Below are positions 1 through 64,000 of a stretch of 64,000 nt of DNA, in pieces. The translations under genes were made by a program, and so were the position numbers. Positions within the stretch are counted from its first letter, which is position 1. Each line of letters opens with the position of its first letter. The notes under the pieces are model-generated. The model saw nothing but the letters and a program-made list of their open reading frames with translations, did no database searches and was not told the origin of the DNA. This DNA comes from Escherichia phage teqskov. Where the stretch lies: the sequence record NC_054934.1. One strand, given 5' to 3'.

Positions 1-421
1 ATACATCAAATCTCGACAATATAGAGTCAGATGGAAAAGCAGACGTTCCTGCTGTTCTTAACCAAGATACTACTTCAGGAGGAAAATTAACCTTTCCGTT
101 AGTTAATATAGCAACAAGTCTATTGCTTGAAAAAGAATTCATGAAACTAACAAAAGCAGCAGATGTAGTATCATTTGAAGTAGAAAAAGCATATGACTTA
201 CTATCAACTAATGCTCCTGTAGAAGGGTCAAAAACTCTTAAATGAAGACCTGCGCTAAATGTTTGACTTCCTGCAGGATTATCCTGAAATTTAACATATG
301 GTCCTGCGGTAGAAAGCGGGCAAGAACCCGCTATGCTTATTTTGTATCTTACTGAATTGCTTTCCGATAAAAATGGCGTTTGAACATATCCTTGTCCAAA
401 CTCTGCCATAAATTTTTCCAT
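1..421 (-). CDS. 35: Long tail fiber hinge connector gp35, partial (gene runs off the window start)
   Basis: Minus-strand ATG at about 419-421 with a GAGG Shine-Dalgarno upstream, directly after the gene 34 stop; translation MEKFMAEFGQGYVQTPFLSESNSVRYK... stays open to position 1 and matches the T4 gp35 N-terminus from memory. Not in the ORF track because no stop lies in the window. Confidence 0.8.
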   Translation of the reverse strand, partial: MEKFMAEFGQGYVQTPFLSESNSVRYKISIAGSCPLSTAGPYVKFQDNPAGSQTFSAGLHLRVFDPSTGALVDSKSYAFSTSNDTTSAAFVSFMNSFSSNRLVAILTNGKVNFPPEVVSWLRTAGTSAFPSDSILSRFDV

Positions 422-429
422 AATACCTC

Positions 430-3400
430 TTATTCAACCCATTCAAATTTAACAGTTTTATTCACTGGGTCAGGAACAATGCGAACATTACCAATTCGCA
501 AGAAATCACGAATAGTAAGATTCCCCATTGTAGCATTATCAGATGGTAAAGCACCGATATCAGATGGTTGAGGAGGGTTACCTCCGTCAAATACCTGAAC
601 AAAACTTGACCAAGAGTTTTTGGTTTTCTGCCATGTACGTGTCCAACGAGTGGTACGCGCTTCTGGTGTCGTTGGATAAGTAATCCAATCTTGGTAAAGC
701 GAATCAAGTGTGTTACCAAACTGAGTCAGTGTACCAGGAGATTTAACTTCTTCGCCACGTTCTAAGTATGGAAGCCCAGTCACTTCATTAGTTTTTTCAA
801 CCATTTTAAAATAACCCGGGAACTGGTTATAAGTAGCTGAATCGTTAATATCAATTGACCAGAATCCTACCGTATCAGATGTTGGCGCACGGGTATATAA
901 ATCAGATGTTTTAGTACCCTGAGAACGAATTCTCGAGTTAACAGTCAAACCACCTGAATTTATAGTAGCACCTTTAGCAATGATTAAGCTTTCACCGATC
1001 GTTACTTGACCAGATGCATTGTTAATAGCTAAAGGACGTAATCCATTAAATCCGCCAGTCTGATCACCCGATGCAGTAAGCATAAAATAGGTGTTAGCAG
1101 CATCATTGCGAATAAAGAACCCATAATCACCGTTTATTGCTCTAAAAGCATTTGCAGACTTGCTGATGAATTCACCATTGGCTGTAACTGAACTACCAAA
1201 TGTTGCAACGCCATTCGCATTTAAAGAACCCGAAGCATTAATGTTTATTGGCATTACAGTACCATTGATACTAAACGTTATATTCCCAGCTTTATTACGT
1301 TGAGAATAAAAGTGATTAGACGTTTCATCACCAACTTCAAATACAGTAGAACGTGTTGTATCTGAACCGCCGCCAAACTGATTTCCCCAAACTCTGATAG
1401 TCATCGTCTGTGCTGGGTTAGTTCCAGTTTGAGGTCCTTTCTCAAAAATCAGACGAGTTGCTGTTCCAGTATTAGAAATAGTTAATGTACTATTTGCCGA
1501 AACTGAACCACCAAACGTAGCAGTACTAGATGATACAAGAGGGGCACTCAGATTCGTTTGTTGGGTTAAGGTTAGTGAACCATTAACCGTCTGTGCAATA
1601 TCCCTACGAATGAACTGAGATGAATCTAGACCATCCAATAAATTACTATCTGCAGCTTTTGCTTTTAACGGTAAATAATTTGCTAATACACGGTTTAATT
1701 CATATGGTGATATTGCATAGCTATTTTTCTCATACAGTTCTAAATCTTGGGTAGAACCGACTGTATCATTACCAACGAACGTAATTGAACCAGATGAAGT
1801 TTTAACAAAACCTCTTACCGCAGTAGTAGCTGCCCAGGTAGGTTCACTCTGCACAATCCATTTTAAATTTTTTGGAGATACAGCAGTATTTGCTGATGCT
1901 CCAGTCACAGTTTCAGACTGAGTTGCAACTTTAATAACACCTTCCTGTGATTCGGTAGATTTAGTACCTAAAAGCTTTTTAGGAGTTATTAAAACATTAT
2001 CTAATGTTCCTGCAGCAGCTTCAACTTGTGTAGCTACACGAAGTGTACCACGTTGTGTCTCATTTGCTTCAAGAATATTAAGGGTATAATGGTCCCAGAG
2101 AGTTCCTGATTCAACTAATCCAGATAGAGCAACAACAGAAGTACGATCAGTACTATTAAATCTGGTTTTAATTTTTAATGGTGTAGAGATACGAGTATCG
2201 TCGACGCCTGCGTCGAATTCAACTTGTGTGGCAATTTCAGCTATACCACTTAAACTTTCAGTTGCTCTACGGTCATTTAAAGTTTTAGGAGTGACTGCAC
2301 GAGTATAATCAGTTCCTGTATTAACTTCACTTTGCGTAGCAATTTCAATTAAACCAATTCTTCCATCAGTTGATGTCTTTTTATGTAACGTTTCTGGAGT
2401 TACAACTGCATTTGCCCATCCTTCTTGACTCTGTCCAGCAATTACTTCACTTTCAACTGCTAAAATTACTGCACCTTGCTGTGTTGGAGTAGCTTTATAC
2501 TGATCCAAGGCTTTAGGTGAAACAACTAAGTTATTAGTGTTTTTATTATAAACATTTGTACCATTTAATTCACGGCTAGAAGCTGGAGTAGCACCTGCAG
2601 TAGATACAAAAGTTACAATACCAGATAATGACTCAGAACCCTGGCGGGCTTGAAGCTTTTTAGGAGTAATGATGGTTGTATCATCTGTTCCTGTGTTTGT
2701 TTCTTGCTGCGTAGCAATTTCAGCGACACCCCTACGAGTTTCTGTAGCAGTTCTTTCATTCAACTTTTTAGGAGTGATGATAAGGTCATCTGCAAAAGAG
2801 AATGTGGTATCCTGGTTTACTTGCGCAGTTGTTGCTATTCTTGCAATACCTCTACGAGTTTCTGTAGCAGTACGATTAGCTAACGTTTCTGGAGTAATTG
2901 CCAATTCTTTTTGTGGAGAATTTTCTAGATCAGCATTAGCTTGAGCCTGTGTAGCTAAAGCAATTACGCCTAATCTTGCTCTAGTAGAATTATTTAAAGA
3001 GTCTACTCTTTCTACAGTTGGAACGTTTTGCTGTACAACCCAATATTTTCCATCGGAATCTTCGATATAAGCAAGCTGTAAAACTGGAACATAATTGGTT
3101 TCGCCATTAAAAACTAATTCTTGAACAGTCACCCATTTAGTTTCAGGTGGGTATTCTGAACGTTTTGGAAATTGCAGCAATTGAACTGAAGAAGCAATTT
3201 TATCTTCACCGGCAGCTTTGATTTTAACTGTTTGTCCTTTTCTCATATAATTCATGGAAATCTTAACAGTATCACCGATAGAAATATCAGTTGGAAGCTG
3301 AAGCTCAATTGTTTGAGTTGTTCCGTTATTCGCACCAAATACCATGACTTCTTCATTTGGACGAATATTAGAATTAGTTGTTATAATACGTAAACGTGCT

Positions 3401-4299
3401 TTACTATCCCCGTCAAACAATCTCCACAATTTCTCATTATCATCAAACATCAAGAAACCGTCAATCGATGTACGGCCTTCAATGGAATGAGTTCCAACTT
3501 CTTGTACTGAAGTCGTTTCATCGTATGTAGTAACAATTGTATGATAAAGTGGATTCAGTTTATCTAAATCGACAAAATTAATAATATCGCCATGATTAGC
3601 AAATCTTGGAAGTTTAACATTAATTGGTGCAGCAGAAGTAAATCTACGTACGATAAAATCATTAGATTGCGCCTGATAGAGACTTGCTGGTGTTACAATT
3701 ACCGCTTCTCTACTATAATCAGCTACATACATTTGCCACAGACGATTACTAAAAATTAAAACTAGCTGTGACTTTGGATGAGTCATTAGTACTGAACGTA
3801 CTTGTTCACCTCTAAAGTTTACAATACTTTGCACTGGAGCTACAATTAAAACTTGGTTAACTCCGGGTTTTCCTCCAATATCTTGGAGAACGATAGTATC
3901 ACCATCAATTGGAGTAGATGGTAAAGTAAATGTGATGTCATTTCCAGCTGCAGTATTAACCGAAATTGCTTCGCCAGATTTTAATTGATATGAACCAGAT
4001 GAAACCGTAATCCAGTTAGCATCTGTACGTAATGCTCTCCAGCGTCCGCTATTAAAAGCTCCTGCCGGTTTTGGAATATCATTTATAGCAGCCCAAAAGC
4101 GGTTATCATAAATGATTACAAAATCTTTTAAATATCCACGAGTTGGGTCATATTGCTGAACTGTGTTTTCTTGAATTAAGTAATCAACGTTAACACCGTC
4201 AGTTCCTACGGTACGATCAGCTAAAGCTACGTTGATTATTTTATCGCCACCTGCGTCCAGACCATCTTCTGCTCTGAACTTTCTTTTAATCTCGGCCAT
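430..4299 (-). CDS. 34: Long tail fiber proximal subunit gp34
   Basis: 1289-aa ORF, same length as T4 gp34; fibrous protein with repeated ITPKKL / TATETRRG-like motifs; sits between rnh and gene 35 as in T4. Confidence 0.95.
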   Translation of the reverse strand: MAEIKRKFRAEDGLDAGGDKIINVALADRTVGTDGVNVDYLIQENTVQQYDPTRGYLKDFVIIYDNRFWAAINDIPKPAGAFNSGRWRALRTDANWITVSSGSYQLKSGEAISVNTAAGNDITFTLPSTPIDGDTIVLQDIGGKPGVNQVLIVAPVQSIVNFRGEQVRSVLMTHPKSQLVLIFSNRLWQMYVADYSREAVIVTPASLYQAQSNDFIVRRFTSAAPINVKLPRFANHGDIINFVDLDKLNPLYHTIVTTYDETTSVQEVGTHSIEGRTSIDGFLMFDDNEKLWRLFDGDSKARLRIITTNSNIRPNEEVMVFGANNGTTQTIELQLPTDISIGDTVKISMNYMRKGQTVKIKAAGEDKIASSVQLLQFPKRSEYPPETKWVTVQELVFNGETNYVPVLQLAYIEDSDGKYWVVQQNVPTVERVDSLNNSTRARLGVIALATQAQANADLENSPQKELAITPETLANRTATETRRGIARIATTAQVNQDTTFSFADDLIITPKKLNERTATETRRGVAEIATQQETNTGTDDTTIITPKKLQARQGSESLSGIVTFVSTAGATPASSRELNGTNVYNKNTNNLVVSPKALDQYKATPTQQGAVILAVESEVIAGQSQEGWANAVVTPETLHKKTSTDGRIGLIEIATQSEVNTGTDYTRAVTPKTLNDRRATESLSGIAEIATQVEFDAGVDDTRISTPLKIKTRFNSTDRTSVVALSGLVESGTLWDHYTLNILEANETQRGTLRVATQVEAAAGTLDNVLITPKKLLGTKSTESQEGVIKVATQSETVTGASANTAVSPKNLKWIVQSEPTWAATTAVRGFVKTSSGSITFVGNDTVGSTQDLELYEKNSYAISPYELNRVLANYLPLKAKAADSNLLDGLDSSQFIRRDIAQTVNGSLTLTQQTNLSAPLVSSSTATFGGSVSANSTLTISNTGTATRLIFEKGPQTGTNPAQTMTIRVWGNQFGGGSDTTRSTVFEVGDETSNHFYSQRNKAGNITFSINGTVMPININASGSLNANGVATFGSSVTANGEFISKSANAFRAINGDYGFFIRNDAANTYFMLTASGDQTGGFNGLRPLAINNASGQVTIGESLIIAKGATINSGGLTVNSRIRSQGTKTSDLYTRAPTSDTVGFWSIDINDSATYNQFPGYFKMVEKTNEVTGLPYLERGEEVKSPGTLTQFGNTLDSLYQDWITYPTTPEARTTRWTRTWQKTKNSWSSFVQVFDGGNPPQPSDIGALPSDNATMGNLTIRDFLRIGNVRIVPDPVNKTVKFEWVE

Positions 4300-4333
4300 T
4301 CTCCCGGGCTCCTATTGTGTTTTCAATAATAAG

Positions 4334-4341
4334 TATTTATA
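4334..4341 (-). promoter_or_regulatory. Late promoter (TATAAATA) for gene 34
   Basis: Plus-strand TATTTATA = minus-strand TATAAATA, about 35 nt upstream of the gene 34 ATG; T4 late promoter consensus. Confidence 0.5.
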
Positions 4342-4344
4342 CTT

Positions 4345-4374
4345 GTTTACTTTAAGATTTGGATGGTATATAAT
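4345..4374 (+). promoter_or_regulatory. T4-type early promoter upstream of rnh
   Basis: GTTTAC, 18-nt spacer, TGGTATATAAT extended -10; about 30 nt upstream of the rnh start. Confidence 0.5.
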
Positions 4375-4403
4375 AGAAATCTCACTAATTGAACGAGGTT
4401 CAT

Positions 4404-5321
4404 ATGGATTTAGAAATGATGCTGGATGAAGATTACAAAGAAGGAATTTGCTTTATTGACTTTAGTCAAATTGCGCTTTCAACTGCTTTGGTAAACTTCC
4501 CAGATAAAGAAAAAATTAATTTATCAATGGTTCGTCATTTGATATTGAACTCAATTAAGTTTAATGTCAAAAAAGCAAAAGCTCTTGGATACACTAAAAT
4601 TGTATTGTGTATTGATAACGCGAAATCTGGATACTGGCGTCGTGATTTCGCTTATTATTATAAGAAAAACCGTGGAAAAGCACGAGAAGAATCTACTTGG
4701 GACTGGGAAGGTTATTTTGAATCCAGCCATAAAGTTATAGATGAATTGAAAGCTTATATGCCATACATTGTTATGGATATTGATAAGTATGAAGCGGATG
4801 ACCACATTGCTGTTCTTGTTAAAAAGTTCTCTTTAGAAGGACATAAGATTTTAATCATTTCGTCGGATGGTGACTTTACTCAACTTCACAAATATCCAAA
4901 TGTTAAGCAATGGTCACCGATGCATAAGAAATGGGTTAAAATTAAAAGCGGTTCTGCTGAAATTGACTGTATGACTAAAATCCTTAAAGGCGATAAAAAG
5001 GATAACGTTGCTTCAGTTAAAGTACGATCTGACTTTTGGTTTACCAAAGTTGAAGGTGAACGAACTCCTTCAATGAAAACTTCAATCGTTGAAGCTATTG
5101 CTAATGACCGTGAGCAAGCTAAGGTGCTTCTCACAGAATCTGAATATAATCGTTATAAAGAAAATCTAGTTCTAATTGATTTTGATTATATTCCTGATAA
5201 TATTGCTTCAAACATTGTGAATTACTATAATTCATATAAATTACCACCGCGTGGCAAAATTTATTCATATTTTGTAAAAGCGGGTCTTTCTAAATTAACT
5301 AATAGCATTAATGAATTTTGA
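4404..5321 (+). CDS. rnh: RNase H (5-prime to 3-prime exonuclease / flap endonuclease)
   Basis: Translation MDLEMMLDEDYKEGICFIDFSQIALSTALVNFPDKEK... matches T4 RNase H; ATG at 4404 with GAGG SD preferred over the track TTG start at 4389. Confidence 0.95.
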   Translation: MDLEMMLDEDYKEGICFIDFSQIALSTALVNFPDKEKINLSMVRHLILNSIKFNVKKAKALGYTKIVLCIDNAKSGYWRRDFAYYYKKNRGKAREESTWDWEGYFESSHKVIDELKAYMPYIVMDIDKYEADDHIAVLVKKFSLEGHKILIISSDGDFTQLHKYPNVKQWSPMHKKWVKIKSGSAEIDCMTKILKGDKKDNVASVKVRSDFWFTKVEGERTPSMKTSIVEAIANDREQAKVLLTESEYNRYKENLVLIDFDYIPDNIASNIVNYYNSYKLPPRGKIYSYFVKAGLSKLTNSINEF

Positions 5322-5329
5322 GGTGAATA

Positions 5330-5599
5330 ATGGCTAAAAAAGAAATGGTTGAATTTGATGAAGCTATCCACGGCGAAGACTTGGCTAAATTTATTAAAGA
5401 AGCATCTGATCATAAACTGAAAATTTCCGGTTATAATGAACTGATTAAAGATATTCGAATTCGTGCTAAAGATGAACTTGGCGTTGATGGTAAGATGTTT
5501 AATCGTCTATTAGCTTTGTATCATAAAGATAACCGTGATGTGTTTGAAGCTGAAACTGAAGAGGTAGTTGAACTTTATGACACAGTTTTCTCTAAATGA
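5330..5599 (+). CDS. dsbA: Double-stranded DNA binding protein DsbA
   Basis: 89-aa ORF MAKKEMVEFDEAIHGEDLAKFIKEASDHK...; size and position (between rnh and 33) as in T4. Confidence 0.85.
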   Translation: MAKKEMVEFDEAIHGEDLAKFIKEASDHKLKISGYNELIKDIRIRAKDELGVDGKMFNRLLALYHKDNRDVFEAETEEVVELYDTVFSK

Positions 5600-5915
5600 T
5601 ATTCGTCCGGTCGATGAGACCGGTCTTTCAGAAAAAGAACTTTCAATCAAGAAAGAAAAGGATGAAATAGCAAAGCTTCTTGATCGTCAAGAAAATGGAT
5701 TTATTATTGAAAAAATGGTAGAAGAGTTTGGAATGAGTTATCTTGAAGCTACGACAGCATTCTTGGAAGAAAACTCTATTCCTGAAACTCAATTTGCTAA
5801 ATTTATTCCTTCGGGTATAATTGAAAAAATTCAGTCAGAAGCTATTGACGAAAATCTTTTACGTCCTTCTGTTGTTCGTTGTGAAAAAACTAATACATTA
5901 GATTTTCTACTATGA
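5577..5915 (+). CDS. 33: Late transcription co-activator gp33
   Basis: MTQFSLNDIRPVDETGLSEKELSIKKEKDEIAKLLDRQENGFIIEKMVEEF... matches T4 gp33; ATG at 5577 with GAGG SD (track start at 5568 is a TTG); overlaps dsbA end. Confidence 0.9.
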   Translation: MTQFSLNDIRPVDETGLSEKELSIKKEKDEIAKLLDRQENGFIIEKMVEEFGMSYLEATTAFLEENSIPETQFAKFIPSGIIEKIQSEAIDENLLRPSVVRCEKTNTLDFLL

Positions 5916-6565
5916 TTAAACTCCGCATGCCTGCTGGTGGTGAAAGATACATTGATGGTAAATCAGTTTATAAATTATACTTAATGATAAAACAACATAT
6001 GAATGGAAAGTATGATGTTATTAAGTATAATTGGTGCATGCGGGTGTCTGATGCCGCTTATCAAAAGCGAAGGGATAAGTATTTTTTCCAGAAGTTATCA
6101 GAAAAATATAAATTAAAGGAACTTGCTTTAATCTTTATAAGCAATCTGGTTGCTAACCAAGATGCTTGGATTGGTGACATCTCTGACGCTGATGCACTTG
6201 TGTTTTATCGTGAATATATCGGACGCTTAAAGCAAATTAAATTTAAGTTTGAAGAAGATATTCGCAACATTTATTATTTTAGTAAAAAAGTTGAAGTTTC
6301 TGCTTTTAAAGAAATCTTTGAGTATAATCCAAAAGTTCAATCAAGTTATATTTTTAAACTACTTCAATCGAATATAATTTCGTTTGAGACGTTTATCTTG
6401 CTTGATTCGTTTTTAAATATAATTAATAAACATGATGAACAGACTGATAATTTAGTCTGGAATAATTATTCTATAAAGTTAAAGGCTTATAGAAAAATTT
6501 TAAATATTGATTCACAGAAAGCTAAAAGTGTTTTCATTGAAACTGTGAAATCTTGTAAGTATTAA
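5912..6565 (+). CDS. 59: Helicase loader gp59
   Basis: 217-aa ORF matching T4 gp59 in length and sequence (MIKLRMPAGGERYIDGKSVYKLYLMIKQHMNGKYD...); start overlaps gene 33 stop. Confidence 0.95.
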   Translation: MIKLRMPAGGERYIDGKSVYKLYLMIKQHMNGKYDVIKYNWCMRVSDAAYQKRRDKYFFQKLSEKYKLKELALIFISNLVANQDAWIGDISDADALVFYREYIGRLKQIKFKFEEDIRNIYYFSKKVEVSAFKEIFEYNPKVQSSYIFKLLQSNIISFETFILLDSFLNIINKHDEQTDNLVWNNYSIKLKAYRKILNIDSQKAKSVFIETVKSCKY

Positions 6566-6590
6566 TTGCTTATTATAAATAGATTATAAT
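6566..6590 (+). promoter_or_regulatory. Gene 32 promoter cluster (MotA-box middle promoter plus TATAAATA late promoter)
   Basis: TTGCTTA MotA-like box at about 6566-6572, TATAAATA at about 6574-6581 and TATAAT at about 6585-6590, all in the 100-nt gap before gene 32. Confidence 0.45.
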
Positions 6591-6598
6591 TATCTCAC

Positions 6599-6664
6599 TG
6601 ACCAGCTATGAGGTCATACATCGTCATAGCACCAACTGTTAATTAAATTAAAAAGGAAATAAAA
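6599..6664 (+). promoter_or_regulatory. Gene 32 translational operator: H-type pseudoknot plus A/U-rich unstructured leader
   Basis: TGACC(6599-6603)...GGTCA(6612-6616) interleaved with GCTATGA(6605-6611)...TCATAGC(6624-6630) gives a pseudoknot topology, followed by an AU-rich run up to the ATG at 6665; matches the known gp32 autoregulatory operator. Confidence 0.55.
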
Positions 6665-7573
6665 ATGTTTAAACGTAAATCTACTGCTGAACTCGCTGCA
6701 CAAATGGCTAAACTGGCTGGAAATAAAGGTGGTTTTTCTTCTGAAGATAAAGGCGAGTGGAAACTGAAACTCGACAATGCGGGTAACGGTCAAGCAGTAA
6801 TTCGTTTTCTTCCGTCTAAAAATGATGAACAAGCACCGTTCGCAATTCTTGTAAATCACGGTTTCAAGAAAAATGGTAAATGGTATATTGAAAACTGTTC
6901 ATCTACCCACGGTGATTACGATTCTTGTCCAGTATGTCAGTACATCAATAAAAATGATTTGTACAACACTGACAATAAAGAATACGGTCTTGTTAAACGT
7001 AAAACTTCTTACTGGGCTAACATTCTTGTTGTAAAAGACCCAGCTGCTCCAGAAAATGAAGGTAAAGTATTTAAATACCGTTTCGGTAAGAAAATCTGGG
7101 ATAAAATCAATGCAATGATTGCAGTTGATGTTGAAATGGGTGAAACTCCGGTTGATGTAACTTGTCCGTGGGAAGGTGCTAACTTTGTACTGAAAGTTAA
7201 ACAAGTTTCTGGTTTTAGTAACTACGACGAATCTAAATTCCTGAATCAATCTGCGATTCCAAACATTGATGATGAATCTTTCCAGAAAGAACTGTTCGAA
7301 CAAATGGTTGACCTTTCTGAAATGACTTCTAAAGATAAATTCAAATCGTTTGAAGAACTGAGCACTAAGTTCAGTCAAGTTATGGGAACTGCTGCTATGG
7401 GTGGTGCCGCAGCAACTGCTGCTAAGAAAGCCGATAAAGTTGCTGATGATTTGGATGCATTCAATGTTGATGACTTCAAAACAAAAACTGAAGATGATTT
7501 TATGAGCTCAAGCTCTGGCAGTTCATCTAGTGCTGATGACACGGACCTGGATGACCTTTTGAATGACCTTTAA
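6665..7573 (+). CDS. 32: Single-stranded DNA binding protein gp32
   Basis: 302-aa [55 protein letters not shown]... with acidic C-terminal tail; matches T4 gp32. Confidence 0.95.
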
Positions 7574-7595
7574 TAGATTATATTACTAATTAATT

Positions 7596-7624
7596 GGGGA
7601 CCCTAGAGGTCCCCTTTTTTTTTT
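7596..7624 (+). terminator. Rho-independent terminator after gene 32
   Basis: GGGGACC-CTAGA-GGTCCCC hairpin followed by a run of about 10 T. Confidence 0.7.
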
Positions 7625-7648
7625 ATTTCAAAAATTTTTCACAGAACG

Positions 7649-7678
7649 GTTTACAACCAAAGCATACTGTGGTACTAT
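7649..7678 (+). promoter_or_regulatory. T4-type early promoter
   Basis: GTTTAC, 18-nt spacer, TGGTACTAT; directly after the gene 32 terminator. Confidence 0.5.
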
Positions 7679-7721
7679 ACAACTATCGGCAATACTGCTG
7701 ATGATTAAAGAGGAAAACAAT

Positions 7722-7952
7722 ATGGCTAAAGTTGATATTGACATCGTTGATTTTGAATATATTGAAGAAATTATTCGTAATCGTTATCCTGAACTTAGTA
7801 TCACAAGTATTCATGATGATCCCAATTATTGCAATTTTTCTATTGTTATTGAAGGTCCTTTAGAAGTTCTTGAACGATTTATGGCTAATGAATACTGTGA
7901 TGGTATGGATGCTGAAGATGCAGAATTTTACATGGGATTGATTGAACAGTAA
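7722..7952 (+). CDS. Hypothetical small early protein (32-frd interval)
   Basis: ATG at 7722 preceded by AAGAGGA; 76 aa acidic protein; track ORF begins at 7701. Confidence 0.55.
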
Positions 7953-7996
7953 TTATCGAGGGGCTATCAAGCCCCTATTAAAATGAGGAAAACACA

Positions 7997-8359
7997 ATGT
8001 ATATTGATAAAAAGTACGAACTTGTTCCAAGACTTATTGATACATTTATTAATTATCGCCCGCGTTCTAATTCATTAATAGTTAAAGCTATTCAAGAAAA
8101 TGGCGGATGGTTTGAAGTTAAAGAAGTTTTCTTTGCTGATGGATTTAAAGTAGTAAAACACGTAGAATGCGCCAATGGAAAGCATTTTTACTTCAACGTC
8201 TGCGAAGATGAATTTCATTGTTTTCGTGAGTATAAAGAACCGACTTCTGAAGATGAAGTCGAAGACAAGGTTTCTGGCGTAACAAAAATTCACTGCATTG
8301 TTGACGAAAACAATGTAGATGAAATCATTGAACTTTTGCGAAAAACTTTCAAAAAGTAG
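7997..8359 (+). CDS. Hypothetical early protein, 120 aa
   Basis: Intact ORF with SD GAGGAAA upstream; fits the tight + strand gene packing. Confidence 0.6.
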   Translation: MYIDKKYELVPRLIDTFINYRPRSNSLIVKAIQENGGWFEVKEVFFADGFKVVKHVECANGKHFYFNVCEDEFHCFREYKEPTSEDEVEDKVSGVTKIHCIVDENNVDEIIELLRKTFKK

Positions 8360-8388
8360 TTTACAGAAGGGTAGTAGTGTGATACTAT
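8359..8388 (+). promoter_or_regulatory. T4-type early promoter embedded in an 11-bp dyad
   Basis: GTTTAC (overlapping the upstream stop codon), 18-nt spacer, TACTAT; AGGGTAGTAGT / ACTATTACCCT inverted repeat surrounds the -10. Confidence 0.5.
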
Positions 8389-8413
8389 TACCCTATCAAC
8401 TAAGGAGAATAAA

Positions 8414-8656
8414 ATGAGATTACAACGCCAGAGCATCAAAGATTCAGAAGTTAGAGGTAAATGGTATTTTAATATCATCGGTAAAGATTCTGAACTCGTT
8501 GAAAAAGCTGAACGTCTTTTGCGTGATATGGGATGGGAAGATGAATGCGATGGATGCCCTCTTTATGAGGATGGAGAAAGCGCAGGATTCTGGATTTACC
8601 ATTCTGATGTTGATCAGTTTAAAGCTGATTGGAAAACTGTGAAAAAGTCTGTTTGA
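8414..8656 (+). CDS. Hypothetical early protein, 80 aa
   Basis: ORF with AAGGAGA SD; acidic, Cys-containing (CDGC). Confidence 0.6.
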   Translation: MRLQRQSIKDSEVRGKWYFNIIGKDSELVEKAERLLRDMGWEDECDGCPLYEDGESAGFWIYHSDVDQFKADWKTVKKSV

Positions 8657-8666
8657 GGAAAATATT

Positions 8667-8999
8667 ATGTCTGACATTCATGTAACTGGAATTTCTCAAG
8701 TAAACATTCGCTGTCAATTTAAAACTGTACCTGGGGTGACTCATATTACTTTATCACATGACCCATATTCTCGTGGAAGACAGTTAACTGGGGTAATTAA
8801 GTTTTTCGGTGGAATTGGCGGTAATGAATTTACTATAGGCGATGACGAAATTGTTGGCTGTAAATTAAAAGTTCAGAAGGGTGTGCTAGAACTTTTTAAT
8901 GATGAAGTTTTTGATGAAATCTCACAAGCAGTTAACAAAGGAATGGTAACATTAGTTAAAATGATTAAAGCTAGTGGATATGTTCCTGATCCTTTTTAA
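8667..8999 (+). CDS. Hypothetical early protein, 110 aa
   Basis: ORF with GAGGAAA SD 8 nt upstream. Confidence 0.6.
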   Translation: MSDIHVTGISQVNIRCQFKTVPGVTHITLSHDPYSRGRQLTGVIKFFGGIGGNEFTIGDDEIVGCKLKVQKGVLELFNDEVFDEISQAVNKGMVTLVKMIKASGYVPDPF

Positions 9000-9010
9000 T
9001 AGGAGATAAT

Positions 9011-9840
<830 letters not shown>

Positions 9841-9860
9841 AATAACACGTGGCGGAAAAT

Positions 9861-10208
9861 ATGAATTTTAATTATTACCCTATTCTATTAGAAAAAGACG
9901 CGAAACAACCAAAATGGCAGGGTCCTCAGTTTATTAAAGGCGTCTATCAATTAGTAGTTCCTAAAGACAAGATTTATAGCAGTTGTTTCACTGAATCCGC
10001 TTGTAGTATTTTCGGTAATAGTTCTCCGTATTGGAATTTTGATATAAAGCTTGACAGAAATATCGATATTTGGTTGAAAGCTATGGATATCGGCAATATC
10101 ACGTTTGATGAGAATAATTATCATATTATTGGTCGCTTTTCCAAGCGTGGTAAAGAATTGTATTTTACGCCTGAAATTGAAAGAAAATTTGATGCTAAAC
10201 CGTATTGA
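9861..10208 (+). CDS. Hypothetical protein inserted between frd and td (no recognisable motif)
   Basis: 115-aa ORF from ATG 9861 (track GTG start at 9849); occupies a roughly 410-bp spacer where T4 frd and td overlap directly. Confidence 0.5.
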   Translation: MNFNYYPILLEKDAKQPKWQGPQFIKGVYQLVVPKDKIYSSCFTESACSIFGNSSPYWNFDIKLDRNIDIWLKAMDIGNITFDENNYHIIGRFSKRGKELYFTPEIERKFDAKPY

Positions 10209-10252
10209 TTATTAGCTTCATAAAATGTATTATAATTTATATAAGGTACTAA

Positions 10253-11113
10253 ATGAAACAATACCAAGATTTAATTAAAGACATTTTTGAAAATGGCTAT
10301 GAAACTGATGACCGAACAGGCACAGGAACAATTGCTTTGTTCGGTACTAAATTACGCTGGGATTTAACTAAAGGTTTTCCTGCAGTAACGACTAAGAAGC
10401 TCGCCTGGAATGCATGTATTTCTGAGTTATTGTGGTTCTTATCAGGAAGTACTAACGTAAATGATTTACGTCAACGTACTCATGGATCTTTAATTTCAGG
10501 AAAAACAATTTGGGATGAAAACTACGAAAACCAGGCCAAAGACTTAGGTTATCATAGCGGTGAACTTGGTCCAATTTACGGAAAACAGTGGCGTGATTTT
10601 GGTGGTGTAGATCAAATTGTAGAAGTTGTTAATCGTATTAAAACATTTCCCAACGATAGGCGTCAAATTGTGTCGGCATGGAATCCAGCTGAACTCAAGC
10701 AGATGGCATTACCTCCTTGTCATATGTTCTATCAGTTTAATGTGCGTAACGGATACCTTGACCTCCAATGGTATCAACGTTCGGTAGATGTTTTCCTCGG
10801 TCTTCCATTTAACATCGCGAGTTATGCTGCTCTTTTGCATATTGTTGCTGACATGTGTGAACTAGTTCCGGGCGATTTGGTATTCTCGGGTGGTAATACA
10901 CACATTTATTCTAACCATATTGAGCAATGCAAAGAGATATTAAATAGAACTCCTATGGATCTATGCAAACTCAGTATTAATTGGCCTAATGGATTCAGTC
11001 AATGCGATACTGAAACTCAAATGTATTGGTTAACTGAATATATGACAGCACGGGATTTCGTTCTCAAAGATTATCAGTCCCACGGTGTATTGAAAGGAAA
11101 GATGGCGGTGTAA
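10253..11113 (+). CDS. td: Thymidylate synthase, uninterrupted (no group I intron)
   Basis: 286-aa continuous ORF MKQYQDLIKDIFENGYETDDRTGTGTIALFG...PPCHMFYQFNV...GKMAV; full-length TS in one exon. Confidence 0.95.
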   Translation: MKQYQDLIKDIFENGYETDDRTGTGTIALFGTKLRWDLTKGFPAVTTKKLAWNACISELLWFLSGSTNVNDLRQRTHGSLISGKTIWDENYENQAKDLGYHSGELGPIYGKQWRDFGGVDQIVEVVNRIKTFPNDRRQIVSAWNPAELKQMALPPCHMFYQFNVRNGYLDLQWYQRSVDVFLGLPFNIASYAALLHIVADMCELVPGDLVFSGGNTHIYSNHIEQCKEILNRTPMDLCKLSINWPNGFSQCDTETQMYWLTEYMTARDFVLKDYQSHGVLKGKMAV

Positions 11114-11136
11114 TTTTAATTTAATTGAGAGGATAT

Positions 11137-11400
11137 ATGATTTTACGATTTAAGGATACTTCTGGTGTCGTTCTTTTTACACTTCCTAATCCAAGCGAGT
11201 TAGAAGTTCCAGGACCAGAACAGCCTATTATAATTTATGGTAAAAAATATTATACTCATAAAATGACTCGTGAGTATTTTGATAATAAAATTTCTACAGT
11301 TAAAACTTCTTCTGATTGTTATTATGATATTACTGTTTTAACGGAAAAACAATATGACGAATTATTACCACGCGGGCCGTCTATGTCGGGTAGTGAATAA
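11137..11400 (+). CDS. Hypothetical protein (td-nrdA interval)
   Basis: ATG at 11137 after GAGAGGA SD; 87 aa. Confidence 0.5.
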
Positions 11401-11680
11401 ATATAAATCCGACTTTGATGTTAATATTCACCGTGGTACATTTTGGGGAAATTACGTCGGTAAAGATGCTGGCAGCCGGGAGGCTGCCATTGAATTATTC
11501 AAAAAAGATTTTATACGTCGAATTAAATCCGGAGAAATAACTAAAGCACATTTAGAGCCTTTACGTGGAATGAGGCTAGGATGCACATGTAAACCAAAGC
11601 CGTGTCATGGTGATATAATAGCTCATATAGTTAACCGATTGTTTAAAGACGATTTTCAAGTTGAGGACTTATGCAATTAA
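11354..11680 (+). CDS. Hypothetical protein with conserved HRGTxWGN and GCTC...PCHGD motifs (possible metal-binding domain)
   Basis: 108-aa ORF overlapping the previous ORF end and the nrdA start; Cys/His cluster [11 protein letters not shown]. Confidence 0.55.
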
Positions 11681-13935
11681 TTAATGTTATCAAAAGTAGT
11701 GGTGTTTCTCAGAGCTTTGACCCGCAAAAAATTATTAAAGTTTTATCTTGGGCAGCCGAAGGAACATCTGTAGATCCTTATGAATTATATGAAAATATTA
11801 AATCATATCTCCGTGATGGAATGACCACTGATGACATTCAAACCATTGTAATTAAGGCTGCTGCGAATTCTATTTCAGTTGAAGAGCCTGATTATCAATA
11901 TGTAGCTGCACGCTGTTTAATGTTTGCTCTTCGTAAGCATGTTTACGGACAATATGAACCACGTTCATTTATTGACCATATTTCTTACTGTGTAAATGAA
12001 GGTAAATATGACCCTGAACTGCTGTCAAAATATTCAGCAGAAGAAATTACATTTTTAGAATCAAAAATTAAGCACGAGCGGGATATGGAATTTACTTATT
12101 CCGGGGCGATGCAATTAAAAGAAAAATATCTCGTTAAAGATAAAACCACTGGTCAAATTTATGAAACTCCGCAGTTTGCATTTATGACTATTGGAATGGC
12201 ATTGCATCAAGATGAACCTGTTGATAGACTAAAACACGTTATTCGTTTTTATGAAGCGGTATCTACTCGACAGATTTCATTACCAACTCCTATTATGGCT
12301 GGCTGTCGTACTCCGACTCGACAGTTTAGTTCATGTGTTGTTATTGAGGCAGGTGATTCGCTGAAGTCTATCAATAAGGCTTCCGCTTCAATTGTTGAAT
12401 ATATCTCCAAACGCGCTGGAATTGGTATTAACGTTGGTATGATTCGTGCCGAAGGTTCTAAGATTGGTACAGGTGAAGTACGTCATACTGGTGTTATTCC
12501 TTTTTGGAAACATTTTCAGACTGCTGTTAAATCATGCTCACAGGGTGGAATTCGTGGCGGCGCTGCTACTGCTTATTATCCTATTTGGCATTTGGAAGTT
12601 GAAAATCTTCTCGTTTTGAAAAATAACAAAGGCGTAGAAGAAAACCGTATTCGTCATATGGATTATGGCGTTCAACTGAATGACCTAATGATGGAACGTT
12701 TTGGAAAGAACGACTACATTACTTTGTTCAGTCCACATGAAATGGGTGGTGAGCTTTATTATTCTTATTTTAAAGACCAAGACCGTTTCCGTGAATTATA
12801 TGAAGCCGCAGAAAAAGACCCTAATATTCGTAAAAAGCGTATTAAAGCCCGTGAACTGTTTGAATTGCTAATGACTGAACGCTCAGGAACAGCAAGGATT
12901 TATGTACAGTTCATTGATAATACGAATAACTATACTCCATTTATTCGTGAAAAGGCACCTATTCGTCAGAGCAACTTGTGTTGTGAAATTGCTATTCCAA
13001 CAAATGACGTGAATAGTCCTGATGCTGAAATTGGATTGTGTACGTTATCTGCATTTGTGTTAGATAACTTTGATTGGCAAGACCAAGATAAAATTAATGA
13101 ATTGGCAGAAGTTCAAGTTCGTGCTCTTGATAATCTTTTGGACTACCAAGGATATCCAGTTCCTGAAGCAGAAAAAGCTAAAAAGCGTCGAAACCTCGGC
13201 GTAGGTGTTACTAACTATGCAGCTTGGCTGGCAAGTAATTTTGCTTCTTATGAAGATGCTAACGATTTAACACATGAACTATTTGAGAGATTGCAGTATG
13301 GACTCATTAAAGCATCCATTAAGCTCGCCAAAGAAAAAGGACCTTGCGAATATTATTCAGACACTCGTTGGTCTCGAGGCGAATTACCTATCGACTGGTA
13401 CAATAAAAAGATTGACCAAATCGCAGCTCCAAAATACGTTTGTGACTGGTCGTCGCTGCGGGAAGACCTTAAGCTCTTTGGCATCCGTAATAGCACATTA
13501 TCAGCACTTATGCCATGTGAGTCATCTTCCCAAGTTTCTAACAGTACAAACGGTATCGAGCCTCCACGTGGACCAGTCTCTGTTAAAGAATCAAAAGAGG
13601 GTTCCTTTAATCAAGTCGTGCCCAATATTGAGCATAACATAGACCTCTATGATTATACGTGGAAATTAGCTAAGAAAGGTAATAAACCTTATCTTACGCA
13701 GGTAGCTATTATGCTGAAATGGGTATGTCAATCAGCTTCAGCGAATACATATTATGACCCGCAGATTTTTCCAAAAGGAAAGGTTCCAATGTCAATAATG
13801 ATTGATGACCTTTTGTATTTTTGGTATTTTGGCGGAAAAAATTTCTATTATCATAATACCCGCGATGGTTCTGGTACTGATGATTATGAAATAGAAACTC
13901 CAAAAGCTGAAGATTGTTCATCCTGTAAATTATGA
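11671..13935 (+). CDS. nrdA: Ribonucleotide reductase large subunit
   Basis: 754-aa ORF with ATP-cone N-terminus and class I RNR catalytic region; matches T4 NrdA size. Confidence 0.95.
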   Translation: MQLINVIKSSGVSQSFDPQKIIKVLSWAAEGTSVDPYELYENIKSYLRDGMTTDDIQTIVIKAAANSISVEEPDYQYVAARCLMFALRKHVYGQYEPRSFIDHISYCVNEGKYDPELLSKYSAEEITFLESKIKHERDMEFTYSGAMQLKEKYLVKDKTTGQIYETPQFAFMTIGMALHQDEPVDRLKHVIRFYEAVSTRQISLPTPIMAGCRTPTRQFSSCVVIEAGDSLKSINKASASIVEYISKRAGIGINVGMIRAEGSKIGTGEVRHTGVIPFWKHFQTAVKSCSQGGIRGGAATAYYPIWHLEVENLLVLKNNKGVEENRIRHMDYGVQLNDLMMERFGKNDYITLFSPHEMGGELYYSYFKDQDRFRELYEAAEKDPNIRKKRIKARELFELLMTERSGTARIYVQFIDNTNNYTPFIREKAPIRQSNLCCEIAIPTNDVNSPDAEIGLCTLSAFVLDNFDWQDQDKINELAEVQVRALDNLLDYQGYPVPEAEKAKKRRNLGVGVTNYAAWLASNFASYEDANDLTHELFERLQYGLIKASIKLAKEKGPCEYYSDTRWSRGELPIDWYNKKIDQIAAPKYVCDWSSLREDLKLFGIRNSTLSALMPCESSSQVSNSTNGIEPPRGPVSVKESKEGSFNQVVPNIEHNIDLYDYTWKLAKKGNKPYLTQVAIMLKWVCQSASANTYYDPQIFPKGKVPMSIMIDDLLYFWYFGGKNFYYHNTRDGSGTDDYEIETPKAEDCSSCKL

Positions 13936-13986
13936 TATAATTTGACTCACGGACGAGTCACTATCTATTAACTAAGCGGAAAATTT

Positions 13987-15156
13987 ATGAGCACAGTTTT
14001 TAATACAAATCCAGTTGATGTTTTAAAAGAACCTATGTTCTTCGGTTCAGGTCTTGGTATTGCGCGTTATGATATTCAACGCCATAAAGTTTTTGAAGAT
14101 TTAACCGAAAAGCAATTATCATTTTTCTGGCGTCCTGAAGAAGTAAACTTGATGATGGATGCTGCACAATTTAACAAGCTTCCTCAGTATCAGCAAGATA
14201 TTTTTACTAATAACCTGAAGTATCAATCACTTCTAGATAGCATTCAGGGTCGTGCACCGTCTGCTGTACTTATGTCATTAATTTCAGATCCAAGCCTTGA
14301 TACATGGGTTGCTACATGGACTTTTAGCGAAACTATTCACAGTCGTTCATATACTCATATCATGCGAAATCTTTATACTGATCCATCAAAGGTATTTGAT
14401 GAGATTGTATTAGATAAAGCTATCATGAAACGTGCTGAATCTATTGGTCGTTATTATGATGACGTTCTAGTTAAGACTCGTGAATATCAGAATGCGGTTG
14501 AAGATTATGAAGGAATTTTATCAGAAGGATTTCGTAAAGAAGAGCTAGGCAAAGTTGTTGAATGTACTAAACGAGCACTAATGAAATCTCTTTACCTCTG
14601 CCTGCACGTAATCAACGCATTGGAAGCTATTCGTTTTTATGTATCTTTCGCATGTACCTTTAACTTCCATAAGAACATGGAAATCATGGAAGGTAATGCC
14701 AAGATTATGAAGTTCATTGCACGTGATGAGCAGCTTCACCTTAAAGGCACCCAATATATTATTCGTCAACTTCAACTTGGCACTGATGGTGATGAATGGG
14801 TTAAAATTGCTCAAGAGTGTGAACAAGAAGCAGTTGATATTTTCATGGAAGTTAACCGTCAAGAAAAAGACTGGGCAGTTCATTTATTTAAAGATGGCGA
14901 TGTTCCTGGATTAAATACAAATAGCATGTGGAGCTTTATTGATTACTTAACTGTATCTCGTATGAAACAGTGTGGTCTTCCATGCCCAATTACTGATGCT
15001 CCGGTTAAACATCCGTATCCTTGGATTCGTGAATATCTTAATTCTGATAATGTTCAATCTGCACCGCAAGAAGTAGAACTGTCATCTTATCTTGTAGCAC
15101 AGATTGATAATGACGTTGATGATAAAGTTATGATGAGTTTTAAAAAATATTTTTAA
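13987..15156 (+). CDS. nrdB: Ribonucleotide reductase small subunit, uninterrupted (no intron)
   Basis: 389-aa continuous ORF MSTVFNTNPVDVLKEPMFFGSGLGIARYDIQRHKVFED...; only about 50 nt separate it from nrdA. Confidence 0.95.
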   Translation: MSTVFNTNPVDVLKEPMFFGSGLGIARYDIQRHKVFEDLTEKQLSFFWRPEEVNLMMDAAQFNKLPQYQQDIFTNNLKYQSLLDSIQGRAPSAVLMSLISDPSLDTWVATWTFSETIHSRSYTHIMRNLYTDPSKVFDEIVLDKAIMKRAESIGRYYDDVLVKTREYQNAVEDYEGILSEGFRKEELGKVVECTKRALMKSLYLCLHVINALEAIRFYVSFACTFNFHKNMEIMEGNAKIMKFIARDEQLHLKGTQYIIRQLQLGTDGDEWVKIAQECEQEAVDIFMEVNRQEKDWAVHLFKDGDVPGLNTNSMWSFIDYLTVSRMKQCGLPCPITDAPVKHPYPWIREYLNSDNVQSAPQEVELSSYLVAQIDNDVDDKVMMSFKKYF

Positions 15157-15160
15157 GGAG

Positions 15161-15183
15161 TGGGCCGCAAGGCCCATTTTATT
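15161..15183 (+). promoter_or_regulatory. GNRA-tetraloop hairpin between nrdB and denA (attenuator and/or split ribosome binding site)
   Basis: GGGCC-GCAA-GGCCC followed by ATTTTATT; GGAG at about 15157-15160 lies about 24 nt from the denA ATG unless the hairpin forms. Confidence 0.45.
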
Positions 15184-16771
<1,588 letters not shown>

Positions 16772-16774
16772 GCT

Positions 16775-16804
16775 GTTTACAAGTCCCTCGTGTTGTGTTA
16801 CAGT
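16775..16804 (+). promoter_or_regulatory. T4-type early promoter (copy A of a repeated promoter-leader cassette)
   Basis: GTTTAC, 18-nt spacer, TACAGT; 54-nt cassette nearly identical to 32566-32619. Confidence 0.5.
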
Positions 16805-16832
16805 AGTCTTACTGACATAACATGAGGACTTT

Positions 16833-17339
16833 ATGATGGATTTACAGCTTATTACTACTGAAATGGTCGTTGAAGCATACGGTGATACTACAGATGGGAT
16901 TTCTGTATTTAAAGGAAATCGTCGAGTTGGATATATCACCGATCTTAAGAAAGATTTAGCTAAGCAAGTCAAGCGGAAAACGACCATTAAAGAATATCGA
17001 AATCGTCGTCTTGAGCAAGCCCGTGATATGCTTCCTGATGCAGTTGAGGAGATGAAAGTCTTTTTAGAAAATCAGCTTGCGAAATATGATTGTGATGTGT
17101 TCATTAATCAGACTCAACCTAATGTTCATATTAACAACTGTAAATGCTATATCATCGTTAATCCTTTGACGGGAAAACATCGTCTTGGAATTAGTAATCC
17201 AAATCGTAGCGCATCAGATATGGCAGAAGATGTTGAGGCATGCTTTAAAATTTCTAAATCTCCTGCTGAACATCATATTTTAATTAACGGTCTTTCTCAA
17301 GACGATATTATAGAGGTTATTAAAACTTTATGCAATTAA
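16833..17339 (+). CDS. alc: Probable Alc (host transcription shutoff on cytosine-containing DNA)
   Basis: 168-aa ORF directly after rnlA, the position and size of T4 alc; sequence not independently recalled. Confidence 0.7.
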   Translation: MMDLQLITTEMVVEAYGDTTDGISVFKGNRRVGYITDLKKDLAKQVKRKTTIKEYRNRRLEQARDMLPDAVEEMKVFLENQLAKYDCDVFINQTQPNVHINNCKCYIIVNPLTGKHRLGISNPNRSASDMAEDVEACFKISKSPAEHHILINGLSQDDIIEVIKTLCN

Positions 17340-17683
17340 GTAATACGACAGCAGGCTTGCTATTAATTGTAATTGCATTGGGCGGAACTTCTTTAATTTT
17401 AAAAAATAAAATTGAAAGATTAGAAACGTCTGTTGTAGAAATTACAAAAACGGCCAATGAAAACGCTTTAGCATTAAATAATTTGCGAATTCAGTATAAT
17501 TATATTGATGCGATGAATAATAAAAATCGTGAGGCAATTGCTGCTATTGAGCGTGAAAATGAAAAACTGCGCAAAGACGCAAAGAAGGCGGATGTGGTGG
17601 CTCATAAGCCAGGATTGGTTGAAAAACAAATCAACAACTCCTTCAACAAGTTCGCAGAAGACATCCAGGACCTTTCTAAATGA
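17330..17683 (+). CDS. pseT.3: i-spanin (inner membrane spanin subunit)
   Basis: 117 aa; N-terminal hydrophobic helix (GLLLIVIALGGTSLIL) then coiled-coil periplasmic domain; overlaps the next gene. Confidence 0.75.
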   Translation: MQLSNTTAGLLLIVIALGGTSLILKNKIERLETSVVEITKTANENALALNNLRIQYNYIDAMNNKNREAIAAIERENEKLRKDAKKADVVAHKPGLVEKQINNSFNKFAEDIQDLSK

Positions 17684-17979
17684 TTAAACTATCAACAGTA
17701 ATATTATCTATTGGTCTTCTAGTTGGTTGTTCGACAAAGCCTCTAGAAGTAAAGAAAGAAACAGTTCATCCTAATTGGCCTGTACAAATAAAGTCATATG
17801 ATGAAGCTAAACTATCTTGGCAAGTTAAAGTTATTGATGGTAAAGCTTGGGTCGGTATGCCATTTGAAGATTCCCAGGAATTTCGCATTTGGCTTAATGA
17901 TGTAAAACGATATGTACATGATCAGAAAACTATGATATGTTATTATCGTCAAGAGTTAAAAGAGGATAAATGCAAATGA
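17680..17979 (+). CDS. pseT.2: o-spanin (outer membrane lipoprotein spanin subunit)
   Basis: 99 aa; signal peptide with lipobox LLVGC-S; directly follows and overlaps the i-spanin gene. Confidence 0.75.
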   Translation: MIKLSTVILSIGLLVGCSTKPLEVKKETVHPNWPVQIKSYDEAKLSWQVKVIDGKAWVGMPFEDSQEFRIWLNDVKRYVHDQKTMICYYRQELKEDKCK

Positions 17980-18200
17980 TTTCATGGCATCAATTTGAAC
18001 ATCTCAAAGGATTGATTTATGAATCCGAGATGGCTGCAATGATTTATGGACGCCAGATTCAACGGTTAGAATCTTTACCTCCAACTAATGATGTTTTATT
18101 AGCTCAATCTCGGGCTAATCTTAAAAATGAATACCAAAATAAGTGGGGTAAAGCATCTAAAGACTTGCATGATTATATTCAATCATTGGTTGAGAAATAA
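17970..18200 (+). CDS. Hypothetical protein, 76 aa
   Basis: Intact ORF overlapping the o-spanin end. Confidence 0.5.
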   Translation: MQMISWHQFEHLKGLIYESEMAAMIYGRQIQRLESLPPTNDVLLAQSRANLKNEYQNKWGKASKDLHDYIQSLVEK

Positions 18201-18203
18201 TAA

Positions 18204-19428
<1,225 letters not shown>

Positions 19429-19429
<1 letters not shown>

Positions 19430-19626
19430 TGGCGTGGCATCATGAAACTTGGTCTATTGTTATTGTAAATAGTGGTTTAGTCGGTACTAGTAATGGGCAA
19501 TTTTGTGTATTCACTAGTGAAATCAGAGCATGGGAGGAATGTCTTAAATTAAGAGAAAAGAATCCCGATGTTGAACTAACAGTAAAGAAAACTAAACTGC
19601 CTTTACCATGGAAAACTTATGAATAA
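19429..19626 (+). CDS. Hypothetical small protein
   Basis: ATG overlapping the pseT stop (TAATG); track ORF starts upstream at 19399 inside pseT. Confidence 0.5.
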
Positions 19627-19819
19627 CCTAGAAAAGATTTATCGTCTTTGTGATAAAATTGAAAAAGAAAAGAAATATCTATTTTGTCTATGGCCTATTG
19701 TTAACGGAAGATTAGGCTTAGATGTTCTTGATTATGAAACAGAAGACAAAGTAGATGGTTCAACTTTTGATAATGCGTTGGATGTTATTGATTGGCTTGA
19801 AGAAAATTATGTGAGGTAA
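19619..19819 (+). CDS. Hypothetical small protein, 66 aa
   Basis: Intact overlapping ORF in the pseT-cd interval. Confidence 0.5.
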   Translation: MNNLEKIYRLCDKIEKEKKYLFCLWPIVNGRLGLDVLDYETEDKVDGSTFDNALDVIDWLEENYVR

Positions 19820-19821
19820 AT

Positions 19822-20097
19822 ATGTTTCCGACTTATTCTAAAATCGTAGAAGTAGTGTTTAGTCAAATTATCGCTAATAATATGTTTGAAAAGCTTGATA
19901 ACGCAGCCGAGCTTCGAATTCATGCTCAAGTGACTCATGTATTGAATACTTTGCTTCCAGACCAAGTGGATTCTATTGCAATTACGTTGTATCCAGGTTC
20001 AGCGCATATCATTGTTGTATTCGGTCTTGATGCTGAGTTAGTTATCAAAGGCGACATTCGTTTTGAATCGCAGACAGCAGAATTCAAAGCAATTTAA
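19822..20097 (+). CDS. Hypothetical protein, 91 aa
   Basis: Intact ORF in the pseT-cd interval. Confidence 0.55.
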   Translation: MFPTYSKIVEVVFSQIIANNMFEKLDNAAELRIHAQVTHVLNTLLPDQVDSIAITLYPGSAHIIVVFGLDAELVIKGDIRFESQTAEFKAI

Positions 20098-20099
20098 TA

Positions 20100-20129
20100 G
20101 TTTACTTTACGGTAGAGTTGTGATATTAT
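20100..20129 (+). promoter_or_regulatory. T4-type early promoter embedded in a 7-bp dyad
   Basis: GTTTAC, 18-nt spacer, TATTAT; GGTAGAG ... CTCTACC inverted repeat brackets the -10. Confidence 0.5.
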
Positions 20130-20159
20130 AGCTCTACCAAAACAAACGAGGAAATTGAA

Positions 20160-20687
20160 ATGAGCGAATGGTTTGAAGAAGATAAGGTTTATCGCTTTAA
20201 AGCTGGATATAAAGATATTTTTAATGAAACTTGCGGGGCTAATAAACGAATTGCCCAGTTTATTGGGGAAAATTCATTTAAAGTAAAAATTGACCCTGCA
20301 AAGAATGTTATTAGCATTAAACGCGAAATTGATGACTGCTGGTATAAAGCTGTTGACGTAATGGGCGAATCCTATAAAGTTAGCCCGTTATTTTCAATTG
20401 CTTATATGTTAGAATATTCTTTTTTCGAAGAAGTTCAAAAAGATGATTCTGTCAGTAAATTTGAAATTAAAGCTGATAAAGAAATTAAGTGGAAAGTAGT
20501 AGGTATTACTGGTTGTATGTTTTATATCTATGCTCAAACTGATACGAAAGAAGAAGCTAAAAAGAAAGCTCTAGAATATCTTGAAGAGTATGAAGAAGGT
20601 CCGGTAATGATTACTCAAGATGCTGAATTAGTTTCTGTCAAATTAGTTAAAAACGTTGAAAGTAAGGAGCTGGGATCAACATGCTAA
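20160..20687 (+). CDS. Hypothetical protein, 175 aa
   Basis: ORF with GAGGAAA SD. Confidence 0.6.
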   Translation: MSEWFEEDKVYRFKAGYKDIFNETCGANKRIAQFIGENSFKVKIDPAKNVISIKREIDDCWYKAVDVMGESYKVSPLFSIAYMLEYSFFEEVQKDDSVSKFEIKADKEIKWKVVGITGCMFYIYAQTDTKEEAKKKALEYLEEYEEGPVMITQDAELVSVKLVKNVESKELGSTC

Positions 20688-20917
20688 GTGAAAAACCAAT
20701 TACTGTTAAAGAATTCCAAGAAAAAGTTAAACTATTTGCGCAGGAATTAGTAAATAGGGTTTCTGAACGATTTCCTGAAACATCGGTTCGTGTTATTACC
20801 GAAACTCCTCGTTCAGTATTAGTAATTGTGAATCCAGGTGATGGCGATCAAATATCGCATCTTAAATTAGATTTTGATGGATTAGTTGAAGCACAAAGGG
20901 TGTATGGCGTACTATGA
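20681..20917 (+). CDS. Hypothetical protein, 78 aa
   Basis: Overlapping ORF with AGGAG SD. Confidence 0.55.
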   Translation: MLSEKPITVKEFQEKVKLFAQELVNRVSERFPETSVRVITETPRSVLVIVNPGDGDQISHLKLDFDGLVEAQRVYGVL

Positions 20918-21252
20918 TGAATTTAACTGATATAATTGATAATTGTCTTGAAAATGATACTGGCGATCATAGAGCGCTTGACTCTGAAACAGCAAAGTTC
21001 ATTAAAATAACTTTAATGAATGATACTCTGGTGAATAGTATTCATCCTTCTGTGTATGATGCTATTATTGTGACGAAGTATCCGGTTGAGCTTCACAAAA
21101 AGATGACTGGTGCAGTTTTTATTGATAAGAAAAACCGCTTTAAAGATGGGCAGAATATAATTAGTTCTGTTATTAAAAGTATAACTAAACTTCGTCACGA
21201 AATTTATCGTGTTGAAACTGCTAAATCTACTTATCTGGTGATTATGAAATGA
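20914..21252 (+). CDS. Hypothetical protein, 112 aa
   Basis: Overlapping ORF (ATGA junctions on both sides). Confidence 0.55.
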   Translation: MMNLTDIIDNCLENDTGDHRALDSETAKFIKITLMNDTLVNSIHPSVYDAIIVTKYPVELHKKMTGAVFIDKKNRFKDGQNIISSVIKSITKLRHEIYRVETAKSTYLVIMK

Positions 21253-21830
21253 AAGCGAGTACAGTACTTCAAATTGCATATTTAGTATCGCAGGAATCAA
21301 AATGTTGCTCCTGGAAGGTAGGAGCAGTAATTGAAAAGAATGGACGTATTATTTCTACTGGGTATAATGGTTCACCCGCAGGTGGAGTAAATTGCTGTGA
21401 TTATGCTGCTGAGCAAGGTTGGTTGCTGAATAAGCCTAAACATACTATCATTCAAGGTCATAAGCCTGAATGTGTATCATTTGGTTCAACTGATCGCTTT
21501 GTCTTGGCGAAAGAACACCGTAGTGCTCACTCTGAATGGTCGTCTAAAAATGAAATTCATGCTGAACTAAATGCAATTTTGTTTGCTGCACGAAATGGTT
21601 CTTCTATTGAAGGTGCTACTATGTATGTAACACTTTCTCCTTGTCCAGATTGTGCAAAAGCGATAGCTCAATCTGGTATTAAAAAGCTAGTTTATTGTGA
21701 AACATACGATAAAAATAAACCTGGCTGGGATGATATTCTGCGAAATGCAGGTATTGAAGTGTTTAATGTTCCTAAGAAAAACTTGAATAAGTTAAACTGG
21801 GAAAATATCAACGAATTCTGTGGTGAATAA
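21249..21830 (+). CDS. cd: dCMP deaminase
   Basis: 193 aa; zinc-binding deaminase motifs HAE...PCPDCA; matches T4 Cd length. Confidence 0.9.
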   Translation: MKASTVLQIAYLVSQESKCCSWKVGAVIEKNGRIISTGYNGSPAGGVNCCDYAAEQGWLLNKPKHTIIQGHKPECVSFGSTDRFVLAKEHRSAHSEWSSKNEIHAELNAILFAARNGSSIEGATMYVTLSPCPDCAKAIAQSGIKKLVYCETYDKNKPGWDDILRNAGIEVFNVPKKNLNKLNWENINEFCGE

Positions 21831-22066
21831 TGAAATTTCGTTTGGTACAACTTACAGCAATTAGTTCTTATTCTAATGAGAACATCTCGTTTGCTGTAGA
21901 GTATAAGAAATATTTTTTCTCTAAATGGAAACAGTATTATAAAACTGATTGGACTAGTATTGATAGACCATATAGTTGGAAATCTGATTTAGAAAAATGC
22001 CAAAAATTACTTTCCACCCTTAAAGAACGTGGAACAACTCATATTAAAACTGTGATAGGTAAATAA
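21830..22066 (+). CDS. Hypothetical protein, 78 aa
   Basis: Intact ORF overlapping the cd stop. Confidence 0.55.
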   Translation: MKFRLVQLTAISSYSNENISFAVEYKKYFFSKWKQYYKTDWTSIDRPYSWKSDLEKCQKLLSTLKERGTTHIKTVIGK

Positions 22067-22375
22067 ATGAAACTGACAACTGAGCAGAAAGTAGCAATTC
22101 GCGAAATTTTGAAAACTAAATTGTCCATGGGTGTTTCAAACGTAGTTTTTGAAAAGTCTGATGGTACTATTCGTACTATGAAAGGTACTCGTGATGCAGA
22201 CTTTATGCCAACCATGCAAACTGGCAAATTGACTGAATCTACTCGGAAAGAATCTACTGACATGATTCCAGTATTTGATGTTGAACTTAGTGCATGGAGA
22301 GGTTTTTCTATTGATAAATTGATTTCCGTTAATGGTATGAAAGTTGAGCATTTGCTTCAATTTATTGGTAAATAA
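22067..22375 (+). CDS. Hypothetical protein, 102 aa
   Basis: Intact ORF directly after the previous gene. Confidence 0.55.
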   Translation: MKLTTEQKVAIREILKTKLSMGVSNVVFEKSDGTIRTMKGTRDADFMPTMQTGKLTESTRKESTDMIPVFDVELSAWRGFSIDKLISVNGMKVEHLLQFIGK

Positions 22376-22401
22376 ATGCTTTAAGAATTATTTGTTATTA
22401 T
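22375..22401 (+). promoter_or_regulatory. MotA-dependent middle promoter upstream of gene 31
   Basis: AAATGCTTTAA MotA box at about 22374-22384 and TATTAT about 15 nt downstream. Confidence 0.4.
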
Positions 22402-22431
22402 TAATTCATCTGTTAACAAAAAGGAAAAACG

Positions 22432-22767
22432 ATGTCTGAAGTACAACAGCTACCAATTCGTGCTGTCGGTGAATATGTTATTTTAGTTTCTGAACCTGCA
22501 CAAGCTGGTGATGAAGAAGTTACAGAATCAGGACTTATTATCGGTAAACGTGTTCAAGGTGAAGTTCCTGAACTGTGTGTAGTTCACTCTGTTGGTCCTG
22601 ATGTTCCTGAAGGTTTCTGCGAAGTTGGTGATTTGACTTCTCTTCCAGTTGGTCAAATTCGAAATGTTCCGCATCCTTTTGTAGCTCTGGGTCTTAAGCA
22701 GCCAAAAGAAATTAAACAAAAATTCGTTACTTGTCACTATAAAGCTATTCCGTGTCTTTATAAGTGA
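22432..22767 (+). CDS. 31: Co-chaperonin gp31 (GroES-like)
   Basis: 111 aa [61 protein letters not shown]...; matches T4 gp31. Confidence 0.95.
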
Positions 22768-22775
22768 TATAAATA
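22768..22775 (+). promoter_or_regulatory. Late promoter (TATAAATA) upstream of rIII
   Basis: TATAAATA immediately after the gene 31 stop, about 120 nt upstream of rIII. Confidence 0.45.
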
Positions 22776-22893
22776 ATAATATGAATTGAGTTTCAATTCT
22801 ATGTGGTAGTCTACAACTGAGAGATCTGTCGAAAGAAGATGAAATTCAGAAGAACGTGACTACCGAGTTTTAATCTCTAACGAGAATTTTTAA

Positions 22894-23142
22894 ATGATTA
22901 AACAATTACAACACGCTCTTGAACTGCAACGAAACGCATGGAATAATGGTCACGAAAACTATGGCGCATCTATTGATGTTGAAGCCGAAGCTCTTGAAAT
23001 CCTGCGTTATTTCAAACATCTGAATCCTGCTCAAACTGCATTAGCTGCTGAGCTTCAGGAAAAAGATGAACTTAAATATGCTAAGCCTCTGGCTTCTGCC
23101 GCACGAAAAGCAGTTCGTCACTTTGTGGTAACACTGAAGTAA
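22894..23142 (+). CDS. rIII: Lysis inhibition accessory protein rIII
   Basis: 82 aa MIKQLQHALELQRNAWNNGHENYGASIDVEAEALEILRYFKHLNPAQTALAAELQEKDELKYAK...; matches T4 rIII. Confidence 0.9.
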   Translation: MIKQLQHALELQRNAWNNGHENYGASIDVEAEALEILRYFKHLNPAQTALAAELQEKDELKYAKPLASAARKAVRHFVVTLK

Positions 23143-23336
23143 TTTATTGGAGAGTCACTGCCTTAGTGTGAAGTTAAAACGAGGAGCCGTCGAACTTTGT
23201 TTTACGGTGTACCTCTTGAATGTTGACGAGGTTTATGGTTATCCTGTCGGTAAATATTCAAAACCTAAGTACCCCTTGAGGGCTTGCGCAGGCAATGCCA
23301 ATAAGTCCTGCATTTTCATTTAAAAGAGAATTTATA

Positions 23337-23513
23337 ATGGCAAAACAAGCTAAAGCAAAGAAAGCAGTTGAAAAGAAAGTTGGTGATTCTAAACGCGCTG
23401 GTTACAAGCGTGGGTCGAACTCTCGTATCAATCAAACTGTTGAGAAGATCATGCGCCGAGCACGTGCGGTTCTTCGAGATGATGCTTCTCGTTTTGGTAA
23501 GCAGAAAGCATAA
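23337..23513 (+). CDS. Hypothetical very basic small protein (58 aa, Lys/Arg-rich)
   Basis: MAKQAKAKKAVEKKVGDSKRAGYKRGSNSRINQTVEKIMRRARAVLRDDASRFGKQKA; start ambiguous (in-frame ATG also at 23295); followed by a strong terminator. Confidence 0.5.
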   Translation: MAKQAKAKKAVEKKVGDSKRAGYKRGSNSRINQTVEKIMRRARAVLRDDASRFGKQKA

Positions 23514-23518
23514 GTTAA

Positions 23519-23542
23519 GGACTCCTTCGGGAGTCCTTTTTT
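23519..23542 (+). terminator. Rho-independent terminator (UUCG tetraloop)
   Basis: GGACTCC-TTCG-GGAGTCC followed by TTTTTT. Confidence 0.75.
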
Positions 23543-23566
23543 ATTTTCCAAAGATTGCACAAAGTT

Positions 23567-23596
23567 GTTTACAGTATGGCTCCTTTGTGATAGTAT
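23567..23596 (+). promoter_or_regulatory. T4-type early promoter
   Basis: GTTTAC, about 18-nt spacer, TAGTAT/TATTAT; downstream leader can pair CTCCTTTGTG with the SD-containing CACAAACAAAGGAG. Confidence 0.45.
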
Positions 23597-23623
23597 TATC
23601 TTACACAAACAAAGGAGAATAAA

Positions 23624-23992
23624 ATGAAAATCAATCTTAACTCATATATCAAAGGTAAAGACCACGACGGCTATAAAGCTATCGAAACTAAAGAACTTCA
23701 GTGGCACTTATACAAAGAACAATTTGAATTTGTAGGTTGCATGACTCCTGAAGGTCCTTCTGATGATTTCTCTTGGAAAATAATGTTAACTAACTTTTTT
23801 ACTGGAGATACATACGAATTAAAAACTTTGATTCTTGGTAAAATTCGCTGTGAGACTTATGAAGATAAAGAAACTGGTTACTCTGAAGATGTTACGTGGT
23901 ATCAAAATGGTCGTATTACCGCTGACCTCTTGATTGAAAAAATGAAAGCCAAAGGTGAATTAAATTTAGATAATTGGATTAAAGTTGCATAA
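23624..23992 (+). CDS. Hypothetical protein, 122 aa
   Basis: ORF with AAGGAGA SD. Confidence 0.6.
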   Translation: MKINLNSYIKGKDHDGYKAIETKELQWHLYKEQFEFVGCMTPEGPSDDFSWKIMLTNFFTGDTYELKTLILGKIRCETYEDKETGYSEDVTWYQNGRITADLLIEKMKAKGELNLDNWIKVA

Positions 23993-23996
23993 AATA

Positions 23997-24025
23997 GTTT
24001 ACTTTGGTACAGGATATGATATTAT
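23997..24025 (+). promoter_or_regulatory. T4-type early promoter embedded in a perfect 8-bp dyad
   Basis: GTTTAC, 17-nt spacer, TATTAT; GGTACAGG ... CCTGTACC inverted repeat at about 24006-24036 encloses the -10. Confidence 0.5.
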
Positions 24026-24062
24026 ATACCTGTACCGCAATTAAACATCTCGGAGAATAAAA

Positions 24063-24428
24063 ATGAATTACATCAACTTTGAACGTAAATATGTTTCTAA
24101 CGGTATTGCAGGTTCTATTGATACTATCTGCCTTTGGAAACATCAAAATGGATCAGTATGCGAAATTGAACAGTATATGACTCCTAACTACGTTTATATG
24201 CGATTTGAAAATGGCATCACGGTTTCAATCACGAAAGAAGGTTCTTCTTTTAAAATCGCATTGGATGATGATTTTCGTCAACGCGATTTAGGGACTCATC
24301 CTTGCTGGAATGGCGTTAATCGCAAGCTTCTGGTTAAAACTTGGATTCGTCATATTCTGAGTAACAGAGCTAAACCTGAGCATCTTGAAGCAATCTTTGA
24401 TGTAGTTCTTAACGAATTTGATATTTAA
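24063..24428 (+). CDS. Hypothetical protein, 121 aa
   Basis: ORF with GGAGA SD. Confidence 0.6.
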   Translation: MNYINFERKYVSNGIAGSIDTICLWKHQNGSVCEIEQYMTPNYVYMRFENGITVSITKEGSSFKIALDDDFRQRDLGTHPCWNGVNRKLLVKTWIRHILSNRAKPEHLEAIFDVVLNEFDI

Positions 24429-24470
24429 AAATAAAATGAGGGGCTTCGGCCCCTTACTGAGGAAAATATT

Positions 24471-24758
24471 ATGTTTATGACTACTTATTTTGATACCCGC
24501 AAAAATTTCTGTGAAGTGGTTTTCTCAAAGGCGCCTAAAGACCTTCCTGCTCATTTGCAGCCTACTAGTGAATCGATTAAAAACTACGTTGATGTGGTTT
24601 GTCCTTTAGAGTTCCGTACTGTAAATGGGCGCGATACTTTAGCTATCACTAAACTCAATCGTGAAATTGACATTGACCCTTCAATTGCGCGTGAAATTAA
24701 TATTTCTGATATTGGCGGTGGTAACGTTAAATCGCATGGTTTTCAGATGAGGTTTTAA
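24471..24758 (+). CDS. Hypothetical protein, 95 aa
   Basis: ORF with GAGGAAA SD, preceded by a GGGGC-UUCG-GCCCC hairpin at about 24440-24453. Confidence 0.55.
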   Translation: MFMTTYFDTRKNFCEVVFSKAPKDLPAHLQPTSESIKNYVDVVCPLEFRTVNGRDTLAITKLNREIDIDPSIAREINISDIGGGNVKSHGFQMRF

Positions 24759-24955
24759 TGAAATTCTTTTTAGGTCAAACCGTTGAATTAAAGGGAGTTG
24801 GTATACCTGGATTAATTTCTAAGGTTCTACCTCCATTTAAATGGAGTGGTATTCAAATAAAAGAGGCTTATATTGTTTCCTGGGTAGATGGAAATGAAGA
24901 CCTTCGTATGGGTGATGAATTATCTCCTATCTACGGATTAAAGGAATTAGTATGA
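24758..24955 (+). CDS. Hypothetical protein, 65 aa
   Basis: Overlapping ORF (TAATG junction). Confidence 0.5.
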   Translation: MKFFLGQTVELKGVGIPGLISKVLPPFKWSGIQIKEAYIVSWVDGNEDLRMGDELSPIYGLKELV

Positions 24956-25158
24956 ATATAATTAATAAGATTTTTGGAATTCAGTACATTAAGGTCACAT
25001 ATAAAGTAACAGATAAAAATCCGTATACTGATGAACACGAAGAACCACAAGTTAAGTCTATTATATTAGAAAAGGACCCTAACTGGCCAGTTGAATTTCG
25101 TCTTCCTTGCTATGGTCATTGGGCTGATGTTGAAATTATAAGCATTGAAAATGTCTGA
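24952..25158 (+). CDS. Hypothetical protein, 68 aa
   Basis: Overlapping ORF (ATGA junction). Confidence 0.5.
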   Translation: MNIINKIFGIQYIKVTYKVTDKNPYTDEHEEPQVKSIILEKDPNWPVEFRLPCYGHWADVEIISIENV

Positions 25159-25609
25159 GTTAGAGATTAGAAGTAATTTTAGGTGGCCATCATGTGCATT
25201 AAGTAATTTCGCCCAATGGCCTTTCGTTATGGATGGTATTCAATTTGGAGGTCTTGAAGGATTCCTCCAAGGGTGTAAGGTGAAAAATGTTGAACAACAA
25301 CGTCGTATATTTGGGTTATCCGGGCTTGCCGCCCAACAAGCTGGAAGGTCTTATGCTAGAGCTCAGGACCGTGGGACCCTCTTCTGGCTTGGAGTTCCGT
25401 TTTCAAGATACTCCCCGGCGTGGAAAGAATTATACACAAATGCATATTTTGAAGCAGCGATCCAAAACAAGGGCTTTCGTGATGCATTACAAGCCTCGAA
25501 AGGAAAAGTTTTGAAGCACAGCATGGCTAGTGGTCTAACAAAAGATGATACAATATTAACCGAAGCTGAATTTATTGATGTGTTAAACCTATTAAGAGAC
25601 TCTCTATGA
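25151..25609 (+). CDS. NADAR-family (YbiA/DUF1768-like) protein, predicted N-glycosidase / ADP-ribose-processing hydrolase
   Basis: LSNFAQWPFVMDGIQFGGLEGFLQGCK resembles the NADAR core motif (E. coli YbiA FSNFAAWPIKVDGKTWPTSEHYFQAQK, recalled from memory); ATG at 25151 (track TTG at 25145); coding sequence locally GC-enriched. Confidence 0.65.
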   Translation: MSELEIRSNFRWPSCALSNFAQWPFVMDGIQFGGLEGFLQGCKVKNVEQQRRIFGLSGLAAQQAGRSYARAQDRGTLFWLGVPFSRYSPAWKELYTNAYFEAAIQNKGFRDALQASKGKVLKHSMASGLTKDDTILTEAEFIDVLNLLRDSL

Positions 25610-26445
25610 AGCCTACTATTTTAACTGATATTGATGGAGTTTGTTTAAGCTGGCAATCAGGTCTTCCTTATTTTGCTCAGAAATATAATCTTCCGTTAGA
25701 ACATATTTTAAAAATGATCCAAGATGAGAAATTTATTTCTCCAGGTAAACTCTTTAATTGTGATGAAGAACTTGGTGTCAAGTTAATTGAAAAATATAAT
25801 CGATCAGATTTTATTCGTTACTTGTCTCCATATAAAGATGCCCTGTGTGTAATTAACAAACTAAAAGAAGATTATAATTTTGTAGCTGTTACAGCATTGG
25901 GTGATTCTATTGACGCTCTGTTGAATCGTCAATTTAATTTGAATGCTCTTTTTCCTGGCGCCTTCTCGGAAGTAATGATGTGTGGTCATGATTCTTCAAA
26001 AGAAGAGTTGTTCAAAAAGGCAAAAGAGAAATATAACGTAATTTGTTATATTGACGATCTCGCGCATCATTGCGATCATGCGAGTGAAATATTAAATGTT
26101 CCTGTTTATTGGATGGCTCGAGGAGAGCGTGACAATATTCCAAAAACTGCGCAGCGAGTTTATACATGGAATGATGTAGAAAATAAACTTTTTTCACCGA
26201 AGGAAAATAAAGAAAGTTTTGATAGTGAAAAAGCTATAAAAGATGTAATTGAAAAGATGATTAAAAATGATTCTTTTCGTTGGAACACTACCTGGAGAAC
26301 TCCTGGGTTTAATCCTTATAATCATCTATATCATCCATATCAGACACATCCGTTTCAGACATGGAACTATATTAAACCTGGTGGCATAGAGTATTTGTAT
26401 AATAGACCTACTTGTGGTGATAATATTTTCCAAGGAGCATTCTAA
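25606..26445 (+). CDS. HAD-superfamily-like protein (N-terminal DIDGV motif), 279 aa
   Basis: MKPTILTDIDGVCLSW matches HAD motif I (DxDG[TV]); start overlaps the NADAR-like gene stop. Confidence 0.6.
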   Translation: MKPTILTDIDGVCLSWQSGLPYFAQKYNLPLEHILKMIQDEKFISPGKLFNCDEELGVKLIEKYNRSDFIRYLSPYKDALCVINKLKEDYNFVAVTALGDSIDALLNRQFNLNALFPGAFSEVMMCGHDSSKEELFKKAKEKYNVICYIDDLAHHCDHASEILNVPVYWMARGERDNIPKTAQRVYTWNDVENKLFSPKENKESFDSEKAIKDVIEKMIKNDSFRWNTTWRTPGFNPYNHLYHPYQTHPFQTWNYIKPGGIEYLYNRPTCGDNIFQGAF

Positions 26446-26714
26446 TGTTTGTCGTTCACACTATTTATGAAAATGAAGGTAATACTACGCGTGATTACGG
26501 TCACGTAAATCAATTCTTTAGATGCAATCCAGAATTCCGAGCTCAAAAAGACGAACGAATTTTTAAAAAATGTGTAGAGCAAGGTTTCATTTATATCAAG
26601 CACTGGATGCAAGGAAATAAAGTTAGAACTACATATCATAGGTCTTTAACTGAGCTTAATGATGAATTGATTTATAATAGAGCTGTAAATCAAACTCTGA
26701 AGGATGAACAATGA
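26445..26714 (+). CDS. Hypothetical protein, 89 aa
   Basis: Intact ORF overlapping neighbours (TAATG / ATGA junctions). Confidence 0.55.
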   Translation: MFVVHTIYENEGNTTRDYGHVNQFFRCNPEFRAQKDERIFKKCVEQGFIYIKHWMQGNKVRTTYHRSLTELNDELIYNRAVNQTLKDEQ

Positions 26715-28174
26715 TTCTTAAAATTCTGAATGAAATAGCATCTATTGGATCAACTAAGCAGAAGCAAGCAATTCTTGAAAAGAATAAAGATAATGAATTG
26801 CTTAAACGAGTATATCGTCTGACTTATTCTCGTGGGTTACAGTATTATATCAAGAAATGGCCTAAACCTGGTATTGCTACCCAGAGTTTTGGAATGCTGA
26901 CCATTACCGATATGCTTGATTTCATTGAATTCACGTTAGCTACTCGGAAATTGACTGGAAATGCTGCAATTGAGGAATTAACTGGATATATCACTGATGG
27001 TAAAAAGGATGATGTTGAAGTTTTGCGTCGAGTGATGATGCGAGACCTTGAATGCGGTGCTTCAGTATCTATTGCAAACAAAGTTTGGCCAGGTTTAATT
27101 CCTGAACAACCTCAAATGCTGGCAAGTTCTTATGATGAAAAGGGCATTAGTAAGAATATCAAGTTTCCAGCCTTTGCGCAGTTAAAAGCAGATGGAGCCC
27201 GGTGTTTTGCTGAAGTCCGAGGCGATGAATTAGATGATGTTCGTCTTTTATCACGAGCTGGTAATGAATATCTAGGATTAGATCTTCTTAAGGAAGAGTT
27301 AATCAAAATGACTGCTGAAGCCCGCCAGATTCATCCAGAAGGTGTGTTAATTGATGGCGAATTGGTATACCATGAGCAAGTTAAAAAGGAACCAGAAGGC
27401 CTAGATTTTCTTTTTGATGCTTATCCTGAAATTAGTAAAGCTAAAGAATTCGCCGAAGTAGCGGAATCTCGTACTACTTCTAATGGAATCGCCAATAAAT
27501 CCTTAAAAGGAACCATTTCTGAAAAAGAAGCTCAATGCATGAAGTTTCAGGTTTGGGATTATGTCCCGTTGGTAGAAATATACGGTCTTCCGGCGTTTCG
27601 TTTAAAATATGATGTACGTTTTTCTAAACTAGAACAAATGACATCAGGATATGATAAAGTAATTTTAATTGAAAACCAGGTAGTAAATAACCTAGATGAA
27701 GCTAAGGTAATTTATAAAAAGTATATTGACCAAGGTCTTGAAGGTATTATTCTCAAAAATATCGATGGATTATGGGAAAATGCTCGTTCAAAAAATCTCT
27801 ATAAATTTAAAGAAGTAATTGATGTTGATTTAAAAATTGTAGGAATTTATCCTCACCGTAAAGACCCTACTAAAGCAGGTGGATTTATTCTTGAATCAGA
27901 GTGTGGAAAAATTAAAGTAAATGCTGGTTCAGGCTTAAAAGATAAAGCCGGTGTAAAATCGCATGAACTTGACCGTACTCGCATTATGGAAAACCAAAAT
28001 TATTATATTGGAAAAATTCTAGAGTGCGAATGCAACGGTTGGTTAAAATCTGATGGCCGCACTGATTACGTTAAATTATTTCTTCCAATTGCGATTCGTT
28101 TACGCGAAGATAAAACTAAAGCTAACACATTTGAAGATGTATTCGGCGATTTTCATGAGGTAACTGGTCTATGA
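26711..28174 (+). CDS. 30: ATP-dependent DNA ligase gp30
   Basis: 487 aa, same length as T4 ligase; adenylation motif KADGAR present (AQLKADGARCFAEV). Confidence 0.95.
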   Translation: MILKILNEIASIGSTKQKQAILEKNKDNELLKRVYRLTYSRGLQYYIKKWPKPGIATQSFGMLTITDMLDFIEFTLATRKLTGNAAIEELTGYITDGKKDDVEVLRRVMMRDLECGASVSIANKVWPGLIPEQPQMLASSYDEKGISKNIKFPAFAQLKADGARCFAEVRGDELDDVRLLSRAGNEYLGLDLLKEELIKMTAEARQIHPEGVLIDGELVYHEQVKKEPEGLDFLFDAYPEISKAKEFAEVAESRTTSNGIANKSLKGTISEKEAQCMKFQVWDYVPLVEIYGLPAFRLKYDVRFSKLEQMTSGYDKVILIENQVVNNLDEAKVIYKKYIDQGLEGIILKNIDGLWENARSKNLYKFKEVIDVDLKIVGIYPHRKDPTKAGGFILESECGKIKVNAGSGLKDKAGVKSHELDRTRIMENQNYYIGKILECECNGWLKSDGRTDYVKLFLPIAIRLREDKTKANTFEDVFGDFHEVTGL

Positions 28175-28359
28175 AAGCTTACTTAGAAACAATTGTCGTG
28201 GCTCAAAAAGAAGGTGGAGATGTTTCTACTTCTGTATCACAAATCATGATTGAATTTATAGATGCATATGCTTATAATAAATTCACAGAAACATTTGATG
28301 CCTATGAAAAAGGTCCAAAGTTTGAAATATATCGTACTCTCTTACCAATAGATTATTAA
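28171..28359 (+). CDS. Hypothetical small acidic protein, 62 aa
   Basis: ORF overlapping the ligase stop (ATGA). Confidence 0.5.
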   Translation: MKAYLETIVVAQKEGGDVSTSVSQIMIEFIDAYAYNKFTETFDAYEKGPKFEIYRTLLPIDY

Positions 28360-28360
28360 A

Positions 28361-28380
28361 GGCCTTCGGGCCTTTAATTT
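28361..28380 (+). terminator. UUCG-tetraloop hairpin / weak terminator
   Basis: GGCC-TTCG-GGCC flanked by AAA/TTT and followed by TTTAATTTT. Confidence 0.5.
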
Positions 28381-28388
28381 TATAAATA
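28381..28388 (+). promoter_or_regulatory. Late promoter (TATAAATA) upstream of alt
   Basis: TATAAATA about 24 nt upstream of the alt ATG; fits late expression of a packaged protein. Confidence 0.5.
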
Positions 28389-28411
28389 GAATAAACATTA
28401 GAGAGGATATG

Positions 28412-30505
28412 ATGGAACTCATTACAGAATTATTTGACGAAGATACTACTCTTCCGATTACAAACTTAAATCCAAAGAAGAAAATACCACAAATTTTTTC
28501 AGTTCATGTTGATGACGCAATTGAACAACCAGGCTTTCGTTTATGCACGTATACATCTGGAGGTGATACTAATCGCGATTTAAAAATGGGCGATAAAATG
28601 ATGCATATCGTTCCTTTTACATTAACTGCAAAGGGGTCAATTGCTAAATTAAAGGGTCTTGGACCGAGTCCTATTAATTACATCAATTCAGTATTTACCG
28701 TAGCAATGCAAACAATGAAACAGTATAAAATTGATGCATGTATGCTACGCATTCTTAAATCTAAAACAGCCGGTCAATCTCGACAAATTCAACTTATTGC
28801 AGATAGACTCATCCGTAGTCGTTCAGGCGGTAGATACGTCCTTCTTAAGGAACTCTGGGATTACGATAAAAAGTATGCATATATTCTTATACATCGCAAA
28901 AATGTATCACTAGAAGACATTCCAGGAGTTCCGGAAATTAGTACAGAGCTCTTTACTAAAGTTGAATCGAAGGTCGGTGATGTTTATATCAATAAAGATA
29001 CTGGGGCTCAAGTAACTAAAAATGAGGCAATTGCAGCATCAATTGCACAAGAAAATGATAAGCGTTCTGACCAAGCTGTTATTACTAAAGTTAAAATTTC
29101 CCGTAGAGCAATTGCACAAAGTCAGTCATTGGAATCTTCTAGATTTGAAAGTGAATTATTCCAGAAGTATGAATCTACGGCAGCTAATTTTAATAAACCA
29201 GCTACTGCACCTTTAATTCCCGAAGCAGAAGAAATGAAAATTGGAATTAATTCATTAGCTTCTAAAACAAAGGCAGCAAAAATTATTGCTGAAGGAACGG
29301 CAGATGAACTTCATTATGATTATAAATTCTTTCCGCTGAGTCGGGTTGGTGAAGTTTCTGAAAAAATTAAAGATACAATTCTACATGCTATTAAAAATGA
29401 GCCAACTACCTCAATAAAATGTTTAGAAAAATACGCAGCAGCAGTTAATTCACTTTTTGATGAATACAAAGATAGTTGGCTTGCTAAACACAATAAAAAT
29501 CGCAAAGGTCAACCTGACGAAGTTTGGGAAGAATTGACTAAAAATGCTTGGAATGCGGCAAAAACTAAATTTCTTAAACGAATGATATACAGTTTCTCTG
29601 GCGTAGGAGCTGGTCCTATGATTGATATTACAATCGCTCGTGATGGTTCTAAATATACTCCATCACAAAAGAGAGGTATTAGAGAATACTGTGGATCAGG
29701 GTATACTGACATCAATAATCTTCTTTTGGGTCGTTATGATCCAGAACGTTATGAAGTAATGAGTGAAAAAGAAATTGAAGCTGCTATAACTAATTTAGAT
29801 TCTGCTTTTGAAAATGGTGATCGTATACCAGAAGGCATTACAGTTTATCGTGCTCAGAGTATGACTGCTCCTATATACGAAGCTTTAGTTAAAAATAAAG
29901 TGTTCTACTTCAGAAATTTTGTATCTACTTCTTTAACTCCTATCATTTTTGGACGTTTTGGAATCACACATGCTGGTATTGGTCTTTTAGAACCAGAAGC
30001 TCGCAATGAATTAACAGTTGATAAAAATGAAGAAGGAATAACTATTAATCCAAACGAAATAAGAGCGTATAAAGAAAATCCTGAATACGTTAAAGTTCAA
30101 ATAGGATGGGCAATTGATGGAGCTCATAAAGTTAATGTTGTATATCCAGGAAGTCTCGGAATAGCAACAGAAGCTGAAGTTATTCTACCGCGTGGATTGA
30201 TGGTCAAAGTTAATAAAATAACTGATGCTTCTAATAATGACGGAACAACATCTAATAATACAAAACTCATTCAAGCTGAAGTTATGACCACGGAAGAGCT
30301 CACCGAATCGGTAATCTATGATGGAGACCATTTAATGGAAACTGGTGAATTGGTTGCAATGACAGGTGATATTGAAATAGAAGACAGAGTTGACTTTGCA
30401 TCATTTGTTTCATCAAACGTTAAACAGAAAGTAGAATCATCTCTTGGAATTATTGCGTCTTGCATAGATATTACAAACATGCCTTACAAGTTCGTTCAAG
30501 GATAA
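28412..30505 (+). CDS. alt: Alt NAD-protein ADP-ribosyltransferase (packaged, injected with DNA)
   Basis: MELITELFDEDTTLPITNLNPKKKIPQIF... about 697 aa; C-terminal ART motifs Arg (VYRAQ), FVSTSL and EAE; matches T4 Alt from memory. Confidence 0.9.
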   Translation: MELITELFDEDTTLPITNLNPKKKIPQIFSVHVDDAIEQPGFRLCTYTSGGDTNRDLKMGDKMMHIVPFTLTAKGSIAKLKGLGPSPINYINSVFTVAMQTMKQYKIDACMLRILKSKTAGQSRQIQLIADRLIRSRSGGRYVLLKELWDYDKKYAYILIHRKNVSLEDIPGVPEISTELFTKVESKVGDVYINKDTGAQVTKNEAIAASIAQENDKRSDQAVITKVKISRRAIAQSQSLESSRFESELFQKYESTAANFNKPATAPLIPEAEEMKIGINSLASKTKAAKIIAEGTADELHYDYKFFPLSRVGEVSEKIKDTILHAIKNEPTTSIKCLEKYAAAVNSLFDEYKDSWLAKHNKNRKGQPDEVWEELTKNAWNAAKTKFLKRMIYSFSGVGAGPMIDITIARDGSKYTPSQKRGIREYCGSGYTDINNLLLGRYDPERYEVMSEKEIEAAITNLDSAFENGDRIPEGITVYRAQSMTAPIYEALVKNKVFYFRNFVSTSLTPIIFGRFGITHAGIGLLEPEARNELTVDKNEEGITINPNEIRAYKENPEYVKVQIGWAIDGAHKVNVVYPGSLGIATEAEVILPRGLMVKVNKITDASNNDGTTSNNTKLIQAEVMTTEELTESVIYDGDHLMETGELVAMTGDIEIEDRVDFASFVSSNVKQKVESSLGIIASCIDITNMPYKFVQG

Positions 30506-30508
30506 ATC

Positions 30509-32566
30509 ATGGAACTTATTACAGAATTATTTGACGGCGCTTCGGCGCCGGTTGTTAACTTAAATCCTAAGCATAAAATACCACAAATTTTTGCTATTCA
30601 AGCCGGTGAAGAAAGCGTTCTTCCTGGATTTAGATTTTGTACATACACCTCTGGCGGTGATACGAATAAAAACGTTAAGCCAGGCGACAAAATGATGCAT
30701 ATCGTAATGATAGGTGTCAACGAGAAATTATCGTTAGTCAAGCTTAGAAACTTGGGTGGAAATCCAATTGGCGTCATTAATGCTGTTTTTGATACTGCTC
30801 TTCAAACAATGAAACAGTATAAAATCGACGCATGCCTATTCCGCGTACTAAAAAGTAAAACAAACGGCGCAGCTCGTCAAATGCAAGTTATTGCTGACCG
30901 TTTAGTACGTACTAAAGGAGCAGGTCGATATGTTCTTTTAAAGGAAATCTGGGACTATGATAAGAAATATGCATATATTATGGTTTACCGTAAAAATGCC
31001 AATTTAGAAGACATTCCAGGTGTACCTCCTATTTCAACTGAGTTATTCACAAAAGTTGAATCAAAGGTTGGTGATGTTTATGTAGACGTTAAAACAGGTA
31101 ATGCTGTTCCTAAAGCTGTCGCTGTTGCTGCTTCTATTGCTTTAGAAAATGATAAGCGCACGGATCAAGCTGTTATTCAGAAAACTAAAATTAGTCGTCG
31201 ATTAGCAGCACAAGCTCAATATTCTACTGTTGATGCTTCACTTCAGGGTGATAGCTTCGCTGCTAAGAAATATCAAGAGTTTGAATCTAAAGTTCCGGTA
31301 TATAAAGCAGAAGGTCCGATGAACTCTGGCGTTATTCAGATTGGTTCAAACTTTAGCAAAGGAGCTATCGGTGGTATGAGAAGTGCTTCTCGTTTTAAAT
31401 CTAACGATTATGAACTAGAAAGTTTCCGAAATCATATTGCATTGGCCCATGCACGTTTACGTGATCCATCTATCAAGTTGCAGAGCGATATAACATATCA
31501 AGGTTCTCAAGAATATTTAAAGAATAAAGAATTCTTTGATTATAAAACTGATAAAATTTTAAGCGATCTTGCTGACATTAATATTTCTAATAGCTTTGAT
31601 GTTATTAAGAAAATTATCAATGATTTAGTTAAAGGTTCTAAAGCTACACCAGATGAAAAGACAGCTATTATTCAATTTGTCATGAATGGCATTTATAAAT
31701 TGATTAATGAATCTGCCGCCCAGGCATATGAATACGCAAGCACTGAAGTAACTCCAAAAGGATTAACTCAGGCTGAGTCTGATGTAATTGAAGATTATTG
31801 TGCAGATTCATATGTTGAAATGAACTCGTTCCTTTTAGGTAAACCTGATTCTACCCGTGAAGAATATATGGAACGAGCTATTAAACACATCGAGACGTTG
31901 GATTCTGCATTTGCTAAAGGTTCAGTTCTTCCTCCAGGAACTACTCTTTATCGTGGGCAAGAAGTTACCTTTAAAACTTTGCGTCATAACATTGAAAATA
32001 AAATGTTCTATTTCAAGAACTTCGTATCCACATCGCTTAAACCAAATATCTTCGGTGAGCATGGTAAAAACTATATGGCTCTAGATGATTCCGGCGCAGT
32101 ATTTTCTGGTGAAGGAGAAGGTTCCGTTGATGCAGAAGATTTGATGCATATGGGTAGTCATTCTACATATGCTAATGAAGATGCTGAAACTAGCATGGGT
32201 ATGGTAATTAAAGGAGCTGAGCGAATCAAAGTTATCGTTCCAGGTCATTTATCAGGATTTCCATCAGAAGCTGAAGTTATTCTACCACGTGGAATTTTAC
32301 TGAAGATTAATAAAGTGAGCACGTACATGATGAAAGAAACTGCTTATAATAAGTATCTAATCGAAGGCACAATCGTTCCTCCTTCTGAGCAATTAGAAGA
32401 ATCAGTATATGATGGCGATCATTTGATGGAAACTGGTGAAGTTCGTCCAATGGCTGGATTTAATCAATTCCTTGTAGAAGAATCAAAAGAAGAGGAAAAC
32501 GAAGTTTCTCAAATCTTGGCTTCTTTGGTTAACATCAACGGAATGTCTAAAAAGTTCAAGATGTAG
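30509..32566 (+). CDS. Alt-family ADP-ribosyltransferase paralog, 685 aa
   Basis: Same N-terminus MELITELFD...; N-terminal about 230 aa roughly two-thirds identical to Alt by eye, central region divergent; C-terminal motifs LYRGQ, FVSTSL, SEAEVILPRG retained; 3-nt gap after alt. Confidence 0.85.
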   Translation: MELITELFDGASAPVVNLNPKHKIPQIFAIQAGEESVLPGFRFCTYTSGGDTNKNVKPGDKMMHIVMIGVNEKLSLVKLRNLGGNPIGVINAVFDTALQTMKQYKIDACLFRVLKSKTNGAARQMQVIADRLVRTKGAGRYVLLKEIWDYDKKYAYIMVYRKNANLEDIPGVPPISTELFTKVESKVGDVYVDVKTGNAVPKAVAVAASIALENDKRTDQAVIQKTKISRRLAAQAQYSTVDASLQGDSFAAKKYQEFESKVPVYKAEGPMNSGVIQIGSNFSKGAIGGMRSASRFKSNDYELESFRNHIALAHARLRDPSIKLQSDITYQGSQEYLKNKEFFDYKTDKILSDLADINISNSFDVIKKIINDLVKGSKATPDEKTAIIQFVMNGIYKLINESAAQAYEYASTEVTPKGLTQAESDVIEDYCADSYVEMNSFLLGKPDSTREEYMERAIKHIETLDSAFAKGSVLPPGTTLYRGQEVTFKTLRHNIENKMFYFKNFVSTSLKPNIFGEHGKNYMALDDSGAVFSGEGEGSVDAEDLMHMGSHSTYANEDAETSMGMVIKGAERIKVIVPGHLSGFPSEAEVILPRGILLKINKVSTYMMKETAYNKYLIEGTIVPPSEQLEESVYDGDHLMETGEVRPMAGFNQFLVEESKEEENEVSQILASLVNINGMSKKFKM

Positions 32567-32595
32567 TTTACAAGTCCCTCGTGTTGTGTTATAGT
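32566..32595 (+). promoter_or_regulatory. T4-type early promoter (copy B of the repeated promoter-leader cassette)
   Basis: GTTTAC, 18-nt spacer, TATAGT; 52 of 54 nt identical to copy A at 16775. Confidence 0.5.
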
Positions 32596-32626
32596 AATCT
32601 TACTGACATAACATGAGGAACACAAA

Positions 32627-32917
32627 ATGAAATCTTCTTTACGCTTTTTAGGTCAAGAACTTGTAGTTGAAGGCGTTATTCCTGCTGATAACGCTTTTAA
32701 TGAAGCAGTTTATGATGAATTTATCAAAATTTTTGGAACAGATAAAAAGTTCGGAATTTTTCCTTCTGAAAATTTTTCAAAGCCACAGCAGACTGAAAGC
32801 ATTTTCCAAGGTGTAGTAACAGGTAAATTTGAGTCAGAAGCTCCGGTAAAAATTGAAGTTTATATTGAAGACAGTTTAGTTGCTTCAGTTGCTGCTTTTA
32901 TTTCATTCCGTAAATAA
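32627..32917 (+). CDS. Hypothetical protein, 96 aa
   Basis: ORF with GAGGA SD 7 nt upstream; last + strand gene before the convergent baseplate operon. Confidence 0.6.
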   Translation: MKSSLRFLGQELVVEGVIPADNAFNEAVYDEFIKIFGTDKKFGIFPSENFSKPQQTESIFQGVVTGKFESEAPVKIEVYIEDSLVASVAAFISFRK

Positions 32918-32923
32918 AAATAT

Positions 32924-32942
32924 GGGGACCTTTCGGTCCCCA
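32924..32942. terminator. Bidirectional hairpin terminator between convergent genes
   Basis: GGGGACC-TTTCG-GGTCCCC; U-rich run on the minus-strand side (after gene 54). Confidence 0.6.
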
Positions 32943-32945
32943 TTG

Positions 32946-33911
32946 TTATATTGCTCCTAATATTTTACTTTGCGAGTTGACAATTCCCGTCATAGTATTA
33001 ATGTTTGAAATGCTTCCAGCAGTTCCTCCTAATCTACTAAGTCGTGAAAGCGAATTAGATAATCCAGTAACACCTCCACTATTTCCGAGAACACTTTGAA
33101 TGCCATTTATAGCAGCAGATTCAAGCCACTCAAGCGCAGCTTGTCTATCAACCGACCCAGCCTGCATGACTCTATACGCAAAAGTAACATCAAATGTAGT
33201 TATTTGGTTATCTCCATCATATGATAACTCAGGAGCGCTCACTGACACTGGAATGCATCCGGTGAACATCACCGCAGTATGAGGTAATCCATTACGAGCA
33301 TGAAGATTAACCTGAATATCTGCCTCGACATCCTGTGGCAAAGCACGCAGTCCAGTTACTGGGTCTTGAACAGCGTTAACCCAGTCTTGCATCGCACGAT
33401 AGTTACAAGCTTCTGAATCCATTCTAAATGAAATAACCAAAGGGTCCAATTCTCTCCCAGTTATACGAATATTAGGAGAGTTATAATTCCAGTCAGTTTC
33501 ATAGGATAATCTATTCTCTGGCATTTTTACAGAGTATATCATCAATCCAGATGAATTATATGCCATATTAAAGAAGTCAATTAAATATGTACCAACTGTA
33601 AATGAGCCCAATAAACTTTGAACTGTACGTTGACTCATGGCACCAATAAGATATTTACTAACCCCTGATTTTCTTATCAGTTTTTGTGTGCCAGCAGTAA
33701 TTAGCGTGGTAATTCCCTGATTAATATCGCCTTGAGATAATCCTAACCAGTCTGAATTTAGACCCAAGTTATTATAAGAAAAGTTGCTAATTGAACTTAT
33801 CAACGAAGAGCTTTTAGTTGATGGAGTTGTCGCAAAAACGCAGCTAAACATATTATTACGTTGGAAATCTGCGTTTATTGCTTGATTATTAAATTCCTCT
33901 AAAGAATACAT
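32946..33911 (-). CDS. 54: Baseplate-tail tube initiator gp54
   Basis: 321-aa ORF; size and position (downstream of 48) as in T4. Confidence 0.85.
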   Translation of the reverse strand: MYSLEEFNNQAINADFQRNNMFSCVFATTPSTKSSSLISSISNFSYNNLGLNSDWLGLSQGDINQGITTLITAGTQKLIRKSGVSKYLIGAMSQRTVQSLLGSFTVGTYLIDFFNMAYNSSGLMIYSVKMPENRLSYETDWNYNSPNIRITGRELDPLVISFRMDSEACNYRAMQDWVNAVQDPVTGLRALPQDVEADIQVNLHARNGLPHTAVMFTGCIPVSVSAPELSYDGDNQITTFDVTFAYRVMQAGSVDRQAALEWLESAAINGIQSVLGNSGGVTGLSNSLSRLSRLGGTAGSISNINTMTGIVNSQSKILGAI

Positions 33912-35005
33912 TAAAAAGTCCCCGCATATAAAGAAGCACGGTTTAACGTGATAATTTCTCTCATAGTAATCTCAAGAGTAAATGTACTAGGGAGGTTTGG
34001 AGCAATAGCTAATCCGTTAAAGTTACCATTAGGTGTTTTATCAAATCTGATGCTCTGTATTTGGCATGGACCAAATATTTCCGTTTTTCCATCAAACTTA
34101 GATGTTGCACCAAAGTTTTTCACCATCCAAATTGTCGGGTTTGAAACTACTAGAACGTTAGTTAAGCTCGATGTCATTTTCTCAAATAGTGTTTTATTTT
34201 TAGCTGCGTCTTCCGGAGATAAAGGTTCAATTAACGTAGAACGATACCAATCATCCAAATACCCCTTTATTTCAGCAGCATATTGAGATTTGCCTGTTTC
34301 ACCATAAGAAAAATAGTTAAAATATTGATAGATATTGATAATAGCCATCAAATCTTCTGTTGAACGTGGAGTCAAATCCCATGTAAACACTTTAGTTCTA
34401 TTCTCAGCACCACCATACATACTTCTGGCTGTCGTATAAATCTGTTCATTATTATCAGCCATTATACCTTGTGTTATACTTTCCAGTGCCCCAAATACTG
34501 CAGTTGAAGCAATATTACTTAACACACCAGTAGCAGTACCTCCGCCTCTGCTGATAAGACTTTCTTGAACATCATTAAATCTATGTGATGATGTATCAAC
34601 GTCAGATTTAGATCTCGGTAAAAGAATGTTTGCGACAGGAGCTTTACTTATTGTTCCTGAATTATTGTTTGATATTAATCCATTTGATAGTTTTGATACT
34701 GTACTACTAATAGTGTTTCTAGCTGTACTTAAAATACTCGAAGATGAAGAAGAGTAGTTAGATCTCATCGATCTAAGACTTCCAGAATCCCTAGATGACA
34801 TATTGTATGCAGTAAATAATAATCCATTCTTATATAGATCTGTTACCTGGAAGTCCCCTGTAGTGTCATTACCACTAGCACGCCCAGTTGGAAACTGGGC
34901 AGTGTATGTTTTAGTTGCTACTTCTGATTTAGTACTCTGTCCGGCTGAAATTTTCTCACCGGACTTTTTAATTAAATCAGCAGTTATTTCTTTAACAATT
35001 GCCAT
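33911..35005 (-). CDS. 48: Baseplate tail tube cap gp48
   Basis: 364-aa ORF, T4 gp48 size; in the 51-27-28-29-48-54 operon order. Confidence 0.85.
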   Translation of the reverse strand: MAIVKEITADLIKKSGEKISAGQSTKSEVATKTYTAQFPTGRASGNDTTGDFQVTDLYKNGLLFTAYNMSSRDSGSLRSMRSNYSSSSSSILSTARNTISSTVSKLSNGLISNNNSGTISKAPVANILLPRSKSDVDTSSHRFNDVQESLISRGGGTATGVLSNIASTAVFGALESITQGIMADNNEQIYTTARSMYGGAENRTKVFTWDLTPRSTEDLMAIINIYQYFNYFSYGETGKSQYAAEIKGYLDDWYRSTLIEPLSPEDAAKNKTLFEKMTSSLTNVLVVSNPTIWMVKNFGATSKFDGKTEIFGPCQIQSIRFDKTPNGNFNGLAIAPNLPSTFTLEITMREIITLNRASLYAGTF

Positions 35006-35013
35006 ATTATTCC

Positions 35014-36786
35014 TTAATTAACTCCAGTCGCATCAAATACACCAGGAGCAGTCGTGCTCGTTACGGGTGTCATATTATGAACGACAGTATTTTTCTTAAT
35101 AACATTATTAGTATTATTGATCGAAGGAGATGCTTGTTGAACAGGAGCTTGCTGTGCTTTGTTCTTTTCTATTACCTGGACTTGTTTTGCTTCTGGCGAT
35201 TTAGCAGAAGTTTCAGGTTTGGCATTAGGCTGATTTTTCTTGAGCTCTTGATAAGTAGCATCAATTTTAGAAAATCTAGCAGCAAGTTCTTTTTTAACTG
35301 CCGGTGAATTATTTAAATCCGGGTCATCCATCCGTTTTTTAAGGTCTTCATAGGCAGCTTCAACTGATTTAACCGTTGAGTCTTTACTCATATCAGCTGA
35401 ATCAGCATATTTTTCAAAACGAATCATCGCGGCACGGGCTTCATTAGCCTTCATTAAAGCATTTTTTCTTTCTTCAGGTGAAAGTTGCTTTAATTTTTCT
35501 TCTTCTGCTGCGCGTTCTTCATCGGTTGTCAATGCTTCTTTATTATCAACGCCACGAATCCAGTTAGATGCACGAGTTTTCCAATTAGCAATTTTATCTA
35601 ATCCTTTTGCTATCGGACCAAGGTCTCCGTTCATTCGTTTATCTTGATAATTTGCAACTTTTTCCTGGTCTTCTTTATTGAGAGATGCTCCAGTAGAATT
35701 TTGGAAATTTTCTAGTGCTCTTCCTTCTACTTCATCAGCGGTATCCTTCATGCCAGGAATGACTCGAAGAATTGCAGCAGATAATTTAGCCATTCCAAGC
35801 TGAATAAGTTCTCCTAAATTATAAAGAACCTTTCCAAGCCCTTCTACAATAGCTACCGTCAAACCGCCCCAATCTCCCTCTTCCCAGAATTTTTTAATTT
35901 CATCAATAGAACTAAAGATGCTCTGTAATAAAGGACCCCATGTTCCGGTTTCGCTAGAGAATTTAGTAAAGTCTGTACTAAACAAATCCCAAGCCTGCGA
36001 AAATTTATCTGACCAATATTTGAAATGAACCATCAGCAGATCTATTCCAACAACAACAGCCAATATCATTGCAGTCATTTTAGCAGCTTCAATAGCAGCA
36101 CTAACGGTATACTTAAATAGCATGCTTGATATTTTATCAGTAATTGAAATGGATTTCTTAAATCCAAAATCAACAGTCTTTGTTAATTTATCTAAAGCTT
36201 GAGATAATTTTAAGTTAAATGCGTCTTTTTTCTGTTTTTCTTCTGGCGATTCTTGTTTAGGTTCAACTGGCTGAGGGGTAGGGAAAAAATCAGCATCAGG
36301 ATCATTATTAACTGCTTCAGGAGCCGGTAATAAAGGACCCACAGATTCAGCTGTATCGTCCTCAACAACTTTAACAGGAATAGCGCTTTCAACCGTAGCT
36401 AAACTAGTTCCTGTTTGTTGAATTCCAGCTGTCTGAATTTTTTGTTCTAATAAACTCGTTAATTTATCTAATTTGCTTCCGAGTGATTCGCCTATTTCTT
36501 TATTGATATTATTGCCAATTTCAACAGTCTCGGCAATTAACTCAGAACCAGCAGTAGTATCACTCACTGCGCTTTCTACATTGTCAATTGCTCCAATTAT
36601 TTCATTCGATTTTTCTTCGACAGTTTGAGCAATTAATTCAGAAGCAGCTTGAGCATCATCCAATTTCGTAGATATATCGTTAAGTCCAGATAAAGTGTTA
36701 GAAGCGGATTTAGCCGCTTCCTGTGTTGGTTTATTATCTGAAATAACTTTTCTACGCATCGTTTGCATTTCTTGTGGCTTTTTCAT
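35014..36786 (-). CDS. 29: Baseplate hub / tail length determinator (tape measure) gp29
   Basis: 590-aa ORF, T4 gp29 size; Ala/Glu-rich extended protein. Confidence 0.9.
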   Translation of the reverse strand: MKKPQEMQTMRRKVISDNKPTQEAAKSASNTLSGLNDISTKLDDAQAASELIAQTVEEKSNEIIGAIDNVESAVSDTTAGSELIAETVEIGNNINKEIGESLGSKLDKLTSLLEQKIQTAGIQQTGTSLATVESAIPVKVVEDDTAESVGPLLPAPEAVNNDPDADFFPTPQPVEPKQESPEEKQKKDAFNLKLSQALDKLTKTVDFGFKKSISITDKISSMLFKYTVSAAIEAAKMTAMILAVVVGIDLLMVHFKYWSDKFSQAWDLFSTDFTKFSSETGTWGPLLQSIFSSIDEIKKFWEEGDWGGLTVAIVEGLGKVLYNLGELIQLGMAKLSAAILRVIPGMKDTADEVEGRALENFQNSTGASLNKEDQEKVANYQDKRMNGDLGPIAKGLDKIANWKTRASNWIRGVDNKEALTTDEERAAEEEKLKQLSPEERKNALMKANEARAAMIRFEKYADSADMSKDSTVKSVEAAYEDLKKRMDDPDLNNSPAVKKELAARFSKIDATYQELKKNQPNAKPETSAKSPEAKQVQVIEKNKAQQAPVQQASPSINNTNNVIKKNTVVHNMTPVTSTTAPGVFDATGVN

Positions 36787-37316
36787 TCAAATAATCCAAT
36801 AATATTGCCAATTCCGGTTATTGGACCATTAGGGCCAGGAATTGCTAAAGTTGTAAAAATATCATTTGCCCATTTTAAAACGAATGCTGGCATCTCAAGA
36901 AAATTAATTTCTTTAACTTCATCATTGACCTTAAGCAAGCATTTGGATAACATATCGCTCACCGTTAAAAATTGTTCAAATTTTCCAGGAGGTCTAAAAT
37001 AAAATGTATTTCCTTGGTATTGAAATTCTAATCTTTGGCATACATAAACATCATTAATGTCATAAGTATAACCATCTATTTCTTTACGAGATTTAATCTT
37101 TCCATTAAATTCCAATAAATGAATGGAAACGAAATCAACTTCTGCTGGTGATAAATTCGGGCAAATAGAATCAATAAGAAGTTTTAAATTTTCATCAGGA
37201 CCTTTAACATCTTTTAAAATGTTATAATGTTTAAGACCCATTTTAGGAATAGAAACTTCTTTATTGCTTATTGGAAGAACTACTTTCTTCAGTGGTAGTA
37301 TCAGATTTAAATTCAT
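36783..37316 (-). CDS. 28: Baseplate hub distal subunit gp28
   Basis: 177-aa ORF with AAGG SD; start lies 56 nt inside the 3-prime end of gene 27. Confidence 0.85.
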
Positions 37317-38436
37317 TTTTAACCTTAACTGGGTCTATTGTTTCCAGTTTCGTTGCATTAGTGAACATATATAGATGAGTTACTGAATTATTATTAGATA
37401 ATTCGTGGATAACTTCATCAACGTAAAATTCTGTTTTAAATTGGTTTTTACTATCATTAAAAATAATTTTAACGCCAGGAGTCAAGTTAAAATTACCGAC
37501 AGTAGAACATTTAGCATAGCCATCGTATTGTGCCATAGTTTGAAGACGAATAGCTTCTTCATATCCATTCCTATAAGTCATTTCAGAATAAGCACCTGAC
37601 CTTGACACTACAATAGAGTTTTCTCCCTTTCCTGTAGTAATCATTGGCAATGAAGAATCTAAAAATGAATGAGCATAGATAGTAGCGTTTTTCATTGGGT
37701 CGCGTTTATGAGGATTCGATTTAGTCAACCAAACGAAATCATATGCTAATGGATATTTTAATTCTTGGATGAATTGACCTATTAAAGATGGCTCACCGAC
37801 AATCATTGGATACGGTTCTTGATTTATCATCATATCATAGTCCATCATGTTAACTCCCATGATGTCTTGCCACACAAATACAAATTTGTCACTTCCTACA
37901 GCTAGAGCAACTTCTCTTACATAGGATAAATAATTTTCAAATGTACTAGTCCATGGAATATCAGGAACATAAGCATTTATAGCATTTATTGCTGGAGTTA
38001 ATAATGTGCGATCTTGATAAATGACACCAAGCATTTCTTTTATAGATTCACCTGCATCAGGGAAAAATGGTCTACCAAATTTAAGATTTTCTATAGAATG
38101 AATAGTTCCCAATTCAATAGCAATGATGTTATCACCTTTTGAATCTACGGACACAGAAAAATGCTTACATCCATAAATTCGTGTTTTAACATTATTAATA
38201 TCATTTGCATTAGCTACAGAAATCTGAATTATTTCATTTCCATCCATTTTTGTATGGATGTTTTTAGAATCATAAAACTGCAGCATTCCTTCATTTCGTC
38301 CATAAAGAGAATCCCGCATAGTTAATGTGGTAATAGTAGCAGCTAATTCAACAAATCTATTATTACTCCAAGCGTCGTAGCTATCAAATAATTTAACGCT
38401 GAGATTTGGATATCCTGGGCGTTGCAACATACTCAT
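37261..38436 (-). CDS. 27: Baseplate hub subunit gp27
   Basis: 391-aa [45 protein letters not shown]... matches T4 gp27. Confidence 0.95.
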
Positions 38437-39185
38437 TATTGTTTATCCTTCTCAATCAGTTTTAATACGAATCCGCGCTCAGCAGGAATCATTTTCATTA
38501 TTGAATTTAAGCTATAATTACTTTTTACGAGTGTGTGATTAATTTGATAAAAAGTAAATATCTCATCTGGGTTAACTAATAGCTTAAACACGTCTACTAT
38601 ATCAGTGTATTTTTTAATGTACTTATTACAGCATGACATATGTAGAGTTAAATTAATAGGATTCATTGCATCGAGAATTTTTTCTAATGTTTCTATCTCG
38701 ATGGCATCAACAAGTTCTATTTGGCTTGATTCACTAATTTCCTTCCAATCATACCATATTTCATCTACTTGAACAGAATGAATATTTTCAGTAATCATCT
38801 TTGCTTTATTTTCATAAAACTCAGAAGGAAACTTTAATTTAATTTTAACATTAGCTACATCAAAAACAGGTTCCTTTAATTCTTTTTGATATATTTCAAA
38901 TGGAACTGTCTTTTCTTTTTTACATTTTGGACATACGAATGTGACTGGTACTTTTGTTTTACCTATTGACCCTACAAATACCTGCAAAAATATAAATGGT
39001 TGCCAAGTCTTCGGATAGTCTCCAAAATAATCATCAATTAAATCAGTAATTATTTCTTTTTGTTCTTGTGGTGACCGATGTTCTATATCGTTTCGAACTA
39101 ACAAAAAATCTCGATAATCTTCTACCGTAAATGGTTTAAAACGATGAACACCATCTGGTAATTTACAACGAATAATGTTTGCCAT
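38436..39185 (-). CDS. 51: Baseplate hub assembly catalyst gp51
   Basis: 249-aa ORF with CPKC and CPEC-like Cys pairs; T4 gp51 size and position. Confidence 0.9.
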
Positions 39186-39202
39186 AGATGCTCCTTTTAT
39201 TC

Positions 39203-39214
39203 TATTTATAAATA
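39203..39214. promoter_or_regulatory. Overlapping divergent late promoters for gene 51 (-) and gene 26 (+)
   Basis: TATTTATAAATA: minus-strand TATAAATA (about 39203-39210) and plus-strand TATAAATA (about 39207-39214) share 4 bp, in the 50-nt gap between divergent genes. Confidence 0.55.
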
Positions 39215-39235
39215 TGATAAATAAAGGAGCTAAAT

Positions 39236-39862
39236 ATGTATGAATACAAATTTGATGTGAGAGTTGGTTCTAAAATAATCAATTGTCGCGCATTCACGCT
39301 TAAAGAATATCTAGAACTTATTACTGCCAAAAATAATGGTTCCGTAGAAGTAATTGTTAAAAAGCTAATCAAAGACTGCACAAATGCAAAAGATTTAAAC
39401 CGCCAAGAATCAGAACTATTGTTGATTCATTTATGGGCACATTCTCTCGGTGAAGTTAATCACGAAAACTCCTGGAAGTGCACCTGTGGAACTGAAATAC
39501 CAACCCATATAAATCTATTACATACACAAATAGATGCACCAGAAGACCTCTGGTATACACTGGGTGACATTAAAATTAAATTCCGATACCCTAAAATTTT
39601 TGATGATAAAAATATAGCCCACATGATAGTATCATGTATAGAAACGATTCATGCTAACGGGGAAAGCATTCCCGTTGAAGACTTAAATGAAAAAGAACTG
39701 GAAGATTTATATTCTATCATCACAGAGTCAGATATTGTAGCTATAAAAGATATGCTTTTAAAGCCTACCGTTTATTTGGCTGTTCCAATTAAGTGTCCAG
39801 AGTGTGGAAAAACTCATGCTCACGTAATAAGAGGCCTCAAAGAGTTCTTTGAGTTACTATAA
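39236..39862 (+). CDS. 26: Baseplate hub subunit gp26
   Basis: 208-aa ORF, T4 gp26 size; divergent from gene 51. Confidence 0.9.
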
Positions 39863-40260
39863 TGGCAAATATTAATAAGCTTTATTCTGATATTGACCCG
39901 GAAATGAAAATGGATTGGAACAAAGACGTTTCCAGATCGCTTGGATTAAGGTCAATTAAAAACAGTCTTTTGGGAATTATTACAACAAGAAAAGGTTCAA
40001 GACCGTTTGACCCTGAATTTGGATGTGATTTATCAGATCAGCTTTTTGAAAATATGACTCCTCTTACTGCTGATACGGTTGAGCGCAATATCGAAAGCGC
40101 AGTAAGAAACTATGAGCCACGTATTGATAAATTATCAGTTAATGTGATACCCGTTTATGATGATTATACTCTGATAGTAGAAATACGCTTTTCGGTCATC
40201 GATAATCCTGATGATATTGAGCAGATAAAACTGCAACTGGCTTCCAGTAATAGAGTATAA
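39862..40260 (+). CDS. 25: Baseplate wedge subunit gp25
   Basis: 132 aa [54 protein letters not shown]...; matches T4 gp25. Confidence 0.95.
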   Translation: MANINKLYSDIDPEMKMDWNKDVSRSLGLRSIKNSLLGIITTRKGSRPFDPEFGCDLSDQLFENMTPLTADTVERNIESAVRNYEPRIDKLSVNVIPVYDDYTLIVEIRFSVIDNPDDIEQIKLQLASSNRV

Positions 40261-40286
40261 TGCTTCACGTATAAACGTGGTATAAT
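40257..40286 (+). promoter_or_regulatory. MotA-dependent middle promoter upstream of uvsY
   Basis: ATAATGCTTCA MotA box right after the gene 25 stop; TATAAT -10 sixteen nt after the box. Confidence 0.5.
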
Positions 40287-40326
40287 GAATCTAAGTCCAT
40301 CCAATAACAATTGAATAGAGAACAAT

Positions 40327-40740
40327 ATGAGATTAGAAGATCTTCAAGAAGAATTGAAGAAAGATGTGTTTATAGATTCGACTAAATTACAGTATGAAGC
40401 AGCTAATAATGTGATGTTATATAGTAAATGGCTTAATAAGCATTCAAGTATTAAAAAGGAAATGCTTAGAATTGATGCACAGAAAAAAGTTGCTCTTAAA
40501 GCTAAATTAGACTACTACTCGGGACGAGGAGATGGTGATGAATTTAGTATGGATCGTTACGAGAAATCAGAAATGAAGACAGTTCTATCAGCTGATAAGG
40601 ATGTTTTAAAGGTTGATACCTCGCTGCAGTATTGGGGGATTTTATTAGATTTCTGTAGCGGAGCTCTTGATGCTATTAAATCACGTGGATTTGCTATTAA
40701 GCATATTCAAGACATGCGAGCATTTGAGGCTGGAAAATAA
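40327..40740 (+). CDS. uvsY: Recombination mediator UvsY
   Basis: 137 aa MRLEDLQEELKKDVFIDSTKLQYEAANNVMLYSKWLNKHSSIKKEMLRI...; matches T4 UvsY. Confidence 0.95.
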   Translation: MRLEDLQEELKKDVFIDSTKLQYEAANNVMLYSKWLNKHSSIKKEMLRIDAQKKVALKAKLDYYSGRGDGDEFSMDRYEKSEMKTVLSADKDVLKVDTSLQYWGILLDFCSGALDAIKSRGFAIKHIQDMRAFEAGK

Positions 40741-40964
40741 TGAGATATAGCATTGATGATGCTTTTAATTATGAAGAAGAATTTGAAACTGAGATTCAAT
40801 TCTTAATGAAAAAGTATAATCTTAAGCGTCAGGATATTCGTATCCTGGCCGACCACCCGTGTGGTGAAGATGTCCTTTATATTAAAGGAAAATTTGCCGG
40901 ATATCTTGATGAATATTTTTATTCTAAAGATATGGGCATTGATATGCATATGAGAGTTGTATAA
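40740..40964 (+). CDS. Hypothetical protein (uvsY.-1-like), 74 aa
   Basis: ORF overlapping the uvsY stop (TAATG). Confidence 0.6.
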   Translation: MRYSIDDAFNYEEEFETEIQFLMKKYNLKRQDIRILADHPCGEDVLYIKGKFAGYLDEYFYSKDMGIDMHMRVV

Positions 40965-40967
40965 ATA
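40960..40967 (+). promoter_or_regulatory. Late promoter (TATAAATA)
   Basis: TATAAATA overlapping the stop of the previous ORF, about 25 nt before the next ATG. Confidence 0.4.
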
Positions 40968-40992
40968 GATATATAATTCAGAGGAGACAATC

Positions 40993-41160
40993 ATGTCAGA
41001 TAAGATTTGTGTTGTCTGTAAAACTCCAATCGATTCTGCATTGGTTGTTGAAACAGACAAAGGTCCTGTACATCCTGGGCCTTGCTATAATTACATTAAA
41101 GAACTACCAGTTTCAGAAAGTTCGGAAGAACAATTAAATGAAACACAACTTTTGCTATAG
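40993..41160 (+). CDS. Hypothetical small Cys-rich protein (uvsY.-2-like), 55 aa
   Basis: MSDKICVVCKTPIDSALVVETDKGPVHPGPCYNYIKELPVSESSEEQLNETQLLL with GAGGAGA SD; below the track size cutoff. Confidence 0.45.
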   Translation: MSDKICVVCKTPIDSALVVETDKGPVHPGPCYNYIKELPVSESSEEQLNETQLLL

Positions 41161-41215
41161 TGTGACCTTTAGTCTATAGTTTTGGCCCTTCCTTTTCGGT
41201 TGGGCCTTTTTTAAT

Positions 41216-41446
41216 TTAAAAGCTTTCTTCTACTTCATCGTCTGAATCTTCTAATTCAGCTCTTTTTCCTGCCAAAGCATCTCTCACAGAGATGTCATCA
41301 GTATCTTTTAATTCAGTTTCTTTAACTCTTTTCTTATAATAAGCTTCAAGTTCTTCTAAACCTTCTAATGTTTGACAAGAGGCAATTTTACCCATAAATT
41401 CATCAATAGAAGCTTCATAAAGAAATTGTTTAAATTCTAGTAACAT
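41216..41446 (-). CDS. uvsW.1: UvsW.1 small protein
   Basis: 76 aa from ATG (MLLEFKQFLYEASIDEF...) with GGAG SD; track start at 41458 is a TTG; preceded by a GGGC-UUCG-GCCC hairpin. Confidence 0.7.
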   Translation of the reverse strand: MLLEFKQFLYEASIDEFMGKIASCQTLEGLEELEAYYKKRVKETELKDTDDISVRDALAGKRAELEDSDDEVEESF

Positions 41447-41471
41447 CTTTTTCTCCAAAGGGCCGAAGCCC

Positions 41472-42983
41472 TTATAAATTAACTGTTTTCATTACGTAAT
41501 TAAATTTTTCATCTGCGTAGCGCTGAATACGATCAATGCCATGTTTTAAAAGATAGTTCAAATGAACGTATTTCTTTTTCGTATTAGCAGATTTTGGTTT
41601 AACACCGCAATCATCGATGAGGTCCCAGACCGTTGCGATTGTTTTAGAACCATGCTTACGTAATACGCGACCTATTGTTTGCAATACAATAATTTTAGAT
41701 TTAACACCGTGCGCTAAAACAACGTGATGCAGATTTTTAACTGAAATACCAGTAGAAAATACACCATAACTAGCTACTATAATTATTCCTTTACCATTTT
41801 CAGCTAAGGTTTTCATTATATTGCGGGTTTCGGTATCAACTTCCCCTGATACGTAATAAACTTTATCGTATTCATTTTTAATTAAATCGAAAATAGCTTT
41901 ACCATGTGATACATGTTTAAACATGACAAAAGCGTTTTCATCTTTTTGCGCAAGCTTAATAGCTAATTTAGCGATCCATTTATTTCTTTTACTAAGCCCA
42001 GTAATAATTTTTATTTCTTCTTGATAAGTTTTTCCCTTTAATTTAGTAGTGAACTCATCTGGATAGCGAAGAAAAATACTATTAATTTTTAGCTCAGTTA
42101 CTTGTCCATCTTCCATTAATTTAGAAGTCGTTACTGGCTTAAATATTTCACCAAACATTCCAACATACTGCATGATATTAGCTTTGCCATCACGTAATGA
42201 ACCTGATAGACCAAATTTAAACATACAGTTATTTAATCCTGATATGATAGATGAAATACTTTTTCCTGTAGCAAGATGGCATTCATCATTCATCATCATT
42301 CCAAATTGTGAGAACCATTCTTTTGGTTGTTTTACTACAGTTTGCCATGTACCAACAACGACTGGTGCATCATTTTTATATTTATCATCTTTTGATGCTC
42401 CGCCGCCAATTTTCTTTATCATTGCATGGCTGAATAAACGATAGTCGACGAAGTCATCAGCCATCTGAGTTGTTAAGGCAGTTGTTGGAACAATGATAAG
42501 AATTTTACCTTCATAATTTTCCAAATAATATCGCGCAAGCAAAGCTTGAATTAAAGATTTACCTGCAGATGTTGGAAGATTAAGAATTCTACGACGATTA
42601 ACTAATCCTTCGAACACTGCATCTTTTTGATACCAGTGCGGTTCAATTCTTTTATTTCCTGAATAGATTTCTAATTTAGAAAGCCATTCATCAAAATCTT
42701 TTCTTGATAATTCTTCTTTTTCGTTAATTTGCGGGTCAATCCAGGCTTTATAGCCAAAGTTATCACAGAACTTTTTAATTTGCCCGACTAAGCCGAATGG
42801 AAGAAGACGATTATAATCTAAAAGACGGATTCGTCCATCCCAGTGGCCATATTTGTATTTCGGATTAAAACGATACCCATCAGCTTCAAAGCTAAAGAAA
42901 TCACGGAGTTCATGAAATGTACTTTCTTCACAATCAATTCTCACGTGACTAAAATCATAAAAATGTACTTTAATGTCAGTCAT
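41472..42983 (-). CDS. uvsW: UvsW helicase (SF2)
   Basis: 503 aa MTDIKVHFYDFSHVRIDCEESTFHELRDFFSF... with Walker A TSAGKS and DECH box; matches T4 UvsW. Confidence 0.95.
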   Translation of the reverse strand: MTDIKVHFYDFSHVRIDCEESTFHELRDFFSFEADGYRFNPKYKYGHWDGRIRLLDYNRLLPFGLVGQIKKFCDNFGYKAWIDPQINEKEELSRKDFDEWLSKLEIYSGNKRIEPHWYQKDAVFEGLVNRRRILNLPTSAGKSLIQALLARYYLENYEGKILIIVPTTALTTQMADDFVDYRLFSHAMIKKIGGGASKDDKYKNDAPVVVGTWQTVVKQPKEWFSQFGMMMNDECHLATGKSISSIISGLNNCMFKFGLSGSLRDGKANIMQYVGMFGEIFKPVTTSKLMEDGQVTELKINSIFLRYPDEFTTKLKGKTYQEEIKIITGLSKRNKWIAKLAIKLAQKDENAFVMFKHVSHGKAIFDLIKNEYDKVYYVSGEVDTETRNIMKTLAENGKGIIIVASYGVFSTGISVKNLHHVVLAHGVKSKIIVLQTIGRVLRKHGSKTIATVWDLIDDCGVKPKSANTKKKYVHLNYLLKHGIDRIQRYADEKFNYVMKTVNL

Positions 42984-43012
42984 GTCTAAATACCATGTAA
43001 TAAATATATCTA

Positions 43013-43020
43013 TATTTATA
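43013..43020 (-). promoter_or_regulatory. Late promoter (TATAAATA) for uvsW
   Basis: Plus-strand TATTTATA about 30 nt upstream of the uvsW start in the divergent uvsW / inh gap. Confidence 0.5.
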
Positions 43021-43033
43021 CTGAGGAAATATT

Positions 43034-43714
43034 ATGATAGATAAAGATTATATTGCAGAGCTGAAGGCTCTTGATGATAATAAAGAAGCTAAAGCTAAAT
43101 TAGCTGAATACGCTGAACAGTTTGGTATAAAGGTCAAAAAGAATAAATCTTTTGATAATATCGTTGTTGATATTGAAGAAGCCCTCCAGAAGCTCGCTAG
43201 TGAACCTATGCCAGAGACTGATGGGTTATCTATTAAAGACTTAATTGATGCTGCTGATGCCGCAGAGGGATTAAAATATGACGATGGAGAAGTCAATCCA
43301 GAAGCAGCACTTCTGATTGATTCTCCGGTTAAATCTGACATTAAAATTGAAGTAGTAGAAACGGATAAAATTCCTGAAAATACCGATGTTTTGATTGAAG
43401 ATACTCCCTTTGTTGAAGAAAAATTTGAACAGGCTGTAGCTGAGATTATTGAATCTGAAAAGCCGTCTGTATTTACTCTTCCAGAAAACTTTAGTCCGAA
43501 TCTTCAACTGATTGGAAAAAATCCAGGATTCTGTACTGTTCCTTGGTGGATTTATCAATGGATTGCTGAAACTCCTGATTGGAAATCTCACCCAACTAGT
43601 TTTGAACATGCGTCAGCACACCAAACTTTATTTAGTTTAATTTATTACATTAACCGTGACGGATCAGTTTTAATTCGTGAAACACGCAATTCTTCTTTCG
43701 TAACATTAAAATAA
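43034..43714 (+). CDS. inh: Inhibitor of prohead protease gp21
   Basis: 226-aa acidic ORF, T4 Inh size and position (upstream of hoc). Confidence 0.8.
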   Translation: MIDKDYIAELKALDDNKEAKAKLAEYAEQFGIKVKKNKSFDNIVVDIEEALQKLASEPMPETDGLSIKDLIDAADAAEGLKYDDGEVNPEAALLIDSPVKSDIKIEVVETDKIPENTDVLIEDTPFVEEKFEQAVAEIIESEKPSVFTLPENFSPNLQLIGKNPGFCTVPWWIYQWIAETPDWKSHPTSFEHASAHQTLFSLIYYINRDGSVLIRETRNSSFVTLK

Positions 43715-43723
43715 GGATAACTT

Positions 43724-45142
43724 ATGGCTTTTACAGTTGATATAACTCCTAAAACACCTACTGGAGTTATAGATCAGACTCAGCAGTTTACTGCTACACC
43801 CAGTGGTCAAACTGGAGATGGACCTATTACATATGCTTGGACTGTAGATGATGTTCCACAAGATGGAGCTGAAGCAACTTTTAATTATGTATTAAAAGGA
43901 CCTGCCGGTCAAAAGACTATTAAAGTAGTTGCAACAAACCAAGTCCCAGATACTGATGCTGAAACAGCAGAAGCTACTACAACTATCACAGTTCAAAATA
44001 AGACACAAACGACCACCTTAGCTGTAACTCCTAATAGCCCTGACGCTGGAGTAATCGGAACAGCTATTGAATTTACTGCCGCTTTAGCTTCGCAGCCATC
44101 GGGCGCAAACGCTACTTATCAATGGTATGTAGATGATTCTCCTGTGGGCGAAGCAACTAACGCTACGTTCAATTACACTCCTGCCGAAAGCGGGGTAAAA
44201 AGAATTAAGTGTGTGGCTCAAGTAACTGCGACAGATTATGATGCACTAAGCGTTACTTCTAATGAAGTATCACTGACTGTTAATAAAAAGGAGCAGACAA
44301 CTACTTTGGCAGTAACTCCTGATAGTCCTCCAGCAGGAGTAATCGGAACCCCAGTTCAATTTACTGCTGCCTTAGCTTCTCAACCAGTTGGAGCGTCTGC
44401 TACTTATCAGTGGTATGTAGATGATTCACAAGTTGGTGGAGAAACTAACTCTACATTTAGCTATACTCCAACTACAAGTGGAGTAAAAAGAATTAAATGC
44501 GTAGCCCAAGTAACCGCGGCAGATTATGATGCAAAGGAAGTTACTTCTAATGAAGTATCATTAACGGTTAATAAGAAGACAATGAATCCACAGGTTACAT
44601 TGACTCCTCCTTCTATTAACGTTCAGCAAGATGCTTCGGCTACATTTACCGCTAATGTCACTGATGCTCCAGAAGAAGCGCAAATTGAGTATTCATGGAA
44701 GAAAGATTCTTCTCCTGTAGAAGGGTCAACTAATGTATATACCGTTGATACCTCATCTATTGGAAGTCAAACTATTGAAGTTACTGCAACTGTTACTGCT
44801 ACTGATTATGATAGCAAAACTATTACAGCAGAAGGTCAAGTTCAGGTAACTGATAAAGTTGCTCCAGAACCAGAAGGTGAATTACCTTATGTTCATCCTC
44901 TTCCACATCGTAGCTCAGCTTACATCTGGTGTGGTTGGTGGGTTATGGATGAAATCCAAAAAATGACTGAAGAAGGTAAAGATTGGAAAACTGAAGATCC
45001 AGATAGTAAATACTACCTGCATCGTTACACTCTTCAGAAGATGATGAAAGACTATCCAGAAGTTGATGTCCAAGAATCGCGTAATGGATACATCATTCAC
45101 AAAACTGCTTTAGAAACTGGTATCATCTATACCTATCCATAA
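43724..45142 (+). CDS. hoc: Hoc outer capsid protein with four Ig-like domains
   Basis: 472 aa; Ig-like repeats followed by the conserved capsid-binding C-terminus (...PEPEGELPYVHPLPHRSSAYIWCGWWVMDEIQKMTEEGKDW...); about 96 aa longer than T4 Hoc (376 aa). Confidence 0.9.
   Translation: MAFTVDITPKTPTGVIDQTQQFTATPSGQTGDGPITYAWTVDDVPQDGAEATFNYVLKGPAGQKTIKVVATNQVPDTDAETAEATTTITVQNKTQTTTLAVTPNSPDAGVIGTAIEFTAALASQPSGANATYQWYVDDSPVGEATNATFNYTPAESGVKRIKCVAQVTATDYDALSVTSNEVSLTVNKKEQTTTLAVTPDSPPAGVIGTPVQFTAALASQPVGASATYQWYVDDSQVGGETNSTFSYTPTTSGVKRIKCVAQVTAADYDAKEVTSNEVSLTVNKKTMNPQVTLTPPSINVQQDASATFTANVTDAPEEAQIEYSWKKDSSPVEGSTNVYTVDTSSIGSQTIEVTATVTATDYDSKTITAEGQVQVTDKVAPEPEGELPYVHPLPHRSSAYIWCGWWVMDEIQKMTEEGKDWKTEDPDSKYYLHRYTLQKMMKDYPEVDVQESRNGYIIHKTALETGIIYTYP
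44009..44578 (+). repeat. Tandem direct repeat of 2 x 285 bp inside hoc (duplicated Ig-like domain)
   Basis: Residues 96-190 and 191-285 are 77/95 identical by hand count (TTTLAVTP[ND]SP...VKRIKCVAQVTA...TSNEVSLTVNKK); the underlying DNA units are clearly homologous. Confidence 0.8.
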
Positions 45143-45147
45143 TCATA

Positions 45148-45175
45148 AGGGGCTTCGGCCCCTTTCTTCATTTTG
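45148..45175 (+). terminator. Rho-independent terminator after hoc (UUCG tetraloop)
   Basis: AGGGGC-TTCG-GCCCCT followed by TTCTTCATTTT. Confidence 0.65.
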
Positions 45176-45213
45176 AAAGCACACAAAACACAATCAGAAA
45201 ATGATGTATATAA

Positions 45214-45447
45214 TTGCACCAACTCGATAACATGAGATTGATTATGAGAACTGAGGTTGTGGTGTTTACTCTTCATGAGTCTGGAAAGTCATTCATTGAA
45301 ATTGCTCGTGAATTAAACTTACAGGTGAAAGAAGTGGCTGTATTATGGGCTCGAGCTATGACTGCTAAGAATAAATTTGAAACTCGAGAAAAAGTTGTCT
45401 ATAGAAAAAGACATATCAATAAAAAGGTGAAAAATGGAACAGTATGA
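45214..45447 (+). CDS. Hypothetical small protein, possible helix-turn-helix
   Basis: 77-aa ORF (alternative ATG at about 45232); SGKSFIEIARELNLQVKEV resembles an HTH. Confidence 0.5.
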   Translation: MHQLDNMRLIMRTEVVVFTLHESGKSFIEIARELNLQVKEVAVLWARAMTAKNKFETREKVVYRKRHINKKVKNGTV

Positions 45448-45712
45448 TCTTTATGAAAATGAATCTTTTGCTAATCAATTACGCGAAAAAGCATTCAAAA
45501 GTAAACAGTTTAAGCTAGAGTGTTTTATTAAAGATTTTTCGGAACTTGCTAATAAAGCAGCTGAACAAGGTAAAACACATTTTAATTATTATTGTATTGC
45601 TCGTGATAAATTGATTACTGAAGAAATTGGTGATTGGCTGAGAAAAGAAGGATTCAGCTTTAAAGTCAATAGTGATCAGCGTGATGGTGATTGGTTAGAA
45701 ATTACATTTTGA
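45434..45712 (+). CDS. Hypothetical protein, 92 aa
   Basis: Intact overlapping ORF upstream of rnlB. Confidence 0.55.
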   Translation: MEQYDLYENESFANQLREKAFKSKQFKLECFIKDFSELANKAAEQGKTHFNYYCIARDKLITEEIGDWLRKEGFSFKVNSDQRDGDWLEITF

Positions 45713-45721
45713 GGATTAATT

Positions 45722-46726
45722 ATGTTTAAAAAGTATAGCAGTCTTGAAAATCATTACAACTCTAAATTTATTGAAAAACTTTATAGTTTGGGATTGACTG
45801 GTGGGGAATGGGTAGCTCGTGAAAAGATTCACGGCACAAATTTCTCGTTGATTATTGAGCGTGATAAAGTGACTTGCGCTAAACGTACTGGCCCCATTCT
45901 TCCTGCTGAAGATTTCTTTGGGTATGAAATTATTTTAAAGAATTACGCTGATTCCATTAAAGCAGTACAAGATATTATGGAAACCTCAGCGGTTGTATCT
46001 TATCAAGTCTTTGGCGAATTCGCTGGACCTGGCATTCAGAAGAATGTCGATTATGGCGATAAAGATTTTTATGTATTTGACATTATTGTCACTACAGAAA
46101 GCGGCGATGTGACTTATGTCGACGATTATATGATGGAATCATTCTGTAATACATTTAAATTTAAAATGGCTCCACTTTTAGGTCGTGGTAAATTTGAAGA
46201 GCTTATTAAATTGCAAAATGATTTAGATTCTGTCGTCCAAGATTATAATTTTACAGTAGACCATGCTGGATTAGTTGATGCAAATAAATGCGTTTGGAAT
46301 GCCGAAGCAAAAGGCGAAGTATTTACCGCTGAAGGATATGTATTGAAACCTTGTTATCCTTCTTGGCTTCGTAATGGAAATCGTGTAGCAATTAAATGCA
46401 AGAATTCCAAATTTAGTGAAAAGAAAAAGTCCGATAAGCCTATTAAAGCTAAAGTTGAACTATCAGAAGCTGATAACAAATTGGTGGGAATTTTAGCTTG
46501 TTACGTTACACTGAACCGAGTAAATAACGTTATTTCTAAAATTGGCGAAATTGGTCCTAAAGATTTTGGAAAGGTGATGGGGCTAACTGTTCAAGATATT
46601 TTGGAAGAAACTTCTCGTGAAGGTATTACTCTAACTCAAGCAGATAATCCTTCTTTGATTAAGAAGGAATTAGTTAAAATGGTACAAGATGTACTTCGTC
46701 CAGCTTGGATTGAGTTGGTGAGCTAA
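45722..46726 (+). CDS. rnlB: RNA ligase 2
   Basis: 334 aa [49 protein letters not shown]... with nucleotidyltransferase lysine motif KIHGTN; matches T4 Rnl2. Confidence 0.95.
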
Positions 46727-46730
46727 ATAA

Positions 46731-46752
46731 AAAGGGACCGAAAGGTCCCTTT
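46731..46752. terminator. Bidirectional terminator between convergent rnlB and gene 24
   Basis: AAAGGGACC-GAAA-GGTCCCTTT with U-runs on both strands. Confidence 0.7.
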
Positions 46753-46755
46753 GCT

Positions 46756-48039
46756 TTATTCATCAATAATAATTTTTGGTAATTTAACACCTAATAAAAC
46801 AGACAAATCTGAACGACCAGCCATTTTATCCATGTCTCCACCGTCAATTATTCTTGCTTCTTTTTCATCTTTTGCTACGGTATAAGGATTTGCTGATAAA
46901 GCATATCTAACTAATAAACCGATAGACGGCTGTAAGCTTTCTGGATCAACAACAACTTTAAATGCACCTACATGTTCAGGGTCATCTAAGTCGAGACCTT
47001 CTGTATACGGAGCATAGAAAATTGATCCAACAATTTCTTTTTCACCGATATTTTCTACTACACCAACGATTACATAATCTAATGGGCTGTTAGTATCGCA
47101 ATAAAGCGGTAAACCATTAGCTAAGAACCCGTAGGCATTTTGTGAAAGATATTTATCATCTTCCGGTTTATGTTTTAACCAACCTGATGCAGCAAGAATC
47201 GCAGCAGCACGAGCTGAAGCAACACAAAACGTTGCTGTATAAGTTGATTCTTTTTGGATATGCGAAACCATTTCACATACCATTCGGTATAATGAACGAC
47301 CCGCTTCAGGTGCAGATGCATAACTCAAATCAATGAATCCAGTGTCAGTAATTCCTGTAACTTTATAACGTTTTGATACTGTAATCAAAGACTGCAGAAT
47401 ATCTTTATTGATTTCATCTGCCATTTCAGTTGCAAGCAAATCTTCCAAGAAATTAGGAGCATCGAATCCATTTGCTTCTAAATCTTGTGCTAATTCAACT
47501 GTGATGCCAGTTTTAAGTTTACGAGATTTAACGGCGGTTTGCCATTTATTAATCTGGAATCTAGCATCCGCAATTTCACTATCAGAGCTTTCAAATTTGC
47601 TTGTTGATGCTGCGTCAGAAAATAGACGAACCTTTAAAAGAACAATTGCAATCTGAAGAGCTAATTCTAAATCGCTTTCTTCAATATCAGCAAATGGAGT
47701 ATCTTCTAATACTTTATAAACGATATTATTATATTTGAATAAATCGCCTTTATTGAGAGTTAATTTAGACTCTTCTGTCAATTCTGTGATTTGTTCTCGG
47801 TCTACATATCCAGCTTCGCCAGCGTAAGTAGCACCAGTTTTAAATGTAAATTCATTGTCTGGGTTAAGGTATTTGATACCATAAAAAGCAGCAACAGGTT
47901 GATTAGTTCTTTGCGTTGCTACAATGTCAGAATATATTAATTTAGTGGTAGCGCGAGTCAAAGCAACGAGATTTGGGCGACCGATTGAGTTGCTATTCGT
48001 TGTGGTTGATTCGCGCAGAAGTTCGTTGATTTTAGCCAT
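46756..48039 (-). CDS. 24: Capsid vertex protein gp24
   Basis: 427-aa ORF, T4 gp24 size, with recognisable similarity to the gp23 fold region; directly downstream of gene 23. Confidence 0.9.
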   Translation of the reverse strand: MAKINELLRESTTTNSNSIGRPNLVALTRATTKLIYSDIVATQRTNQPVAAFYGIKYLNPDNEFTFKTGATYAGEAGYVDREQITELTEESKLTLNKGDLFKYNNIVYKVLEDTPFADIEESDLELALQIAIVLLKVRLFSDAASTSKFESSDSEIADARFQINKWQTAVKSRKLKTGITVELAQDLEANGFDAPNFLEDLLATEMADEINKDILQSLITVSKRYKVTGITDTGFIDLSYASAPEAGRSLYRMVCEMVSHIQKESTYTATFCVASARAAAILAASGWLKHKPEDDKYLSQNAYGFLANGLPLYCDTNSPLDYVIVGVVENIGEKEIVGSIFYAPYTEGLDLDDPEHVGAFKVVVDPESLQPSIGLLVRYALSANPYTVAKDEKEARIIDGGDMDKMAGRSDLSVLLGVKLPKIIIDE

Positions 48040-48066
48040 TGCGCTTTCCTTTCAGTTTATATGATT

Positions 48067-48074
48067 TATTTATA
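48067..48074 (-). promoter_or_regulatory. Late promoter (TATAAATA) for gene 24
   Basis: Plus-strand TATTTATA about 30 nt upstream of the gene 24 ATG. Confidence 0.5.
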
Positions 48075-48090
48075 CCATAAAAACAACTAA

Positions 48091-48109
48091 AGGGACCCGA
48101 AGGTCCCTT
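48091..48109 (-). terminator. Hairpin terminator after gene 23 (UUCG tetraloop)
   Basis: Minus strand GGGACC-UUCG-GGUCCC directly after the gene 23 stop; probably partial termination before gene 24. Confidence 0.6.
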
Positions 48110-48122
48110 AAATCGTCAAAGA

Positions 48123-49688
48123 TTAGATACCTTTAACATATACACGGCGGAAGTAAGCGTTCTTACCAAGGCTGTTCAGGATAGAAGGCATACCACTCTG
48201 AATGCGAGAAGCCGGAGCCTGAGCAGCGGATTCTGCAAATGGGTTGATACCGATACCGTAACGAGTTTTGAATCCCATTACTGGTTGGAAGTTCTTCGGA
48301 TCGGAACCACGCAGCGGAGTCAGAGCTACATATGGAGCATAGTAAATACCAGCATCCATTTCGTTCGGACCTTTATAACCTACAGTGAAATAATCCTGTT
48401 TAGCATACTGGTCGATATATACGCGGTATTTACCACCCAGAACACCAGCAAATACTGACTTGGTAGTATCAGTGTTAAAGCCGGTAGCCAGACCTTGTGC
48501 AGCATAAGAAATGCCAGTATCAACTGAAGCCAGAACGTTAACTACGTTACGGGAAGCGATAATGAAGTTACCTTCACCACGACCGGTCTGACGAGCAATT
48601 TCAACTGCTTCTTTGTCAATCTGGAACAACAGAGCTTTAAAGGATTCACCTGCCCAGCGAGCACCACGAATATCGATTGGGTCCTGGAAGTCAAATACAC
48701 CAGCTTTAGAACCCGGAGTCAGGGTCATACCAGATTTACCAACCTGTGCAGAGTAGTTAATCCAATCAACAACTTCACGGTTGATTTCCAGCATAATTTC
48801 TGTAGCCAGAATACCAGACAGTTCAGCATCAGCATCCATACCGTGAACAGCGCGGAGGTCTTGTGCTAATTCAATAGAGTAAGCAGCTTTCAGCTGACGA
48901 GATTTAGCTTCGATAACTTGCTTATCGATACGGAAGCCCATTTCATTCCATGGGTTATCGGTAGAACCATTGAAACCTTCCTGGAGTTCAGCGATAGAAG
49001 TAGCCATACCTTCAGCGATTTCTACCAGTGTACCAGCTTCCATTTGTTTCTTAATTTCAGCATCTAATTTAGCAGCATCAGTCGCGCCAGCATCGATTGT
49101 TACTTGAACAGAAGCTTGCAGATATACAGTACCAGTTTCCTGGAAGAAGTGAGTATAGATATCACCTACTGTGGTTTGTGTGCTAGCAGCCAGAGCTGGG
49201 AATTTCTTAGCAGCACCCTGACCAGAGAACATTGCATCTGGACCATACATTGGGTGGAATGCTTCTTTAGCGCCGGAAGCGATTGGGTCTTTACCATATA
49301 CCGCACGAAGTGCGAATACCTGACCAGTCGGGCTGTTCATCGGCTGAACACCACAAATATCGAAAGCAATCAGGTTAGGAATAGCACGACGTACCATACC
49401 CATAACAGCTGGGCCAATCTGAGTTACTGCGCCAGAAGTCTGACCTGCAGCGATGTTGGTAGCATTGTAACCGTGGTCACCACCGATTTCAGCTTCTGTT
49501 AAGAAAGAACCAAATGCCTGAGCAATTTTTTCGTCTTTATATTCTGGAGCTGTCTGGAAATCTTTTTCCTGGTTTTCAAAGATTTTAGCGATAATCGCTT
49601 GTTTGCTATTAGCAATTTCCGGTAAACCTTCACCTTCCAGTAATGGCTTCCATTTGTTCAAAAGTTCAGCTTTAGTTTTGATAGTCAT
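48123..49688 (-). CDS. 23: Major capsid protein gp23
   Basis: 521 aa MTIKTKAELLNKWKPLLEGEGLPEIANSKQAIIAKIFENQEKDFQTAPEYKDEKIAQAFGSFLTEAEIGGDHGYN...; matches T4 gp23. Confidence 0.97.
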   Translation of the reverse strand: MTIKTKAELLNKWKPLLEGEGLPEIANSKQAIIAKIFENQEKDFQTAPEYKDEKIAQAFGSFLTEAEIGGDHGYNATNIAAGQTSGAVTQIGPAVMGMVRRAIPNLIAFDICGVQPMNSPTGQVFALRAVYGKDPIASGAKEAFHPMYGPDAMFSGQGAAKKFPALAASTQTTVGDIYTHFFQETGTVYLQASVQVTIDAGATDAAKLDAEIKKQMEAGTLVEIAEGMATSIAELQEGFNGSTDNPWNEMGFRIDKQVIEAKSRQLKAAYSIELAQDLRAVHGMDADAELSGILATEIMLEINREVVDWINYSAQVGKSGMTLTPGSKAGVFDFQDPIDIRGARWAGESFKALLFQIDKEAVEIARQTGRGEGNFIIASRNVVNVLASVDTGISYAAQGLATGFNTDTTKSVFAGVLGGKYRVYIDQYAKQDYFTVGYKGPNEMDAGIYYAPYVALTPLRGSDPKNFQPVMGFKTRYGIGINPFAESAAQAPASRIQSGMPSILNSLGKNAYFRRVYVKGI

Positions 49689-49706
49689 TTGTGTTAACCT
49701 TTAAAA

Positions 49707-50516
49707 TTAGAAACGAGATGCGACTTTCGCATATACACTTACAATATCTTCTGCACCCTGTGCAGCTTTATCTTCTACAGCTTCAGTGACGAAATTCAGT
49801 CCGGCTGCTTCAGTATCAGGAGTATTTATACTCTCAGTAATAGTGCTTTCATCTTTATTAGATTTCTTCACCATTTCTACGATTGCACTCAATTTACTTG
49901 AGAATGCATCTGAATAATCCATACCTTCGACCAGAGCAGAGACTTTTTCTTTTTGAGACTCAGTCAGATCTTTAGTACTTTCGCTCAATGCCACTTCACG
50001 CTGCACATAATTGATATATGCGTCACGCTTATTGAGTTCTTCGAACAGACGAGCTGATTCTTCTTTATGTTCTTGCAGCTCTTCTTCCATTTCAGCTACA
50101 ACATCAACTGATTCTTCTGGAACAACAACGTTGTGTTCAACAAAGAGCTCTTTTAATCCACCAAGCATGGATTCAAACAGTTCGGCTTTGATGCCTTTAT
50201 CAACTGCTAATTTATTTTCAGCGAGCCATTCTTTTGCAAGATGGTCAATGAATTTAGAAGCTTGCTCAGCGATTTTCTTCTCAGCTTTTTCTTCGGCTTC
50301 TTCTTTATTTTTTTCTACTTCTTCTTCTGCTTTTTCAGCAATTTTAGCGATATGAGATTCAGCTAATTTAACGGCGTGCTGCTTGACGGTAGCTTCGAAT
50401 ACAGTGCCGAAAGTTTCTTTTGCTTCCGGAGAAATATTAACTGATTCGAAAATACTATCAAGAGCAACGGAAGCATCAATTTTCTGCGCTTCGGCAATCA
50501 GTTGTTCTTTAAGCAT
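49707..50516 (-). CDS. 22: Prohead core scaffold protein gp22
   Basis: 269-aa Glu/Ala/Lys-rich coiled-coil ORF; T4 gp22 size and position. Confidence 0.9.
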   Translation of the reverse strand: MLKEQLIAEAQKIDASVALDSIFESVNISPEAKETFGTVFEATVKQHAVKLAESHIAKIAEKAEEEVEKNKEEAEEKAEKKIAEQASKFIDHLAKEWLAENKLAVDKGIKAELFESMLGGLKELFVEHNVVVPEESVDVVAEMEEELQEHKEESARLFEELNKRDAYINYVQREVALSESTKDLTESQKEKVSALVEGMDYSDAFSSKLSAIVEMVKKSNKDESTITESINTPDTEAAGLNFVTEAVEDKAAQGAEDIVSVYAKVASRF

Positions 50517-50543
50517 TTTGTAGTCCTGTTGTTTAGATAATAA

Positions 50544-50551
50544 TATTTATA
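50544..50551 (-). promoter_or_regulatory. Late promoter (TATAAATA) for gene 22
   Basis: Plus-strand TATTTATA overlapping the gene 21 stop, about 30 nt upstream of gene 22. Confidence 0.5.
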
Positions 50552-51185
50552 ACGCTTTTTTCATGGCCTCTGCGAGAGCCATATAGGCGTCATCGGCACT
50601 TGTATCGGCTTCCGCCGTCTGTGATTCGGTAATTTCCTTAGGAGTTACCCATGCATCTGGAGCACTTGGACCCCATACTGCATCAACACCTACAGTTAAT
50701 TTGAATCCTTCGTTTACGATACGATAACCTTTATTTGTGTCAGTCAATGAACCTAATCCACGAGAAGAAACTCCTGGAATCCATCCGGCACGAATATTAG
50801 CTGCTAATTTATCTCCAGGACCATGGTCACCTTCAATAACACGAGCTCGTCCGTATACGTCATTTCCTTTCCACCACATATCTTCTATAATGATAGCGGC
50901 TTGCATCGGGTCAACATTAGCGCGTGGAGGATGATTTAATTCTCCGAGAGCTTGTTTAGTTAAAACTTGCTCATTAATATAGTCTTTTACCGCTTTTTCT
51001 AATATACGTTTTGGATAAAGACGTTTATTTCTATTGACGACTTCCGCTTGCATGAATATTCCTTCGATGTATAAACCCGGTTTTAAACCTAAGTCTTTTC
51101 CATCGTGAGATTCAAGCATTGGCACGCCATCAATAATTTCGCCAGGTTGACCCCAAGTTTCAATTAGTAATTGGGGTTCATTCAT
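50547..51185 (-). CDS. 21: Prohead core protease gp21
   Basis: 212-aa ORF, T4 gp21 size; position between 68 and 22. Confidence 0.9.
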   Translation of the reverse strand: MNEPQLLIETWGQPGEIIDGVPMLESHDGKDLGLKPGLYIEGIFMQAEVVNRNKRLYPKRILEKAVKDYINEQVLTKQALGELNHPPRANVDPMQAAIIIEDMWWKGNDVYGRARVIEGDHGPGDKLAANIRAGWIPGVSSRGLGSLTDTNKGYRIVNEGFKLTVGVDAVWGPSAPDAWVTPKEITESQTAEADTSADDAYMALAEAMKKAL

Positions 51186-51610
51186 TAGCTTAATCCTAAT
51201 GCTTTACGGCGTTTAAGAGCTTTTTTACGCTTACGCTGAGCACGAGATTGACCTGCTGGATTGGCAATCTTCGTTTTGGTAGCTTTACGAGCAATTTGTC
51301 TACGTTTTGCTTTAGACAGCCCAGTGGTTTGAAATGCATTACGTTCACGCGTTTTGCGGTCTTTAGTGCGAGTAATTTCACCACGGGCAGAAACATGTTT
51401 AACGATGAATTCATTTAACGGCATATTTTCATTAATAGAAGCTAATGCAACCGCTAAATCAGTTTCATCATCAAGCATATTCTCGACAATTGTATTTATA
51501 TCGTCTTTATTTAAAGCAGAAGACAATTCGTCAAAGCGACCCTGTGCTTCAGGAATAAGTGCTTCGACATTCTCGAGAACTAATTCATGAGTTTCAGGGA
51601 TCAGAAGCAT
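51185..51610 (-). CDS. 68: Prohead core protein gp68
   Basis: 141-aa ORF with basic C-terminus; T4 gp68 size and position. Confidence 0.85.
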
Positions 51611-51848
51611 TATTCATCATCCTCGTCTTCGTCAGAGTCTTTGTCTTTTTTGTCGTCTTTATCATCACTATCTTCGTCTTCGTCATCATCCTCATCATCA
51701 GGTTCTTCACCTTCGATTAAGAAATTGCGAGCGATAGCGATTTTTTCTTCTTTAATTAAATCAATCGTTCTTGCAGCCATGGCTTCAGCAAAGAATTTAC
51801 GAGCGGCTACGAGGTCGTTTGATTTAATAGCTTCAATTAAACCTTCCA

Positions 51849-51849
<1 letters not shown>
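51610..51849 (-). CDS. 67: Prohead core protein gp67 with poly-acidic tail
   Basis: 79-aa ORF ending in a D/E-rich run ([32 protein letters not shown]); T4 gp67 position. Confidence 0.85.
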
Positions 51850-53474
<1,625 letters not shown>

Positions 53475-53506
53475 TTAAGCAGGATGGGGATTTCTCCCCA
53501 TTCATT

Positions 53507-53998
53507 TTATTCCCAATAATCGAGAGCAAGAGTTACTTCAAAGGTTTGGATTTCATTGTTTGAATCCCAATCTAATTGAAGTTCACCCACGTTAGTAGGC
53601 CACAGACCTTTAATTTCAATTTCTTTTGTTACTGTTTTAGCGTCACGAGCATATTGACGAACGATAGCGCTCTTTTTATACTCTGCAGGTTTTCCACCAG
53701 TAATTTCGTTTCCTTGACCAGCAGCAATGCTTTGCCAATCAACGAACTTCTGGCGAGCATCATGTGCCTCATCGTTCATTACTGTAACAGTCCAGTCATC
53801 GAATGTACGATCACCTGCTACGTTAATTTTACGGTTCATAAATCCGACTGGAATTTTTTCTACAATACCAGCTGGTAAAGCAGTGGCTTTACATTGGAAC
53901 GTGAAATTTTGTCCAAGATAAGAAATTTCTACTTGGAATAAGTTAGGTCGAGCAAAATCACCAGATTCAAACGCTCGTGTTACATCATCTACAAACAT
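53507..53998 (-). CDS. 19: Tail tube protein gp19
   Basis: 163 aa MFVDDVTRAFESGDFARPNLFQVEISYLGQNFTFQCKATALPAG...; matches T4 gp19. Confidence 0.95.
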   Translation of the reverse strand: MFVDDVTRAFESGDFARPNLFQVEISYLGQNFTFQCKATALPAGIVEKIPVGFMNRKINVAGDRTFDDWTVTVMNDEAHDARQKFVDWQSIAAGQGNEITGGKPAEYKKSAIVRQYARDAKTVTKEIEIKGLWPTNVGELQLDWDSNNEIQTFEVTLALDYWE

Positions 53999-54012
53999 AT
54001 TAGCCTCTGTAG

Positions 54013-54020
54013 TATTTATA
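54013..54020 (-). promoter_or_regulatory. Late promoter (TATAAATA) for gene 19
   Basis: Plus-strand TATTTATA about 15 nt upstream of the gene 19 ATG; a second TATTTATA lies at about 54072-54079. Confidence 0.5.
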
Positions 54021-54080
54021 TCCCTATGTTTAACCTAGGGCATATAGAATTAAAGAATTAAGGATATAGTGTATTTATAT

Positions 54081-54098
54081 GGCCTGCCGAAACAGGCC
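54081..54098 (-). terminator. Hairpin after gene 18, immediately followed by a late promoter
   Basis: GGCCTG-CCGAAA-CAGGCC just downstream of the gene 18 stop on the minus strand; TATAAATA abuts its 3-prime side. Confidence 0.5.
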
Positions 54099-54114
54099 TT
54101 TAGAATGCACCGTA

Positions 54115-56094
54115 TTAACCTGCAAGACCAGTTAACTCATCGAAATCTGCACCGGTAGCAGTTGCTACGAAGTTTAAGGTAATGTAGTTAATGCTTCTAG
54201 CCGGTTGGATGTAGAATGTTGCAACAAACTCATTTCTATCAATTACTGACGGAGTGTTATTTGTTGTATCGCAAACTACACGATATTCATAAATTCCACC
54301 GAGAGCTTTAATTCCCTGTAAGTACTGGGCAGTTTCTGTGCGGAATGATGAACGAGTAAACGCATTGTTTAATTCGAACAAACGATATTTTGAACTACGT
54401 CCGATATTCGTTTTCAACATATTAAACAGACGACGAACGTTAATACGATCAAACGGAGAAGGAACAGAAGTAGCTGTTTTATCACCATACAATACGTAAC
54501 CATCACCACCTGTACCAGTTACTGGGTTGATAGCTTCTTGGTATAAACGGTCGCGCTGCGCCTGACGAGTTTCAATAGCAAGTTTAATAACGTTAAGAAT
54601 CTGGCCACGATTATAACCAGCTGGAGACATCCAAGTCTGAGAAACGTTATCAGTTCTTGCGCATAAACCAGCAATATCAGCTGCTAATGGAACCCAACGA
54701 TTCACATCATTATATTTGTCGTACTGATACTTGTAGTTACCATCAATTGCTGCGTAGGTTGAACTGATATTAAAGTTATTATCAGTGTATGAACCTGCTG
54801 CGGTTCTCCAATTGACTAAGTTATCAACAGCACGAGTTACAGGAATTCCAACTACAGTTTCACGCGGTGGTGAGCACAGTACTAAGCAATCTTGGCGAGC
54901 ATCCCCAATTGAAACGACGTGTTTTTGGACAGTAGATGCTGTTTCTAAAGATTCACCGGCACAAGAACCCGCAATAAACAACTGAACGTCAACAGATTCA
55001 CGGTCAGCAAAGAAGTCCCAAGCTTCCATCAAATCTCCTGCTGTTACTTCAGCATTTGATGATAAACCACCAGACAGAGTTAAAATTCCAGAGAAGCCTT
55101 CTGGCCAGTTTTGTGCAGTTGCGAAAATATATTCTGAACCACCTTTTGCGAAAAAGTCATCAATATAGATGTTACTATCGTAAATATCTTTTTCACCACG
55201 CTTCGTTGAAAGAACAACGCTTTGAACAATAGCATCATTGCGACGAACTATAATAGCGTATTGTGAATCAGTTTGTGGTCCATATCCAAACACTGCTTTG
55301 GCAGTAGATGCGCGTGTTCCGCCACCTGGATAAATTGGGAGTAATGCAGAAGCACCTTTTGCGTAGTCAGCTTTAGATACGATTTCAATTTCGATTTTAT
55401 CGCCCAACTCGCCTGGATAAAGAGCTACTACTCCTGGAATTCCATATTTTTCGAGATTTGCTTGAAAGTCAACAGCTGTCATAGCAGCTTCGGCATTTTC
55501 AATTTCAGCTAATAAAATACCAGAATCAGTAATAATTTTTCCAAGAGTTATTACTGCAGCTAAACCAGAGGAAGACGAAGAAATTTCCGCAGTCCAGTTA
55601 GAACCTAATGCTGGATATTCGCCTACTTCTTTCGCTTTAGCGATAATTTTTGCGGTAGGAATATTAATTTTCTTAATTTTTCCATCAGCATCTACTTCAG
55701 TAATTTTACCTTCTGTTTCAACATCTTCTGAAACATACTTAACAGTGATTTTATCTCCAACCGCGTAGTTACTACCTGGGGTAGAAATAGTGTATTCAAT
55801 ATTACCGGCAATCGGAGATGAGTTTTTAGCGGTATCTCTATCGACAGCACGCACAACTCGCAAATCATTTCCGTATTGTAAGAAATTCATTGCAGACATA
55901 AAATAGTCAGCAGTTTCAGCTGTAGGTTGACCAAAAGTATTAACTAAATCTACTTCATTTGTAACCTGTTTAATTTGAAAAGCAGGACCCCACTGGAATT
56001 TACCGGCCAAAGCTGCTGTACCAGTAGAGTTATTAACCACGGTGCTTTGAACCGTAGTTTCTTTGAGCTCAATGCCCGGAGATAATAAAGTCAT
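54115..56094 (-). CDS. 18: Contractile tail sheath protein gp18
   Basis: 659 aa, T4 gp18 length; MTLLSPGIELKETTVQSTVVNNSTGTAALAGKFQWGPAFQIKQVTNEVDLVNTFGQP... Confidence 0.95.
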   Translation of the reverse strand: MTLLSPGIELKETTVQSTVVNNSTGTAALAGKFQWGPAFQIKQVTNEVDLVNTFGQPTAETADYFMSAMNFLQYGNDLRVVRAVDRDTAKNSSPIAGNIEYTISTPGSNYAVGDKITVKYVSEDVETEGKITEVDADGKIKKINIPTAKIIAKAKEVGEYPALGSNWTAEISSSSSGLAAVITLGKIITDSGILLAEIENAEAAMTAVDFQANLEKYGIPGVVALYPGELGDKIEIEIVSKADYAKGASALLPIYPGGGTRASTAKAVFGYGPQTDSQYAIIVRRNDAIVQSVVLSTKRGEKDIYDSNIYIDDFFAKGGSEYIFATAQNWPEGFSGILTLSGGLSSNAEVTAGDLMEAWDFFADRESVDVQLFIAGSCAGESLETASTVQKHVVSIGDARQDCLVLCSPPRETVVGIPVTRAVDNLVNWRTAAGSYTDNNFNISSTYAAIDGNYKYQYDKYNDVNRWVPLAADIAGLCARTDNVSQTWMSPAGYNRGQILNVIKLAIETRQAQRDRLYQEAINPVTGTGGDGYVLYGDKTATSVPSPFDRINVRRLFNMLKTNIGRSSKYRLFELNNAFTRSSFRTETAQYLQGIKALGGIYEYRVVCDTTNNTPSVIDRNEFVATFYIQPARSINYITLNFVATATGADFDELTGLAG

Positions 56095-56122
56095 TTTTAA
56101 TCCTCTTTAATATGCTTTAATA

Positions 56123-59263
<3,141 letters not shown>

Positions 59264-59304
59264 GATTTCTCCTAATCTGGGCTTTAATTAGTTTATAATA
59301 TTTA

Positions 59305-61006
<1,702 letters not shown>

Positions 61007-61019
61007 TTAAAAATCCTTT

Positions 61020-61035
61020 GGGGCCTTGCGGCCCC
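61020..61035 (-). terminator. GNRA-tetraloop hairpin after wac
   Basis: Minus strand GGGGCC-GCAA-GGCCCC immediately after the wac stop. Confidence 0.5.
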
Positions 61036-61038
61036 ATG

Positions 61039-62490
61039 TTATGCTGGTGATAAAAAGGTAGAAAGCAATACCCATTCGCTGTCTTTACGAACGTAAGCTT
61101 GGCCATCTTTTGGAGCTTCAGGAATATAACCGGCTTCTTGGAGAGCTTGAACATCGTCTTGTAAAGAAGATATATTGCCTTTAGCTGTATTCACTTCTTG
61201 TGTAACTGATGCAATGTTAGTTTCGTTAGCTTTTATTGAATTGGTTAATCCGCGTTCTTCAACAGTTGAACCGTTTGGATTAGTTCCATTTACTAAAGTA
61301 TTTAACGCTACAACTTGCCCTTTAATTCCTGTGCTGTTATTACCAATCTCTACTTGTAGGTTTTGAACATCGTTATTCAAGCCTGAAACAGAAGTTTCAA
61401 TTGTAGAAACTCGGTTTAAAAGAGACCCAGGAGGAGAAGGTTGTCCACCGCTAGAATCAGTTCCAACAATTTGGTTTAACCACGAAACATTCGCTCTTAA
61501 ACCAGATGAAGTGTTTTCACCGACGATTCCATTTAAAGATTCGATTGAAGTTGTATTATCTTTGATTTGGCCTTTAATACTCGAAGGAATATCATCTGAA
61601 CCAATAGAAGTTTCAATAACGGTTAAACGCTGTTTAATACCACCACTTTGATTTAGCTCTAAATTAATAGATGCAATATTATCAGTGTTTGTATTAATCG
61701 AATTATTTCCTGGATATCCTATTGAGGTCTTAATAGCACTAATATCAGACTCAACTGTTGTCTGTTTAGTGTCAATTTCATTTAAGCGGCTGTAAATGTT
61801 TTGTGAAAAAGACGGTGGTTTCGGTCCAAGCTCTTCGCGAAGATTGCCAACTTCAATGGTCAAAGAACCTACATCAGATTCAATAAATTTTGTTTCTAAT
61901 TCACTTAAACGTATTCCCTGTGAAGTAATGACATCAGTATTATTAATAATGCGATGCTTCATTCCACTACTAGGATTTCCTACAACAGGAAGACCATTAA
62001 TATCTTGACCAGTGTATTGTCCAAGTTCACGCTTTATCCACAGTAAATCATTTCTGATCGTTCTGTATACAGAGTTGGCCTCGGAGTTAAATGGACCAAT
62101 ATCAGCAAGAATGTTGTCAACTGTACTATTAGTTCCATTTAATATTTCTGTATGTTCACTGGTTAGCGTTTTGAGGTCAGAAATATCCTTTTTATTGATA
62201 CTTATTTGTGCTAAAGCTTCTATATCACCAGATACATCTAAGATGCCCTGGATGGTTTTAATATCACTATTTGCGGTTTCTAAAGATGTTTTAAGTATTC
62301 CAATGTTTTTATCAAGAACTTCAACATTTCTTAGTACAGAAACTGTAGGTCTATTCATTGAACCTTCGCTTCCATACTGTGTGTCAGCTCCTAATATTTC
62401 TTCGCCGTTTTTAATCCAGGAAATGCGGCTCTGGCCCTCCTGCGGAGGGCCGTCAACGAATGGTAAGTCATTCAGTACAATATCTGTCAT
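61039..62490 (-). CDS. wac: Fibritin (whisker / neck fibre) with C-terminal foldon
   Basis: 483-aa coiled-coil protein ending [27 protein letters not shown] (foldon). Confidence 0.95.
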
Positions 62491-64000
62491 TCTTTTACCT
62501 TAATTATGTAGTTTAAAGAAATGTTCCATGGACGTGTTTCATTTCCAATTAATTCAGGACGATTTAATGTATATTTGGAATTTCGTTGTGATGCCGGGTC
62601 AATTTCATATCCGTCATTGGTGAAGTATGAACGGTTATCCCAGTCAAGTCCTTTACGTGTACCAACAAAATTTGATCTACGGGTATTACCGAATGCTCCA
62701 GAATCATCATGCTCACCAAATCCGCCCGCATGTTTATGATAAGACATCTGTTGTTTCTGTACTTCACCAACATATCCACCAGTACAACCTACACCTAATC
62801 TAGGTTTACCAAACTGGTCATTACCATTAACATTTGGATTTGTTAAGTGAGAGCCACGACCAGAGCCACGAACAAAAAGACCACGCATATCAGGTAATCC
62901 AGGATTTGATGAGCTTCCGCCATATCTTGTTCCAATTCTAGAAGCATATAATGGACAATCTGACGCTGAAACGGTTCCACCATGGCAAAAACGCCAAGCA
63001 TCACTAGGAAGACTATCAGCGGCCCACATCATAATAGCTCCGACAGGAATAGTTCTATCAATTTCATTTTGTGTTACGACACGCTTACCTTGAATATAAC
63101 CACCGGTCATGTTAACTGTTCCGGTAATATTTGCTCCACCTGAGGCTATTGTAAGCGTGTTATTAATGCGGAGTGTTCCATTAATAGTTTGACCGCCTCT
63201 TTGATGGATAACGTCAGCATTCCAAGCTAGTGCTGATGAAGCATCACCTCCACTCTGTGAGCCGGCAGTTGTAGTTAATTTAACTACACCTCTCATTGAC
63301 GTTGTAGAACCACGACCATTAAGAGTTGCACCAGTAACAGCAACAGAAGCATTATTCGAGTTAACTTCTGATTGTGTTCCTAATTTAATTACGCCTTTAT
63401 ATTCTTCAGTAGCAGATGAATTCATAAACGTATAAGGAGAAATTGCATAGCCTTCTCTTAAAGTTCCCTGACGAACCTGCGCTACTGTTGCTAATTGAAC
63501 AACACCTTGGTCCGATTCGGTAGCTGTGGTTTCAGAAGGAGCAATTTGCGCAATTAATTTAATAGCTAACTGCTGCGTTTTTAATGGAGTCATTGCAGTA
63601 GTATCATCTGCACCAGCTAATGCTTGCGGTAGAGATGATAACTTAATAACGCCAAGTGAACTTTCAGAAGAAATTCGTGTATCAAAAATGTGATTAATTG
63701 CTGTAGTAAATTTAGCCGGAGTTATAGATGATTCATTATTAACACCAGCTACAGCTTCATCGTCTGTTGAATAACGTGTAAGTCCATAAACTTCTTCGGT
63801 AGCATTTGGATATGATAATCTTGTTGCCAACGTTGCCGGTGTAACTGCTTTGGTATTATTAGTTCCATCTATAACTTCCTGTTCAGTGGCAAGAAATAAA
63901 ATTCCCTTTGTTGTTGACGATGCATCAGGAACTCCATTTACGCCAGCAGGAGAAATGGCTGCTATAGCAGCCTGAACATCAGTAATCTCTGGTGGAAAAT
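62487..64000 (-). CDS. 12: Short tail fiber gp12, partial (N-terminus beyond window end)
   Basis: Frame is open from the window edge (...[42 protein letters not shown]...) through ...[11 protein letters not shown]; matches T4 gp12; the track ORF at 63830 starts at an internal TTG. Confidence 0.9.

Follow-up and report, generated by a model that had tools for sequence, protein, structure and literature searches.

The window, by which we mean the whole stretch of 64,000 nucleotides of Escherichia phage teqskov (NC_054934.1) that was analysed, carries a small gene between those for dihydrofolate reductase (frd) and thymidylate synthase (td). All of the features of this locus lie on the plus strand. 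The frd gene (9256 to 9840; 194 aa) ends with a TGA stop codon at 9838-9840, and td (10253 to 11113; 286 aa), which is intron-less and represents a rare divergent allele, begins after an interval of 412 bp (9841 to 10252). This agrees with an earlier reading of the locus made from the sequence alone (the sequence-only reading), which had placed about 410 bp and a 115-aa open reading frame (ORF) between the two genes. The ORF, here called gene X (9861 to 10208), is the single sizeable one in the interval and lies on the same strand as its neighbours; it runs from an ATG at 9861 to a stop codon at 10206-10208, with an in-frame GTG at 9849, and encodes a protein of 115 aa, ~13 kDa and pI 8.5 that corresponds to RB32ORF229c and to PHROG 1928. 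The ATG at 9861 is favoured as the start codon because the aligned homologues begin MNFNYYPILLE. A Shine-Dalgarno-like GGCGGA (9851 to 9856) is found 5 nt upstream of this ATG and is kept in the window, in T2, T6 and FriedrichZschokke and in the divergent Shf125875 allele, and we infer that it is a putative ribosome-binding site for X.

Downstream of X, a spacer of 44 nt (10209 to 10252) contains a promoter-like element and the AAGG ribosome-binding site of td. The promoter-like element consists of a MotA-box-like TAGCTTCA followed by TATAAT/TAATTT, with a sigma-70-like match at 10205-10233, and is kept in T2, T6 and FriedrichZschokke; in Shf125875 the X-td spacer is 13 nt long and ~31 nt of the promoter-like sequence are absent. 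A start site directed by this putative promoter would fall within the td ribosome-binding site, and sigma-70-like sites are no commoner in the frd-td interval than in shuffled sequence. The interval has no terminator, and between 9600 and 10500 there are no Rfam families above threshold and no tRNA.

The search for flanking direct repeats that the sequence-only reading had proposed gave a pair, D1, whose copies TAAATGAAATAACAC (9834 to 9848) and TAAATGAAACAATAC (10250 to 10264) are identical at 13 of 15 positions and spaced 416 bp apart. The left copy comprises the last frd codon, the frd stop and what appears to be a vestigial ATG-AAA-TAA, while the right copy includes the td start codon. The two genes overlap in T4 (NC_000866), where the stop codon of frd and the start codon of td share the sequence ATGA, just as that reading had stated. 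T4 itself has no copy of X at this position, so that the observation which that reading had named as refuting its view, the same ORF in T4, was not made. Upstream of frd, between it and frd.1 (8414 to 8656), the window contains two more small ORFs, one of 110 aa (8667 to 8999; PHROG 3566) and one of 81 aa (9011 to 9256; PHROG 3183), the latter being RB32ORF231c. The frd.1-frd gap is 71 bp in T4, has room for the 81-aa ORF only in T2 (where it is unannotated, AY310907.2), and holds the 81-aa ORF and a 119-aa ORF in T6.

Distribution and conservation of gene X

A megablast search with the 412-bp interval returned 361 phage records at 80-100% identity, nearly all of them coliphage-type T-evens by organism name; the records examined among these were Tequatroviruses and one mosaic Mosigvirus. 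At the protein level X has homologues in 579 phage records, with tblastn adding 218 beyond the carriers of the segment at 26-47% identity. The contiguous T4-type junction, counted with an 80-nt probe across the T4 junction, was present in only 35 records, held by T4 isolates, RB55, RB59, vB_EcoM_112, G28, F1, FN, HY03, SG1, JEP6, G2133, FL12, FL18, ECO07P1/3 and CJY920. The T4 junction is the minority state in its own genus, and X carriage is the majority state in Tequatrovirus. With 361 records carrying X against 35 with the T4 junction, and with T2 and T6 among the carriers, the suggestion that X is lineage-specific has to be abandoned; the rest of that suggestion, that X is a genuine, non-essential and motif-less accessory gene inside the frd-td-nrd operon, has held.

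X is already known as a catalogued hypothetical gene, and no function has been assigned to it anywhere. Its product matches PHROG 1928, a family of unknown function, with an E value of 8.4e-36 over residues 4-111 and profile positions 2-125 of 126, and the family search of the 115-aa product returned this match only; the sequence-only reading had likewise found no motif that it could assign. The T6 record labels the gene RB32ORF229c, and in the older T2 record (AY310907.2) it is present but unannotated. RB32ORF229c and the T2 and T6 orthologues are the same gene at the same frd-td position, with no substantive difference, and in other Tequatroviruses the protein is 94-99% identical. Most GenBank records describe X as a hypothetical protein, but other labels are in circulation: "putative homing endonuclease" in the BASEL phages FriedrichZschokke and AndreasVesalius and in ValerieMcCarty04, "putative glucose-1-phosphate adenylyltransferase" in pSe_SNUABM_01 and SF2-1, and "reductase" or "dihydrofolate reductase" in ECO78, HMD-9, ADUt and JLBYU24. 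The adenylyltransferase and dihydrofolate reductase labels were rejected, as X has no Pfam or NCBIfam match to such enzymes. Our literature search found no paper naming RB32ORF229c, PHROG 1928 or a gene of the frd-td interval.

Alleles of X, frd and td were compared across phages by Nei-Gojobori counting. Relative to T2, the window allele of X has no non-synonymous and 15 synonymous differences, so that the protein is 100% identical and dN/dS is 0; the corresponding counts are 2 and 19 against FriedrichZschokke (dN/dS 0.018) and 9 and 29 against Shf125875 (dN/dS 0.046), and dN/dS rises to 0.09-0.12 against two uncultured relatives whose proteins are 63-66% identical. In the same genomes dN/dS is 0.10-0.21 for frd and 0.06-0.15 for td, so that of the three X is under the tightest constraint. 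Synonymous sites in X have diverged as far as those in frd among members of the genus (pS up to 0.46). These substitution patterns, and its conservation across phage records, set X far apart from a chance ORF, and we take it to be a bona fide, translated and probably vertically inherited accessory gene.

The X-Y-Z cluster across the Tevenvirinae

Inspection of representative loci showed that up to three small genes occupy the frd-td interval, which we have named X (the window ORF), Y (its paralogue) and Z (68 aa). At least eight other genera of the Tevenvirinae carry a homologue of X (26-47% identity) between frd and td; the interval holds one in Jiaodavirus, Karamvirus, Kanagawavirus, Gelderlandvirus and Roskildevirus, and one adjoins frd in Moon, CHI14, EcS1 and PEi26. 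Lineages differ in which of the three genes they hold. The full X-Y-Z set is present in Kanagawavirus and in two Logan contigs, Karamvirus CC31 and Gelderlandvirus STML-198 carry X-Y, and Roskildevirus Cronus carries Y-X. X stands alone in Jiaodavirus, where it overlaps both frd and td, and in Tequatrovirus (the window, T2 and T6), while Dhakavirus dhaeg has Z alone; T4, Mosigvirus RB69 and the Dhakaviruses VR5 and WG01 have no interval gene and join frd to td through ATGA. The junctions within the cluster are mostly overlapping stop and start codons, and therefore co-transcription, and probably translational coupling, with Frd and Td is indicated. In Enterobacter phage Entb_45, a Kanagawavirus, frd is annotated as two pseudogene fragments in the locus examined (1502 to 2016), with X, Y, Z and td intact downstream.

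X and Y match each other in hhalign with a probability of 99.2% and an E value of 1.4e-19, and both match PHROG 1928; by these profile comparisons they are paralogues. Y, as found in Karamvirus, Kanagawavirus, Gelderlandvirus and Roskildevirus, shares with X the QKKW, HGxY and GRFxKxG motifs, the fold family and the PHROG, but it is only ~21% identical and has an insertion of ~15 residues after the QKKW motif. Y was absent from the window and from every Tequatrovirus examined, and a paralogue search with the X and Y profiles found none in the 64-kb window or in 15-kb regions of T4 and RB69. Between the Tequatroviruses and the L010/L011 lineage the identity of X is 63-66% and that of gp32 is 64-65%, as vertical descent predicts.

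The stable position of X bears on the possibility that it encodes a free-standing homing endonuclease, or is what decay has left of such a gene, its presence and absence then reflecting mobility. The T4 genes mobE (between nrdA and nrdB) and segG (between genes 32 and 59) are, like X, small, patchy in their presence and located between conserved genes. X is present or absent among close relatives, its region is rich in recombination and adjoins the I-TevI intron, and the FriedrichZschokke, AndreasVesalius and ValerieMcCarty04 records carry the label. Unlike mobE and segG, however, X has neither a nuclease motif nor a nuclease fold, is under purifying selection, keeps its synteny across genera and has a tandem paralogue, which is atypical for such genes. 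No GIY-YIG, HNH, LAGLIDADG, His-Cys box, PD-(D/E)xK, EDxHD or other nuclease family was matched at E<=10 by any of 22 members of the X family, the Pfam search thereby confirming the sequence-only reading, which had seen neither a GIY-YIG nor an HNH signature in the ORF. These members share no invariant Asp, Glu, His or Cys, and there are no structural matches to nucleases. The selection is very strong (dN/dS 0-0.05) and shows no decay, the position is fixed in at least eight genera, and the divergence of X tracks that of core genes such as gp32. A homing endonuclease is thus largely refuted, and we consider it very improbable; with the nuclease motif missing, purifying selection strong and the position stable across genera, the idea that X is the remnant of a mobile cassette fares no better.

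Loss of X in T4 or re-insertion in its relatives

The sequence-only reading took the interval for an insertion into a junction that normally overlaps. The direction is most likely the reverse, with T4, Mosigvirus and some Dhakaviruses lacking the genes that an X-Y-Z ancestor had, and we think it highly probable that T4 lost X rather than that the carriers gained it. X, Y and Z would ancestrally have sat together between frd and td in the Tevenvirinae, and the lineages would have kept differing subsets, most Tequatroviruses retaining X alone. In T4 and its nearest relatives a precise deletion of 416 bp between two copies of TAAATGAAA would have removed X and given rise to the textbook ATGA overlap of frd and td, since recombination between the copies leaves the stop of frd and the start of td intact. 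Mosigvirus and some Dhakaviruses would have arrived independently at the same X-less end state.

Several observations support a deletion. T4 differs from the X carriers by exactly 416 bp, the same distance as that between the two copies of D1, and its sequence passes from matching the frd flank to matching the td flank within the exact 9-mer TAAATGAAA (9834-9842 and 10250-10258); deletion is favoured because the T4 breakpoint lies within this 9-bp exact repeat. The sequences closest to T4 frd (96.6%) and to the first 540 nt of T4 td (96.9%) are those of the X-carrying T6, and of T2; the alleles of the window and of Shf125875, both of them X carriers, branch outside this group at ~86% to T4. 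The T4 frd and td alleles are thus nested among those of X carriers, and deletion is therefore favoured. It is favoured also by a comparable event that affects Z: the Dhakaviruses WG01 and dhaeg differ by a precise indel of this gene between AATGA junctions, with identical flanks. Tequatrovirus with its X and Dhakavirus with its Z have kept complementary parts of one cluster that more distant genera hold intact, and the ancestor of the Escherichia coli T-evens therefore probably still had the cluster.

In the opposite history, the overlapping junction would already have been present in the ancestor that Tequatrovirus, Mosigvirus and Dhakavirus share, and T4 would keep this ancestral state; recombination would later have re-inserted an X segment from a more distant T4-like phage just after td codon 4, and the vestige of a td start (ATG AAA TAA) would have been left ahead of X. 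The 20-nt junction TATAAATGAAACAATACCAA is identical in T4 and RB69 and similar in VR5 and WG01, as such an ancestor would predict. D1 flanks the segment, its left copy resembles td codons 1-4 in the manner of a decayed td start, and in comparison with L010 and L011, whose frd-X junction is shorter, this left repeat appears as a surplus of ~16 nt. The X proteins of Tequatrovirus and L010/L011 are also more alike (63-66%) than those of L010 and Kanagawavirus (50-54%), whereas Td groups the other way. The repeat is nevertheless a poor witness, as its only exact part is the 9-mer TAAATGAAA, a common gene-junction motif that occurs 10 times in the window where 3.1 copies would be expected, and the next 6 nt match at only 4 of 6 positions in the window and 3 of 6 in T2 and T6. 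The 13/15 direct repeat was accordingly downgraded as proof of insertion. The presence of Z at the same site in dhaeg means that the ancestor of the clade probably had the cluster, the T4 flanks nest among X-carrying alleles, and both the depth of synonymous diversity of X in the genus (as great as that of frd) and the agreement of its identity to L010 with that of gp32 speak against a re-insertion. We regard re-insertion as clearly unlikely.

Arguments from nested alleles are weakened by the heavy mosaicism around frd and td. The window Frd is 86% identical to those of T4 and T2 and 94% identical to the Shf125875 allele, and its C-terminus (...ESVYK*) is the same as in T4 and RB69. Compared with T4 and T2, window frd shows 88-96% identity at its ends but only 55-80% in the middle (approximately codons 60-120), the whole gene being 93% identical to the allele of the Mosigvirus Shf125875. 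The window Td is 80-82% identical to those of T4, T2 and RB69, and only 13 phage records match window td at >=99% identity, with 466 at 80-90%. Over its first ~120 nt td matches T4 and T2 at 93-98% identity, which then falls to 71-85%, and a recombination breakpoint inside td is implied. Mosigviruses show mosaics of their own: Shf125875 has a Tequatrovirus-type frd and X beside an RB69-type td, its frd being lengthened by an extra A so that it overlaps X, and FL18 combines a T4-type frd/td junction with a td intron.

All of the phages with a T4-type junction that we inspected (T4, ECO07P1, FL18 and G2133) have the td intron with I-TevI, and the intron insertion site is only ~550 bp from the frd/td junction. 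I-TevI occurs in 216 records, including those of the X-carrying phages T6 and IME340, and a strict rule tying the intron of td to the T4-type junction was rejected, I-TevI being common in X carriers as well. It might still be that the X-less junction spreads by co-conversion during intron homing.

Protein X and its possible roles

Searches of Pfam, NCBIfam and PDB sequence profiles gave no match for X, and the 22 diverse members of its family have no recurring Pfam match. The sequence-only reading had also reported no transmembrane segment, and on direct reading of the protein no long hydrophobic stretch was seen. When 1.84 billion representative proteins were searched exhaustively with the family profile, only ~20 clusters were recovered, all stand-alone proteins of 95-119 aa, with no fusions of X to informative domains; two repeat-rich eukaryotic proteins (P0021 and P0023) in the same search were judged to be false positives. 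A word-indexed search for relatives gave three close ones. Across the 22 members only Q16, W19, G27, G91, K95 and G97 are invariant, with L9, Y29, N79, F93 and F102 nearly so, and the family has a median pI of 8.7. None of the invariant positions holds an acidic residue, His or Cys, which speaks against an enzyme that depends on a metal.

An AlphaFold2 model of X, built with the alignment of the members, has a pLDDT of 92.2 and a pTM of 0.84, and comprises strands at residues 6-12, 27-34, 62-64, 80-82, 86-96 and 99-104 and a helix at 68-76. It may be described as a small beta-barrel with one helix, in the OB-fold-like order b1-b2-b3-helix-b4-b5. The model has no significant structural neighbour, and its likeness to established OB domains falls short of significance. 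In BFVD its only matches were to T4-like phage proteins that are likewise uncharacterised, one of them apparently the 144-aa Y paralogue of Cronus. Both lists of matches to PDB structures, none of them significant, consist mostly of OB folds (HIN, Teb1, Cdc13, S1, SSB and RPA, as well as RMI, Stn1-Ten1 and RuvA domain I). As modelled, X resembles the OB folds of SSB/RPA, S1, HIN, Teb1 and Cdc13 in the order of its elements, with the helix between strands 3 and 4, in its size, and in having conserved basic and aromatic residues in loop 1-2 and hairpin 4-5. In the model, the K15-Q16-x-K18-W19 loop and the G-R-F-x-K-x-G hairpin would be placed as the ligand-binding regions of an OB fold are.

Our best guess is that X is a non-enzymatic, mildly basic binding protein of ~13 kDa that is co-expressed with Frd and Td. 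The positions of the conserved loop and hairpin lead to the expectation that it binds single-stranded nucleic acid or a partner protein early in infection; this we put forward tentatively, as a leaning that is less likely than not to be right. A link to the thymidylate cycle or to the dNTP-synthesising complex, suggested by gene position only, is slightly less likely still. A place for X in the T4 dNTP-synthesising complex would be supported by its adjacency to frd and td and by the stop and start codons it overlaps with them, in several genera. X is dispensable, at least in the laboratory, because T4, RB69 and others lack it.

X might instead be an anti-defence or host-takeover factor acting outside nucleotide metabolism, with the interval serving as a tolerated accessory slot, and the sequence-only reading had offered this as one example of what the gene could be. 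Among the accessory genes of the T-even phages, those concerned with anti-defence or takeover are usually small, early, dispensable, phage-restricted and motif-less, and X, in an early operon and with no enzymatic motif, fits this profile; the content of the interval also varies, X, Y and Z each being present or absent. Anti-defence genes are usually fast-evolving and mobile, however, and X is almost invariant in the genus and keeps one position across genera. Nor was X matched in the literature searched on screens of T-even accessory genes. We consider this role rather unlikely, and about as probable as the link to the thymidylate cycle; it concerns function only and is compatible with the deletion history proposed above. 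A further proposal, which we hold to be decidedly unlikely, is that X and Y represent an undescribed small beta-barrel fold that acts directly on the thymidylate cycle or the DNA-precursor machinery, or that counters a host defence aimed at nucleotide pools. X might then tether Frd and Td to each other, or link both to gp32-coated DNA. If this were true, T2, T6 and ~90% of Tequatroviruses would hold a capability that T4 has lost.

Taken as a whole, the explanation that we prefer, in which X is a real gene that was lost in T4 and encodes a non-enzymatic binding protein, has in our estimation a probability of roughly 0.7. Nothing about X gives a sign of a new kind of biological system, and it is best seen as an ordinary gene with a small evolutionary twist. 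The use of T4 as a reference is misleading here, as a gene missing from T4 is easily taken for an insertion elsewhere, and the textbook overlap of frd and td is a minority arrangement in Tequatrovirus that is most likely derived. Being absent from T4, the phage in which nearly all of the genetics was done, X has never been studied. As a protein that is near-invariant in its genus, restricted to T4-like phages and confidently modelled with no known structural relative, it is a candidate for characterisation. The frd-td interval as a whole appears to be a small, decaying X-Y-Z cluster that has been trimmed repeatedly and precisely at ATGA-type junctions, and it illustrates neatly that genes can be lost from phage operons with translational coupling without harm to their neighbours.

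Follow-up and report, generated by a model that had tools for sequence, protein, structure and literature searches.

A stretch of 64,000 nucleotides from Escherichia phage teqskov (NC_054934.1; hereafter the window) has, downstream of the rIII gene, a long gap that raises the question of what it encodes. The source is a Tequatrovirus (T4-like phage); the region is 100% identical to that of phage PinkRuby and had matches in 731 phage records. The gene order at the locus is cd-31.2-31.1-31-rIII-30.9-30.8. We found that the rIII-30.9 transcription unit has its distal part at positions 23143-23548, where a spacer is followed by gene 30.9 and an intrinsic terminator, and that the spacer is a string of conserved RNA hairpin modules, as listed below.

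22894..23142, + strand: rIII coding sequence, lysis-inhibition accessory protein (ORF list; phrog_1457, E 4.7e-44)
23146..23180, + strand: unit 1, single orphan ToxI-like unit, AUU-GGAGAGUCACUGCCUUAGUGUGAAGUUAAAA-C (profile, shared words, plasmid BLAST, covariation)
23181..23215, + strand: unit 2, long irregular hairpin GAGG-a-GCCGU-c-GAAC/GUUU-u-ACGGU-gua-CCUC (RNAalifold)
23223..23251, + strand: module B1, hairpin GUUGAC-g-AGG / CCU-GUCGGU with the conserved loop UUUAUGGUUAU (comparison of relatives)
23272..23282, + strand: module B2, motif CCCCUUGAGGG, a short G-C hairpin inside the conserved GUACCCCUUGAGGGCUUG (comparison of relatives)
23288..23321, + strand: last hairpin, GCAGG(14-nt loop)CCUGC followed by AUUUUCAUUU (covarying stem)
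23337..23513, + strand: gene 30.9, 58-aa basic micro-protein, phrog_1427 (E 2.3e-31; exact translation)
23517..23548, + strand: intrinsic terminator with a 9-bp stem, UUCG loop and U-tract (terminator scan)

Organisation of the rIII-30.9 region

A sequence-only reading of this DNA had described an ORF-free gap of unusual length after rIII, and both coordinates and sequence (23143-23336, 194 nt) were as claimed; it is the longest intergenic gap nearby, the others measuring 41-126 nt in the ime09 annotation. The gap had also been called relatively GC-rich; an enrichment exists, but it is modest (40.2% in the spacer versus 36.1% in the window, with a 200-nt peak of 44.5%). The rIII gene is annotated as such in ime09, SA20RB and T4. 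In all T-even genera examined, the region is flanked by the rIII stop codon on one side and the 30.9 ribosome-binding site on the other, and the order rIII - spacer - 30.9 - terminator is kept across T-even relatives. In the T4 reference record (AF158101) the corresponding gap is 244 nt long, carries no annotation and contains T4's own ToxI-like unit.

The 58-aa basic ORF reported downstream of the gap (23337-23513) translated precisely to the quoted peptide and corresponds to T4 gene 30.9. The phrog_1427 match covers the full length of the protein, and the position after rIII is conserved, with synteny in T4, S16, JS10, Mineola, PS2, Pet-CM3-4 and Q7622. The peptide proved to be conserved, with tblastn matches in 1004 phage records and 68 homologue clusters, all from T4-like phages, sharing the invariant core SKRAxYKRxSNxR...RARxV...FG. 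AF2 gave a disordered N-terminus and one helix at 19-53 (pLDDT 69), and no match was obtained in Pfam or in the PDB; that gp30.9 binds nucleic acids is a guess. Several records wrongly label gp30.9 as a glucan-branching enzyme.

The start of this ORF had been considered ambiguous (23295 or 23337). Our comparison supported 23337, because all homologues align from MAKQ/MAKK; a Shine-Dalgarno-like AAGAGA is present at about 23324-23329, ahead of 30.9. The upstream in-frame ATG at 23295 would give 72 aa, and its frame is not conserved, being stopped after 8 codons in JS10 and lacking the ATG in S16. The sole ORF of the spacer itself, a TTG-started frame (23147-23323, 58 aa), is interrupted in T4 and S16 through indels or stop codons, in agreement with the earlier view of the spacer as non-coding. 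Gene callers put spurious ORFs on the rIII-30.9 spacer. It is highly improbable that the spacer encodes a small protein, either from the TTG ORF or as the 23295 extension of gp30.9, although some pipelines annotated both as 'hypothetical protein' (SA20RB, PinkRuby), 72-aa and 97-aa clusters exist, and both the window and JS10 keep the D/VDEVYGYPV..ACAGN..KSC frame open. In T4 the TTG frame is shifted by three indels, two of them on opposite strands of hairpin B1, and in S16 it is stopped, while the nucleotides are still conserved; it also has a TTG start, no Shine-Dalgarno sequence and no Pfam match.

Downstream of 30.9, the perfect UUCG-tetraloop terminator reported earlier was confirmed as AAGGACTCC-TTCG-GGAGTCCTT followed by TTTTATTTT, with its hairpin at 23517-23538. 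It has 9 pairs (5 G-C), a UUCG loop and TTTTTTATTTT, which meets the criteria for an intrinsic (rho-independent) terminator, and it is annotated as rho-independent in SA20RB and Mineola. The terminator scan returned 3 terminator-like sites against 0.7 expected.

The spacer as part of a transcript

The suggestion that this region is a stand-alone small RNA was not sustained, because no promoter-like site was found between rIII and 30.9, the region lies inside the rIII-30.9 transcription unit, and the U-run that would end the RNA is not conserved. The stem GCAGG...CCTGC noted in the sequence-only reading is indeed present at 23288-23321, but its U-run is replaced in JS10 by AUCCUAAUUU, and the terminator scan did not call this hairpin. 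A small RNA gene with its own promoter, ending at GCAGG...CCUGC plus the U-run and giving a discrete trans-acting RNA of about 170 nt, is very unlikely. The hairpin is followed by AUUUUCAUUU in both the window and T4, similar units occur among repeated 25-nt sequences, possibly promoters, in one jumbo-phage contig (L016), and a stable processed mRNA fragment would resemble a small RNA. However, neither a sigma-70-like site nor a T4 late TATAAATA box was found within or just upstream of the spacer, unit 1 begins 3 nt past the rIII stop codon, and the spacer matched no Rfam family.

The Rfam covariance models gave nothing in the spacer (23143-23336) even at E <= 10. Searches of this region, of four relatives and of three toxIN loci known to be genuine yielded only sub-threshold matches driven by terminators, those of the region itself (Atu_C8 and Phe_leader) being attributable to its intrinsic terminator; since genuine toxI arrays also get no Rfam match, Rfam holds no usable ToxI model. 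Single-sequence folding of the spacer was no better than chance (MFE z = -0.99 on the + strand and -1.32 on the - strand). Support for a structured spacer came only from comparison with relatives, which revealed covarying stems. Other readings of the structure were dropped: ARAGORN was negative for tRNA and tmRNA in the spacer and its relatives; a cloverleaf formed by unit 1 and unit 2 was discarded, although the Phapecoctavirus copy sits inside a tRNA array; and a hammerhead-like reading of UGAUGACGAGG... was rejected by eye, stem II having no GAAA after it.

A single ToxI-like unit after rIII

In bacterial type III toxIN systems, which act by abortive infection, the RNA antitoxin is ToxI, a repeat of about 36-38 nt. 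A profile made from bacterial ToxI only (11 repeats) matched positions 23149-23179 with E 2e-5, the sole significant match in the 64-kb window, and the next best match in the 128 kb searched had E 1.1. Unit 1 shares an identical 14-mer and an identical 15-mer with the ToxI repeat of Pantoea pBH6cv2_D, each present once in the window (5e-4 and 1e-4 chance occurrences expected, respectively), and words of 14 and 15 nt are identical to ToxI arrays of Pantoea and E. coli plasmids. When a 96-nt region was compared by BLAST with 7.3 Gb of plasmids, 15 of the 16 matches fell on unit 1, all in unannotated stretches, and those looked into were toxI arrays upstream of ToxN genes. Because a ToxN-based scan of genome contigs gave only 2 loci, ToxI diversity was drawn from BLAST searches of plasmids. 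In the comparison loci (IMG/VR locus L055 and plasmid loci L128-L130 and L148-L152), tandem repeats are combined with a promoter, a terminator and a gene for ToxN (Pfam ToxN_toxin, E 2.5e-37). By its sequence, unit 1 is one orphan copy of the ToxI repeat, homologous to bacterial ToxI.

Bacterial arrays (pECA1039, E. coli pRHB38-C24_2, Pantoea pBH6cv2_D and Enterobacter cloacae P1) have the same unit of about 36-38 nt, the same H-type pseudoknot stems and, like unit 1, a 5' tail AU(U/C) immediately before GG. In contrast to them, the window holds no tandem array: there is one unit only, with no second profile match in the window, and no second copy was found among 687 phage records (687 places). 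No toxN gene was detected in the window by tblastn with four ToxN lineages (best E 0.58). The unit lacks a dedicated promoter and is followed by further hairpins and gene 30.9 instead of a terminator and toxN. It starts 3 nt past the rIII stop codon, in sense orientation within the phage transcript region. Relative to the Pantoea repeat, its A-run is shorter and its loops carry two 1-nt deletions; bacterial repeats have a second loop 2 nt longer, and in the window unit the ToxN processing motif AA^AU is missing, the 5' side reading UAAUUUAUU and the 3' side GUUAAAAC. AAAU is retained at the 3' side in T4, SHFML-11, VR20-type phages and Mineola.

The base pairs of the H-type ToxI pseudoknot are preserved in unit 1, with stem S1 at 23149-50:23161-62 and S2 at 23156-58:23168-70. 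The ToxI pair list was rebuilt from covariation and from the statement on U9:A25 in PMC3475682, where it is reported as a compensatory pair in the PhiTE pseudo-ToxI, and not from the crystal structure. In a comparison of 26 sequences, the stem U9-C11:G23-A25 (S2) was paired in all of them, with covariation (AU in 13 and GC in 13 at one pair; CG, UA or GC at another); its covariation score was matched by none of 500 shuffles, and slid controls collapsed. Within the other stem (2-4:13-15), G2:C15 and G3:C14 were invariant, and position 4:13 was unpaired in all GGAGAG-type units, bacterial ones among them.

Allelic diversity of the phage units

The T-even genera differ in the ToxI type carried at this locus. 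The window allele, GGAGAGUCACU...GAAGUUAAAA, is of the type found in large E. coli, Pantoea and Serratia plasmids; T4, T6 and S16 carry GGAGAUUCACU...GAGCUAAAU; and VR20-type phages carry AGGUGAUUCGCU...GGCUAGAAAAU, which is the pECA1039 ToxI with U9C and A25G. The unit of Klebsiella phage Mineola is of the pECA1039 type, and that of Enterobacter phage Q7622 is of the Enterobacter cloacae plasmid type, matching its host. The three ToxI types go with ToxN lineages that are 36-42% identical to each other. The allelic diversity of the phage units tracks the bacterial ToxI/ToxN lineages. Between the window and T4, rIII and 30.9 are 99.4-99.6% identical, whereas the unit has about 6 differences in 32 nt, most of them in its 3' tail. 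The finding of different ToxI types at the same locus, with two insertion points, points to repeated acquisition or replacement.

Orphan units across phages

At least 54 orphan ToxI units were found in 48 phage or viral loci, the published PhiTE pseudo-ToxI included, and no ToxN was found in the sequences of these 48 loci. A first IMG/VR pattern was too loose, most of its 120 loci being chance matches that were removed with nhmmer; as a positive control, PhiTE (L165, 142,349 bp) was recovered by the ToxI profile. The units are intergenic in 48 of 54 cases; of 39 units, 26 run in the same direction as the ORFs on both sides and 1 runs against both. One jumbo-phage contig had four different units. 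Natural tandem expansions were seen only in PhiTE, as heterotypic pairs in L016 and L159, and in genuine toxIN loci.

The unit could also be a fossil or recombination scar, that is, a decaying remnant left when T-even phages and toxIN plasmids once recombined, by illegitimate or homologous exchange, as seen in the PhiTE-F recombinant, with no present function beyond possibly a homology patch of about 35 nt. The constant single copy is consistent with such decay, as are the loop deletions, shortened A-run and lost AAAU of the window allele, the degenerate copies in L139 (GCATTAGCG) and in Q7622, which lacks one G:C pair, the JS10- and QL01-type spacers that are without the unit and otherwise unchanged, and the toxIN sensitivity of T2, T4 and T6. 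Nevertheless, hundreds of genomes from several genera still carry the unit, its pseudoknot stem is intact in all 26 sequences and shows compensatory changes, the ToxI types and insertion points at the locus vary, the Enterobacter phage and plasmid types agree, and the orientation of the unit almost always follows transcription. We consider this explanation unlikely.

Other RNA modules of the spacer

Unit 2 accompanies unit 1 in Phapecoctavirus, phi92 and Vibrio phages, and the pair is also found inside the tRNA arrays of unrelated phages, where neither rIII nor 30.9 is close by. RNAalifold on 12 variants of unit 2 gave 14 pairs, 5 of them with compensatory double changes. The window has a short form; T4 and T6 have an additional apical domain of about 48 nt. 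Module B1 is nearly invariant across Tequatro-, Dhaka- and Gelderlandvirus; in T4 its bulge is on the opposite strand (GACGGG/CCUgGUC), and an A-U pair becomes U-G in the window type. No genus examined lacks module B2, which is kept even in Mineola, PS2 and Pet-CM3-4, whose modules are arranged in a different order. The last hairpin lies directly upstream of the 30.9 ribosome-binding site, and its stem covaries, with AACUGG/CCAGUU in S16 and GGGAGC/GCUCCC in Mineola and PS2. In other genera the spacer contains a hairpin of 51-58 nt and a multi-stem element of about 150 nt. No bacterial counterpart of unit 2 or of the ~150-nt element was found in plasmids or E. coli genomes.

The nucleotide identity between the window and S16 was 78.9% for module B, 71.2% for rIII and 74.5% for 30.9. 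In nucleotide sequence, unit 2, B1, B2 and the last hairpin show conservation no lower than that of the flanking genes, their stems covary, the last hairpin adjoins the 30.9 ribosome-binding site in all genera, and the order from rIII to the terminator is constant; all this would fit a cis-acting element, in which the whole spacer, with unit 1, is a structured 3'UTR/5' leader governing how stable the rIII and 30.9 mRNAs are or how they are processed or translated. Its hairpins might block exonucleases, supply RNase sites or act as the operator of an RNA-binding protein, be it gp30.9 or a different one, and the fold shared with ToxI would be co-opted or incidental. Such an element would leave unexplained that unit 1 matches bacterial ToxI alleles by lineage and host, that unit 1 and unit 2 occur in tRNA arrays of unrelated phages, and that orphan ToxI units are found in 48 unrelated phage loci. 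We consider this reading about as unlikely as the fossil.

A putative decoy for ToxN

The most likely role of unit 1, with a probability of roughly one half, would be that of a phage-made antitoxin mimic aimed at ToxN, on the model of the PhiTE pseudo-ToxI; the phage probably carries a decoy against ToxIN, or the remnant of one. Transcription of unit 1 is to be expected, because it follows the rIII stop codon by 3 nt in the sense direction, with no intervening terminator found. The phage would transcribe it during host transcription shut-off, as the labile host ToxI decays. The RNA would fold into a ToxI-like pseudoknot and fill the RNA-binding grooves of a cognate ToxN endoribonuclease, and this occupation would delay or damp the cleavage of phage mRNA. 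The stable flanking hairpin of unit 2 may shield unit 1 from exonucleases. As an alternative or additional role, the single unit could be a homology anchor for expanding or capturing a full antitoxin array.

Several observations count against a decoy. T2, T4 and T6 carry a type-b unit, yet they are strongly restricted by a plasmid-borne E. coli toxIN (PMC9391042). Experimental evolution of T4 on toxIN amplified tifA and did not expand this unit (PMC9391042). RB69-like (Mosigvirus-type) spacers, such as that of QL01, have no unit 1, though RB69 is the least restricted. The unit is single, and the wild-type 1.5 repeats of PhiTE gave no protection (PMC3475682). The window allele has GUUAAAAC in place of the 3' AA^AU motif, as well as the shortened second loop; the 5' part of the unit should be masked by terminating ribosomes, because the rIII stop codon is 3-6 nt upstream; and the single-sequence folding energy is not significant.

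The PhiTE pseudo-ToxI (Blower et al. 2012, PMC3475682) resembles unit 1 in being phage-encoded, non-coding, intergenic, ToxI-like and without toxN. Both keep the ToxI pseudoknot pairs, and the VR20-type allele shares the compensatory pair U9C and A25G. However, PhiTE has 1.5 repeats whose expansion leads to escape, whereas the T-even locus has exactly one full unit, unexpanded in 687 records. PhiTE is an rV5-like myovirus, whereas unit 1 belongs to Straboviridae, at a fixed locus downstream of rIII. Unlike that of PhiTE, the T-even unit is accompanied by other conserved hairpins, and several of its alleles match different ToxN lineages.

TifA, the T4 protein inhibitor of ToxN (PMC9391042, PMC10853763), is likewise a T-even counter-defence against the same toxin family. 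It is a small, basic, RNA-binding protein of demonstrated activity encoded elsewhere in the genome, whereas unit 1 would be an RNA with a putative role; gp30.9 is another small basic protein. Dmd against RnlA/LsoA and the orphan DarG-like enzymes (PMC11825919) follow the same logic, in which the phage carries the antidote half only, but they are proteins, and unit 1 would be an RNA antidote in the form of a single embedded unit. Our literature search turned up no description of a ToxI-like unit from T4 or from any other T-even phage.

A broader version, which we regard as quite doubtful, would make the spacer a modular island of decoy RNAs, in which unit 1 mimics ToxI and the other covarying modules (unit 2, B1, B2, the 51-58-nt hairpin and the ~150-nt element), shuffled as cassettes from phage to phage, each mimic or titrate an RNA-binding part of a different host defence, with gp30.9 as RNA partner. 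In the weaker version, if true, orphan single-unit mimics of type III antitoxins would form a widespread class of counter-defence RNA in phages that had gone unrecognised. With orphan units in about 48 other phage loci, the PhiTE pseudo-ToxI seems to be more than a curiosity and may exemplify a common trait of phage genomes.

The spurious spacer ORFs and the mislabelling of gp30.9 are a warning for annotation. T4 and related phages serve as the principal experimental system for studying toxIN sensing and abortion of infection, and to our knowledge the TifA protein is the only counter-defence of T4-like phages against toxIN. The alleles of the unit may allow a prediction of the toxIN variants that a phage has met, and a conserved ToxI-like RNA in T4's own genome would offer a testable second route of interference beside TifA.

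Organisation of the rIII-30.9 region

BLAST searches showed 100% identity of the region to Escherichia phage PinkRuby over 501 nt and >99% identity to ime09; 731 phage records matched it, nearly all of them Tequatrovirus. On the plus strand, the order was cd, 31.2, 31.1, 31, rIII, spacer, 30.9, terminator, early-promoter-like site and 30.8.

Features of the rIII-30.9 region
22894-23142, plus strand, rIII
23143-23336, spacer of 194 nt
23146-23180, unit 1, ToxI-like segment
23149-50:23161-62 and 23156-58:23168-70, pseudoknot stems of unit 1
23181-23215, unit 2, hairpin
23222-23336, module B, including hairpin B1 (23223-23251) and motif B2 (23272-23282)
23337-23513, plus strand, gene 30.9
23568-23596, plus strand, early-promoter-like site between the terminator and 30.8

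The gap, the 58-aa peptide, its second in-frame ATG (23295) and the UUCG-loop terminator described in the sequence-only reading were all confirmed. The spacer was longer than every other gap in the neighbourhood, and the equivalent gap of the T4 reference (AF158101) has 244 nt and is unannotated. Its supposed GC-richness was real but mild (40.2% versus 36.1%). The claim that it is structured failed on the single sequence and held only through comparison with relatives, because folding was no better than in shuffled controls (z = -0.99 and -1.32) and neither the Rfam covariance search nor ARAGORN gave a match inside the spacer. Sub-threshold Rfam matches at 23469-23552 (Atu_C8, 32.5 bits, gathering score 50; Phe_leader, 24.8, gathering score 55) were rejected, since the terminator hairpin and its U-tract account for both entirely. 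Gene 31 and rIII are separated by 126 nt (22768-22893), in which lie a T4 late-promoter box (TATAAATA, 22768-22775) and the inverted repeat GAATTGA-gtt-TCAATTC (22784-22800).

Homology of unit 1 to ToxI

The spacer was modular according to BLAST, its first ~80 nt being ~85% identical to an unannotated stretch in the tRNA array of the unrelated Phapecoctavirus phages. Scanning IMG/VR with a pattern and filtering the matches with nhmmer led to a locus, L055, that has four tandem copies of the spacer's first ~36 nt, with a sigma-70 promoter ahead and a terminator and an ORF behind. Pfam identified the product of this ORF as ToxN (PF13958, E 2.5e-37), a toxin, so the repeat next to it is ToxI, the antitoxin RNA of the type III toxIN systems, which act by abortive infection. 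Genuine toxIN loci gathered from plasmids and genomes for comparison each had an array, then a terminator, then a gene carrying a ToxN/AbiQ toxin annotation.

ToxI repeats and unit 1 of the window
pECA1039 and small E. coli/Salmonella plasmids: AGGTGATTTGCTACCTTTAAGTGCAGCTAGAAATTC
Enterobacter cloacae P1: AGGTGATACGCTACCAYTAAGTGCGAACTYGAAAATC
Large E. coli, Pantoea and Serratia plasmids: GGAGAGTCRCTRCCGTTAAGTGYGAAGTTAAAAAAATC
Vibrio: GGAGAGTCACTACCGTTAAGTGTGAAACTAAAATTATC
Unit 1: ATT-GGAGAGTCACTGCC-TT-AGTGTGAAGTTAAAA-C

Unit 1 corresponded to the large-plasmid type less two loop bases and some of the A-run. A profile built exclusively from 11 bacterial ToxI repeats found a sole significant match on both strands of the whole window, at 23149-23179 (E 2e-5; runner-up, E 1.1), and a 14-mer and a 15-mer shared exactly with ToxI each occurred once in the window (expected 5e-4 and 1e-4). 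When 23140-23235 was compared with 7.3 Gb of plasmids by unbiased BLAST, 16 records were found; 15 of them matched unit 1, always in unannotated stretches, and those examined were toxI arrays. Rfam gave no match in genuine toxI arrays either, so its silence on the spacer is uninformative about ToxI.

The position numbering of the repeat (-3 to 32) was reconstructed, in agreement with every position given in PMC3475682, and pairs of the H-type pseudoknot were counted in 11 bacterial and 15 phage units. The stem 9-11:23-25 was paired in 26/26 units; one pair was split evenly between AU and GC (13 each) without any one-sided change, and another alternated among CG, UA and GC. None of 500 shuffles reached the covariation score, and slid registers fell to 25-66% paired. 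U9:A25 is the pair described as compensatory (U9C/A25G) in the PhiTE pseudo-ToxI (PMC3475682), that is, a ToxI-like phage sequence without toxN. We consider it very probable (about 0.95) that unit 1 is homologous to ToxI.

Orphan units and alleles

A second IMG/VR scan with the bacterial-only profile, together with GenBank, gave 54 orphan ToxI-like units in 48 phage or viral loci (L158-L235), with no ToxN gene in any locus examined. They occurred as single units in numerous unrelated contigs of phages, 4-437 kb in size, and were intergenic in 48/54 cases (relative to ORFs of at least 70 aa); among the 39 with two defined neighbours, 26 were co-oriented with both and one was opposite to both. 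Klebsiella phage pKMKP103 (H316) also had a single unit, and the 1.5-repeat pseudo-ToxI of PhiTE (L165, 142,349 bp) was recovered as positive control. A 341-kb jumbo-phage contig (L016, IMGVR_UViG_3300011202_000010) held four different units resembling different bacterial ToxI types, and a unit 2 copy, in an 830-nt ORF-free stretch (minus strand, ~1430-2260). Apart from these last two and a heterotypic pair in L159, no phage tandem array without ToxN was found. The L016 stretch also contained four 25-nt repeats (TGGCTTATTYTTTRGATACTTCTAC), possibly promoters. Units 1 and 2 lay together within tRNA gene arrays at L004:2000-2080, L005:2000-2081, L026:5208-5316 and in phi92; the Phapecoctavirus and phi92-like copies were between tRNA-Gln and tRNA-Pro, on the strand of both, and their unit resembled the first repeat of E. 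coli plasmid arrays (AAAGGTGAGTCACTACC).

The ToxI type at the rIII-30.9 locus differed among T-even phages.

ToxI types at the rIII-30.9 locus
Type a: GGAGAGTCACT...GAAGTTAAAAC; window, ime09
Type b: GGAGATTCACT...GAGCTAAA(A)TC; T4, T6, SHFML-11, S16
Type c: AGGTGATTCGCT...GGCTAGAAAATC, pECA1039 type with U9C and A25G; VR20, VR25 and ~30 related records
None, spacer without unit: JS10 and QL01-type phages

A unit was also present in Klebsiella phage Mineola (Jiaodavirus) and Enterobacter phage Q7622 (Kanagawavirus), at another point of the spacer; it was of the pECA1039 type in Mineola and of a type known from Enterobacter cloacae plasmids in Q7622. The ToxN lineages of the three ToxI types are only 36-42% identical to one another. 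Since rIII and 30.9 of the window and T4 were 99.4-99.6% identical, yet ~6/32 unit positions differed, mainly in the 3' tail, the sequences look like the product of allele replacement and not of drift.

Other modules of the spacer

Unit 2 formed a long hairpin of 14 consensus pairs, five with compensatory double changes; T4 and T6 had an additional ~48-nt apical domain whose hairpin also covaried. Module B hardly varied from Tequatrovirus through to Gelderlandvirus, and its conservation equalled or exceeded that of the flanking genes. The sole ORF across it was rejected, as indels shift the frame in T4 and a stop occurs in S16; two T4 indels fell on opposing strands of hairpin B1. Between genera, the last hairpin (23288-23311) covaried; its U-run was not conserved. 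Searches of plasmids, E. coli genomes and Rfam found nothing corresponding to unit 2 or module B.

The spacer of other genera contained an insert, either a hairpin of 51-58 nt or a multi-stem element of ~150 nt. The latter (GGCAAGTGCATGCTACCCCGAGG...AACAGATAAGAG; L133:~520-670, L134, L135, L137, L153, L154 and L156) was absent from the window and conserved in several T-even genera. Its RNAalifold consensus had 47 pairs, 10 with compensatory double changes (five sequences), and no match to it was found in E. coli genomes, plasmids or Rfam. It may be a new structured RNA of phages. The 51-58-nt insert (TACTATCACGCGTCAG...CGTGGTTGGTA) lay between unit 2 and module B in T6 and VR20-type phages (L132:~495-545; L136, L139-L146), where T4 has only TGAAT. 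Cronobacter phage Pet-CM3-4 (Karamvirus, L155:736-862) had a spacer of only 127 nt with permuted modules, B2 ahead of B1, and no ToxI-like unit.

Gene 30.9

The ORF at 23337-23513 is gene 30.9 (phrog_1427, E 2.3e-31). It occurs in 1004 phage records, and its homologues form 68 protein clusters, all of them from T4-like phages. The start, previously regarded as ambiguous, is supported at 23337 by conservation and a Shine-Dalgarno-like AAGAGA; the extension to 23295 was not conserved, and neither was the historical 97-aa '11.1 kDa' ORF. gp30.9 had no Pfam or PDB match, and AlphaFold predicted a disordered basic N-terminus and one helix (19-53; mean pLDDT 69). It is only the composition that makes nucleic-acid binding plausible. 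This 58-aa protein is labelled '1,4-alpha-glucan (glycogen) branching enzyme, GH-13-type' in several phage records and in a UniRef entry, evidently through an annotation mistake that has been propagated.

Possible role of unit 1

According to published accounts of toxIN (PMC3475682, PMC5086642, PMC10853763), the ToxI precursor is cleaved by ToxN at AA^AU, each 36-nt pseudoknot links a pair of ToxN monomers whose active sites it blocks, host transcription shut-off by phage depletes labile ToxI and frees ToxN, and PhiTE escapes by expressing an expanded pseudo-ToxI. By analogy, unit 1 would be transcribed within the rIII-30.9 message and, after shut-off, would provide antitoxin-like RNA damping the matching ToxN, while unit 2 may serve as a protective hairpin. 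We give this present-day anti-ToxN role about even odds, far below the homology, because of the evidence against the mechanism. Plasmid-borne E. coli toxIN strongly restricts the unit-carrying T2, T4 and T6, and T4 resistance evolved via tifA rather than the rIII-30.9 locus (PMC9391042). Moreover, QL01-type (RB69-like) spacers lack the unit, only one copy is present, the allele of the window no longer has AAAU at its 3' side, and the rIII stop codon is just 3-6 nt upstream. The main rivals are that the unit is a relic or recombination anchor, or that it acts in cis as an mRNA structure.

In the part of the literature covered, we found no mention of ToxI-like sequences in T-even phages, T4 included. 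As a kind of element, phage pseudo-ToxI was already known from PhiTE. The T-even unit is a new and far more widespread pseudo-ToxI whose architecture differs from that of PhiTE: it is single, its locus is fixed, its several alleles are matched to lineages, and other hairpins accompany it.

Follow-up and report, generated by a model that had tools for sequence, protein, structure and literature searches.

A predicted RNA hairpin superimposed on the early promoter of gene 30.7 in a T4-like phage

In Escherichia coli, intercistronic hairpins such as the REP elements of malE-malF stabilize messenger RNA, and the REPs themselves constitute a sequence family bound by host proteins. In T4-like phages, small intergenic cassettes that combine an early promoter with a stem-loop have been described as promoter-early stem-loops (PeSLs; Arbiol et al. 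2010, PMC2839356; Comeau et al. 2014, PMC4122927); they are proposed to serve as terminators or attenuators and as recombination linkers, and are enriched in hyperplastic regions. The early promoters of T4 have been characterized as 'uber' promoters composed of UP, -35, TGn and -10 elements (Hinton 2010, PMC2988021; AF158101 names one such promoter Pe133295). A related geometry is found at the T4 genes e, soc, 49 and I-TevI (PMC3014915), where a late promoter occupies the 5' half of an RNA helix that sequesters the SD or the AUG, with folding confined to RNA started upstream and transcripts of the promoter itself staying open.

We analysed a 64,000-nt stretch of Escherichia phage teqskov (NC_054934.1; hereafter the window), which by its sequence relationships is assigned to Tequatrovirus: across 3 kb it shares 98.9% of its positions with phage teqdroes, identity to Tequatrovirus phages is ~99%, and hundreds of T4-like records match. 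Its + strand corresponds to the early (minus) strand of T4, and across the promoter and hairpin between genes 30.8 and 30.7 the T4 sequence (T4 coordinate ~129.9 kb) is identical. The features of this locus are:

23624-23992, + strand: gene 30.8, 122 aa, stop TAA at 23990-23992 (Pfam PF06019 Phage_30_8, E = 8e-42)
23997-24002, + strand: -35 GTTTAC, with the sigma-70 hexamer TTTACT at 23998-24003 and an A+T-rich, UP-like stretch 5' of the -35
24006-24013, + strand: 5' arm of the hairpin, GGTACAGG, within the promoter spacer (~-26 to -19)
24017-24025, + strand: extended -10 inside the hairpin loop, consisting of TG (24017-24018), one base and TATTAT (24020-24025)
between the arms, 15 nt, + strand: hairpin loop ATATGATATTATATA, which holds the TG and TATTAT
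24029-24036, + strand: 3' arm of the hairpin, CCTGTACC (~-3 to +5), with the predicted start G 24032 inside it
23997-24045, + strand: full predicted hairpin of read-through RNA, beginning 14 nt past the 30.8 stop
24037-24062, + strand: A/C-rich unstructured leader without a U-tract, SD GGAG at 24052-24055
24063-24428, + strand: gene 30.7, 121 aa (Pfam PF06919, E = 1e-51)

This site is an ordinary sigma-70 early promoter of the T4-like gene 30.7, built as a PeSL cassette. An inverted-repeat search recovered the arms as an 8-nt inverted repeat, 100% complementary and 15 nt apart, and a consensus promoter scan returned TTTACT-16-TATTAT with TG before the -10, such that the -35 (GTTTAC/TTTACW), the 16-18 nt spacer and the -10 (TAnnnT) of T4-type sigma-70 promoters are all found here. 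The original prediction had both hexamers and the perfect 8-bp dyad at their correct coordinates; its 17-nt spacer holds when counted from GTTTAC and becomes 16 nt by the sigma-70 convention, and it had overlooked the TG of the extended -10. GTTTAC matches the T4 early-promoter consensus GTTTAC(N14)gtggTAttaT, as cited within a GenBank annotation, and the 20 nt upstream of the -35 are 80% A+T in the T4 orthologue of the 30.7 promoter. The elements are the same as those of the 'uber' promoters, with no difference at the level of the promoter. Time-resolved omics classify T4 30.7 and 30.8 as early RNA and early protein (PMC9697503 supplement), which defines an expression class and not a mapped start; the start G at 24032 is placed by the usual 7-nt distance past the -10. 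The early assignment made from the sequence is therefore upheld by the -35, TGn and -10, the A+T-rich upstream DNA, the position directly 5' of the SD and ATG of gp30.7, the identity with T4 and the early expression of 30.7.

The order of elements, from the stop codon (23990-23992) through the promoter (23997-24025), the stem (24006-24013/24029-24036) and the SD (24052-24055) to the ATG (24063), is the PeSL layout of an early promoter plus stem-loop between an upstream stop and a downstream SD and ATG. The likeness extends to an upstream stop in an AT-rich stretch leading into a sigma-70 early promoter and stem-loop in intergenic DNA, to a 'stem-loop overlapping -10 box' being among the commonest phi1 subclasses (PMC2839356), to the T4/PST consensus TTTACW-N17-TAYWAT (PMC4122927), which the 30.7 site fits, and to a location among small genes without an assigned function and at the junctions of indels or replacements. 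There are also differences: the phi1/RB49 PeSLs have polyG/polyC stems and include one strong terminator, whereas the 30.7 stem is of mixed sequence and lacks a U-tract, and the T4/PST figure legend of 2014 (PMC4122927) places the stem-loops just 5' of the promoter, whereas most of those in the window and in T4 are superimposed on the -10.

The 30.7 element thus belongs to a type published in 2010, so that the observation is right but not new; a T4 early promoter of textbook kind, set in a cassette already described, contributes little of its own. Genes 30.7 and 30.8 are unmentioned in the text of PMC2839356 and PMC4122927, and overlapping dyads are not described in the available parts of T4 reviews that treat the promoter elements (PMC2988021). 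What our computations add to the PeSL picture, relative to the parts of the literature at hand, is sense-strand specificity, the lack of U-tracts, complementarity with terminators and the frequency with which the SD is included in the stem; mention of sense-strand specificity or of terminator complementarity was not found in the available portions of PMC2839356 and PMC4122927.

Folding of read-through RNA, one of the checks suggested with the original prediction, gave -19.2 kcal/mol at 30.7 (z = -4.27), with 0 of 200 shuffles equally stable. The MFE fold comprises the 8 bp plus a U.G pair, an inner AUAUG/UAUAU stretch and an outer GUUUA/UAAAC stretch. We treated the outer helix (23997-24001 with 24041-24045) as incidental, because its 3' partner varies in relatives; with these pairs unconserved, the 8-bp core alone is well supported. 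The claim that the hairpin is restricted to read-through RNA agrees with the geometry, the 5' arm lying at -26 to -19 and the predicted +1 (24032) inside the 3' arm, so that locally initiated RNA would lack the 5' arm. We also considered whether the complementary strand of the loop might hold a late promoter and rejected this on reading the sequence, TATAAATA being absent there. Rfam returned 0 matches above the gathering score across the whole window, and the 30.7 cassette has no paralogous copies within the window beyond the consensus hexamers.

Hairpins of this size are common by themselves. The window holds 67 raw 8-bp dyads with loops of up to 20 nt against 32.5 +/- 7.5 in dinucleotide shuffles, a count that lists nested versions of one stem separately in window and shuffles alike (the window has ~48 distinct hairpins). 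We discarded such genome-wide counts as evidence, since 8-bp dyads taken singly do not stand out significantly; what stands out is where they lie with respect to the -10. When the non-consensus positions alone were shuffled, a stem of at least 8 bp enclosed the 30.7 -10 in 0.2% of trials (P = 0.002). A search with the fixed pattern GTTTAC-N17-TAnnnT found one instance, the 30.7 site, against 0.9 expected, and was likewise set aside: the sibling promoters have N18, which makes a fixed-spacer count uninformative. The flexible scan used instead yielded eight GTTTAC/TGn/-10 promoters on the + strand (4345, 7649, 8359, 16775, 20100, 23567, 23997 and 32566), six of them with a significant hairpin across the -10. 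The sibling cassettes are:

8359-8394, + strand: cassette between frd.2 and frd.1; GTTTAC, TGn-TACTAT, arms AGGGTAGTAGT/ACTATTACCCT with one G.T; z = -3.09
16775-16831, + strand: cassette in the rnlA/alc gap; stem of 13 bp that includes two G.U pairs and holds the SD in its 3' arm; z = -4.40
20100-20138, + strand: cassette after cd.3 (T4 Pe133295); arms GGTAGAG/CTCTACC; z = -4.88; P = 0.023
23567-23617, + strand: cassette between 30.9 and 30.8; arms CTCCTTTGT/ACAAAGGAG, the 3' arm containing the 30.8 SD; P = 0.004
32566-32620, + strand: cassette upstream of alt.-3, a paralogous copy of the 16775 cassette; z = -4.91

Recurrence of the architecture at 8359-8394 and 20100-20138 had been noticed from the sequence. 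It is real at both places, with stems less perfect than that of 30.7: at 8359, 11 bp with one G.T (8368-8378/8384-8394), the 3' arm overlapping the -10, and at 20100, 7 bp without mismatch (20111-20117/20132-20138); in both, GTTTAC and the -10 are 18 nt apart, not 17. The cassettes upstream of alc and alt.-3 represent one 54-nt unit present twice at 96% identity (16775-16828 and 32566-32619). Both hold the downstream SD (GAGGA) in the 3' arm of the 13-bp stem, and read-through RNA should therefore translate poorly.

To extend the comparison beyond the window, we scanned 131 kb of T4 (AF158101; 38 kb of T4 lay outside the survey) by pattern and, after removing six intragenic matches by eye, retained 35 intergenic early-promoter candidates. 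A stem spanning the -10 with a score of at least 7 occurs at 19 of the 35 (mean of 4.0 in shuffles), one of at least 8 at 15 (mean of 1.4) and one of at least 10 at 7 (mean of 0.1); random genomic 70-mers reach a score of at least 7 in 12.9% of cases. The architecture of a hairpin around the -10 is beyond chance. With six of eight promoters in the window and 19 of 35 in T4 against ~4 expected, the recurrence of PeSLs among small non-essential genes is seen here as well.

The stems further carry a signature of strand. Although all mismatches were scored alike in the T4 stem search, those within the 19 stems divide into 12 G.T, 1 A.C and 1 other, against 32:28:140 in shuffled controls, and the T4 segments fold better as sense than as antisense RNA, by a mean of 4.0 kcal/mol (composition control -0.3; Wilcoxon p = 4e-5). 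The stems are thus sense-strand specific, which indicates a role at the RNA level rather than a protein site in DNA: a duplex palindrome or cruciform would be strand-symmetric, and the selected structure is therefore a single strand of early-transcript polarity. The 30.7 stem is fully Watson-Crick and its sense and antisense energies are nearly equal (-16.1 vs -15.0 kcal/mol), so that strand specificity is a property established for the hairpin family and not for this member.

In the window, promoter 4345 follows late gene 34, which is on the other strand, so that no early RNA arrives from upstream, and promoter 7649 lies 35 nt past the gene-32 terminator GGGGACC...GGTCCCC-T10; neither has a hairpin. 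Among the orthologues of 30.7, fHe-Yen9-01 and Roth19 are exactly the ones without the hairpin, and immediately upstream each carries a canonical terminator consisting of a stem and a T-run. Six T4 promoters are preceded by a canonical terminator at a distance of up to 90 nt, and one of these six has a -10 hairpin (odds ratio 0.12), a complementarity that amounts to a trend (Fisher p = 0.07), 11 of the 35 promoters having neither by the criteria used. As read from the sequences, the alternation of hairpin and terminator fits an action on upstream RNA and does not itself demonstrate termination.

The arms GGTACAGG/CCTGTACC are invariant among Tequatrovirus, Mosigvirus and Dhakavirus relatives while the loop and leader vary, which left the covariation check proposed with the original prediction uninformative at close range. 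In one metagenomic relative the 3' arm is CTTGTACC, leaving a G.U pair. In Marfavirus P545 the 5' arm reads GGTGTAGG and the 3' arm is changed to compensate, its hairpin arms GGTGTAGGAGTA/TACTCTTACACC differing from those of T4 by two compensatory pairs and one G.U. The formal covariation signal on alignable 30.7 orthologues is modest, being reached by 37 of 500 shuffles. More distant orthologues, whose arms are non-alignable, were compared by architecture. Kanagawavirus (GCTGATTGAGTGT/ACACTCAATCAGC) and Yersinia phage MHG19 (GCTGATTGA/TCAATCAGC) have a hairpin at the same position built from other arms, as have Karamvirus and Gelderlandvirus, in which the 30.7 SD itself makes up the 3' arm (CTCCGTTGTAT/ATACAACGGAG). 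In Klebsiella phage Roth19, ~70 nt upstream of position 601, CCTGTACC and the TATAGA end of the loop are kept and the 5' arm is replaced; with its canonical terminator upstream, this looks, from the sequence, like a chimeric or half cassette of the kind that recombination inside the element would give.

Recombination junctions lie at the cassettes. Between the window and T4, nucleotide homology is lost over 23642-23980, the body of 30.8, which lies between the cassettes 23567 and 23997; the two 30.8 proteins are distantly alike, and the flanking DNA is 91-96% identical. Both 30.8 alleles circulate in Tequatrovirus, Mosigvirus and Dhakavirus relatives, and each is paired with both cassette/30.7-side variants, all four combinations being in existence, which implies exchange within ~40 nt at the cassette. 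Other junctions between the window and T4 fall at cassette edges (8400/8409, 20162 and 32547). A 519-nt insertion relative to T4 (20163-20681) sits exactly at the ATG after the 20100 cassette, ahead of cd.2, and carries an ORF (20160-20687, 175 aa, phrog_3710) with no Pfam match. The association of PeSLs with indel and replacement junctions holds here, the 30.8 swap being bounded by the cassettes 23567 and 23997. The T4-type 30.8 allele additionally ends with a second promoter-like sequence, TTGACA-N17-TAAAAT, just 5' of GTTTAC (T4 126000-131000, positions ~3925-3955 therein, minus strand), which is an annotated promoter in SA20RB; its counterpart in the 30.8 allele of the window is weak (TAGATA-17-TAAAAT, 23967-23995).

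Set beside the identity of the promoter, the non-random -10 hairpins, the sense-strand specificity of their stems, the absence of U-tracts and the junctions at cassette edges, the reading we consider probable is that a read-through-specific RNA hairpin bounds and protects the upstream message, in a cassette that doubles as a recombination linker. The two arms fall in those parts of the promoter that go unread by RNA polymerase (the spacer at -26 to -19, and -3 to +5), with the constrained TGn and -10 serving as the loop. RNA initiated locally at 30.7 would start within the 3' arm and have an open leader; RNA from the 30.8 promoter at 23567, or from further back, would contain both arms and could form the hairpin 14 nt past the 30.8 stop. 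There it would mark the 3' boundary of the upstream message and block 3' exonucleases after cuts in the leader, for example by RNase E or by RegB at GGAG 24052-24055 (the SD of 30.7 being a RegB cleavage motif as well; specificity for GGAG in PMC3014915 and in a T4 record note). The hairpin may also weakly attenuate read-through, and would in this way stand in for the canonical terminator present at other early promoters. As an independent second role, the conserved cassette could act as a homology patch for the exchange of gene modules between co-infecting phages. Hairpin formation in vivo and an effect on RNA ends are what this model predicts, and a literature search for T4 5'/3' RNA-end maps found none.

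Such a protective boundary would resemble the REP elements in being a stable hairpin without a U-tract just past a stop in polycistronic RNA, where it would be expected to shield the upstream cistron by blocking 3' exonucleases; unlike the REP sequence family, the -10 hairpins have no sequence in common and are built into a promoter. From the functions first suggested, our results favour a stabiliser or attenuator of upstream messages, the stems being sense-strand specific and occurring at promoters that lack a canonical terminator upstream. Less likely than the protective-boundary reading are efficient termination, an action on DNA, a translational gate at 30.7 and neutrality.

That the hairpin is an efficient terminator of upstream transcripts, a 'promoter-terminator' PeSL in which each gene is transcriptionally insulated, appears unlikely. 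In its favour, the stem-loop of phi1 PeSL211/210 is reported to cut lacZ expression as strongly as rrnB T1 (PMC2839356), and for at least some PeSLs this result of Arbiol et al. favours strong termination over stabilisation. The GenBank record SA20RB annotates the 30.7 hairpin as a rho-independent terminator (WebGeSTer), and the hairpins largely alternate with canonical upstream terminators. Against this, the 30.7 3' arm is followed by GCAATTAAAC and its tail (GCAATTAA) contains no U-tract, a consensus terminator scan made no call, and the SA20RB call came from one of two prediction tools. The tails of all 19 T4 stems are A-rich or mixed and none is a T-run, whereas the genuine terminators of the region (7596-7614 and 23517-23538) have T-runs of 5-10. 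The loop is 15 nt long and shrinks to 4 nt solely if weak A-U and G-U pairs form. Moreover, ~9 of 20 T4 hairpins hold the downstream SD in the 3' arm, and SD sequestration matters only where there is read-through RNA. The same inclusion of the SD speaks for a hairpin that gates translation, making read-through RNA untranslatable for 30.7 in an early analogue of e, soc, 49 and I-TevI, a paradigm established for late promoters (PMC3014915). The SD is within the 3' arm at the neighbouring cassettes 23567, 16775 and 32566, in the 30.7 orthologues of Karamvirus and Gelderlandvirus, and at ~9 T4 early promoters including those of regB, alc and 30.8. The 30.7 site shares with the late genes a promoter in the 5' half of the helix, yet differs from them in that its promoter is early and its SD free: 15 nt separate the end of the core stem from the SD, and the MFE and centroid folds leave both SD and AUG unpaired, so that direct occlusion is not predicted, and gating is the least probable of the readings considered for this site.

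Action of the dyad on DNA, as a dimeric protein site (for example of an early shut-off repressor) or as a cruciform or hairpin target of a recombination enzyme, would draw on the fact that the mechanism of T4 early-promoter shut-off is still unknown, on the perfect complementarity of the 30.7 arms and their invariance among close relatives, and on the junctions at cassette edges; Arbiol et al. (PMC2839356) speculate that the stem-loop could be the target of a DNA-binding recombination protein. We regard it as very improbable. The sequence of the arms, their length (6-14 bp) and the loop (5-25 nt) differ from promoter to promoter, which leaves no common motif or geometry for a protein, and this, with a G.T in one strand becoming an A.C in the other, counts against the DNA-level binding site that the original prediction had offered as an option. 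G.T is tolerated where A.C is not (12 vs 1), antisense folds are ~4 kcal/mol worse, the arms have been replaced with compensation between genera, and homology alone can explain the junctions. A functionless hairpin, a neutral or hitch-hiking feature of a cassette spread by recombination, is decidedly unlikely as well. It would accord with the abundance of 8-bp dyads by chance in the window, with arms that do not vary among close relatives and with the paralogous copying of some cassettes (16775 and 32566), but it would have to accommodate a four- to ten-fold enrichment over the null across 35 promoters, different arm sequences at the same position in distant genera, compensatory and G.U-only changes, and loss of the hairpin exactly where a canonical terminator is present.

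More tentatively, the hairpins of T4 early promoters could together form a genome-wide RNA device that distinguishes read-through from locally started RNA, an idea that we did not find described in the available parts of T4 reviews or of the PeSL papers. If so, about half of the hairpins would silence downstream translation on read-through RNA and confine alc, regB, 30.8 and alt.-3 to the first minutes of infection, while the remainder, including that of 30.7, would set a protected 3' end of the upstream message after cleavage by RegB or RNase E; this would constitute a systematic post-transcriptional layer of early-gene timing. The terminator label of the PeSL papers rests on one phi1 element. 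The T4-type stem-loops lack U-tracts, are sense-strand specific and often hold the ribosome-binding site of the next gene. Control of RNA ends or translation, rather than termination, would refine the view of how early expression is confined in time and would help to explain why the cassettes are conserved sufficiently to serve as recombination linkers.

Several further features of the region were recorded. The gap between 30.9 and 30.8 (23517-23617) contains, in order, a canonical terminator (AAGGACTCC-TTCG-GGAGTCCTT plus a T-run, 23517-23538), the early promoter 23567 and a hairpin with the 30.8 SD GGAG as its 3' arm; 23567 is the sole T4-type promoter found that has both a terminator and a -10 hairpin. 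The SDs after three cassettes (24052-24055, 8404-8407 and 23614-23617) are GGAG within GGAGAATAAAATG, the motif of the RegB endoribonuclease, and at 23614-23617 the motif is part of a hairpin arm; in read-through RNA this might protect it from RegB. Past the gene-32 terminator, the promoter and leader at 7619-7687 match the motA promoter region of T4 at 96% identity and two further T4 early promoter regions at 83-87%, and are members of a promoter/leader repeat family with dispersed copies (TGGTACTATACAACTATC...). Where the early (alt.-3) and late (gene 54) units converge, the consensus scan called a terminator on both strands at a G+C-rich hairpin of 9 perfectly paired bp (32922-32943, ATGGGGACC-TTTC-GGTCCCCAT). 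Compared with T4, the window is without segG, the td intron with I-TevI, mobE (with nrdB.1) and the nrdB intron with I-TevIII (at 6566/6602, 10801/10802, 13931/13987 and 14651/14654), all of which are homing-endonuclease-associated DNA. Conversely, the stretches 8724-9239, 9849-10249 and 18211-18523 of the window are absent from T4, the first of them overlapping an ORF at 8667-8999 (110 aa, DUF7247/phrog_3566).

Follow-up and report, generated by a model that had tools for sequence, protein, structure and literature searches.

A T4-like phage genome segment carries a probable ortholog of the anti-DarTG1 gene adfN, of mildly atypical composition

The open reading frame (ORF) at 25151–25609 is, with a probability of about 0.93, orthologous to gene 30.3 of T4, since renamed adfN (for anti-DarT factor NADAR), which encodes an anti-DarTG1 DNA ADP-ribosyl hydrolase. 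The window, that is, the whole 64-kb stretch of DNA analysed, is a genome segment of a T4-like phage (Tequatrovirus). Its adfN product was identical to T4 gp30.3 at 151 of 152 residues, with the same length and the same stop, the sole difference being the conservative replacement of I125 in T4 by M125 here; the protein of phage RB27 was 100 % identical. The fold, activity and counter-defence role of gp30.3/AdfN are already known, having been published in 2023–2026. The ORF comprises 459 nt; because these include the stop codon, the product has 152 aa and not the 153 aa given in an earlier note on this DNA. A TTG at 25145 is just the first possible start of this ORF, while the ATG at 25151 yields the T4 numbering. 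The features of the gene are as follows.

25151–25609, + strand: adfN (T4 gene 30.3), coding sequence of 152 aa plus stop, predicted phage-type NADAR DNA ADP-ribosylglycohydrolase
25199–25279, + strand: NADAR core motif, residues 17–43 (LSNF...E36...Q40..K43), conserved and aligning to YbiA
25256–25258 and 25277–25279, + strand: codons of E36 and K43, inside the core motif
25517–25519, + strand: codon of H123, right after the last beta-strand (residues 120–122 in the model)
25562–25603, + strand: C-terminal alpha-helix in the model, residues 138–151, with the reading frame intact to the T4 stop

In the Pfam scan, the product matched PF08010 (Phage_30_3) with an E-value of 2.2e-70 and 235 bits against a cut-off of 36, covering positions 1–138 of the 138-position profile. 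A total of 1,509 phage records contained a homolog of gp30.3 (near full length in 1,502), and a megablast search with the 2.4-kb stretch around adfN detected 684 phage records, the best being Shigella phage Sf24 (98.1 %). The gene also occupies the position known from T4, between 30.4 and 30.2 and upstream of the DNA ligase gene. The gene order, all on the + strand, is 31, rIII, 30.9 to 30.4, 30.3, 30.2, 30.1, DNA ligase (gene 30), alt.1 and alt; the same order is found in T4, of which the RefSeq record has the reversed orientation.

The peptide LSNFAQWPFVMDGIQFGGLEGFLQGCK, which corresponds to residues 17–43 of the product, had been taken as resembling the NADAR core motif. This resemblance was supported by sensitive methods only, namely, profile comparison, a structure model and the matching of family members to PF08719, the NADAR family of Pfam. 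The product itself gave no match to PF08719 at E≤1 and was placed by Pfam in PF08010; a single-sequence phmmer search of the PDB returned a chance match only, NCBIfam returned nothing, and PHROGs returned only families of 'unknown function'. We collected 104 gp30.3 homologs and aligned 70 full-length ones. An hmmsearch with the profile of these 70 homologs detected Escherichia coli YbiA (2b3w) over the motif region with an E-value of 0.008, and in hhalign the family alignment matched E. coli YbiA over 90 columns with a probability of 93.3 % and an E-value of 2.7e-7. PF08719 was matched directly by 10 of the 70 homologs, with a best E-value of 1.5e-7. The support for the adfN product as a NADAR homolog is therefore indirect, coming from the relatives that match PF08719 and from the hhalign match to YbiA. 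The AlphaFold2 model built from the homolog alignment had a mean pLDDT of 93.4 and showed the NADAR fold, an alpha-helical core with small flanking beta-sheets; in the structure-model comparison, all matches were NADAR structures.

The conserved residues of the family coincide with those expected of the phage enzyme. Among the 70 homologs, S18, N19, F20, E36, Q40 and H123 were invariant and K43 was conserved in at least 90 %, and the core motif aligned to FSNF...SEHYFQAQK of YbiA. The residue at the last strand is Glu in YbiA-type, Asp in DarG1-type and His in phage gp30.3-type NADARs (PMC11125620, PMC11543638, PMC12945103). This phage-type His is present in the adfN product as H123, which places it in the gp30.3 subfamily. 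The gene has a full-length frame with the C-terminal helix present and is free of the frameshift found in RB69. E36, K43, the intact C-terminal helix and the flanking genes are all the same in T4 gp30.3/AdfN (PMC11825919) as here. Given E36, K43, H123 and the intact helix 138–151, the M125 allele of this phage should be functional.

The counter-defence role against DarT proposed in the earlier note agrees with published experiments (PMC11825919) on T4 gp30.3, which differs from our protein at a single residue. By mapping, Johannesman et al. (2025) identified gene 30.3, which was renamed adfN, as the determinant of DarTG1 resistance in T2 and T4, and deletion of adfN from T4 or T2 abolished plaque formation on DarTG1 cells (PMC11825919). 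RB69, the allele of which is frameshifted, lacks the C-terminal helix and is inactive, was rescued by ectopic AdfN-T4; the AdfN-T4 variants E36A and K43A were impaired and rescued RB69 more weakly (PMC11825919). Purified AdfN strips ADP-ribose from DNA, and AdfN is without effect on DarTG2 (PMC11825919). The NADAR mechanism was established by Schuller et al. (2023) (PMC11543638), and hydrolysis of guanine-ADP-ribose (guanine-ADPr) by the T4 enzyme in vitro was described in two Toxins papers (PMC11125620, PMC12945103). The 2024 Toxins paper gives the T4 NADAR construct as residues 1–208, while the gene encodes 152 aa.

By analogy with published work on the T4 protein (99 % identical), from which both the enzymatic activity and the counter-defence phenotype are carried over, AdfN of this phage would be a minimal, core-only N-glycosidase with the NADAR fold. 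When a DarTG1 host is infected, the DarT1 toxin would ADP-ribosylate guanine (N2) in the phage DNA and block replication. AdfN would then hydrolyse the guanine-ADP-ribose bond by means of Glu36, Lys43 and the phage-specific His123, releasing ADP-ribose and restoring the DNA. As an orphan enzyme, it would mimic the antitoxin DarG1 and be specific to guanine-linked ADP-ribose, and the thymidine-modifying DarTG2 would not be countered. On this basis we infer that the phage is DarTG1-resistant because of adfN. An intact adfN allele predicts DarTG1 resistance, a point of use in predicting host range and in phage therapy.

The action against DarTG1 could be one use of an enzyme that has its main targets elsewhere, either guanine-ADPr placed on RNA by other defence ADP-ribosyltransferases (ARTs) or the modifications made by the ARTs of the phage itself, Alt, ModA and ModB. 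NADARs of every family, among them the T4 enzyme, have been reported to remove guanine-ADPr (PMC12945103), activity against other toxins has been suggested by the published authors, and alt belongs to the same run of genes (28409–30505). However, AdfN is not known to be linked to Alt, ModA or ModB, the phage NADAR is absent from the enzymes listed as reversing cytidine-ADPr (PMC12945103), and the clear deletion phenotype is specific to DarTG1 (PMC11825919). We consider main targets of this kind unlikely. The alt ORF (28409–30505, + strand) starts 2.8 kb downstream of adfN on the same strand, and its product is an RNA polymerase ADP-ribosyltransferase according to the T4 record; it has 698 aa here, and the T4 alt coding sequence of 2049 nt encodes 682 aa.

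AdfN-T4 gives uninfected cells no protection against DarT1 and rescues phages other than T-even phages only weakly (PMC11825919, PMC11125620). From these two observations, a T-even-specific component acting in vivo is postulated. The genes next to adfN are as follows.

24952–25158, + strand: gene 30.4, 68 aa, PHROG 2042 (labelled 'unknown function'); 8-nt overlap of its stop with the adfN start
25606–26445, + strand: gene 30.2, HAD-superfamily phosphatase-like; its start overlaps the adfN stop (ATGA)

Eight genes on the + strand at 24471–28359 (30.6, 30.5, 30.4, adfN, 30.2, 30.1, ligase and alt.1) follow one another with stops and starts overlapping by 1, 4 or 8 nt. This arrangement suggests that the run from 30.6 to alt.1 is one translationally coupled unit, including adfN and the ligase gene. 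The promoter scan detected 21 sites against 20.7 expected. A strong terminator-like hairpin with a GC-rich stem of 9 bp followed by a T-run was seen at 23517–23538 (+ strand), just after the 30.9-equivalent ORF, and a GC-rich palindromic hairpin at 24439–24454, between 30.7 and 30.6.

The downstream gene had been described as HAD-like, and our analysis of gp30.2 bore this out. Direct family searches with gp30.2 gave no match. The protein has a Rossmannoid HAD fold with all four motifs, I–IV (DxD, Thr/Ser, Lys and DD), and in 54 homologs D8, D10, K132, D150 and D151 were invariant and T96 was conserved in at least 90 %. The family profile matched a 5'(3')-deoxyribonucleotidase with an E-value of 0.022, and some relatives matched the Pfam families HAD and NT5C. 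The closest matches of gp30.2 are 5'(3')-deoxyribonucleotidase-like enzymes, and its label in the T4 RefSeq record is 'hypothetical protein'. The C-terminal tail of about 80 aa is disordered, rich in aromatic residues, Asn and Pro, and variable among relatives.

In the T4 and RB69-like clades, gene 30.2 adjoins adfN; of 66 divergent loci, only 6 have it within 4 kb, and most of the divergent phages have the NADAR without 30.2. No conserved operon partner of the NADAR was found in these 66 loci, no ORF family being present in more than seven of them. That gp30.2, or the product of another gene between 30.6 and the ligase gene, could be the T-even factor needed for full AdfN-T4 activity, or could process the released ADP-ribose, appears very unlikely.

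Finally, we analysed the base composition and codon usage of adfN and of the GC-rich stretch within it.

25310–25426, + strand: GC-rich, rare-codon-rich patch, codons 54–92, encoding the peptide FGLSGLAAQQAGRSYARAQDRGTLFWLGVPFSRYSPAWK; 55.6 % GC, GC at third codon positions (GC3) 0.49
25287–25514, + strand: ORF 30.3', 75 aa, in the +1 frame inside adfN; annotated in the T4 RefSeq record and coincident with the GC patch

The earlier note had inferred a GC enrichment from hand counts and taken it as a hint of horizontal acquisition. The enrichment and the counts were reproduced; the composition points only faintly to horizontal acquisition, and recent transfer was not supported. The segment 25321–25380 had a GC content of 61.7 %, and the remaining 60-nt blocks of adfN 33–45 %. 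The 60-nt peak, at 25312–25425, reached 63.3 %, the highest value in the entire window. Over its whole length, adfN had a GC content of 42.0 %, compared with 36.1 % for the window, and as a 459-nt block it was only in the top 5 % of blocks of this length (z=1.75). In each of three rankings of a cleaned set of 84 non-overlapping ORFs, by GC, GC3 and atypical synonymous codon use, adfN came second. The synonymous-codon log-likelihood of adfN was −1.20, compared with an ORF mean of −0.92 (sd 0.10), and rare codons made up 15.9 % of the gene, compared with a mean of 7 %, with a concentration in codons 54–92. In this patch, GC3 was 0.49 compared with about 0.27 typically, and the mean synonymous log-probability was −1.54 compared with about −1.1 elsewhere in adfN. 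The rare codons clustered there are GGG, GCC, TCC, AGG, CTC and GCG.

Much of this signal could be traced to the protein. From the amino acids and the codon usage of the window, a GC content of 49.1 % (sd 2.5) was expected for the patch and 55.6 % was observed, an excess with P of about 0.01 for a patch that was picked post hoc; for adfN as a whole, 40.7 % was expected and 42.1 % observed (P=0.14). The Gly/Ala/Arg/Pro-rich peptide accounts for most of the GC patch, and a residual synonymous excess in codons 54–92 remains. The composition of adfN is thus mildly but really atypical.

Three causes of the patch were considered and rejected. A hidden RNA element was discarded since the patch gave no signal of RNA structure (fold z=−0.23) and no credible match in Rfam. 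A mosaic origin of the patch, by recent exchange between the T4 clade and the RB69-like clade, was discarded since no segment of adfN, the patch included, showed unusually high identity between these clades. For dual coding by ORF 30.3', we compared 14 sequences of these two clades. The level of synonymous variation in gene 30.3 was 0.68 inside the overlap and 0.69 outside it, the 30.3' peptide was 63 % identical where gp30.3 was 86 % identical, and in some relatives the start codon of 30.3' was missing or a stop was present. In this 14-sequence comparison, no purifying selection on 30.3' was seen, and dual coding was rejected because variation was undiminished, the peptide was poorly kept, and the start was lost or a stop gained. 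ORF 30.3' is probably a by-product of the low density of stop codons in a GC-rich stretch and not a selected gene. A Shine-Dalgarno-like site, AAGGTG, is located 5 nt upstream of its ATG.

Placement of adfN in a recently acquired, GC-rich island would agree with its second rank among the 84 ORFs for GC, GC3 and atypical codons, with its excess of rare codons and with the GC peak of the window falling inside it, and the phage NADAR clade has been proposed, from a published phylogeny, to derive from bacterial DarG1-like NADARs. The wider record argues against such an island. Homologs, almost all near full length, are spread over the 1,509 phage records, adfN keeps its position in both the T4 clade and the RB69-like clade, and the amino acids account for the GC content of the whole gene and for most of that of the patch. 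Several of the rare codons are common to the RB69-like clade, the proteins of which are about 86 % identical; these shared codons are therefore ancestral, and the absence of any unusually identical segment between the two clades points the same way. The GC content of homologs in 79 loci exceeded that of their flanks by an average of only about 1.6 points. Taken together, a recent island is highly improbable, and the composition fits an ancient capture at most, as the published phylogeny proposes.

Two other ORFs with extreme values were encountered in the window. The high-GC3 ORF 13274–13642, excluded from the ranking set, is an artefact: it lies in another reading frame within the 754-aa ORF 11671–13935, which we read from its sequence as a putative ribonucleotide reductase (nrdA). 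The ORF with the most atypical codon usage, 51587–51898 (+ strand; 18.8 % rare codons), lies between long opposite-strand ORFs and is probably a spurious antisense ORF.

A metabolic, YbiA-like N-glycosidase, acting on riboflavin-pathway intermediates or another small-molecule N-glycoside and not in DNA repair or counter-defence, has next to no likelihood for the adfN product: E. coli YbiA comes up among the nearest matches of both the structure and the profile and some source annotations name relatives YbiA-like, but the Glu that defines YbiA at the last strand is replaced by the invariant His123, the substrate of T4 gp30.3 is ADP-ribosylated DNA and T4 requires the protein against DarTG1 (PMC11825919), the phage clade is reported, in a published phylogeny, to be closest to DarG1-type NADARs, and the T4 deletion phenotype is reported to be restricted to DarT1-expressing hosts.

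Among the closest known systems, E. coli YbiA (2b3w) and the Phytophthora NADAR (8bau), of the YbiA/NADAR family PF08719, show 19–20 % identity to the adfN product; YbiA has a housekeeping role in riboflavin metabolism, unlike the phage enzyme. Compared with the NADAR of DarG1 (Geobacter lovleyi, 8bat; E. coli C7 DarG1; BC4488 subfamily), the phage protein lacks the N-terminal extension and carries His where DarG1 has the catalytic Asp, and its gene is not next to a DarT; in contrast to DarG1, AdfN-T4 fails to neutralize DarT1 in uninfected cells. AdfN-Bas32 and AdfN-Bas60, NADARs of T5-like and Vequintavirinae phages, also counter DarTG1. Both are placed in other clades of NADARs and are active outside the T-even context, whereas the T4-type enzyme would need the postulated T-even factor for full activity. 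The annotation of about 1,500 phage records could be changed to AdfN or phage NADAR. Nearly all of the 1,509 GenBank records of gp30.3 homologs carry the label 'hypothetical protein', and some are wrongly named 'esterase' or 'virion structural protein'.

Follow-up and report, generated by a model that had tools for sequence, protein, structure and literature searches.

Two intact genes for predicted Alt-family ADP-ribosyltransferases in the T6-type alt locus of Escherichia phage teqskov

The region of Escherichia phage teqskov described here lies within a 64,000-nucleotide stretch of record NC_054934.1 (the window, whose numbering is used throughout) and has the sequence of a Tequatrovirus alt locus of the T6 type. 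Two full-length Alt-family genes stand in tandem on the plus strand at 28412-32566, separated by 3 nt (30506-30508), and both encoded proteins open with MELITELFD. Gene 30/alt.1 flanks the pair on one side and alt.-3/gene 54 on the other, and a late promoter precedes it. The ORF list and the sequence agree with the sizes (697 and 685 aa), spacing and common start given in an earlier note on this DNA; alignment, Pfam, motifs and a promoter scan bear out its central proposal, a tandem pair of Alt-family ADP-ribosyltransferase (ART) genes behind one late promoter. The features of the locus are listed below.

28171-28359, plus strand: alt.1 homolog (62 aa), upstream neighbour (ORF list; Pfam PF24647 Phage_blade, 7.5e-29)
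28355-28378, plus strand: terminator-like hairpin (10-bp stem, UUCG loop), then a U-rich tail
28381-28388, plus strand: T4-type late promoter TATAAATA, exact match, also upstream of T4 alt
28401-28406, plus strand: Shine-Dalgarno sequence GAGAGG for ORF1 (ATG at 28409 or 28412), read from the sequence
28412-30505, plus strand: ORF1, alt, T6-type allele, predicted ADP-ribosyltransferase, 697 aa (phrog_802 Alt-like, 2e-272)
28412-29131, plus strand: ORF1 N-terminal domain, aa 1-240 (PF26846 Tevenvirinae_ADPRT), 85-100% nt identity to T4 alt
28421-28429, plus strand: ORF1 I4-T5-E6, gp21 cleavage motif (ITE-6; T4 site from PMC5694885)
29132-30265, plus strand: ORF1 variable cassette (aa 241-618), comprising the helical centre and the ART domain (sliding identity)
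29849-29851, plus strand: ORF1 catalytic Arg480 (VYRAQ), by alignment
29924-29932, plus strand: ORF1 S505-T506-S507 motif, by alignment
30170-30178, plus strand: ORF1 E587-A-E589, the second Glu being the T4 Alt residue mutated in E577A
30299-30307, plus strand: ORF1 L630-T631-E632, corresponding to LTE-619, the C-terminal gp21 site of T4 Alt
30498-30502, plus strand: Shine-Dalgarno sequence AAGGA for ORF2, within the final ORF1 codons
30509-32566, plus strand: ORF2, alt2, second predicted Alt-family ADP-ribosyltransferase, 685 aa (phrog_802, 6e-256)
30509-31228, plus strand: ORF2 N-terminal alpha/beta domain, aa 1-240
30518-30526, plus strand: ORF2 I4-T5-E6, predicted N-terminal gp21 site
30848-30856, plus strand: left copy of CTAAAAAGT, a 9-bp direct repeat; the deletion creating T4 alt.-2 has its left end here
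31229-31753, plus strand: ORF2 central region, all helical (about aa 241-415; 17-21% identity to Alt)
31754-32383, plus strand: ORF2 ART domain, about aa 416-625 (Pfam, motif alignment, Foldseek)
31952-31954, plus strand: ORF2 R482 (LYRGQ), by alignment
32027-32035, plus strand: ORF2 S507-T508-S509, by alignment
32267-32275, plus strand: ORF2 E587-A-E589, by alignment
32393-32401, plus strand: ORF2 L629-E630-E631, predicted C-terminal gp21 site
32547-32555, plus strand: right copy of CTAAAAAGT, right end of the T4 deletion
32567-32595, plus strand: early-type sigma-70 promoter-like site for alt.-3 (TTTACA, 17 nt, TATAGT, with TG)
32627-32917, plus strand: alt.-3 homolog (96 aa, DUF5498), downstream neighbour (ORF list, Pfam, T4 position)
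32922-32943, no strand assigned: bidirectional terminator hairpin separating alt.-3 from gene 54, which is convergent with it

On the plus strand between 22768 and 39207, the TATAAATA at 28381-28388 is the sole exact copy, as expected from the earlier claim of a single late promoter 5' of the first gene; the same scan found no exact TATAAATA upstream of ORF2, and the nearest one-mismatch site to ORF2 is TATAAAGA at 30068. T4 alt is itself a late-expressed gene (PMC9697503), and alt and alt2 would both be transcribed late, presumably as one transcript, from position 28381. The hairpin just 5' of this promoter (RNA fold -13.5 kcal/mol, z -3.3) is identical in sequence in T4, and a conserved terminator 5' of alt has been described (PMC1524935). 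It probably separates the alt genes from the early and middle genes upstream, insulating them from their transcripts; nearest among these is the alt.1 homolog, whose start overlaps the 3' end of the DNA ligase gene and whose position is that of T4 alt.1. At the other end, the sigma-70 promoter-like site would mark the 3' limit of the late alt/alt2 unit. ORF1 is 697 aa long if read from MELITE and 698 aa if read from the in-frame ATG at 28409, and the position of the ORF2 Shine-Dalgarno sequence makes it possible that translation of ORF2 is coupled to that of ORF1.

This tandem arrangement is already known from the T6 locus, and both genes are annotated in hundreds of phage records. In T6 (MH550421), where the genes are named alt and 'alt.-2', and in BASEL phage records, where the products are named 'Alt' and 'Alt2', the genes stand in the order seen here, with the sizes (697 and 685 aa) and the 3-nt gap unchanged. 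Protein identity to T6 is 96% for ORF1 (against Alt) and 98.5% for ORF2 (against 'alt.-2'); the differences are point differences only, with the 27 ORF1 substitutions clustered in aa 277-460. T4 Alt (gpAlt, NP_049811) has in common with ORF1 both gp21 motifs, the late promoter, the hairpin and the position from alt.1 to alt.-3/gene 54, as well as near-identical ends (98% aa identity in the N-domain, aa 1-238, and 97% in the C-terminal 72 aa). Over ORF1 aa 241-618, however, T4 Alt carries a different cassette, with aa identity of 32% in the centre and 65% in the ART domain, and nucleotide identity to T4 alt of 35-78% as against 85-100% in the flanks. By these comparisons ORF1 is a mosaic relative to T4 alt, its near-identical ends enclosing a different aa 241-618 cassette. 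ORF2 has architecture and motifs in common with T4 Alt (N-domain 67%, ART 36% identity), and an intact counterpart of ORF2 is absent from T4.

The earlier note had named, as a result that would overturn it, the discovery that ORF2 is a characterised T4 gene; T4 turns out to have just a deletion remnant, annotated as alt.-1 and alt.-2 (NP_049810, NP_049809), which match ORF2 residues 1 to about 117. A deletion of 1,699 bp between the two CTAAAAAGT repeats, plus a frameshift, reduced Alt2 to these remnants, and the tail of T4 alt.-2 (...SLQVPRVVL) is the translation of the DNA directly past the ORF2 stop codon. The same junction is found in 91 records. T4 would have lost alt2 through a microhomology deletion. 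The description of alt.-1/alt.-2 in the T4 record as a 'partial duplication of alt' was rejected in favour of this frameshifted deletion remnant, and the 'apparent insertion in alt.-2' noted in the T6 record has the direction reversed, the T4 gene being the deleted form.

Pairwise alignment, which the earlier note had proposed as a check, gave 41% identity between ORF1 and ORF2 (BLASTP, E 2e-158), distributed as 67% over aa 1-238, 17% over aa 239-410, 34% in the ART domain and 44% at the C-terminus. The similar N-terminal part of about 230 aa and the divergent centre were therefore described correctly; divergence is not confined to the centre, since the ART domain also varies, both between the paralogs and among ORF1 alleles. 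Both proteins match PF03496 ADPrib_exo_Tox above its 23.4-bit gathering score (1.1e-36 for ORF1, 3.5e-20 for ORF2). The Arg of VYRAQ/LYRGQ, the S-T-S and the E-A-E are intact at the places claimed in both ORFs, so the loss of catalytic residues on careful alignment, the other outcome that had been named as fatal, was not seen. Aligned to T4 Alt, both ORFs have the R/S-T-S/E-x-E triad of the R-S-E clade, and in an alignment of 59 family representatives, where 55-56 have a residue at each of these positions, no fewer than 54 keep it. A T4 Alt mutant that the literature names E577A has no activity (PMC11404850), and the residue concerned maps to the second Glu of E-x-E, with an equivalent Glu in both ORFs. 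C3-like and binary-toxin ARTs (C3bot, Vis, Certhrax, CDTa, iota Ia, VIP2) have the same R-S-ExE catalytic fold, with Foldseek matches at E 1e-7 to 1e-5 and profile matches down to 8e-13; the ORF2 ART domain itself matched Vis, Certhrax, C3 and CDTa at E 1e-7 to 1e-5, and in an alignment of ORF1 to CdtA the Arg and E-x-E fall on TVYR and E-Y-E of the toxin. Identification as a binary-toxin enzymatic component (CDTa/iota Ia/VIP2 type) was rejected, as neither ORF has the N-terminal ART-like adaptor domain. The N-domain was assigned to PF26846 from the precomputed tables of close homologs, ORF1 and ORF2 having no match in the local Pfam copy, and is identified by its identity to T4 Alt (98% in ORF1, 67% in ORF2). 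The two proteins are probably arginine-type mono-ADP-ribosyltransferases of the Alt/C3-like R-S-ExE clade.

Within this shared catalytic frame, the ARTT position differs. Three residues ahead of the first Glu of E-A-E, ORF2 has Phe584, ORF1 has Ile and T4 Alt has Pro; the residue is Tyr or Phe in 6 other aligned Alt2-clade and other-genus relatives, and Tyr, Phe or His in 43/55 across the family. By analogy with the C3 and iota toxins, this difference would predict a difference in specificity between Alt and Alt2.

In T4, gp21 cleavage at ITE-6 and LTE-619 takes 6 residues off the N-terminus of Alt and 63 off its C-terminus (PMC5694885), and about 40 copies of Alt are present in the mature capsid and injected with the DNA (PMC9026906). 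Motif comparison predicts the corresponding sites at ITE-6 and LTE-632 in ORF1 and at ITE-6 and LEE-631 in ORF2, with C-terminal propeptides of 65 residues after E632 (30308-30502) and 54 residues after E631 (32402-32563), the latter including a conserved YDGDHLMETGE. The N-terminal site reads L or I, any residue, E family-wide; E6 is kept in 55/59 representatives and E631 in 57/59. Alt and Alt2 would thus have a common packaging chassis, made up of an N-terminal propeptide ending at ITE-6, a Tevenvirinae-specific N-domain of about 240 aa and, after the L-x-E site, a C-terminal propeptide. The suggestion that the shared N-terminus is a packaging module needs refining. The N-domain is indeed shared and may have a role in packaging, but because gp21 trims T4 Alt at both ends, the short propeptides that it removes are candidate targeting signals beside the 240-aa N-domain, and it is to them that the published processing points. 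Since the N-domain is joined to an ART in 55/59 representatives, its status as a portable module is not clear from sequence.

Both genes are under strong purifying selection. Across 8-9 genomes, at dS of about 0.17-0.20, dN/dS was 0.064 for alt, 0.043 for alt2 and 0.045 for the alt2 ART domain, with the highest value, 0.105, in the ORF1 centre; ORF2 is 685 aa long with zero stop codons in 9/9 genomes. The ORF2 centre is found in 400 phage records at 90-99% nt identity, and alt centres are of T6 type in 352 records and of T4 type in 175; phage U115 has a T4-type alt together with alt2. About a quarter of related phages are without an intact alt2, which must therefore be dispensable in some settings. 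On a conserved chassis, the first slot is occupied by at least four cassette alleles (T4-type, T6-type, P0016, P0018) and the second by at least two (ORF2, P0009). Natural single-gene hybrids of an Alt N-part with Alt2 come from phages PST and ECML-134 and from two metagenomic contigs, and the crossover lies at four different points among them. The helical centre and the ART domain together, as one catalytic unit, behave as a variable payload, both between the paralogs and among ORF1 alleles. Recombination in the conserved flanks would swap payload cassettes between phages, and unequal crossing-over in the N-domain would collapse the pair into one hybrid gene. As T4 alt is non-essential, viable hybrids and deletions say little about function.

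T4 Alt ADP-ribosylates RNA polymerase alpha at Arg265. The most probable explanation of the locus is that ORF1 and ORF2 are intact, selectively maintained paralogs encoding late-made, capsid-delivered ARTs which, in the next host cell, would each tag host proteins using NAD+, and which would act on different substrates. The payloads (helical centre plus ART domain) differ strongly, including at the residue three before E-x-E, and the substrate sets of Alt and Alt2 are therefore most likely different; a different host target for Alt2 would be compatible with the data, the ARTT-loop difference included. A redundant role for Alt2, as a back-up or for dosage, packaged like Alt and sharing its targets (RNA polymerase alpha Arg265, MazF and others), is unlikely, even though family, catalytic motifs, processing motifs and promoter are the same for both and one gene suffices in many phages (Alt only in T4, an Alt2-type catalytic part only in PST and ECML-134). 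The ART domains are just 34% identical and the centres about 17%, the ARTT position differs, recombination is seen in the N-domain only while the payloads remain distinct, and the two paralogs are each maintained at a dN/dS of about 0.05, where decay or homogenisation would be the usual fate of redundant copies. Decay of ORF2 itself, an incipient pseudogene as the T4 alt.-1/alt.-2 annotation might suggest, is very improbable: T4 and 91 records in all have just the frameshifted, deleted remnant, but ORF2 is full length and free of stop codons in 9/9 genomes, with a dN/dS of 0.043 and a centre present in 400 records. We infer late transcription, packaging, processing and catalytic activity of Alt2 from its sequence, and a literature search found no virion proteomics or biochemistry on Alt2 and no demonstration of its packaging. 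Together with the description of T4 Alt as a core component besides an enzyme (PMC11404850), this leaves a small chance that Alt2 is late-made without being injected, acting in the producing cell or as a structural prohead-core part without relevant catalysis. Yet both gp21 motifs and a conserved C-terminal propeptide are kept. Purifying selection also acts on the ART domain (dN/dS 0.045) and its catalytic residues, and a purely structural role would have no need of that.

A further alternative, less likely than distinct substrates as such though better placed than those above, is that the payload cassettes serve mainly in counter-defence, with Alt and Alt2 neutralising different host toxins or immune proteins right on injection; an arms race with host defences, rather than the tuning of transcription, would then lie behind the cassette swaps, the alleles and the losses. 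The number of cassette alleles on a conserved chassis would fit, as would the variation of presence, absence and hybrid states among close relatives, and according to a review, phage ARTs that evolve fast take part in conflicts between host and virus (PMC9503650). Selection within each allele class is nevertheless purifying rather than diversifying, even at the maximum of 0.105 in the ORF1 centre, and the idea concerns targets, not another molecular mechanism, and so overlaps with the preferred explanation. T4 Alt reportedly acts on MazF (attributed to Alawneh, 2016), which would be a precedent; we know of no defence target of Alt2.

Returning to two paralogs with distinct substrates, a broader and more tentative reading, for which the odds are somewhat below even, is that the Alt family is a capsid-delivery chassis with an exchangeable catalytic payload, and that Tequatroviruses normally inject two such enzymes with distinct targets, with Alt2 serving widely in host takeover or counter-defence. 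Extended further, the N-domain fold might be a portable head-packaging module that Ackermannviridae, Vibrio and jumbo phages would also use for cargo other than ARTs. If this reading is right, Tequatroviruses normally deliver beside Alt a widespread enzyme that, as far as the literature search showed, is unstudied, plausibly because the model phage T4 had deleted alt2. [quoted passage not shown]

Alt of phage T4 is the textbook case of an enzyme that a phage injects along with its DNA. At the alt locus of the window, two genes of this family lie one behind the other, ORF1 (alt, the T6-type allele) and ORF2 (alt2), within the following arrangement:

28171-28359, alt.1 homolog, 62 aa (Pfam PF24647, 'Phage blade protein', 7.5e-29)
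28355-28378, hairpin upstream of ORF1 (10-bp, UUCG loop, U-rich tail; -13.5 kcal/mol, z -3.3)
28381-28388, + strand, T4-type late promoter motif TATAAATA
28412-30505, + strand, ORF1, 697 aa counted from MELITE
30509-32566, + strand, ORF2, 685 aa
immediately 3' of the ORF2 stop and before alt.-3, early-type promoter-like site (TTTACA, 17 nt, TATAGT, with TG)
32567-32917, alt.-3 homolog with its promoter-like site, 96 aa, DUF5498
32922-32943, hairpin between alt.-3 and the convergent gene 54 (perfect 9-bp stem, terminator-like on both strands)

An earlier note had described tandem, divergent Alt-family ADP-ribosyltransferase (ART) genes 3 nt apart, with like N-terminal regions, divergent centres and conserved ART motifs; this interpretation holds, and the ORF list, BLASTP and a motif alignment confirmed every detail. 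The whole gap is ATC at 30506-30508, and an in-frame ATG three bases 5' of the ORF1 start would give one extra Met. The pairwise alignment that the note had proposed gives 41% identity overall (E 2e-158). It is highest over aa 1-238 (67%) and lowest over aa 239-410 (17%); the ART domain stands at 34% and the C-terminal tail at 44%.

The sole Pfam match in either protein is ADPrib_exo_Tox (1.1e-36 in ORF1, 3.5e-20 in ORF2). The catalytic motifs are R480, S505-T506-S507, and E587-A-E589 in ORF1, and R482, S507-T508-S509, and E587-A-E589 in ORF2. In a family alignment of 59 representatives (clusters at 50% identity), the R, S-T-S, and E-x-E positions were kept in at least 54 of the 55-56 sequences with a residue there, and TVYR and E-Y-E of CdtA, a solved toxin, align with the Arg and E-x-E of ORF1. 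The AlphaFold model of ORF2 has an alpha/beta N-domain (aa 12-235), an all-helical stretch (aa 240-470) whose final helices fall inside the Pfam ART match, an ART core (aa 480-625), and a disordered tail; its ART domain matches those of Vis, Certhrax, C3, and CDTa (Foldseek E 1e-7 to 1e-5). Searching PDB chains by sequence with ORF2 returned nothing at E <= 0.01, and the 59-sequence profile matched ART domains only. Long alignments of this profile (its positions 212-466) over the N-terminal adaptor domain of CDTa and iota Ia look stretched, because the AlphaFold model has that region all helical. The 682-aa T4 Alt (T4 locus L001, 3455-5503) has its E-x-E at E574/E576; the name 'E577A' of the published inactive mutant must count from the in-frame ATG upstream (MMELITE), whereas the processing sites ITE-6 and LTE-619 follow MELITE numbering.

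This is an ordinary T6-type alt locus, in an arrangement that is known and has been annotated many times over. By megablast, 544 phage records match the region, nearly all of them Tequatrovirus, and many have two Alt-like ADP-ribosyltransferases annotated at the locus; in records of the BASEL collection the two are named 'ADP-ribosyltransferase Alt' and 'ADP-ribosyltransferase Alt2'. Nolan et al. 2006 (PMC1524935) had already catalogued duplications of alt among T4-like phages. The gene order in T6 is 30, alt.1, alt (697 aa), 'alt.-2' (685 aa), alt.-3, 54; T6 Alt is 96% identical to ORF1, and the T6 'alt.-2' protein 98.5% identical to ORF2. The ORF2 centre occurs in 400 phage records, the T6-type alt cassette in 352 and the T4-type in 175 (phage collection), and some three quarters of the relatives sequenced so far (T6, the BASEL collection, and many therapy candidates among them) have a second, intact paralog that is selectively constrained. 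A 32-kb record named 'Staphylococcus phage SAJK-IND' (MG010123) contains a stretch with 95-98% DNA identity to the alt2/alt.-3 region of Tequatrovirus and is probably mislabelled or contaminated. Novelty is low because the T6-type locus has already been annotated so often, and as a genome-scan finding it is an ordinary, already annotated feature of Tequatrovirus-type phages. No functional study of Alt2 was found in the literature. The points added here are a corrected origin of T4 alt.-1/alt.-2, evidence that Alt2 is selectively maintained with both motifs for the T4 head protease gp21, a mosaic of conserved ends (chassis) and exchangeable centre plus ART (payload), natural hybrids, and a specific difference between the paralogs at one ARTT position.

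In T4 the order is 30, alt.1, alt, alt.-1, alt.-2, alt.-3, and convergent gene 54. Comparison with this neighbourhood, also proposed in the earlier note, identified alt.-1/alt.-2 as the deleted remnant of the ORF2 counterpart. Together they are almost the same in sequence as ORF2 from residue 1 to about 117. T4 DNA aligns with the window at about 96% identity as far as 30856 and resumes at 32547, and the breakpoints are copies of the 9-bp direct repeat CTAAAAAGT (30848-30856 and 32547-32555), of which T4 has one left. The 1,699-bp deletion shifts the frame, so that alt.-2 ends in ...SLQVPRVVL, the translation of DNA just past the ORF2 stop. T4 alt.-1/alt.-2 is thus the product of a deletion and not a partial duplication. 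This evidence reverses the direction given in the T4 record ('old duplication of the first part of gene alt'), and likewise that in the T6 record ('apparent insertion in alt.-2; also similar to alt'), the T4 form being the deleted one. The T4-type junction is contiguous in 91 records. What is known of Alt comes mostly from T4, and hence from an atypical, reduced state of the locus.

The intact second gene is not decaying in the lineages compared. The sample comprised eight genomes in the case of alt and nine in that of alt2; the window, phage 132, T6, and four to five others were used, with U115 in the alt2 set, and both frames are uninterrupted in all of them. Nei-Gojobori estimates of dN/dS, at dS of about 0.17-0.20, were 0.064 overall for alt (N-domain 0.022, centre 0.105, ART 0.030) and 0.043 for alt2 (N-domain 0.020, centre 0.073, ART 0.045), values on which a pseudogene reading of ORF2 was rejected.

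The expression signals agree with the single late promoter that the earlier note had placed upstream of the first gene. The TATAAATA copy there is the sole exact one on the + strand between 22768 and 39207; none lies upstream of ORF2, for which the closest one-mismatch site is at 30068. The order 5' of ORF1 is hairpin, TATAAATA, GAGAGG, ATGATG, a layout shared with T4 alt. A terminator conserved 5' of alt has been reported (PMC1524935), and in time-resolved omics T4 alt shows the behaviour of a late gene (PMC9697503). The AAGGA Shine-Dalgarno sequence of ORF2 sits inside the final ORF1 codons. The simplest reading of these sequence signals would be one late alt-alt2 transcript. Regarding the flanking genes, mutants of T4 Alt.-3 with a C-terminal extension escape the CmdTAC defence, whose toxin is also an ADP-ribosyltransferase (PMC11618068), and no paper explaining the 'blade protein' name or a function of alt.1 was found in the literature.

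The earlier note had placed the divergence in the centre of the proteins. The centre does diverge, but the variation is not confined to it: between ORF1 and T4 alt, nucleotide identity is 85-100% over aa 1-240, 35-78% over aa 241-618, and 93-98% from aa 619 onward, and these three zones make the variable cassette the helical centre plus the whole ART domain, not the centre alone. Metagenomic proteins supply two more cassettes for slot 1, the alt position (P0016, P0018), and a second one for slot 2, the alt2 position (P0009). Cassettes combine freely, as in U115, where alt2 is paired with a T4-type alt. The organisation suggests a natural design for packaging foreign enzymes in T4-type capsids. 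The T6-type cassette of the window (29126-30287) is an uncommon sub-variant: 2 of 410 matching records exceed 95% nucleotide identity, 314 lie at 90-95%, the nearest match is Escherichia phage 132 (98.7%), and amino acid differences from T6 Alt are concentrated in aa 277-460.

The aromatic residue of CdtA G-Y-A-G-E-Y-E aligns with the residue three before the first catalytic Glu, which, as in C3-like and iota-type toxins, would lie in turn 1 of the substrate-contacting ARTT loop. At this position ORF2 has Phe, and Tyr or Phe stands in the six other aligned relatives of the Alt2 clade and other genera (P0009, P0011-P0014, P0017), but ORF1 has Ile and T4 Alt has Pro; in 43/55 of the family the residue is Tyr, Phe, or His. 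By analogy with those toxins, this position would be a nameable, specificity-related difference between the paralogs.

The two genes also recombine with each other. Four proteins (P0003, P0004, P0005, and P0007) are ORF2-type in centre, ART, and tail (97-99% identical to ORF2), while the likeness of their N-domains to ORF1 rises from 75 through 84 and 92 to 97%. Gene conversion in P0003-P0007 was rejected on contig context, as the P0005 and P0007 contigs show single hybrid genes: each has one alt gene directly 3' of alt.1, and in the longer P0005 contig alt.-3 follows immediately (the P0007 contig stops just beyond the gene). Since these contigs are short-read assemblies, the single-gene state was confirmed in the isolate genomes of ECML-134 (hybrid alt at L013 2552-4612) and Yersinia phage PST (L014 2552-4612), and, by its matching hit, in SCS4, a near-identical relative of ECML-134; the other two of the four hybrid alt genes are at L012 4001-6055 and L011 4001-6061. 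The hybrids are products of unequal crossing-over. Their junctions within the N-domain fall at four different places, near aa 100 in PST, aa 150 in ECML-134, and aa 180 and 215 in the two contigs, which indicates that such crossing-over is recurrent. The locus thus exists in at least four states:

state 1, T6-type alt with alt2 (the window)
state 2, T4-type alt with alt2
state 3, T4-type alt with an alt2 remnant (T4)
state 4, a single hybrid, the N-part of Alt joined to Alt2

About 40 copies of T4 Alt reside in the prohead core and are injected together with the DNA (PMC9026906); gp21 trims the protein by six residues at ITE-6 and by 63 at LTE-619 (PMC5694885). Motifs of gp21 type are present in ORF1 (ITE-6, LTE-632) and in ORF2 (ITE-6, LEE-631). 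E6 is present in 55 and E631 in 57 of the 59 family representatives, with Leu or Ile two residues before each in 50-51. SV(I)YDGDHLMETGE, located just past the C-terminal site, ranks with the segments best conserved between the paralogs and across other aligned relatives; this segment, in a tail that is disordered in the AlphaFold model, is a candidate for a role in targeting or tethering. The evidence, at sequence level, is that Alt2 keeps both gp21 motifs and is selectively maintained, with packaging, activity, and targets putative. If Alt2 is injected and has targets of its own, the immediate-early takeover of the host by T-even phages is not fully described by current accounts; these questions could readily be addressed in T6 or BASEL phages.

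The N-domain is rare at sequence level: phmmer found it in only 69 clusters among 1.84 billion representatives, always N-terminal, and PF03496 is present in 55/59 of the representatives scanned; the seven weakest or shortest matches were scanned separately. The ART-less exceptions P0157 (229 aa) and P0185 (221 aa) are short proteins. P0184 (541 aa) has its first ~200 residues and a middle stretch in common with the 786-aa, ART-bearing P0187 and stops short of the ART-containing part. The metagenomic P0183 (485 aa) has the N-domain, almost no helical centre, and no Pfam ART match; its C-terminal ART-like motifs are degenerate (LYK vs LYR, GENSEIVLPRG vs E-x-E-VILPRG), and it may be an inactivated family member. 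No other cargo on the N-domain was found by sequence in the phmmer clusters and Pfam scan.

A BFVD structure search returned Alt homologs first, as expected, followed by large proteins, as yet uncharacterised, from Ackermannviridae, Vibrio, and Agrobacterium phages (E 1e-8 to 1e-4; as a rough calibration, the recognised but very divergent Alt of phiAS5, at 14% identity, scored only slightly better, at 6e-10). Some carry the names of other domains (zeta toxin, deaminase, ParB/Srx), and these model-based matches suggest alternative N-domain cargoes. The one match examined by hhalign is DA66_0048 of Dickeya phage RC-2014 (L010 34893-36488, - strand; phrog_3867), a hypothetical protein of 531 aa with neither a Pfam nor an ART match. 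Its residues 12-195 align with N-domain residues 2-200 (hhalign probability 77%, E 2e-5), and it has a BFVD Foldseek match at 7e-8. As a lead, the N-domain fold may be a reusable head-delivery module that carries other cargo in Ackermannviridae.

Follow-up and report, generated by a model that had tools for sequence, protein, structure and literature searches.

A Probable Two-Copy Allele of a Copy-Number-Variable Ig-Like Domain Array in the hoc Gene of Escherichia Phage teqskov

Analyzing a 64,000-nt stretch of the genome of Escherichia phage teqskov (NC_054934.1; the window, whose coordinates are used below), we found that its hoc gene very probably represents the common two-copy (alpha-beta) allele of an array in which the second Ig-like domain of Hoc varies in copy number. 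Across T4 relatives such an array has one to four units belonging to four diverged types and set in a fixed order, with the units themselves being segmental mosaics. An earlier note on this DNA had described a recent tandem duplication of 285-bp units inside hoc, and the useful corrections to it are that the period is 288 nt, that the duplication is old, and that the allele is common.

Two in-frame units of 288 nt in hoc

The hoc gene occupies positions 43724-45142 on the plus strand and encodes 472 aa, against 376 aa for T4 Hoc (NP_049793), a difference that the earlier note had given correctly and that the ORF call and the T4 annotation confirm. Its identity is established by PHROG 1149, "Hoc-like head decoration," which matches the ORF with E=5e-140, by the T4 Hoc chain 5vf3_Z in the PDB, which matches the product with E=1e-219 (phmmer) in an alignment running through chain residues 95-376, and by an AlphaFold2 model.

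When the Hoc protein is compared with itself, a sharp peak appears at an offset of 96 residues (73/90 identical), with the runner-up offset reaching 28/90. At the offset of 96 aa, 77-78 of 96 residues are identical, and codons 94-189 and 190-285 share 78/96. Because identities peak at offset 96 and not at 95, the units measure 288 nt each, unit A lying at 44003-44290 and unit B at 44291-44578, both on the plus strand. The near-copies had originally been placed at residues 96-190 and 191-285, encoded by adjacent homologous units of 285 nt (95 aa); the identity count and the tandem, in-frame arrangement stand, but the register does not, since an offset of 95 aa or 285 nt gives just 5/95 identities and was dropped for offset 96. 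The copies are thus adjacent, in frame, and of equal length, with a period of 288 nt in the DNA and an offset of 96 aa in the protein. Tandem Repeats Finder reports the repeat at 44024-44578 (period 288, 1.9 copies, 77% matches, 0% indels, score 695), and a second repeat search pairs 43988-44275 with 44276-44563 at 75%.

In register, units A and B agree at 219/288 nt (76%) without indels and differ at the other 69/288 positions, with the longest exact runs being 14-21 nt. This similarity lies far beyond chance, since 30 codon shuffles reached at most 124/288 matches. It also sets the pair apart within the protein: A and B share 78 identities, whereas either unit shares 27-37 with domain 1 or the last Ig domain. 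The self-alignment that could have undone the claim of a duplicated domain therefore came out in its favor.

Domain anatomy and structure

Five segments, all on the plus strand, make up the gene. Ig-like domain 1 (43724-44002, codons 1-93) is orthologous to its namesake in T4 Hoc, being 87.5% identical at the nucleotide level to T4 codons 1-93. It is followed by unit A, the "alpha" type of domain-2 unit (codons 94-189), without a direct T4 counterpart, and by unit B, the "beta" type (codons 190-285), which aligns as the orthologue of T4 Hoc domain 2. The fourth Ig-like domain (44579-44863, codons 286-380) is the orthologue of T4 domain 3, with 86% nucleotide identity to T4 codons 190-284. The capsid-binding domain at the C terminus (44864-45139, codons 381-472) is 97% identical to that of T4 (dN 0.004), almost invariant across 34 alleles, and matched by PHROG 21694 over Hoc residues 408-472.

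An AlphaFold2 model built from the 34 aligned alleles (mean pLDDT 82) has four all-beta domains over residues 1-380 at a pLDDT of about 90 (blocks mostly 84-95), including beta strands at residues 4-91 for domain 1 (pLDDT 84-93) and at residues 290-376 for the fourth Ig domain. Each repeat unit corresponds to one modelled Ig-like domain plus a short linker, and the C-terminal domain is modelled at low confidence (pLDDT 36-59). Foldseek searches of the PDB with the model return proteins with four Ig domains (Dscam, Sidekick; E about 1e-13) as well as the Hoc of RB49 (3shs; E=8e-10), and Pfam places PKD, Ig_2, and Ig_3 matches in Hoc, with Ig_3 / I-set at residues 289-373. Taken together, the model, Foldseek, and Pfam therefore describe Hoc as four Ig-like domains with the capsid-binding domain after them. 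The proposal of a fourth Ig-like domain, an in-frame tandem paralogue of T4 domain 2, is accordingly sound, being backed by the model, Pfam, and the 5vf3_Z match. Variable positions within the unit show a weak enrichment in loops (15/25, against 42% loops overall).

Genomic setting

Comparison of the ORFs with the T4 annotation shows that the T4-type gene order uvsW - inh - hoc - 24.3 - 24.2 - rnlB is kept. The gene for the inhibitor of prohead protease, inh (43034-43714, plus strand), encodes 226 aa, the same length as in T4, and adjoins hoc upstream, as it does there; between window and T4 it has dN 0.006 and dS 0.074. Likewise, rnlB has the same length as in T4, with dN 0.003 and dS 0.147. 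T4 has the homing endonuclease gene segE between inh and uvsW; the gene is missing from window positions 42984-43033, the gap between uvsW (41472-42983, minus strand) and inh being only 50 nt.

Directly 3' of the hoc stop codon, a terminator-like hairpin of the intrinsic type with its T tract spans 45147-45174 on the plus strand; the GC-rich hairpin itself, GGGGCTTCGGCCCC, occupies 45147-45164, and phage e11/2 has an annotated terminator at the matching place after hoc. Farther downstream, a 24.3 homologue (45214-45447) opens with a TTG start, encodes 77 aa, and overlaps 24.2 (45434-45712); in public records 24.3 is annotated with lengths of 171-216 nt and differing starts. The exact late-promoter motif TATAAATA is absent from the plus strand over 42900-45300 and occurs once on the minus strand, at 43013. 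A scan for sigma-70-type promoters returned sites no commoner than in shuffled sequence.

Divergence of units A and B

Judged by their divergence, units A and B are old paralogues under purifying selection, with dN 0.137, dS 1.14, and dN/dS 0.12. Unit B is 92% identical in nucleotides to T4 domain 2 (100% over unit nt 120-216), with dN 0.053 and dS 0.21; unit A is 80% identical, with dN 0.096 and dS 0.93. On these values T4 domain 2 is orthologous to unit B, and unit A represents an old type of its own. The same comparison of window and T4 gives dN 0.091 and dS 0.30 for domain 1, and 91% nucleotide identity, dN 0.052, and dS 0.25 for the last Ig domain plus C terminus. The dS between A and B, which is near saturation, thus amounts to 4-15x the dS between window and T4, for which inh and rnlB give 0.07-0.15 and the remaining parts of hoc 0.25-0.33. 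A and B are therefore far older than the split between teqskov and T4.

Distribution and length classes

A megablast search with the gene matched 681 phage records, many of them over all 1419 nt at 94-98.5% identity, and the matches include phages of Escherichia, Shigella, Yersinia, Salmonella, and Proteus. Allele frequencies were taken from 60 of the 681 records, evenly spaced down the ranking, and from 90%-identity clusters, in both of which many records are related isolates. In the sample of 60, the span is 1419 nt (4 Ig) in about 20 records and 1131 nt (3 Ig) in about 30; two further records carry longer alleles, and the remainder match the C-terminal part only. We used the span in the record here, because megablast coverage proved unreliable for telling 3-Ig from 4-Ig alleles: a lone domain 2 can be aligned with unit A as well as with unit B and so reaches 100% coverage. 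Alleles of the same 1419-nt length have 90-98.5% nucleotide identity to the window.

The best 120 protein clusters comprise 81 of 376 aa, 29 of 472 aa, 8 of 568-570 aa, and two off-length ones (377 and 468 aa); several of those with 472 aa contain 58-167 member sequences. A tblastn search with a 568-aa allele found that class in at least 16 records, and the hoc coding sequences of slur03 and Sfk20 encode 664 aa. Lengths of 376, 472, 568, and 664 aa therefore correspond to one, two, three, or four copies of the domain-2 unit. The search for 3- and 4-domain alleles in related phages, which the earlier note had recommended, thus yielded both, and 5-Ig and 6-Ig alleles besides. Teqskov shares the 4-Ig allele with hundreds of public genomes of Tequatrovirus and Mosigvirus, and the allele is nothing peculiar to this phage.

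Two records at the long end, Sfk20 (L037, 16-2010) and slur03 (L038, 10-2004), have six Ig-like domains, four of them domain-2 units, and are the longest Tequatrovirus hoc alleles that we saw. Yersinia phage PST (L025, KF208315, 301-1720) spans 1420 nt and has hoc annotated from an internal start (791-1720); no intact full-length ORF was found there, probably owing to a frameshift or sequencing error in the record. A scan of IMG/VR gave 21 loci, few of them from Tequatrovirus.

Unit types, order, and mosaicism

The four units of slur03 served as reference types, named alpha, beta, gamma, and delta; they are 74-84% identical to each other in nucleotides, with dS of 0.55-1.67. Unit A finds its best match in the first of these four (90%), and its protein is identical to unit 1 of a 5-Ig allele (P0004); unit B finds its best match in the second. 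Typing at the DNA level gave alpha-beta arrays for the window, Solly, SP1, and an IMG/VR locus (L002), alpha-gamma for phiD1, and alpha-delta for pSs-1 and HP3.1. Three-unit arrays are alpha-gamma-delta in UGKSEcP1 and alpha-beta-delta in T4_ev151, and alpha-beta-gamma-delta is found in slur03 and Sfk20. Typing of the 120 clusters at the protein level returned the same orders, plus alpha-beta-gamma and beta-delta. Wherever a multi-copy array can be classified clearly, it keeps the order alpha, beta, gamma, delta. In a few alleles the first unit could be read as either alpha or gamma, and an apparent "gamma-beta" exception was set aside on this ground, with its first units showing 79-81 identities to each type.

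Each type also has counterparts among single-copy alleles, which are alpha-like (JK38, ST0, e11/2), beta-like (PhiZZ23, RB10, and T4 in part), gamma-like, or delta-like (LF73P3). Moreover, compared segment by segment, the units are mosaic at a scale of about 50 nt, the best-matching type switching within single units. The single domain-2 unit of T4, for example, has a delta-like head, a beta/gamma center, and an alpha-like tail.

Variation among close relatives and between genera

Over window positions 30000-54000, the nearest genomes are 97.3-97.9% identical. Two of them, Solly and G2540, have a 4-Ig hoc of the same length, and five, PhiZZ23, FriedrichZschokke, JK38, teqdroes, and Sf22, have one 288-nt unit less (3 Ig). 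In Sf22, JK38, and PhiZZ23, domain 1 and the segment of domain 3 plus C terminus are 96-99.6% identical to the window, and the single domain 2 between them is unit-B-like in PhiZZ23, unit-A-like in JK38, and mosaic in Sf22. A simple deletion accounts cleanly for none of these three, the best single-breakpoint fits reaching 94-96% with a mosaic domain 2. Among phages filed under the same species, pSs-1 has two units and Sfk20 has four. Close relatives thus differ by whole units, and the fact that both copy number and unit content vary among near-identical genomes points to recombination within hoc and not to slow vertical change.

The exchange may reach farther. In the Mosigvirus phage moskry (L042, MN850651, 201-1619), a 4-Ig hoc is 95.9% identical in nucleotides to window 43724-45142, and the flanks are 88% (3' end of inh) and 74% (downstream) identical; in the Mosigvirus phages p000v and ST0, flanks are 71-76% identical. 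From such comparisons, hoc alleles appear to have been exchanged between genera.

Origin of the array

If domain 2 had recently been duplicated in tandem within the lineage of teqskov itself, as the earlier note had it, this would readily account for adjacent, in-frame units of equal length without indels whose likeness to each other far exceeds that of all other Hoc domain pairs. Such a recent event is contradicted by the amount of change, with 24% of nucleotides differing and a dS of 1.14, near saturation, where window-T4 values are 0.07-0.33, as well as by the unequal likeness of A and B to T4 domain 2. Nor is the two-unit allele confined to close relatives: about one-third of the sampled T4-like records, and Mosigvirus, share the 1419-nt allele, which occurs in many phages from several host genera, and arrays of three and four copies contain alpha and beta units orthologous to those of teqskov. 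We therefore consider recent duplication highly improbable. The sample as a whole gives the same picture, since none of 36 multi-copy alleles has neighboring units more than 85% identical in amino acids; no truly recent duplication is present in it, and only reshuffling of old units is documented. Even less credible is an assembly or sequencing artefact that doubled one segment, the error against which the earlier note had cautioned. Repeats are a general risk for assemblers, which is all that speaks for such an error here, but reads would be placed uniquely by the 69 differing positions, and the frame is intact. The structure is also present in metagenome contigs and in hundreds of genomes that were sequenced independently, with 167 member sequences in one cluster (P0011) and 72 in another (P0010), so that divergence and independent assemblies together exclude the artefact for practical purposes.

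A different history, in which unequal crossing-over joined already diverged single-copy alleles of the alpha and beta types with no duplication followed by divergence, deserves more weight, although we think it unlikely. The divergence of A and B would then be older than their junction, because the alleles diverged before joining. Alpha-, beta-, gamma-, and delta-like alleles all exist as single copies, T4-type phages recombine freely, and hoc alleles appear to move between genera. The domain 1/domain 2 and domain 2/domain 3 junctions share a "TV-NK" motif, and such short conserved boundary sequences, together with the exact in-register runs of up to 14-21 nt, are the proposed homology. What speaks against joining is the constant alpha-beta-gamma-delta order, more simply explained by a single ancestral array, and the single-copy types might just as well be what deletions left behind. 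For the preferred reading, an old array of ordered units, a difficulty lies in T4, whose mosaic unit does not have the pattern that results from a simple deletion keeping the head of an early unit and the tail of a late one. The ancestral state may have been either a four-unit array that has been losing units or diverged single-copy alleles from which arrays were built; the fixed order favors a common ancestral array, and the existence of all unit types as single copies is compatible with assembly from diverged alleles.

Under the preferred reading of an ordered array, unequal homologous recombination and allele exchange would add, remove, and reshuffle whole units, with the conserved unit ends as the likely site of the unequal recombination that changes copy number. 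Such recombination and exchange would account for the segregation of 3-, 4-, 5-, and 6-Ig alleles in genomes that are otherwise nearly identical. Synonymous divergence between neighboring units may in turn stabilize the array. Tentatively, and as something we would not yet favor over its denial, the domain-2 region could be seen as a cassette array in which four ancient, paralogous units stand in order and recombination, also between genera, gains, loses, and swaps units and so yields fibers of four lengths and many combinations, with synonymous divergence possibly selected as a guard against recombinational collapse in a phage that recombines so readily.

Comparison with known Hoc proteins

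In T4, the C-terminal domain of Hoc binds every gp23 hexamer at its center, one monomer to a hexamer (PMC10385173; PMC11853027), the Ig-like domains form a roughly linear fiber of about 180 Angstroms (PMC10385173), and they bind mucin glycans (PMC10385173; PMC11853027). Compared with T4 Hoc (PDB 5vf3, 8t1x), the teqskov protein shares the gene position, domain 1, domain 2 (as unit B), domain 3, and the C-terminal domain, and differs by the extra 96-aa unit A (alpha), which follows domain 1 and precedes the T4-type domain 2. The near-identity of its C terminus to that of T4 suggests that it would be seated on the capsid hexamer in the same way. The extra Ig domain should lengthen a T4-type fiber by roughly a quarter and would offer one more potential glycan- or surface-binding module.

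Public 472-aa alleles (for instance those of vB_Eco_Solly, KarlGJung, GADU22, Yersinia phage phiD1, Shigella phage pSs-1, HP3.1, and moskry) have the identical architecture and length; they differ by point changes and by the second unit, which is beta in Solly and SP1, gamma in phiD1, and delta in pSs-1 and HP3.1. In the moskry record, an annotated repeat_region covers both units. A similar difference of one tandem Ig unit separates two IMG/VR loci of another Tevenvirinae lineage (L006, 472 aa; L007, 471 aa) from a third (L008, 377 aa). In L007 (1501-2907), aa 186-279 and 280-373 agree at 75/94 residues and at 76% of nucleotides, about as in teqskov, but in L006 and L007 the duplicated domain is of the capsid-proximal domain-3 type and not domain 2. 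That duplication is an independent, parallel event.

Variation in Hoc domain number has been published, and the 4-Ig allele is an ordinary, known length variant. A survey of 650 Hoc homologues reported strings of Ig-like domains, up to 10 of them in Serratia phage Muldoon (PMC10385173), the Hoc of PNJ-9 is a 2-Ig variant (PMC11853027), and a variable number of Ig domains on a conserved capsid-binding domain extends to Klebsiella phage PMBT63, with 4 Ig (PMC10385173; PMC11853027; PMC13435897). The Hoc proteins of PNJ-9, PMBT63, and Muldoon are distant homologues with different extra domains, whereas here one domain forms a copy-number series in near-identical genomes. In the searchable papers that we found, the 4-, 5-, and 6-Ig alleles of Tequatrovirus, the series of one to four domain-2 copies, and the ordered unit types are undescribed. 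The ordered cassette array is thus a modest comparative observation that we did not find described in them.

Implications

Hoc is used for display on the T4 capsid and has been implicated in adherence to mucus, making natural variants in its length and domain content of practical relevance. The natural series of one to four units offers ready material for asking what influence arm length and domain identity have on mucus binding, immunogenicity, and display, and, being diverged, the units in this series should not easily recombine away.
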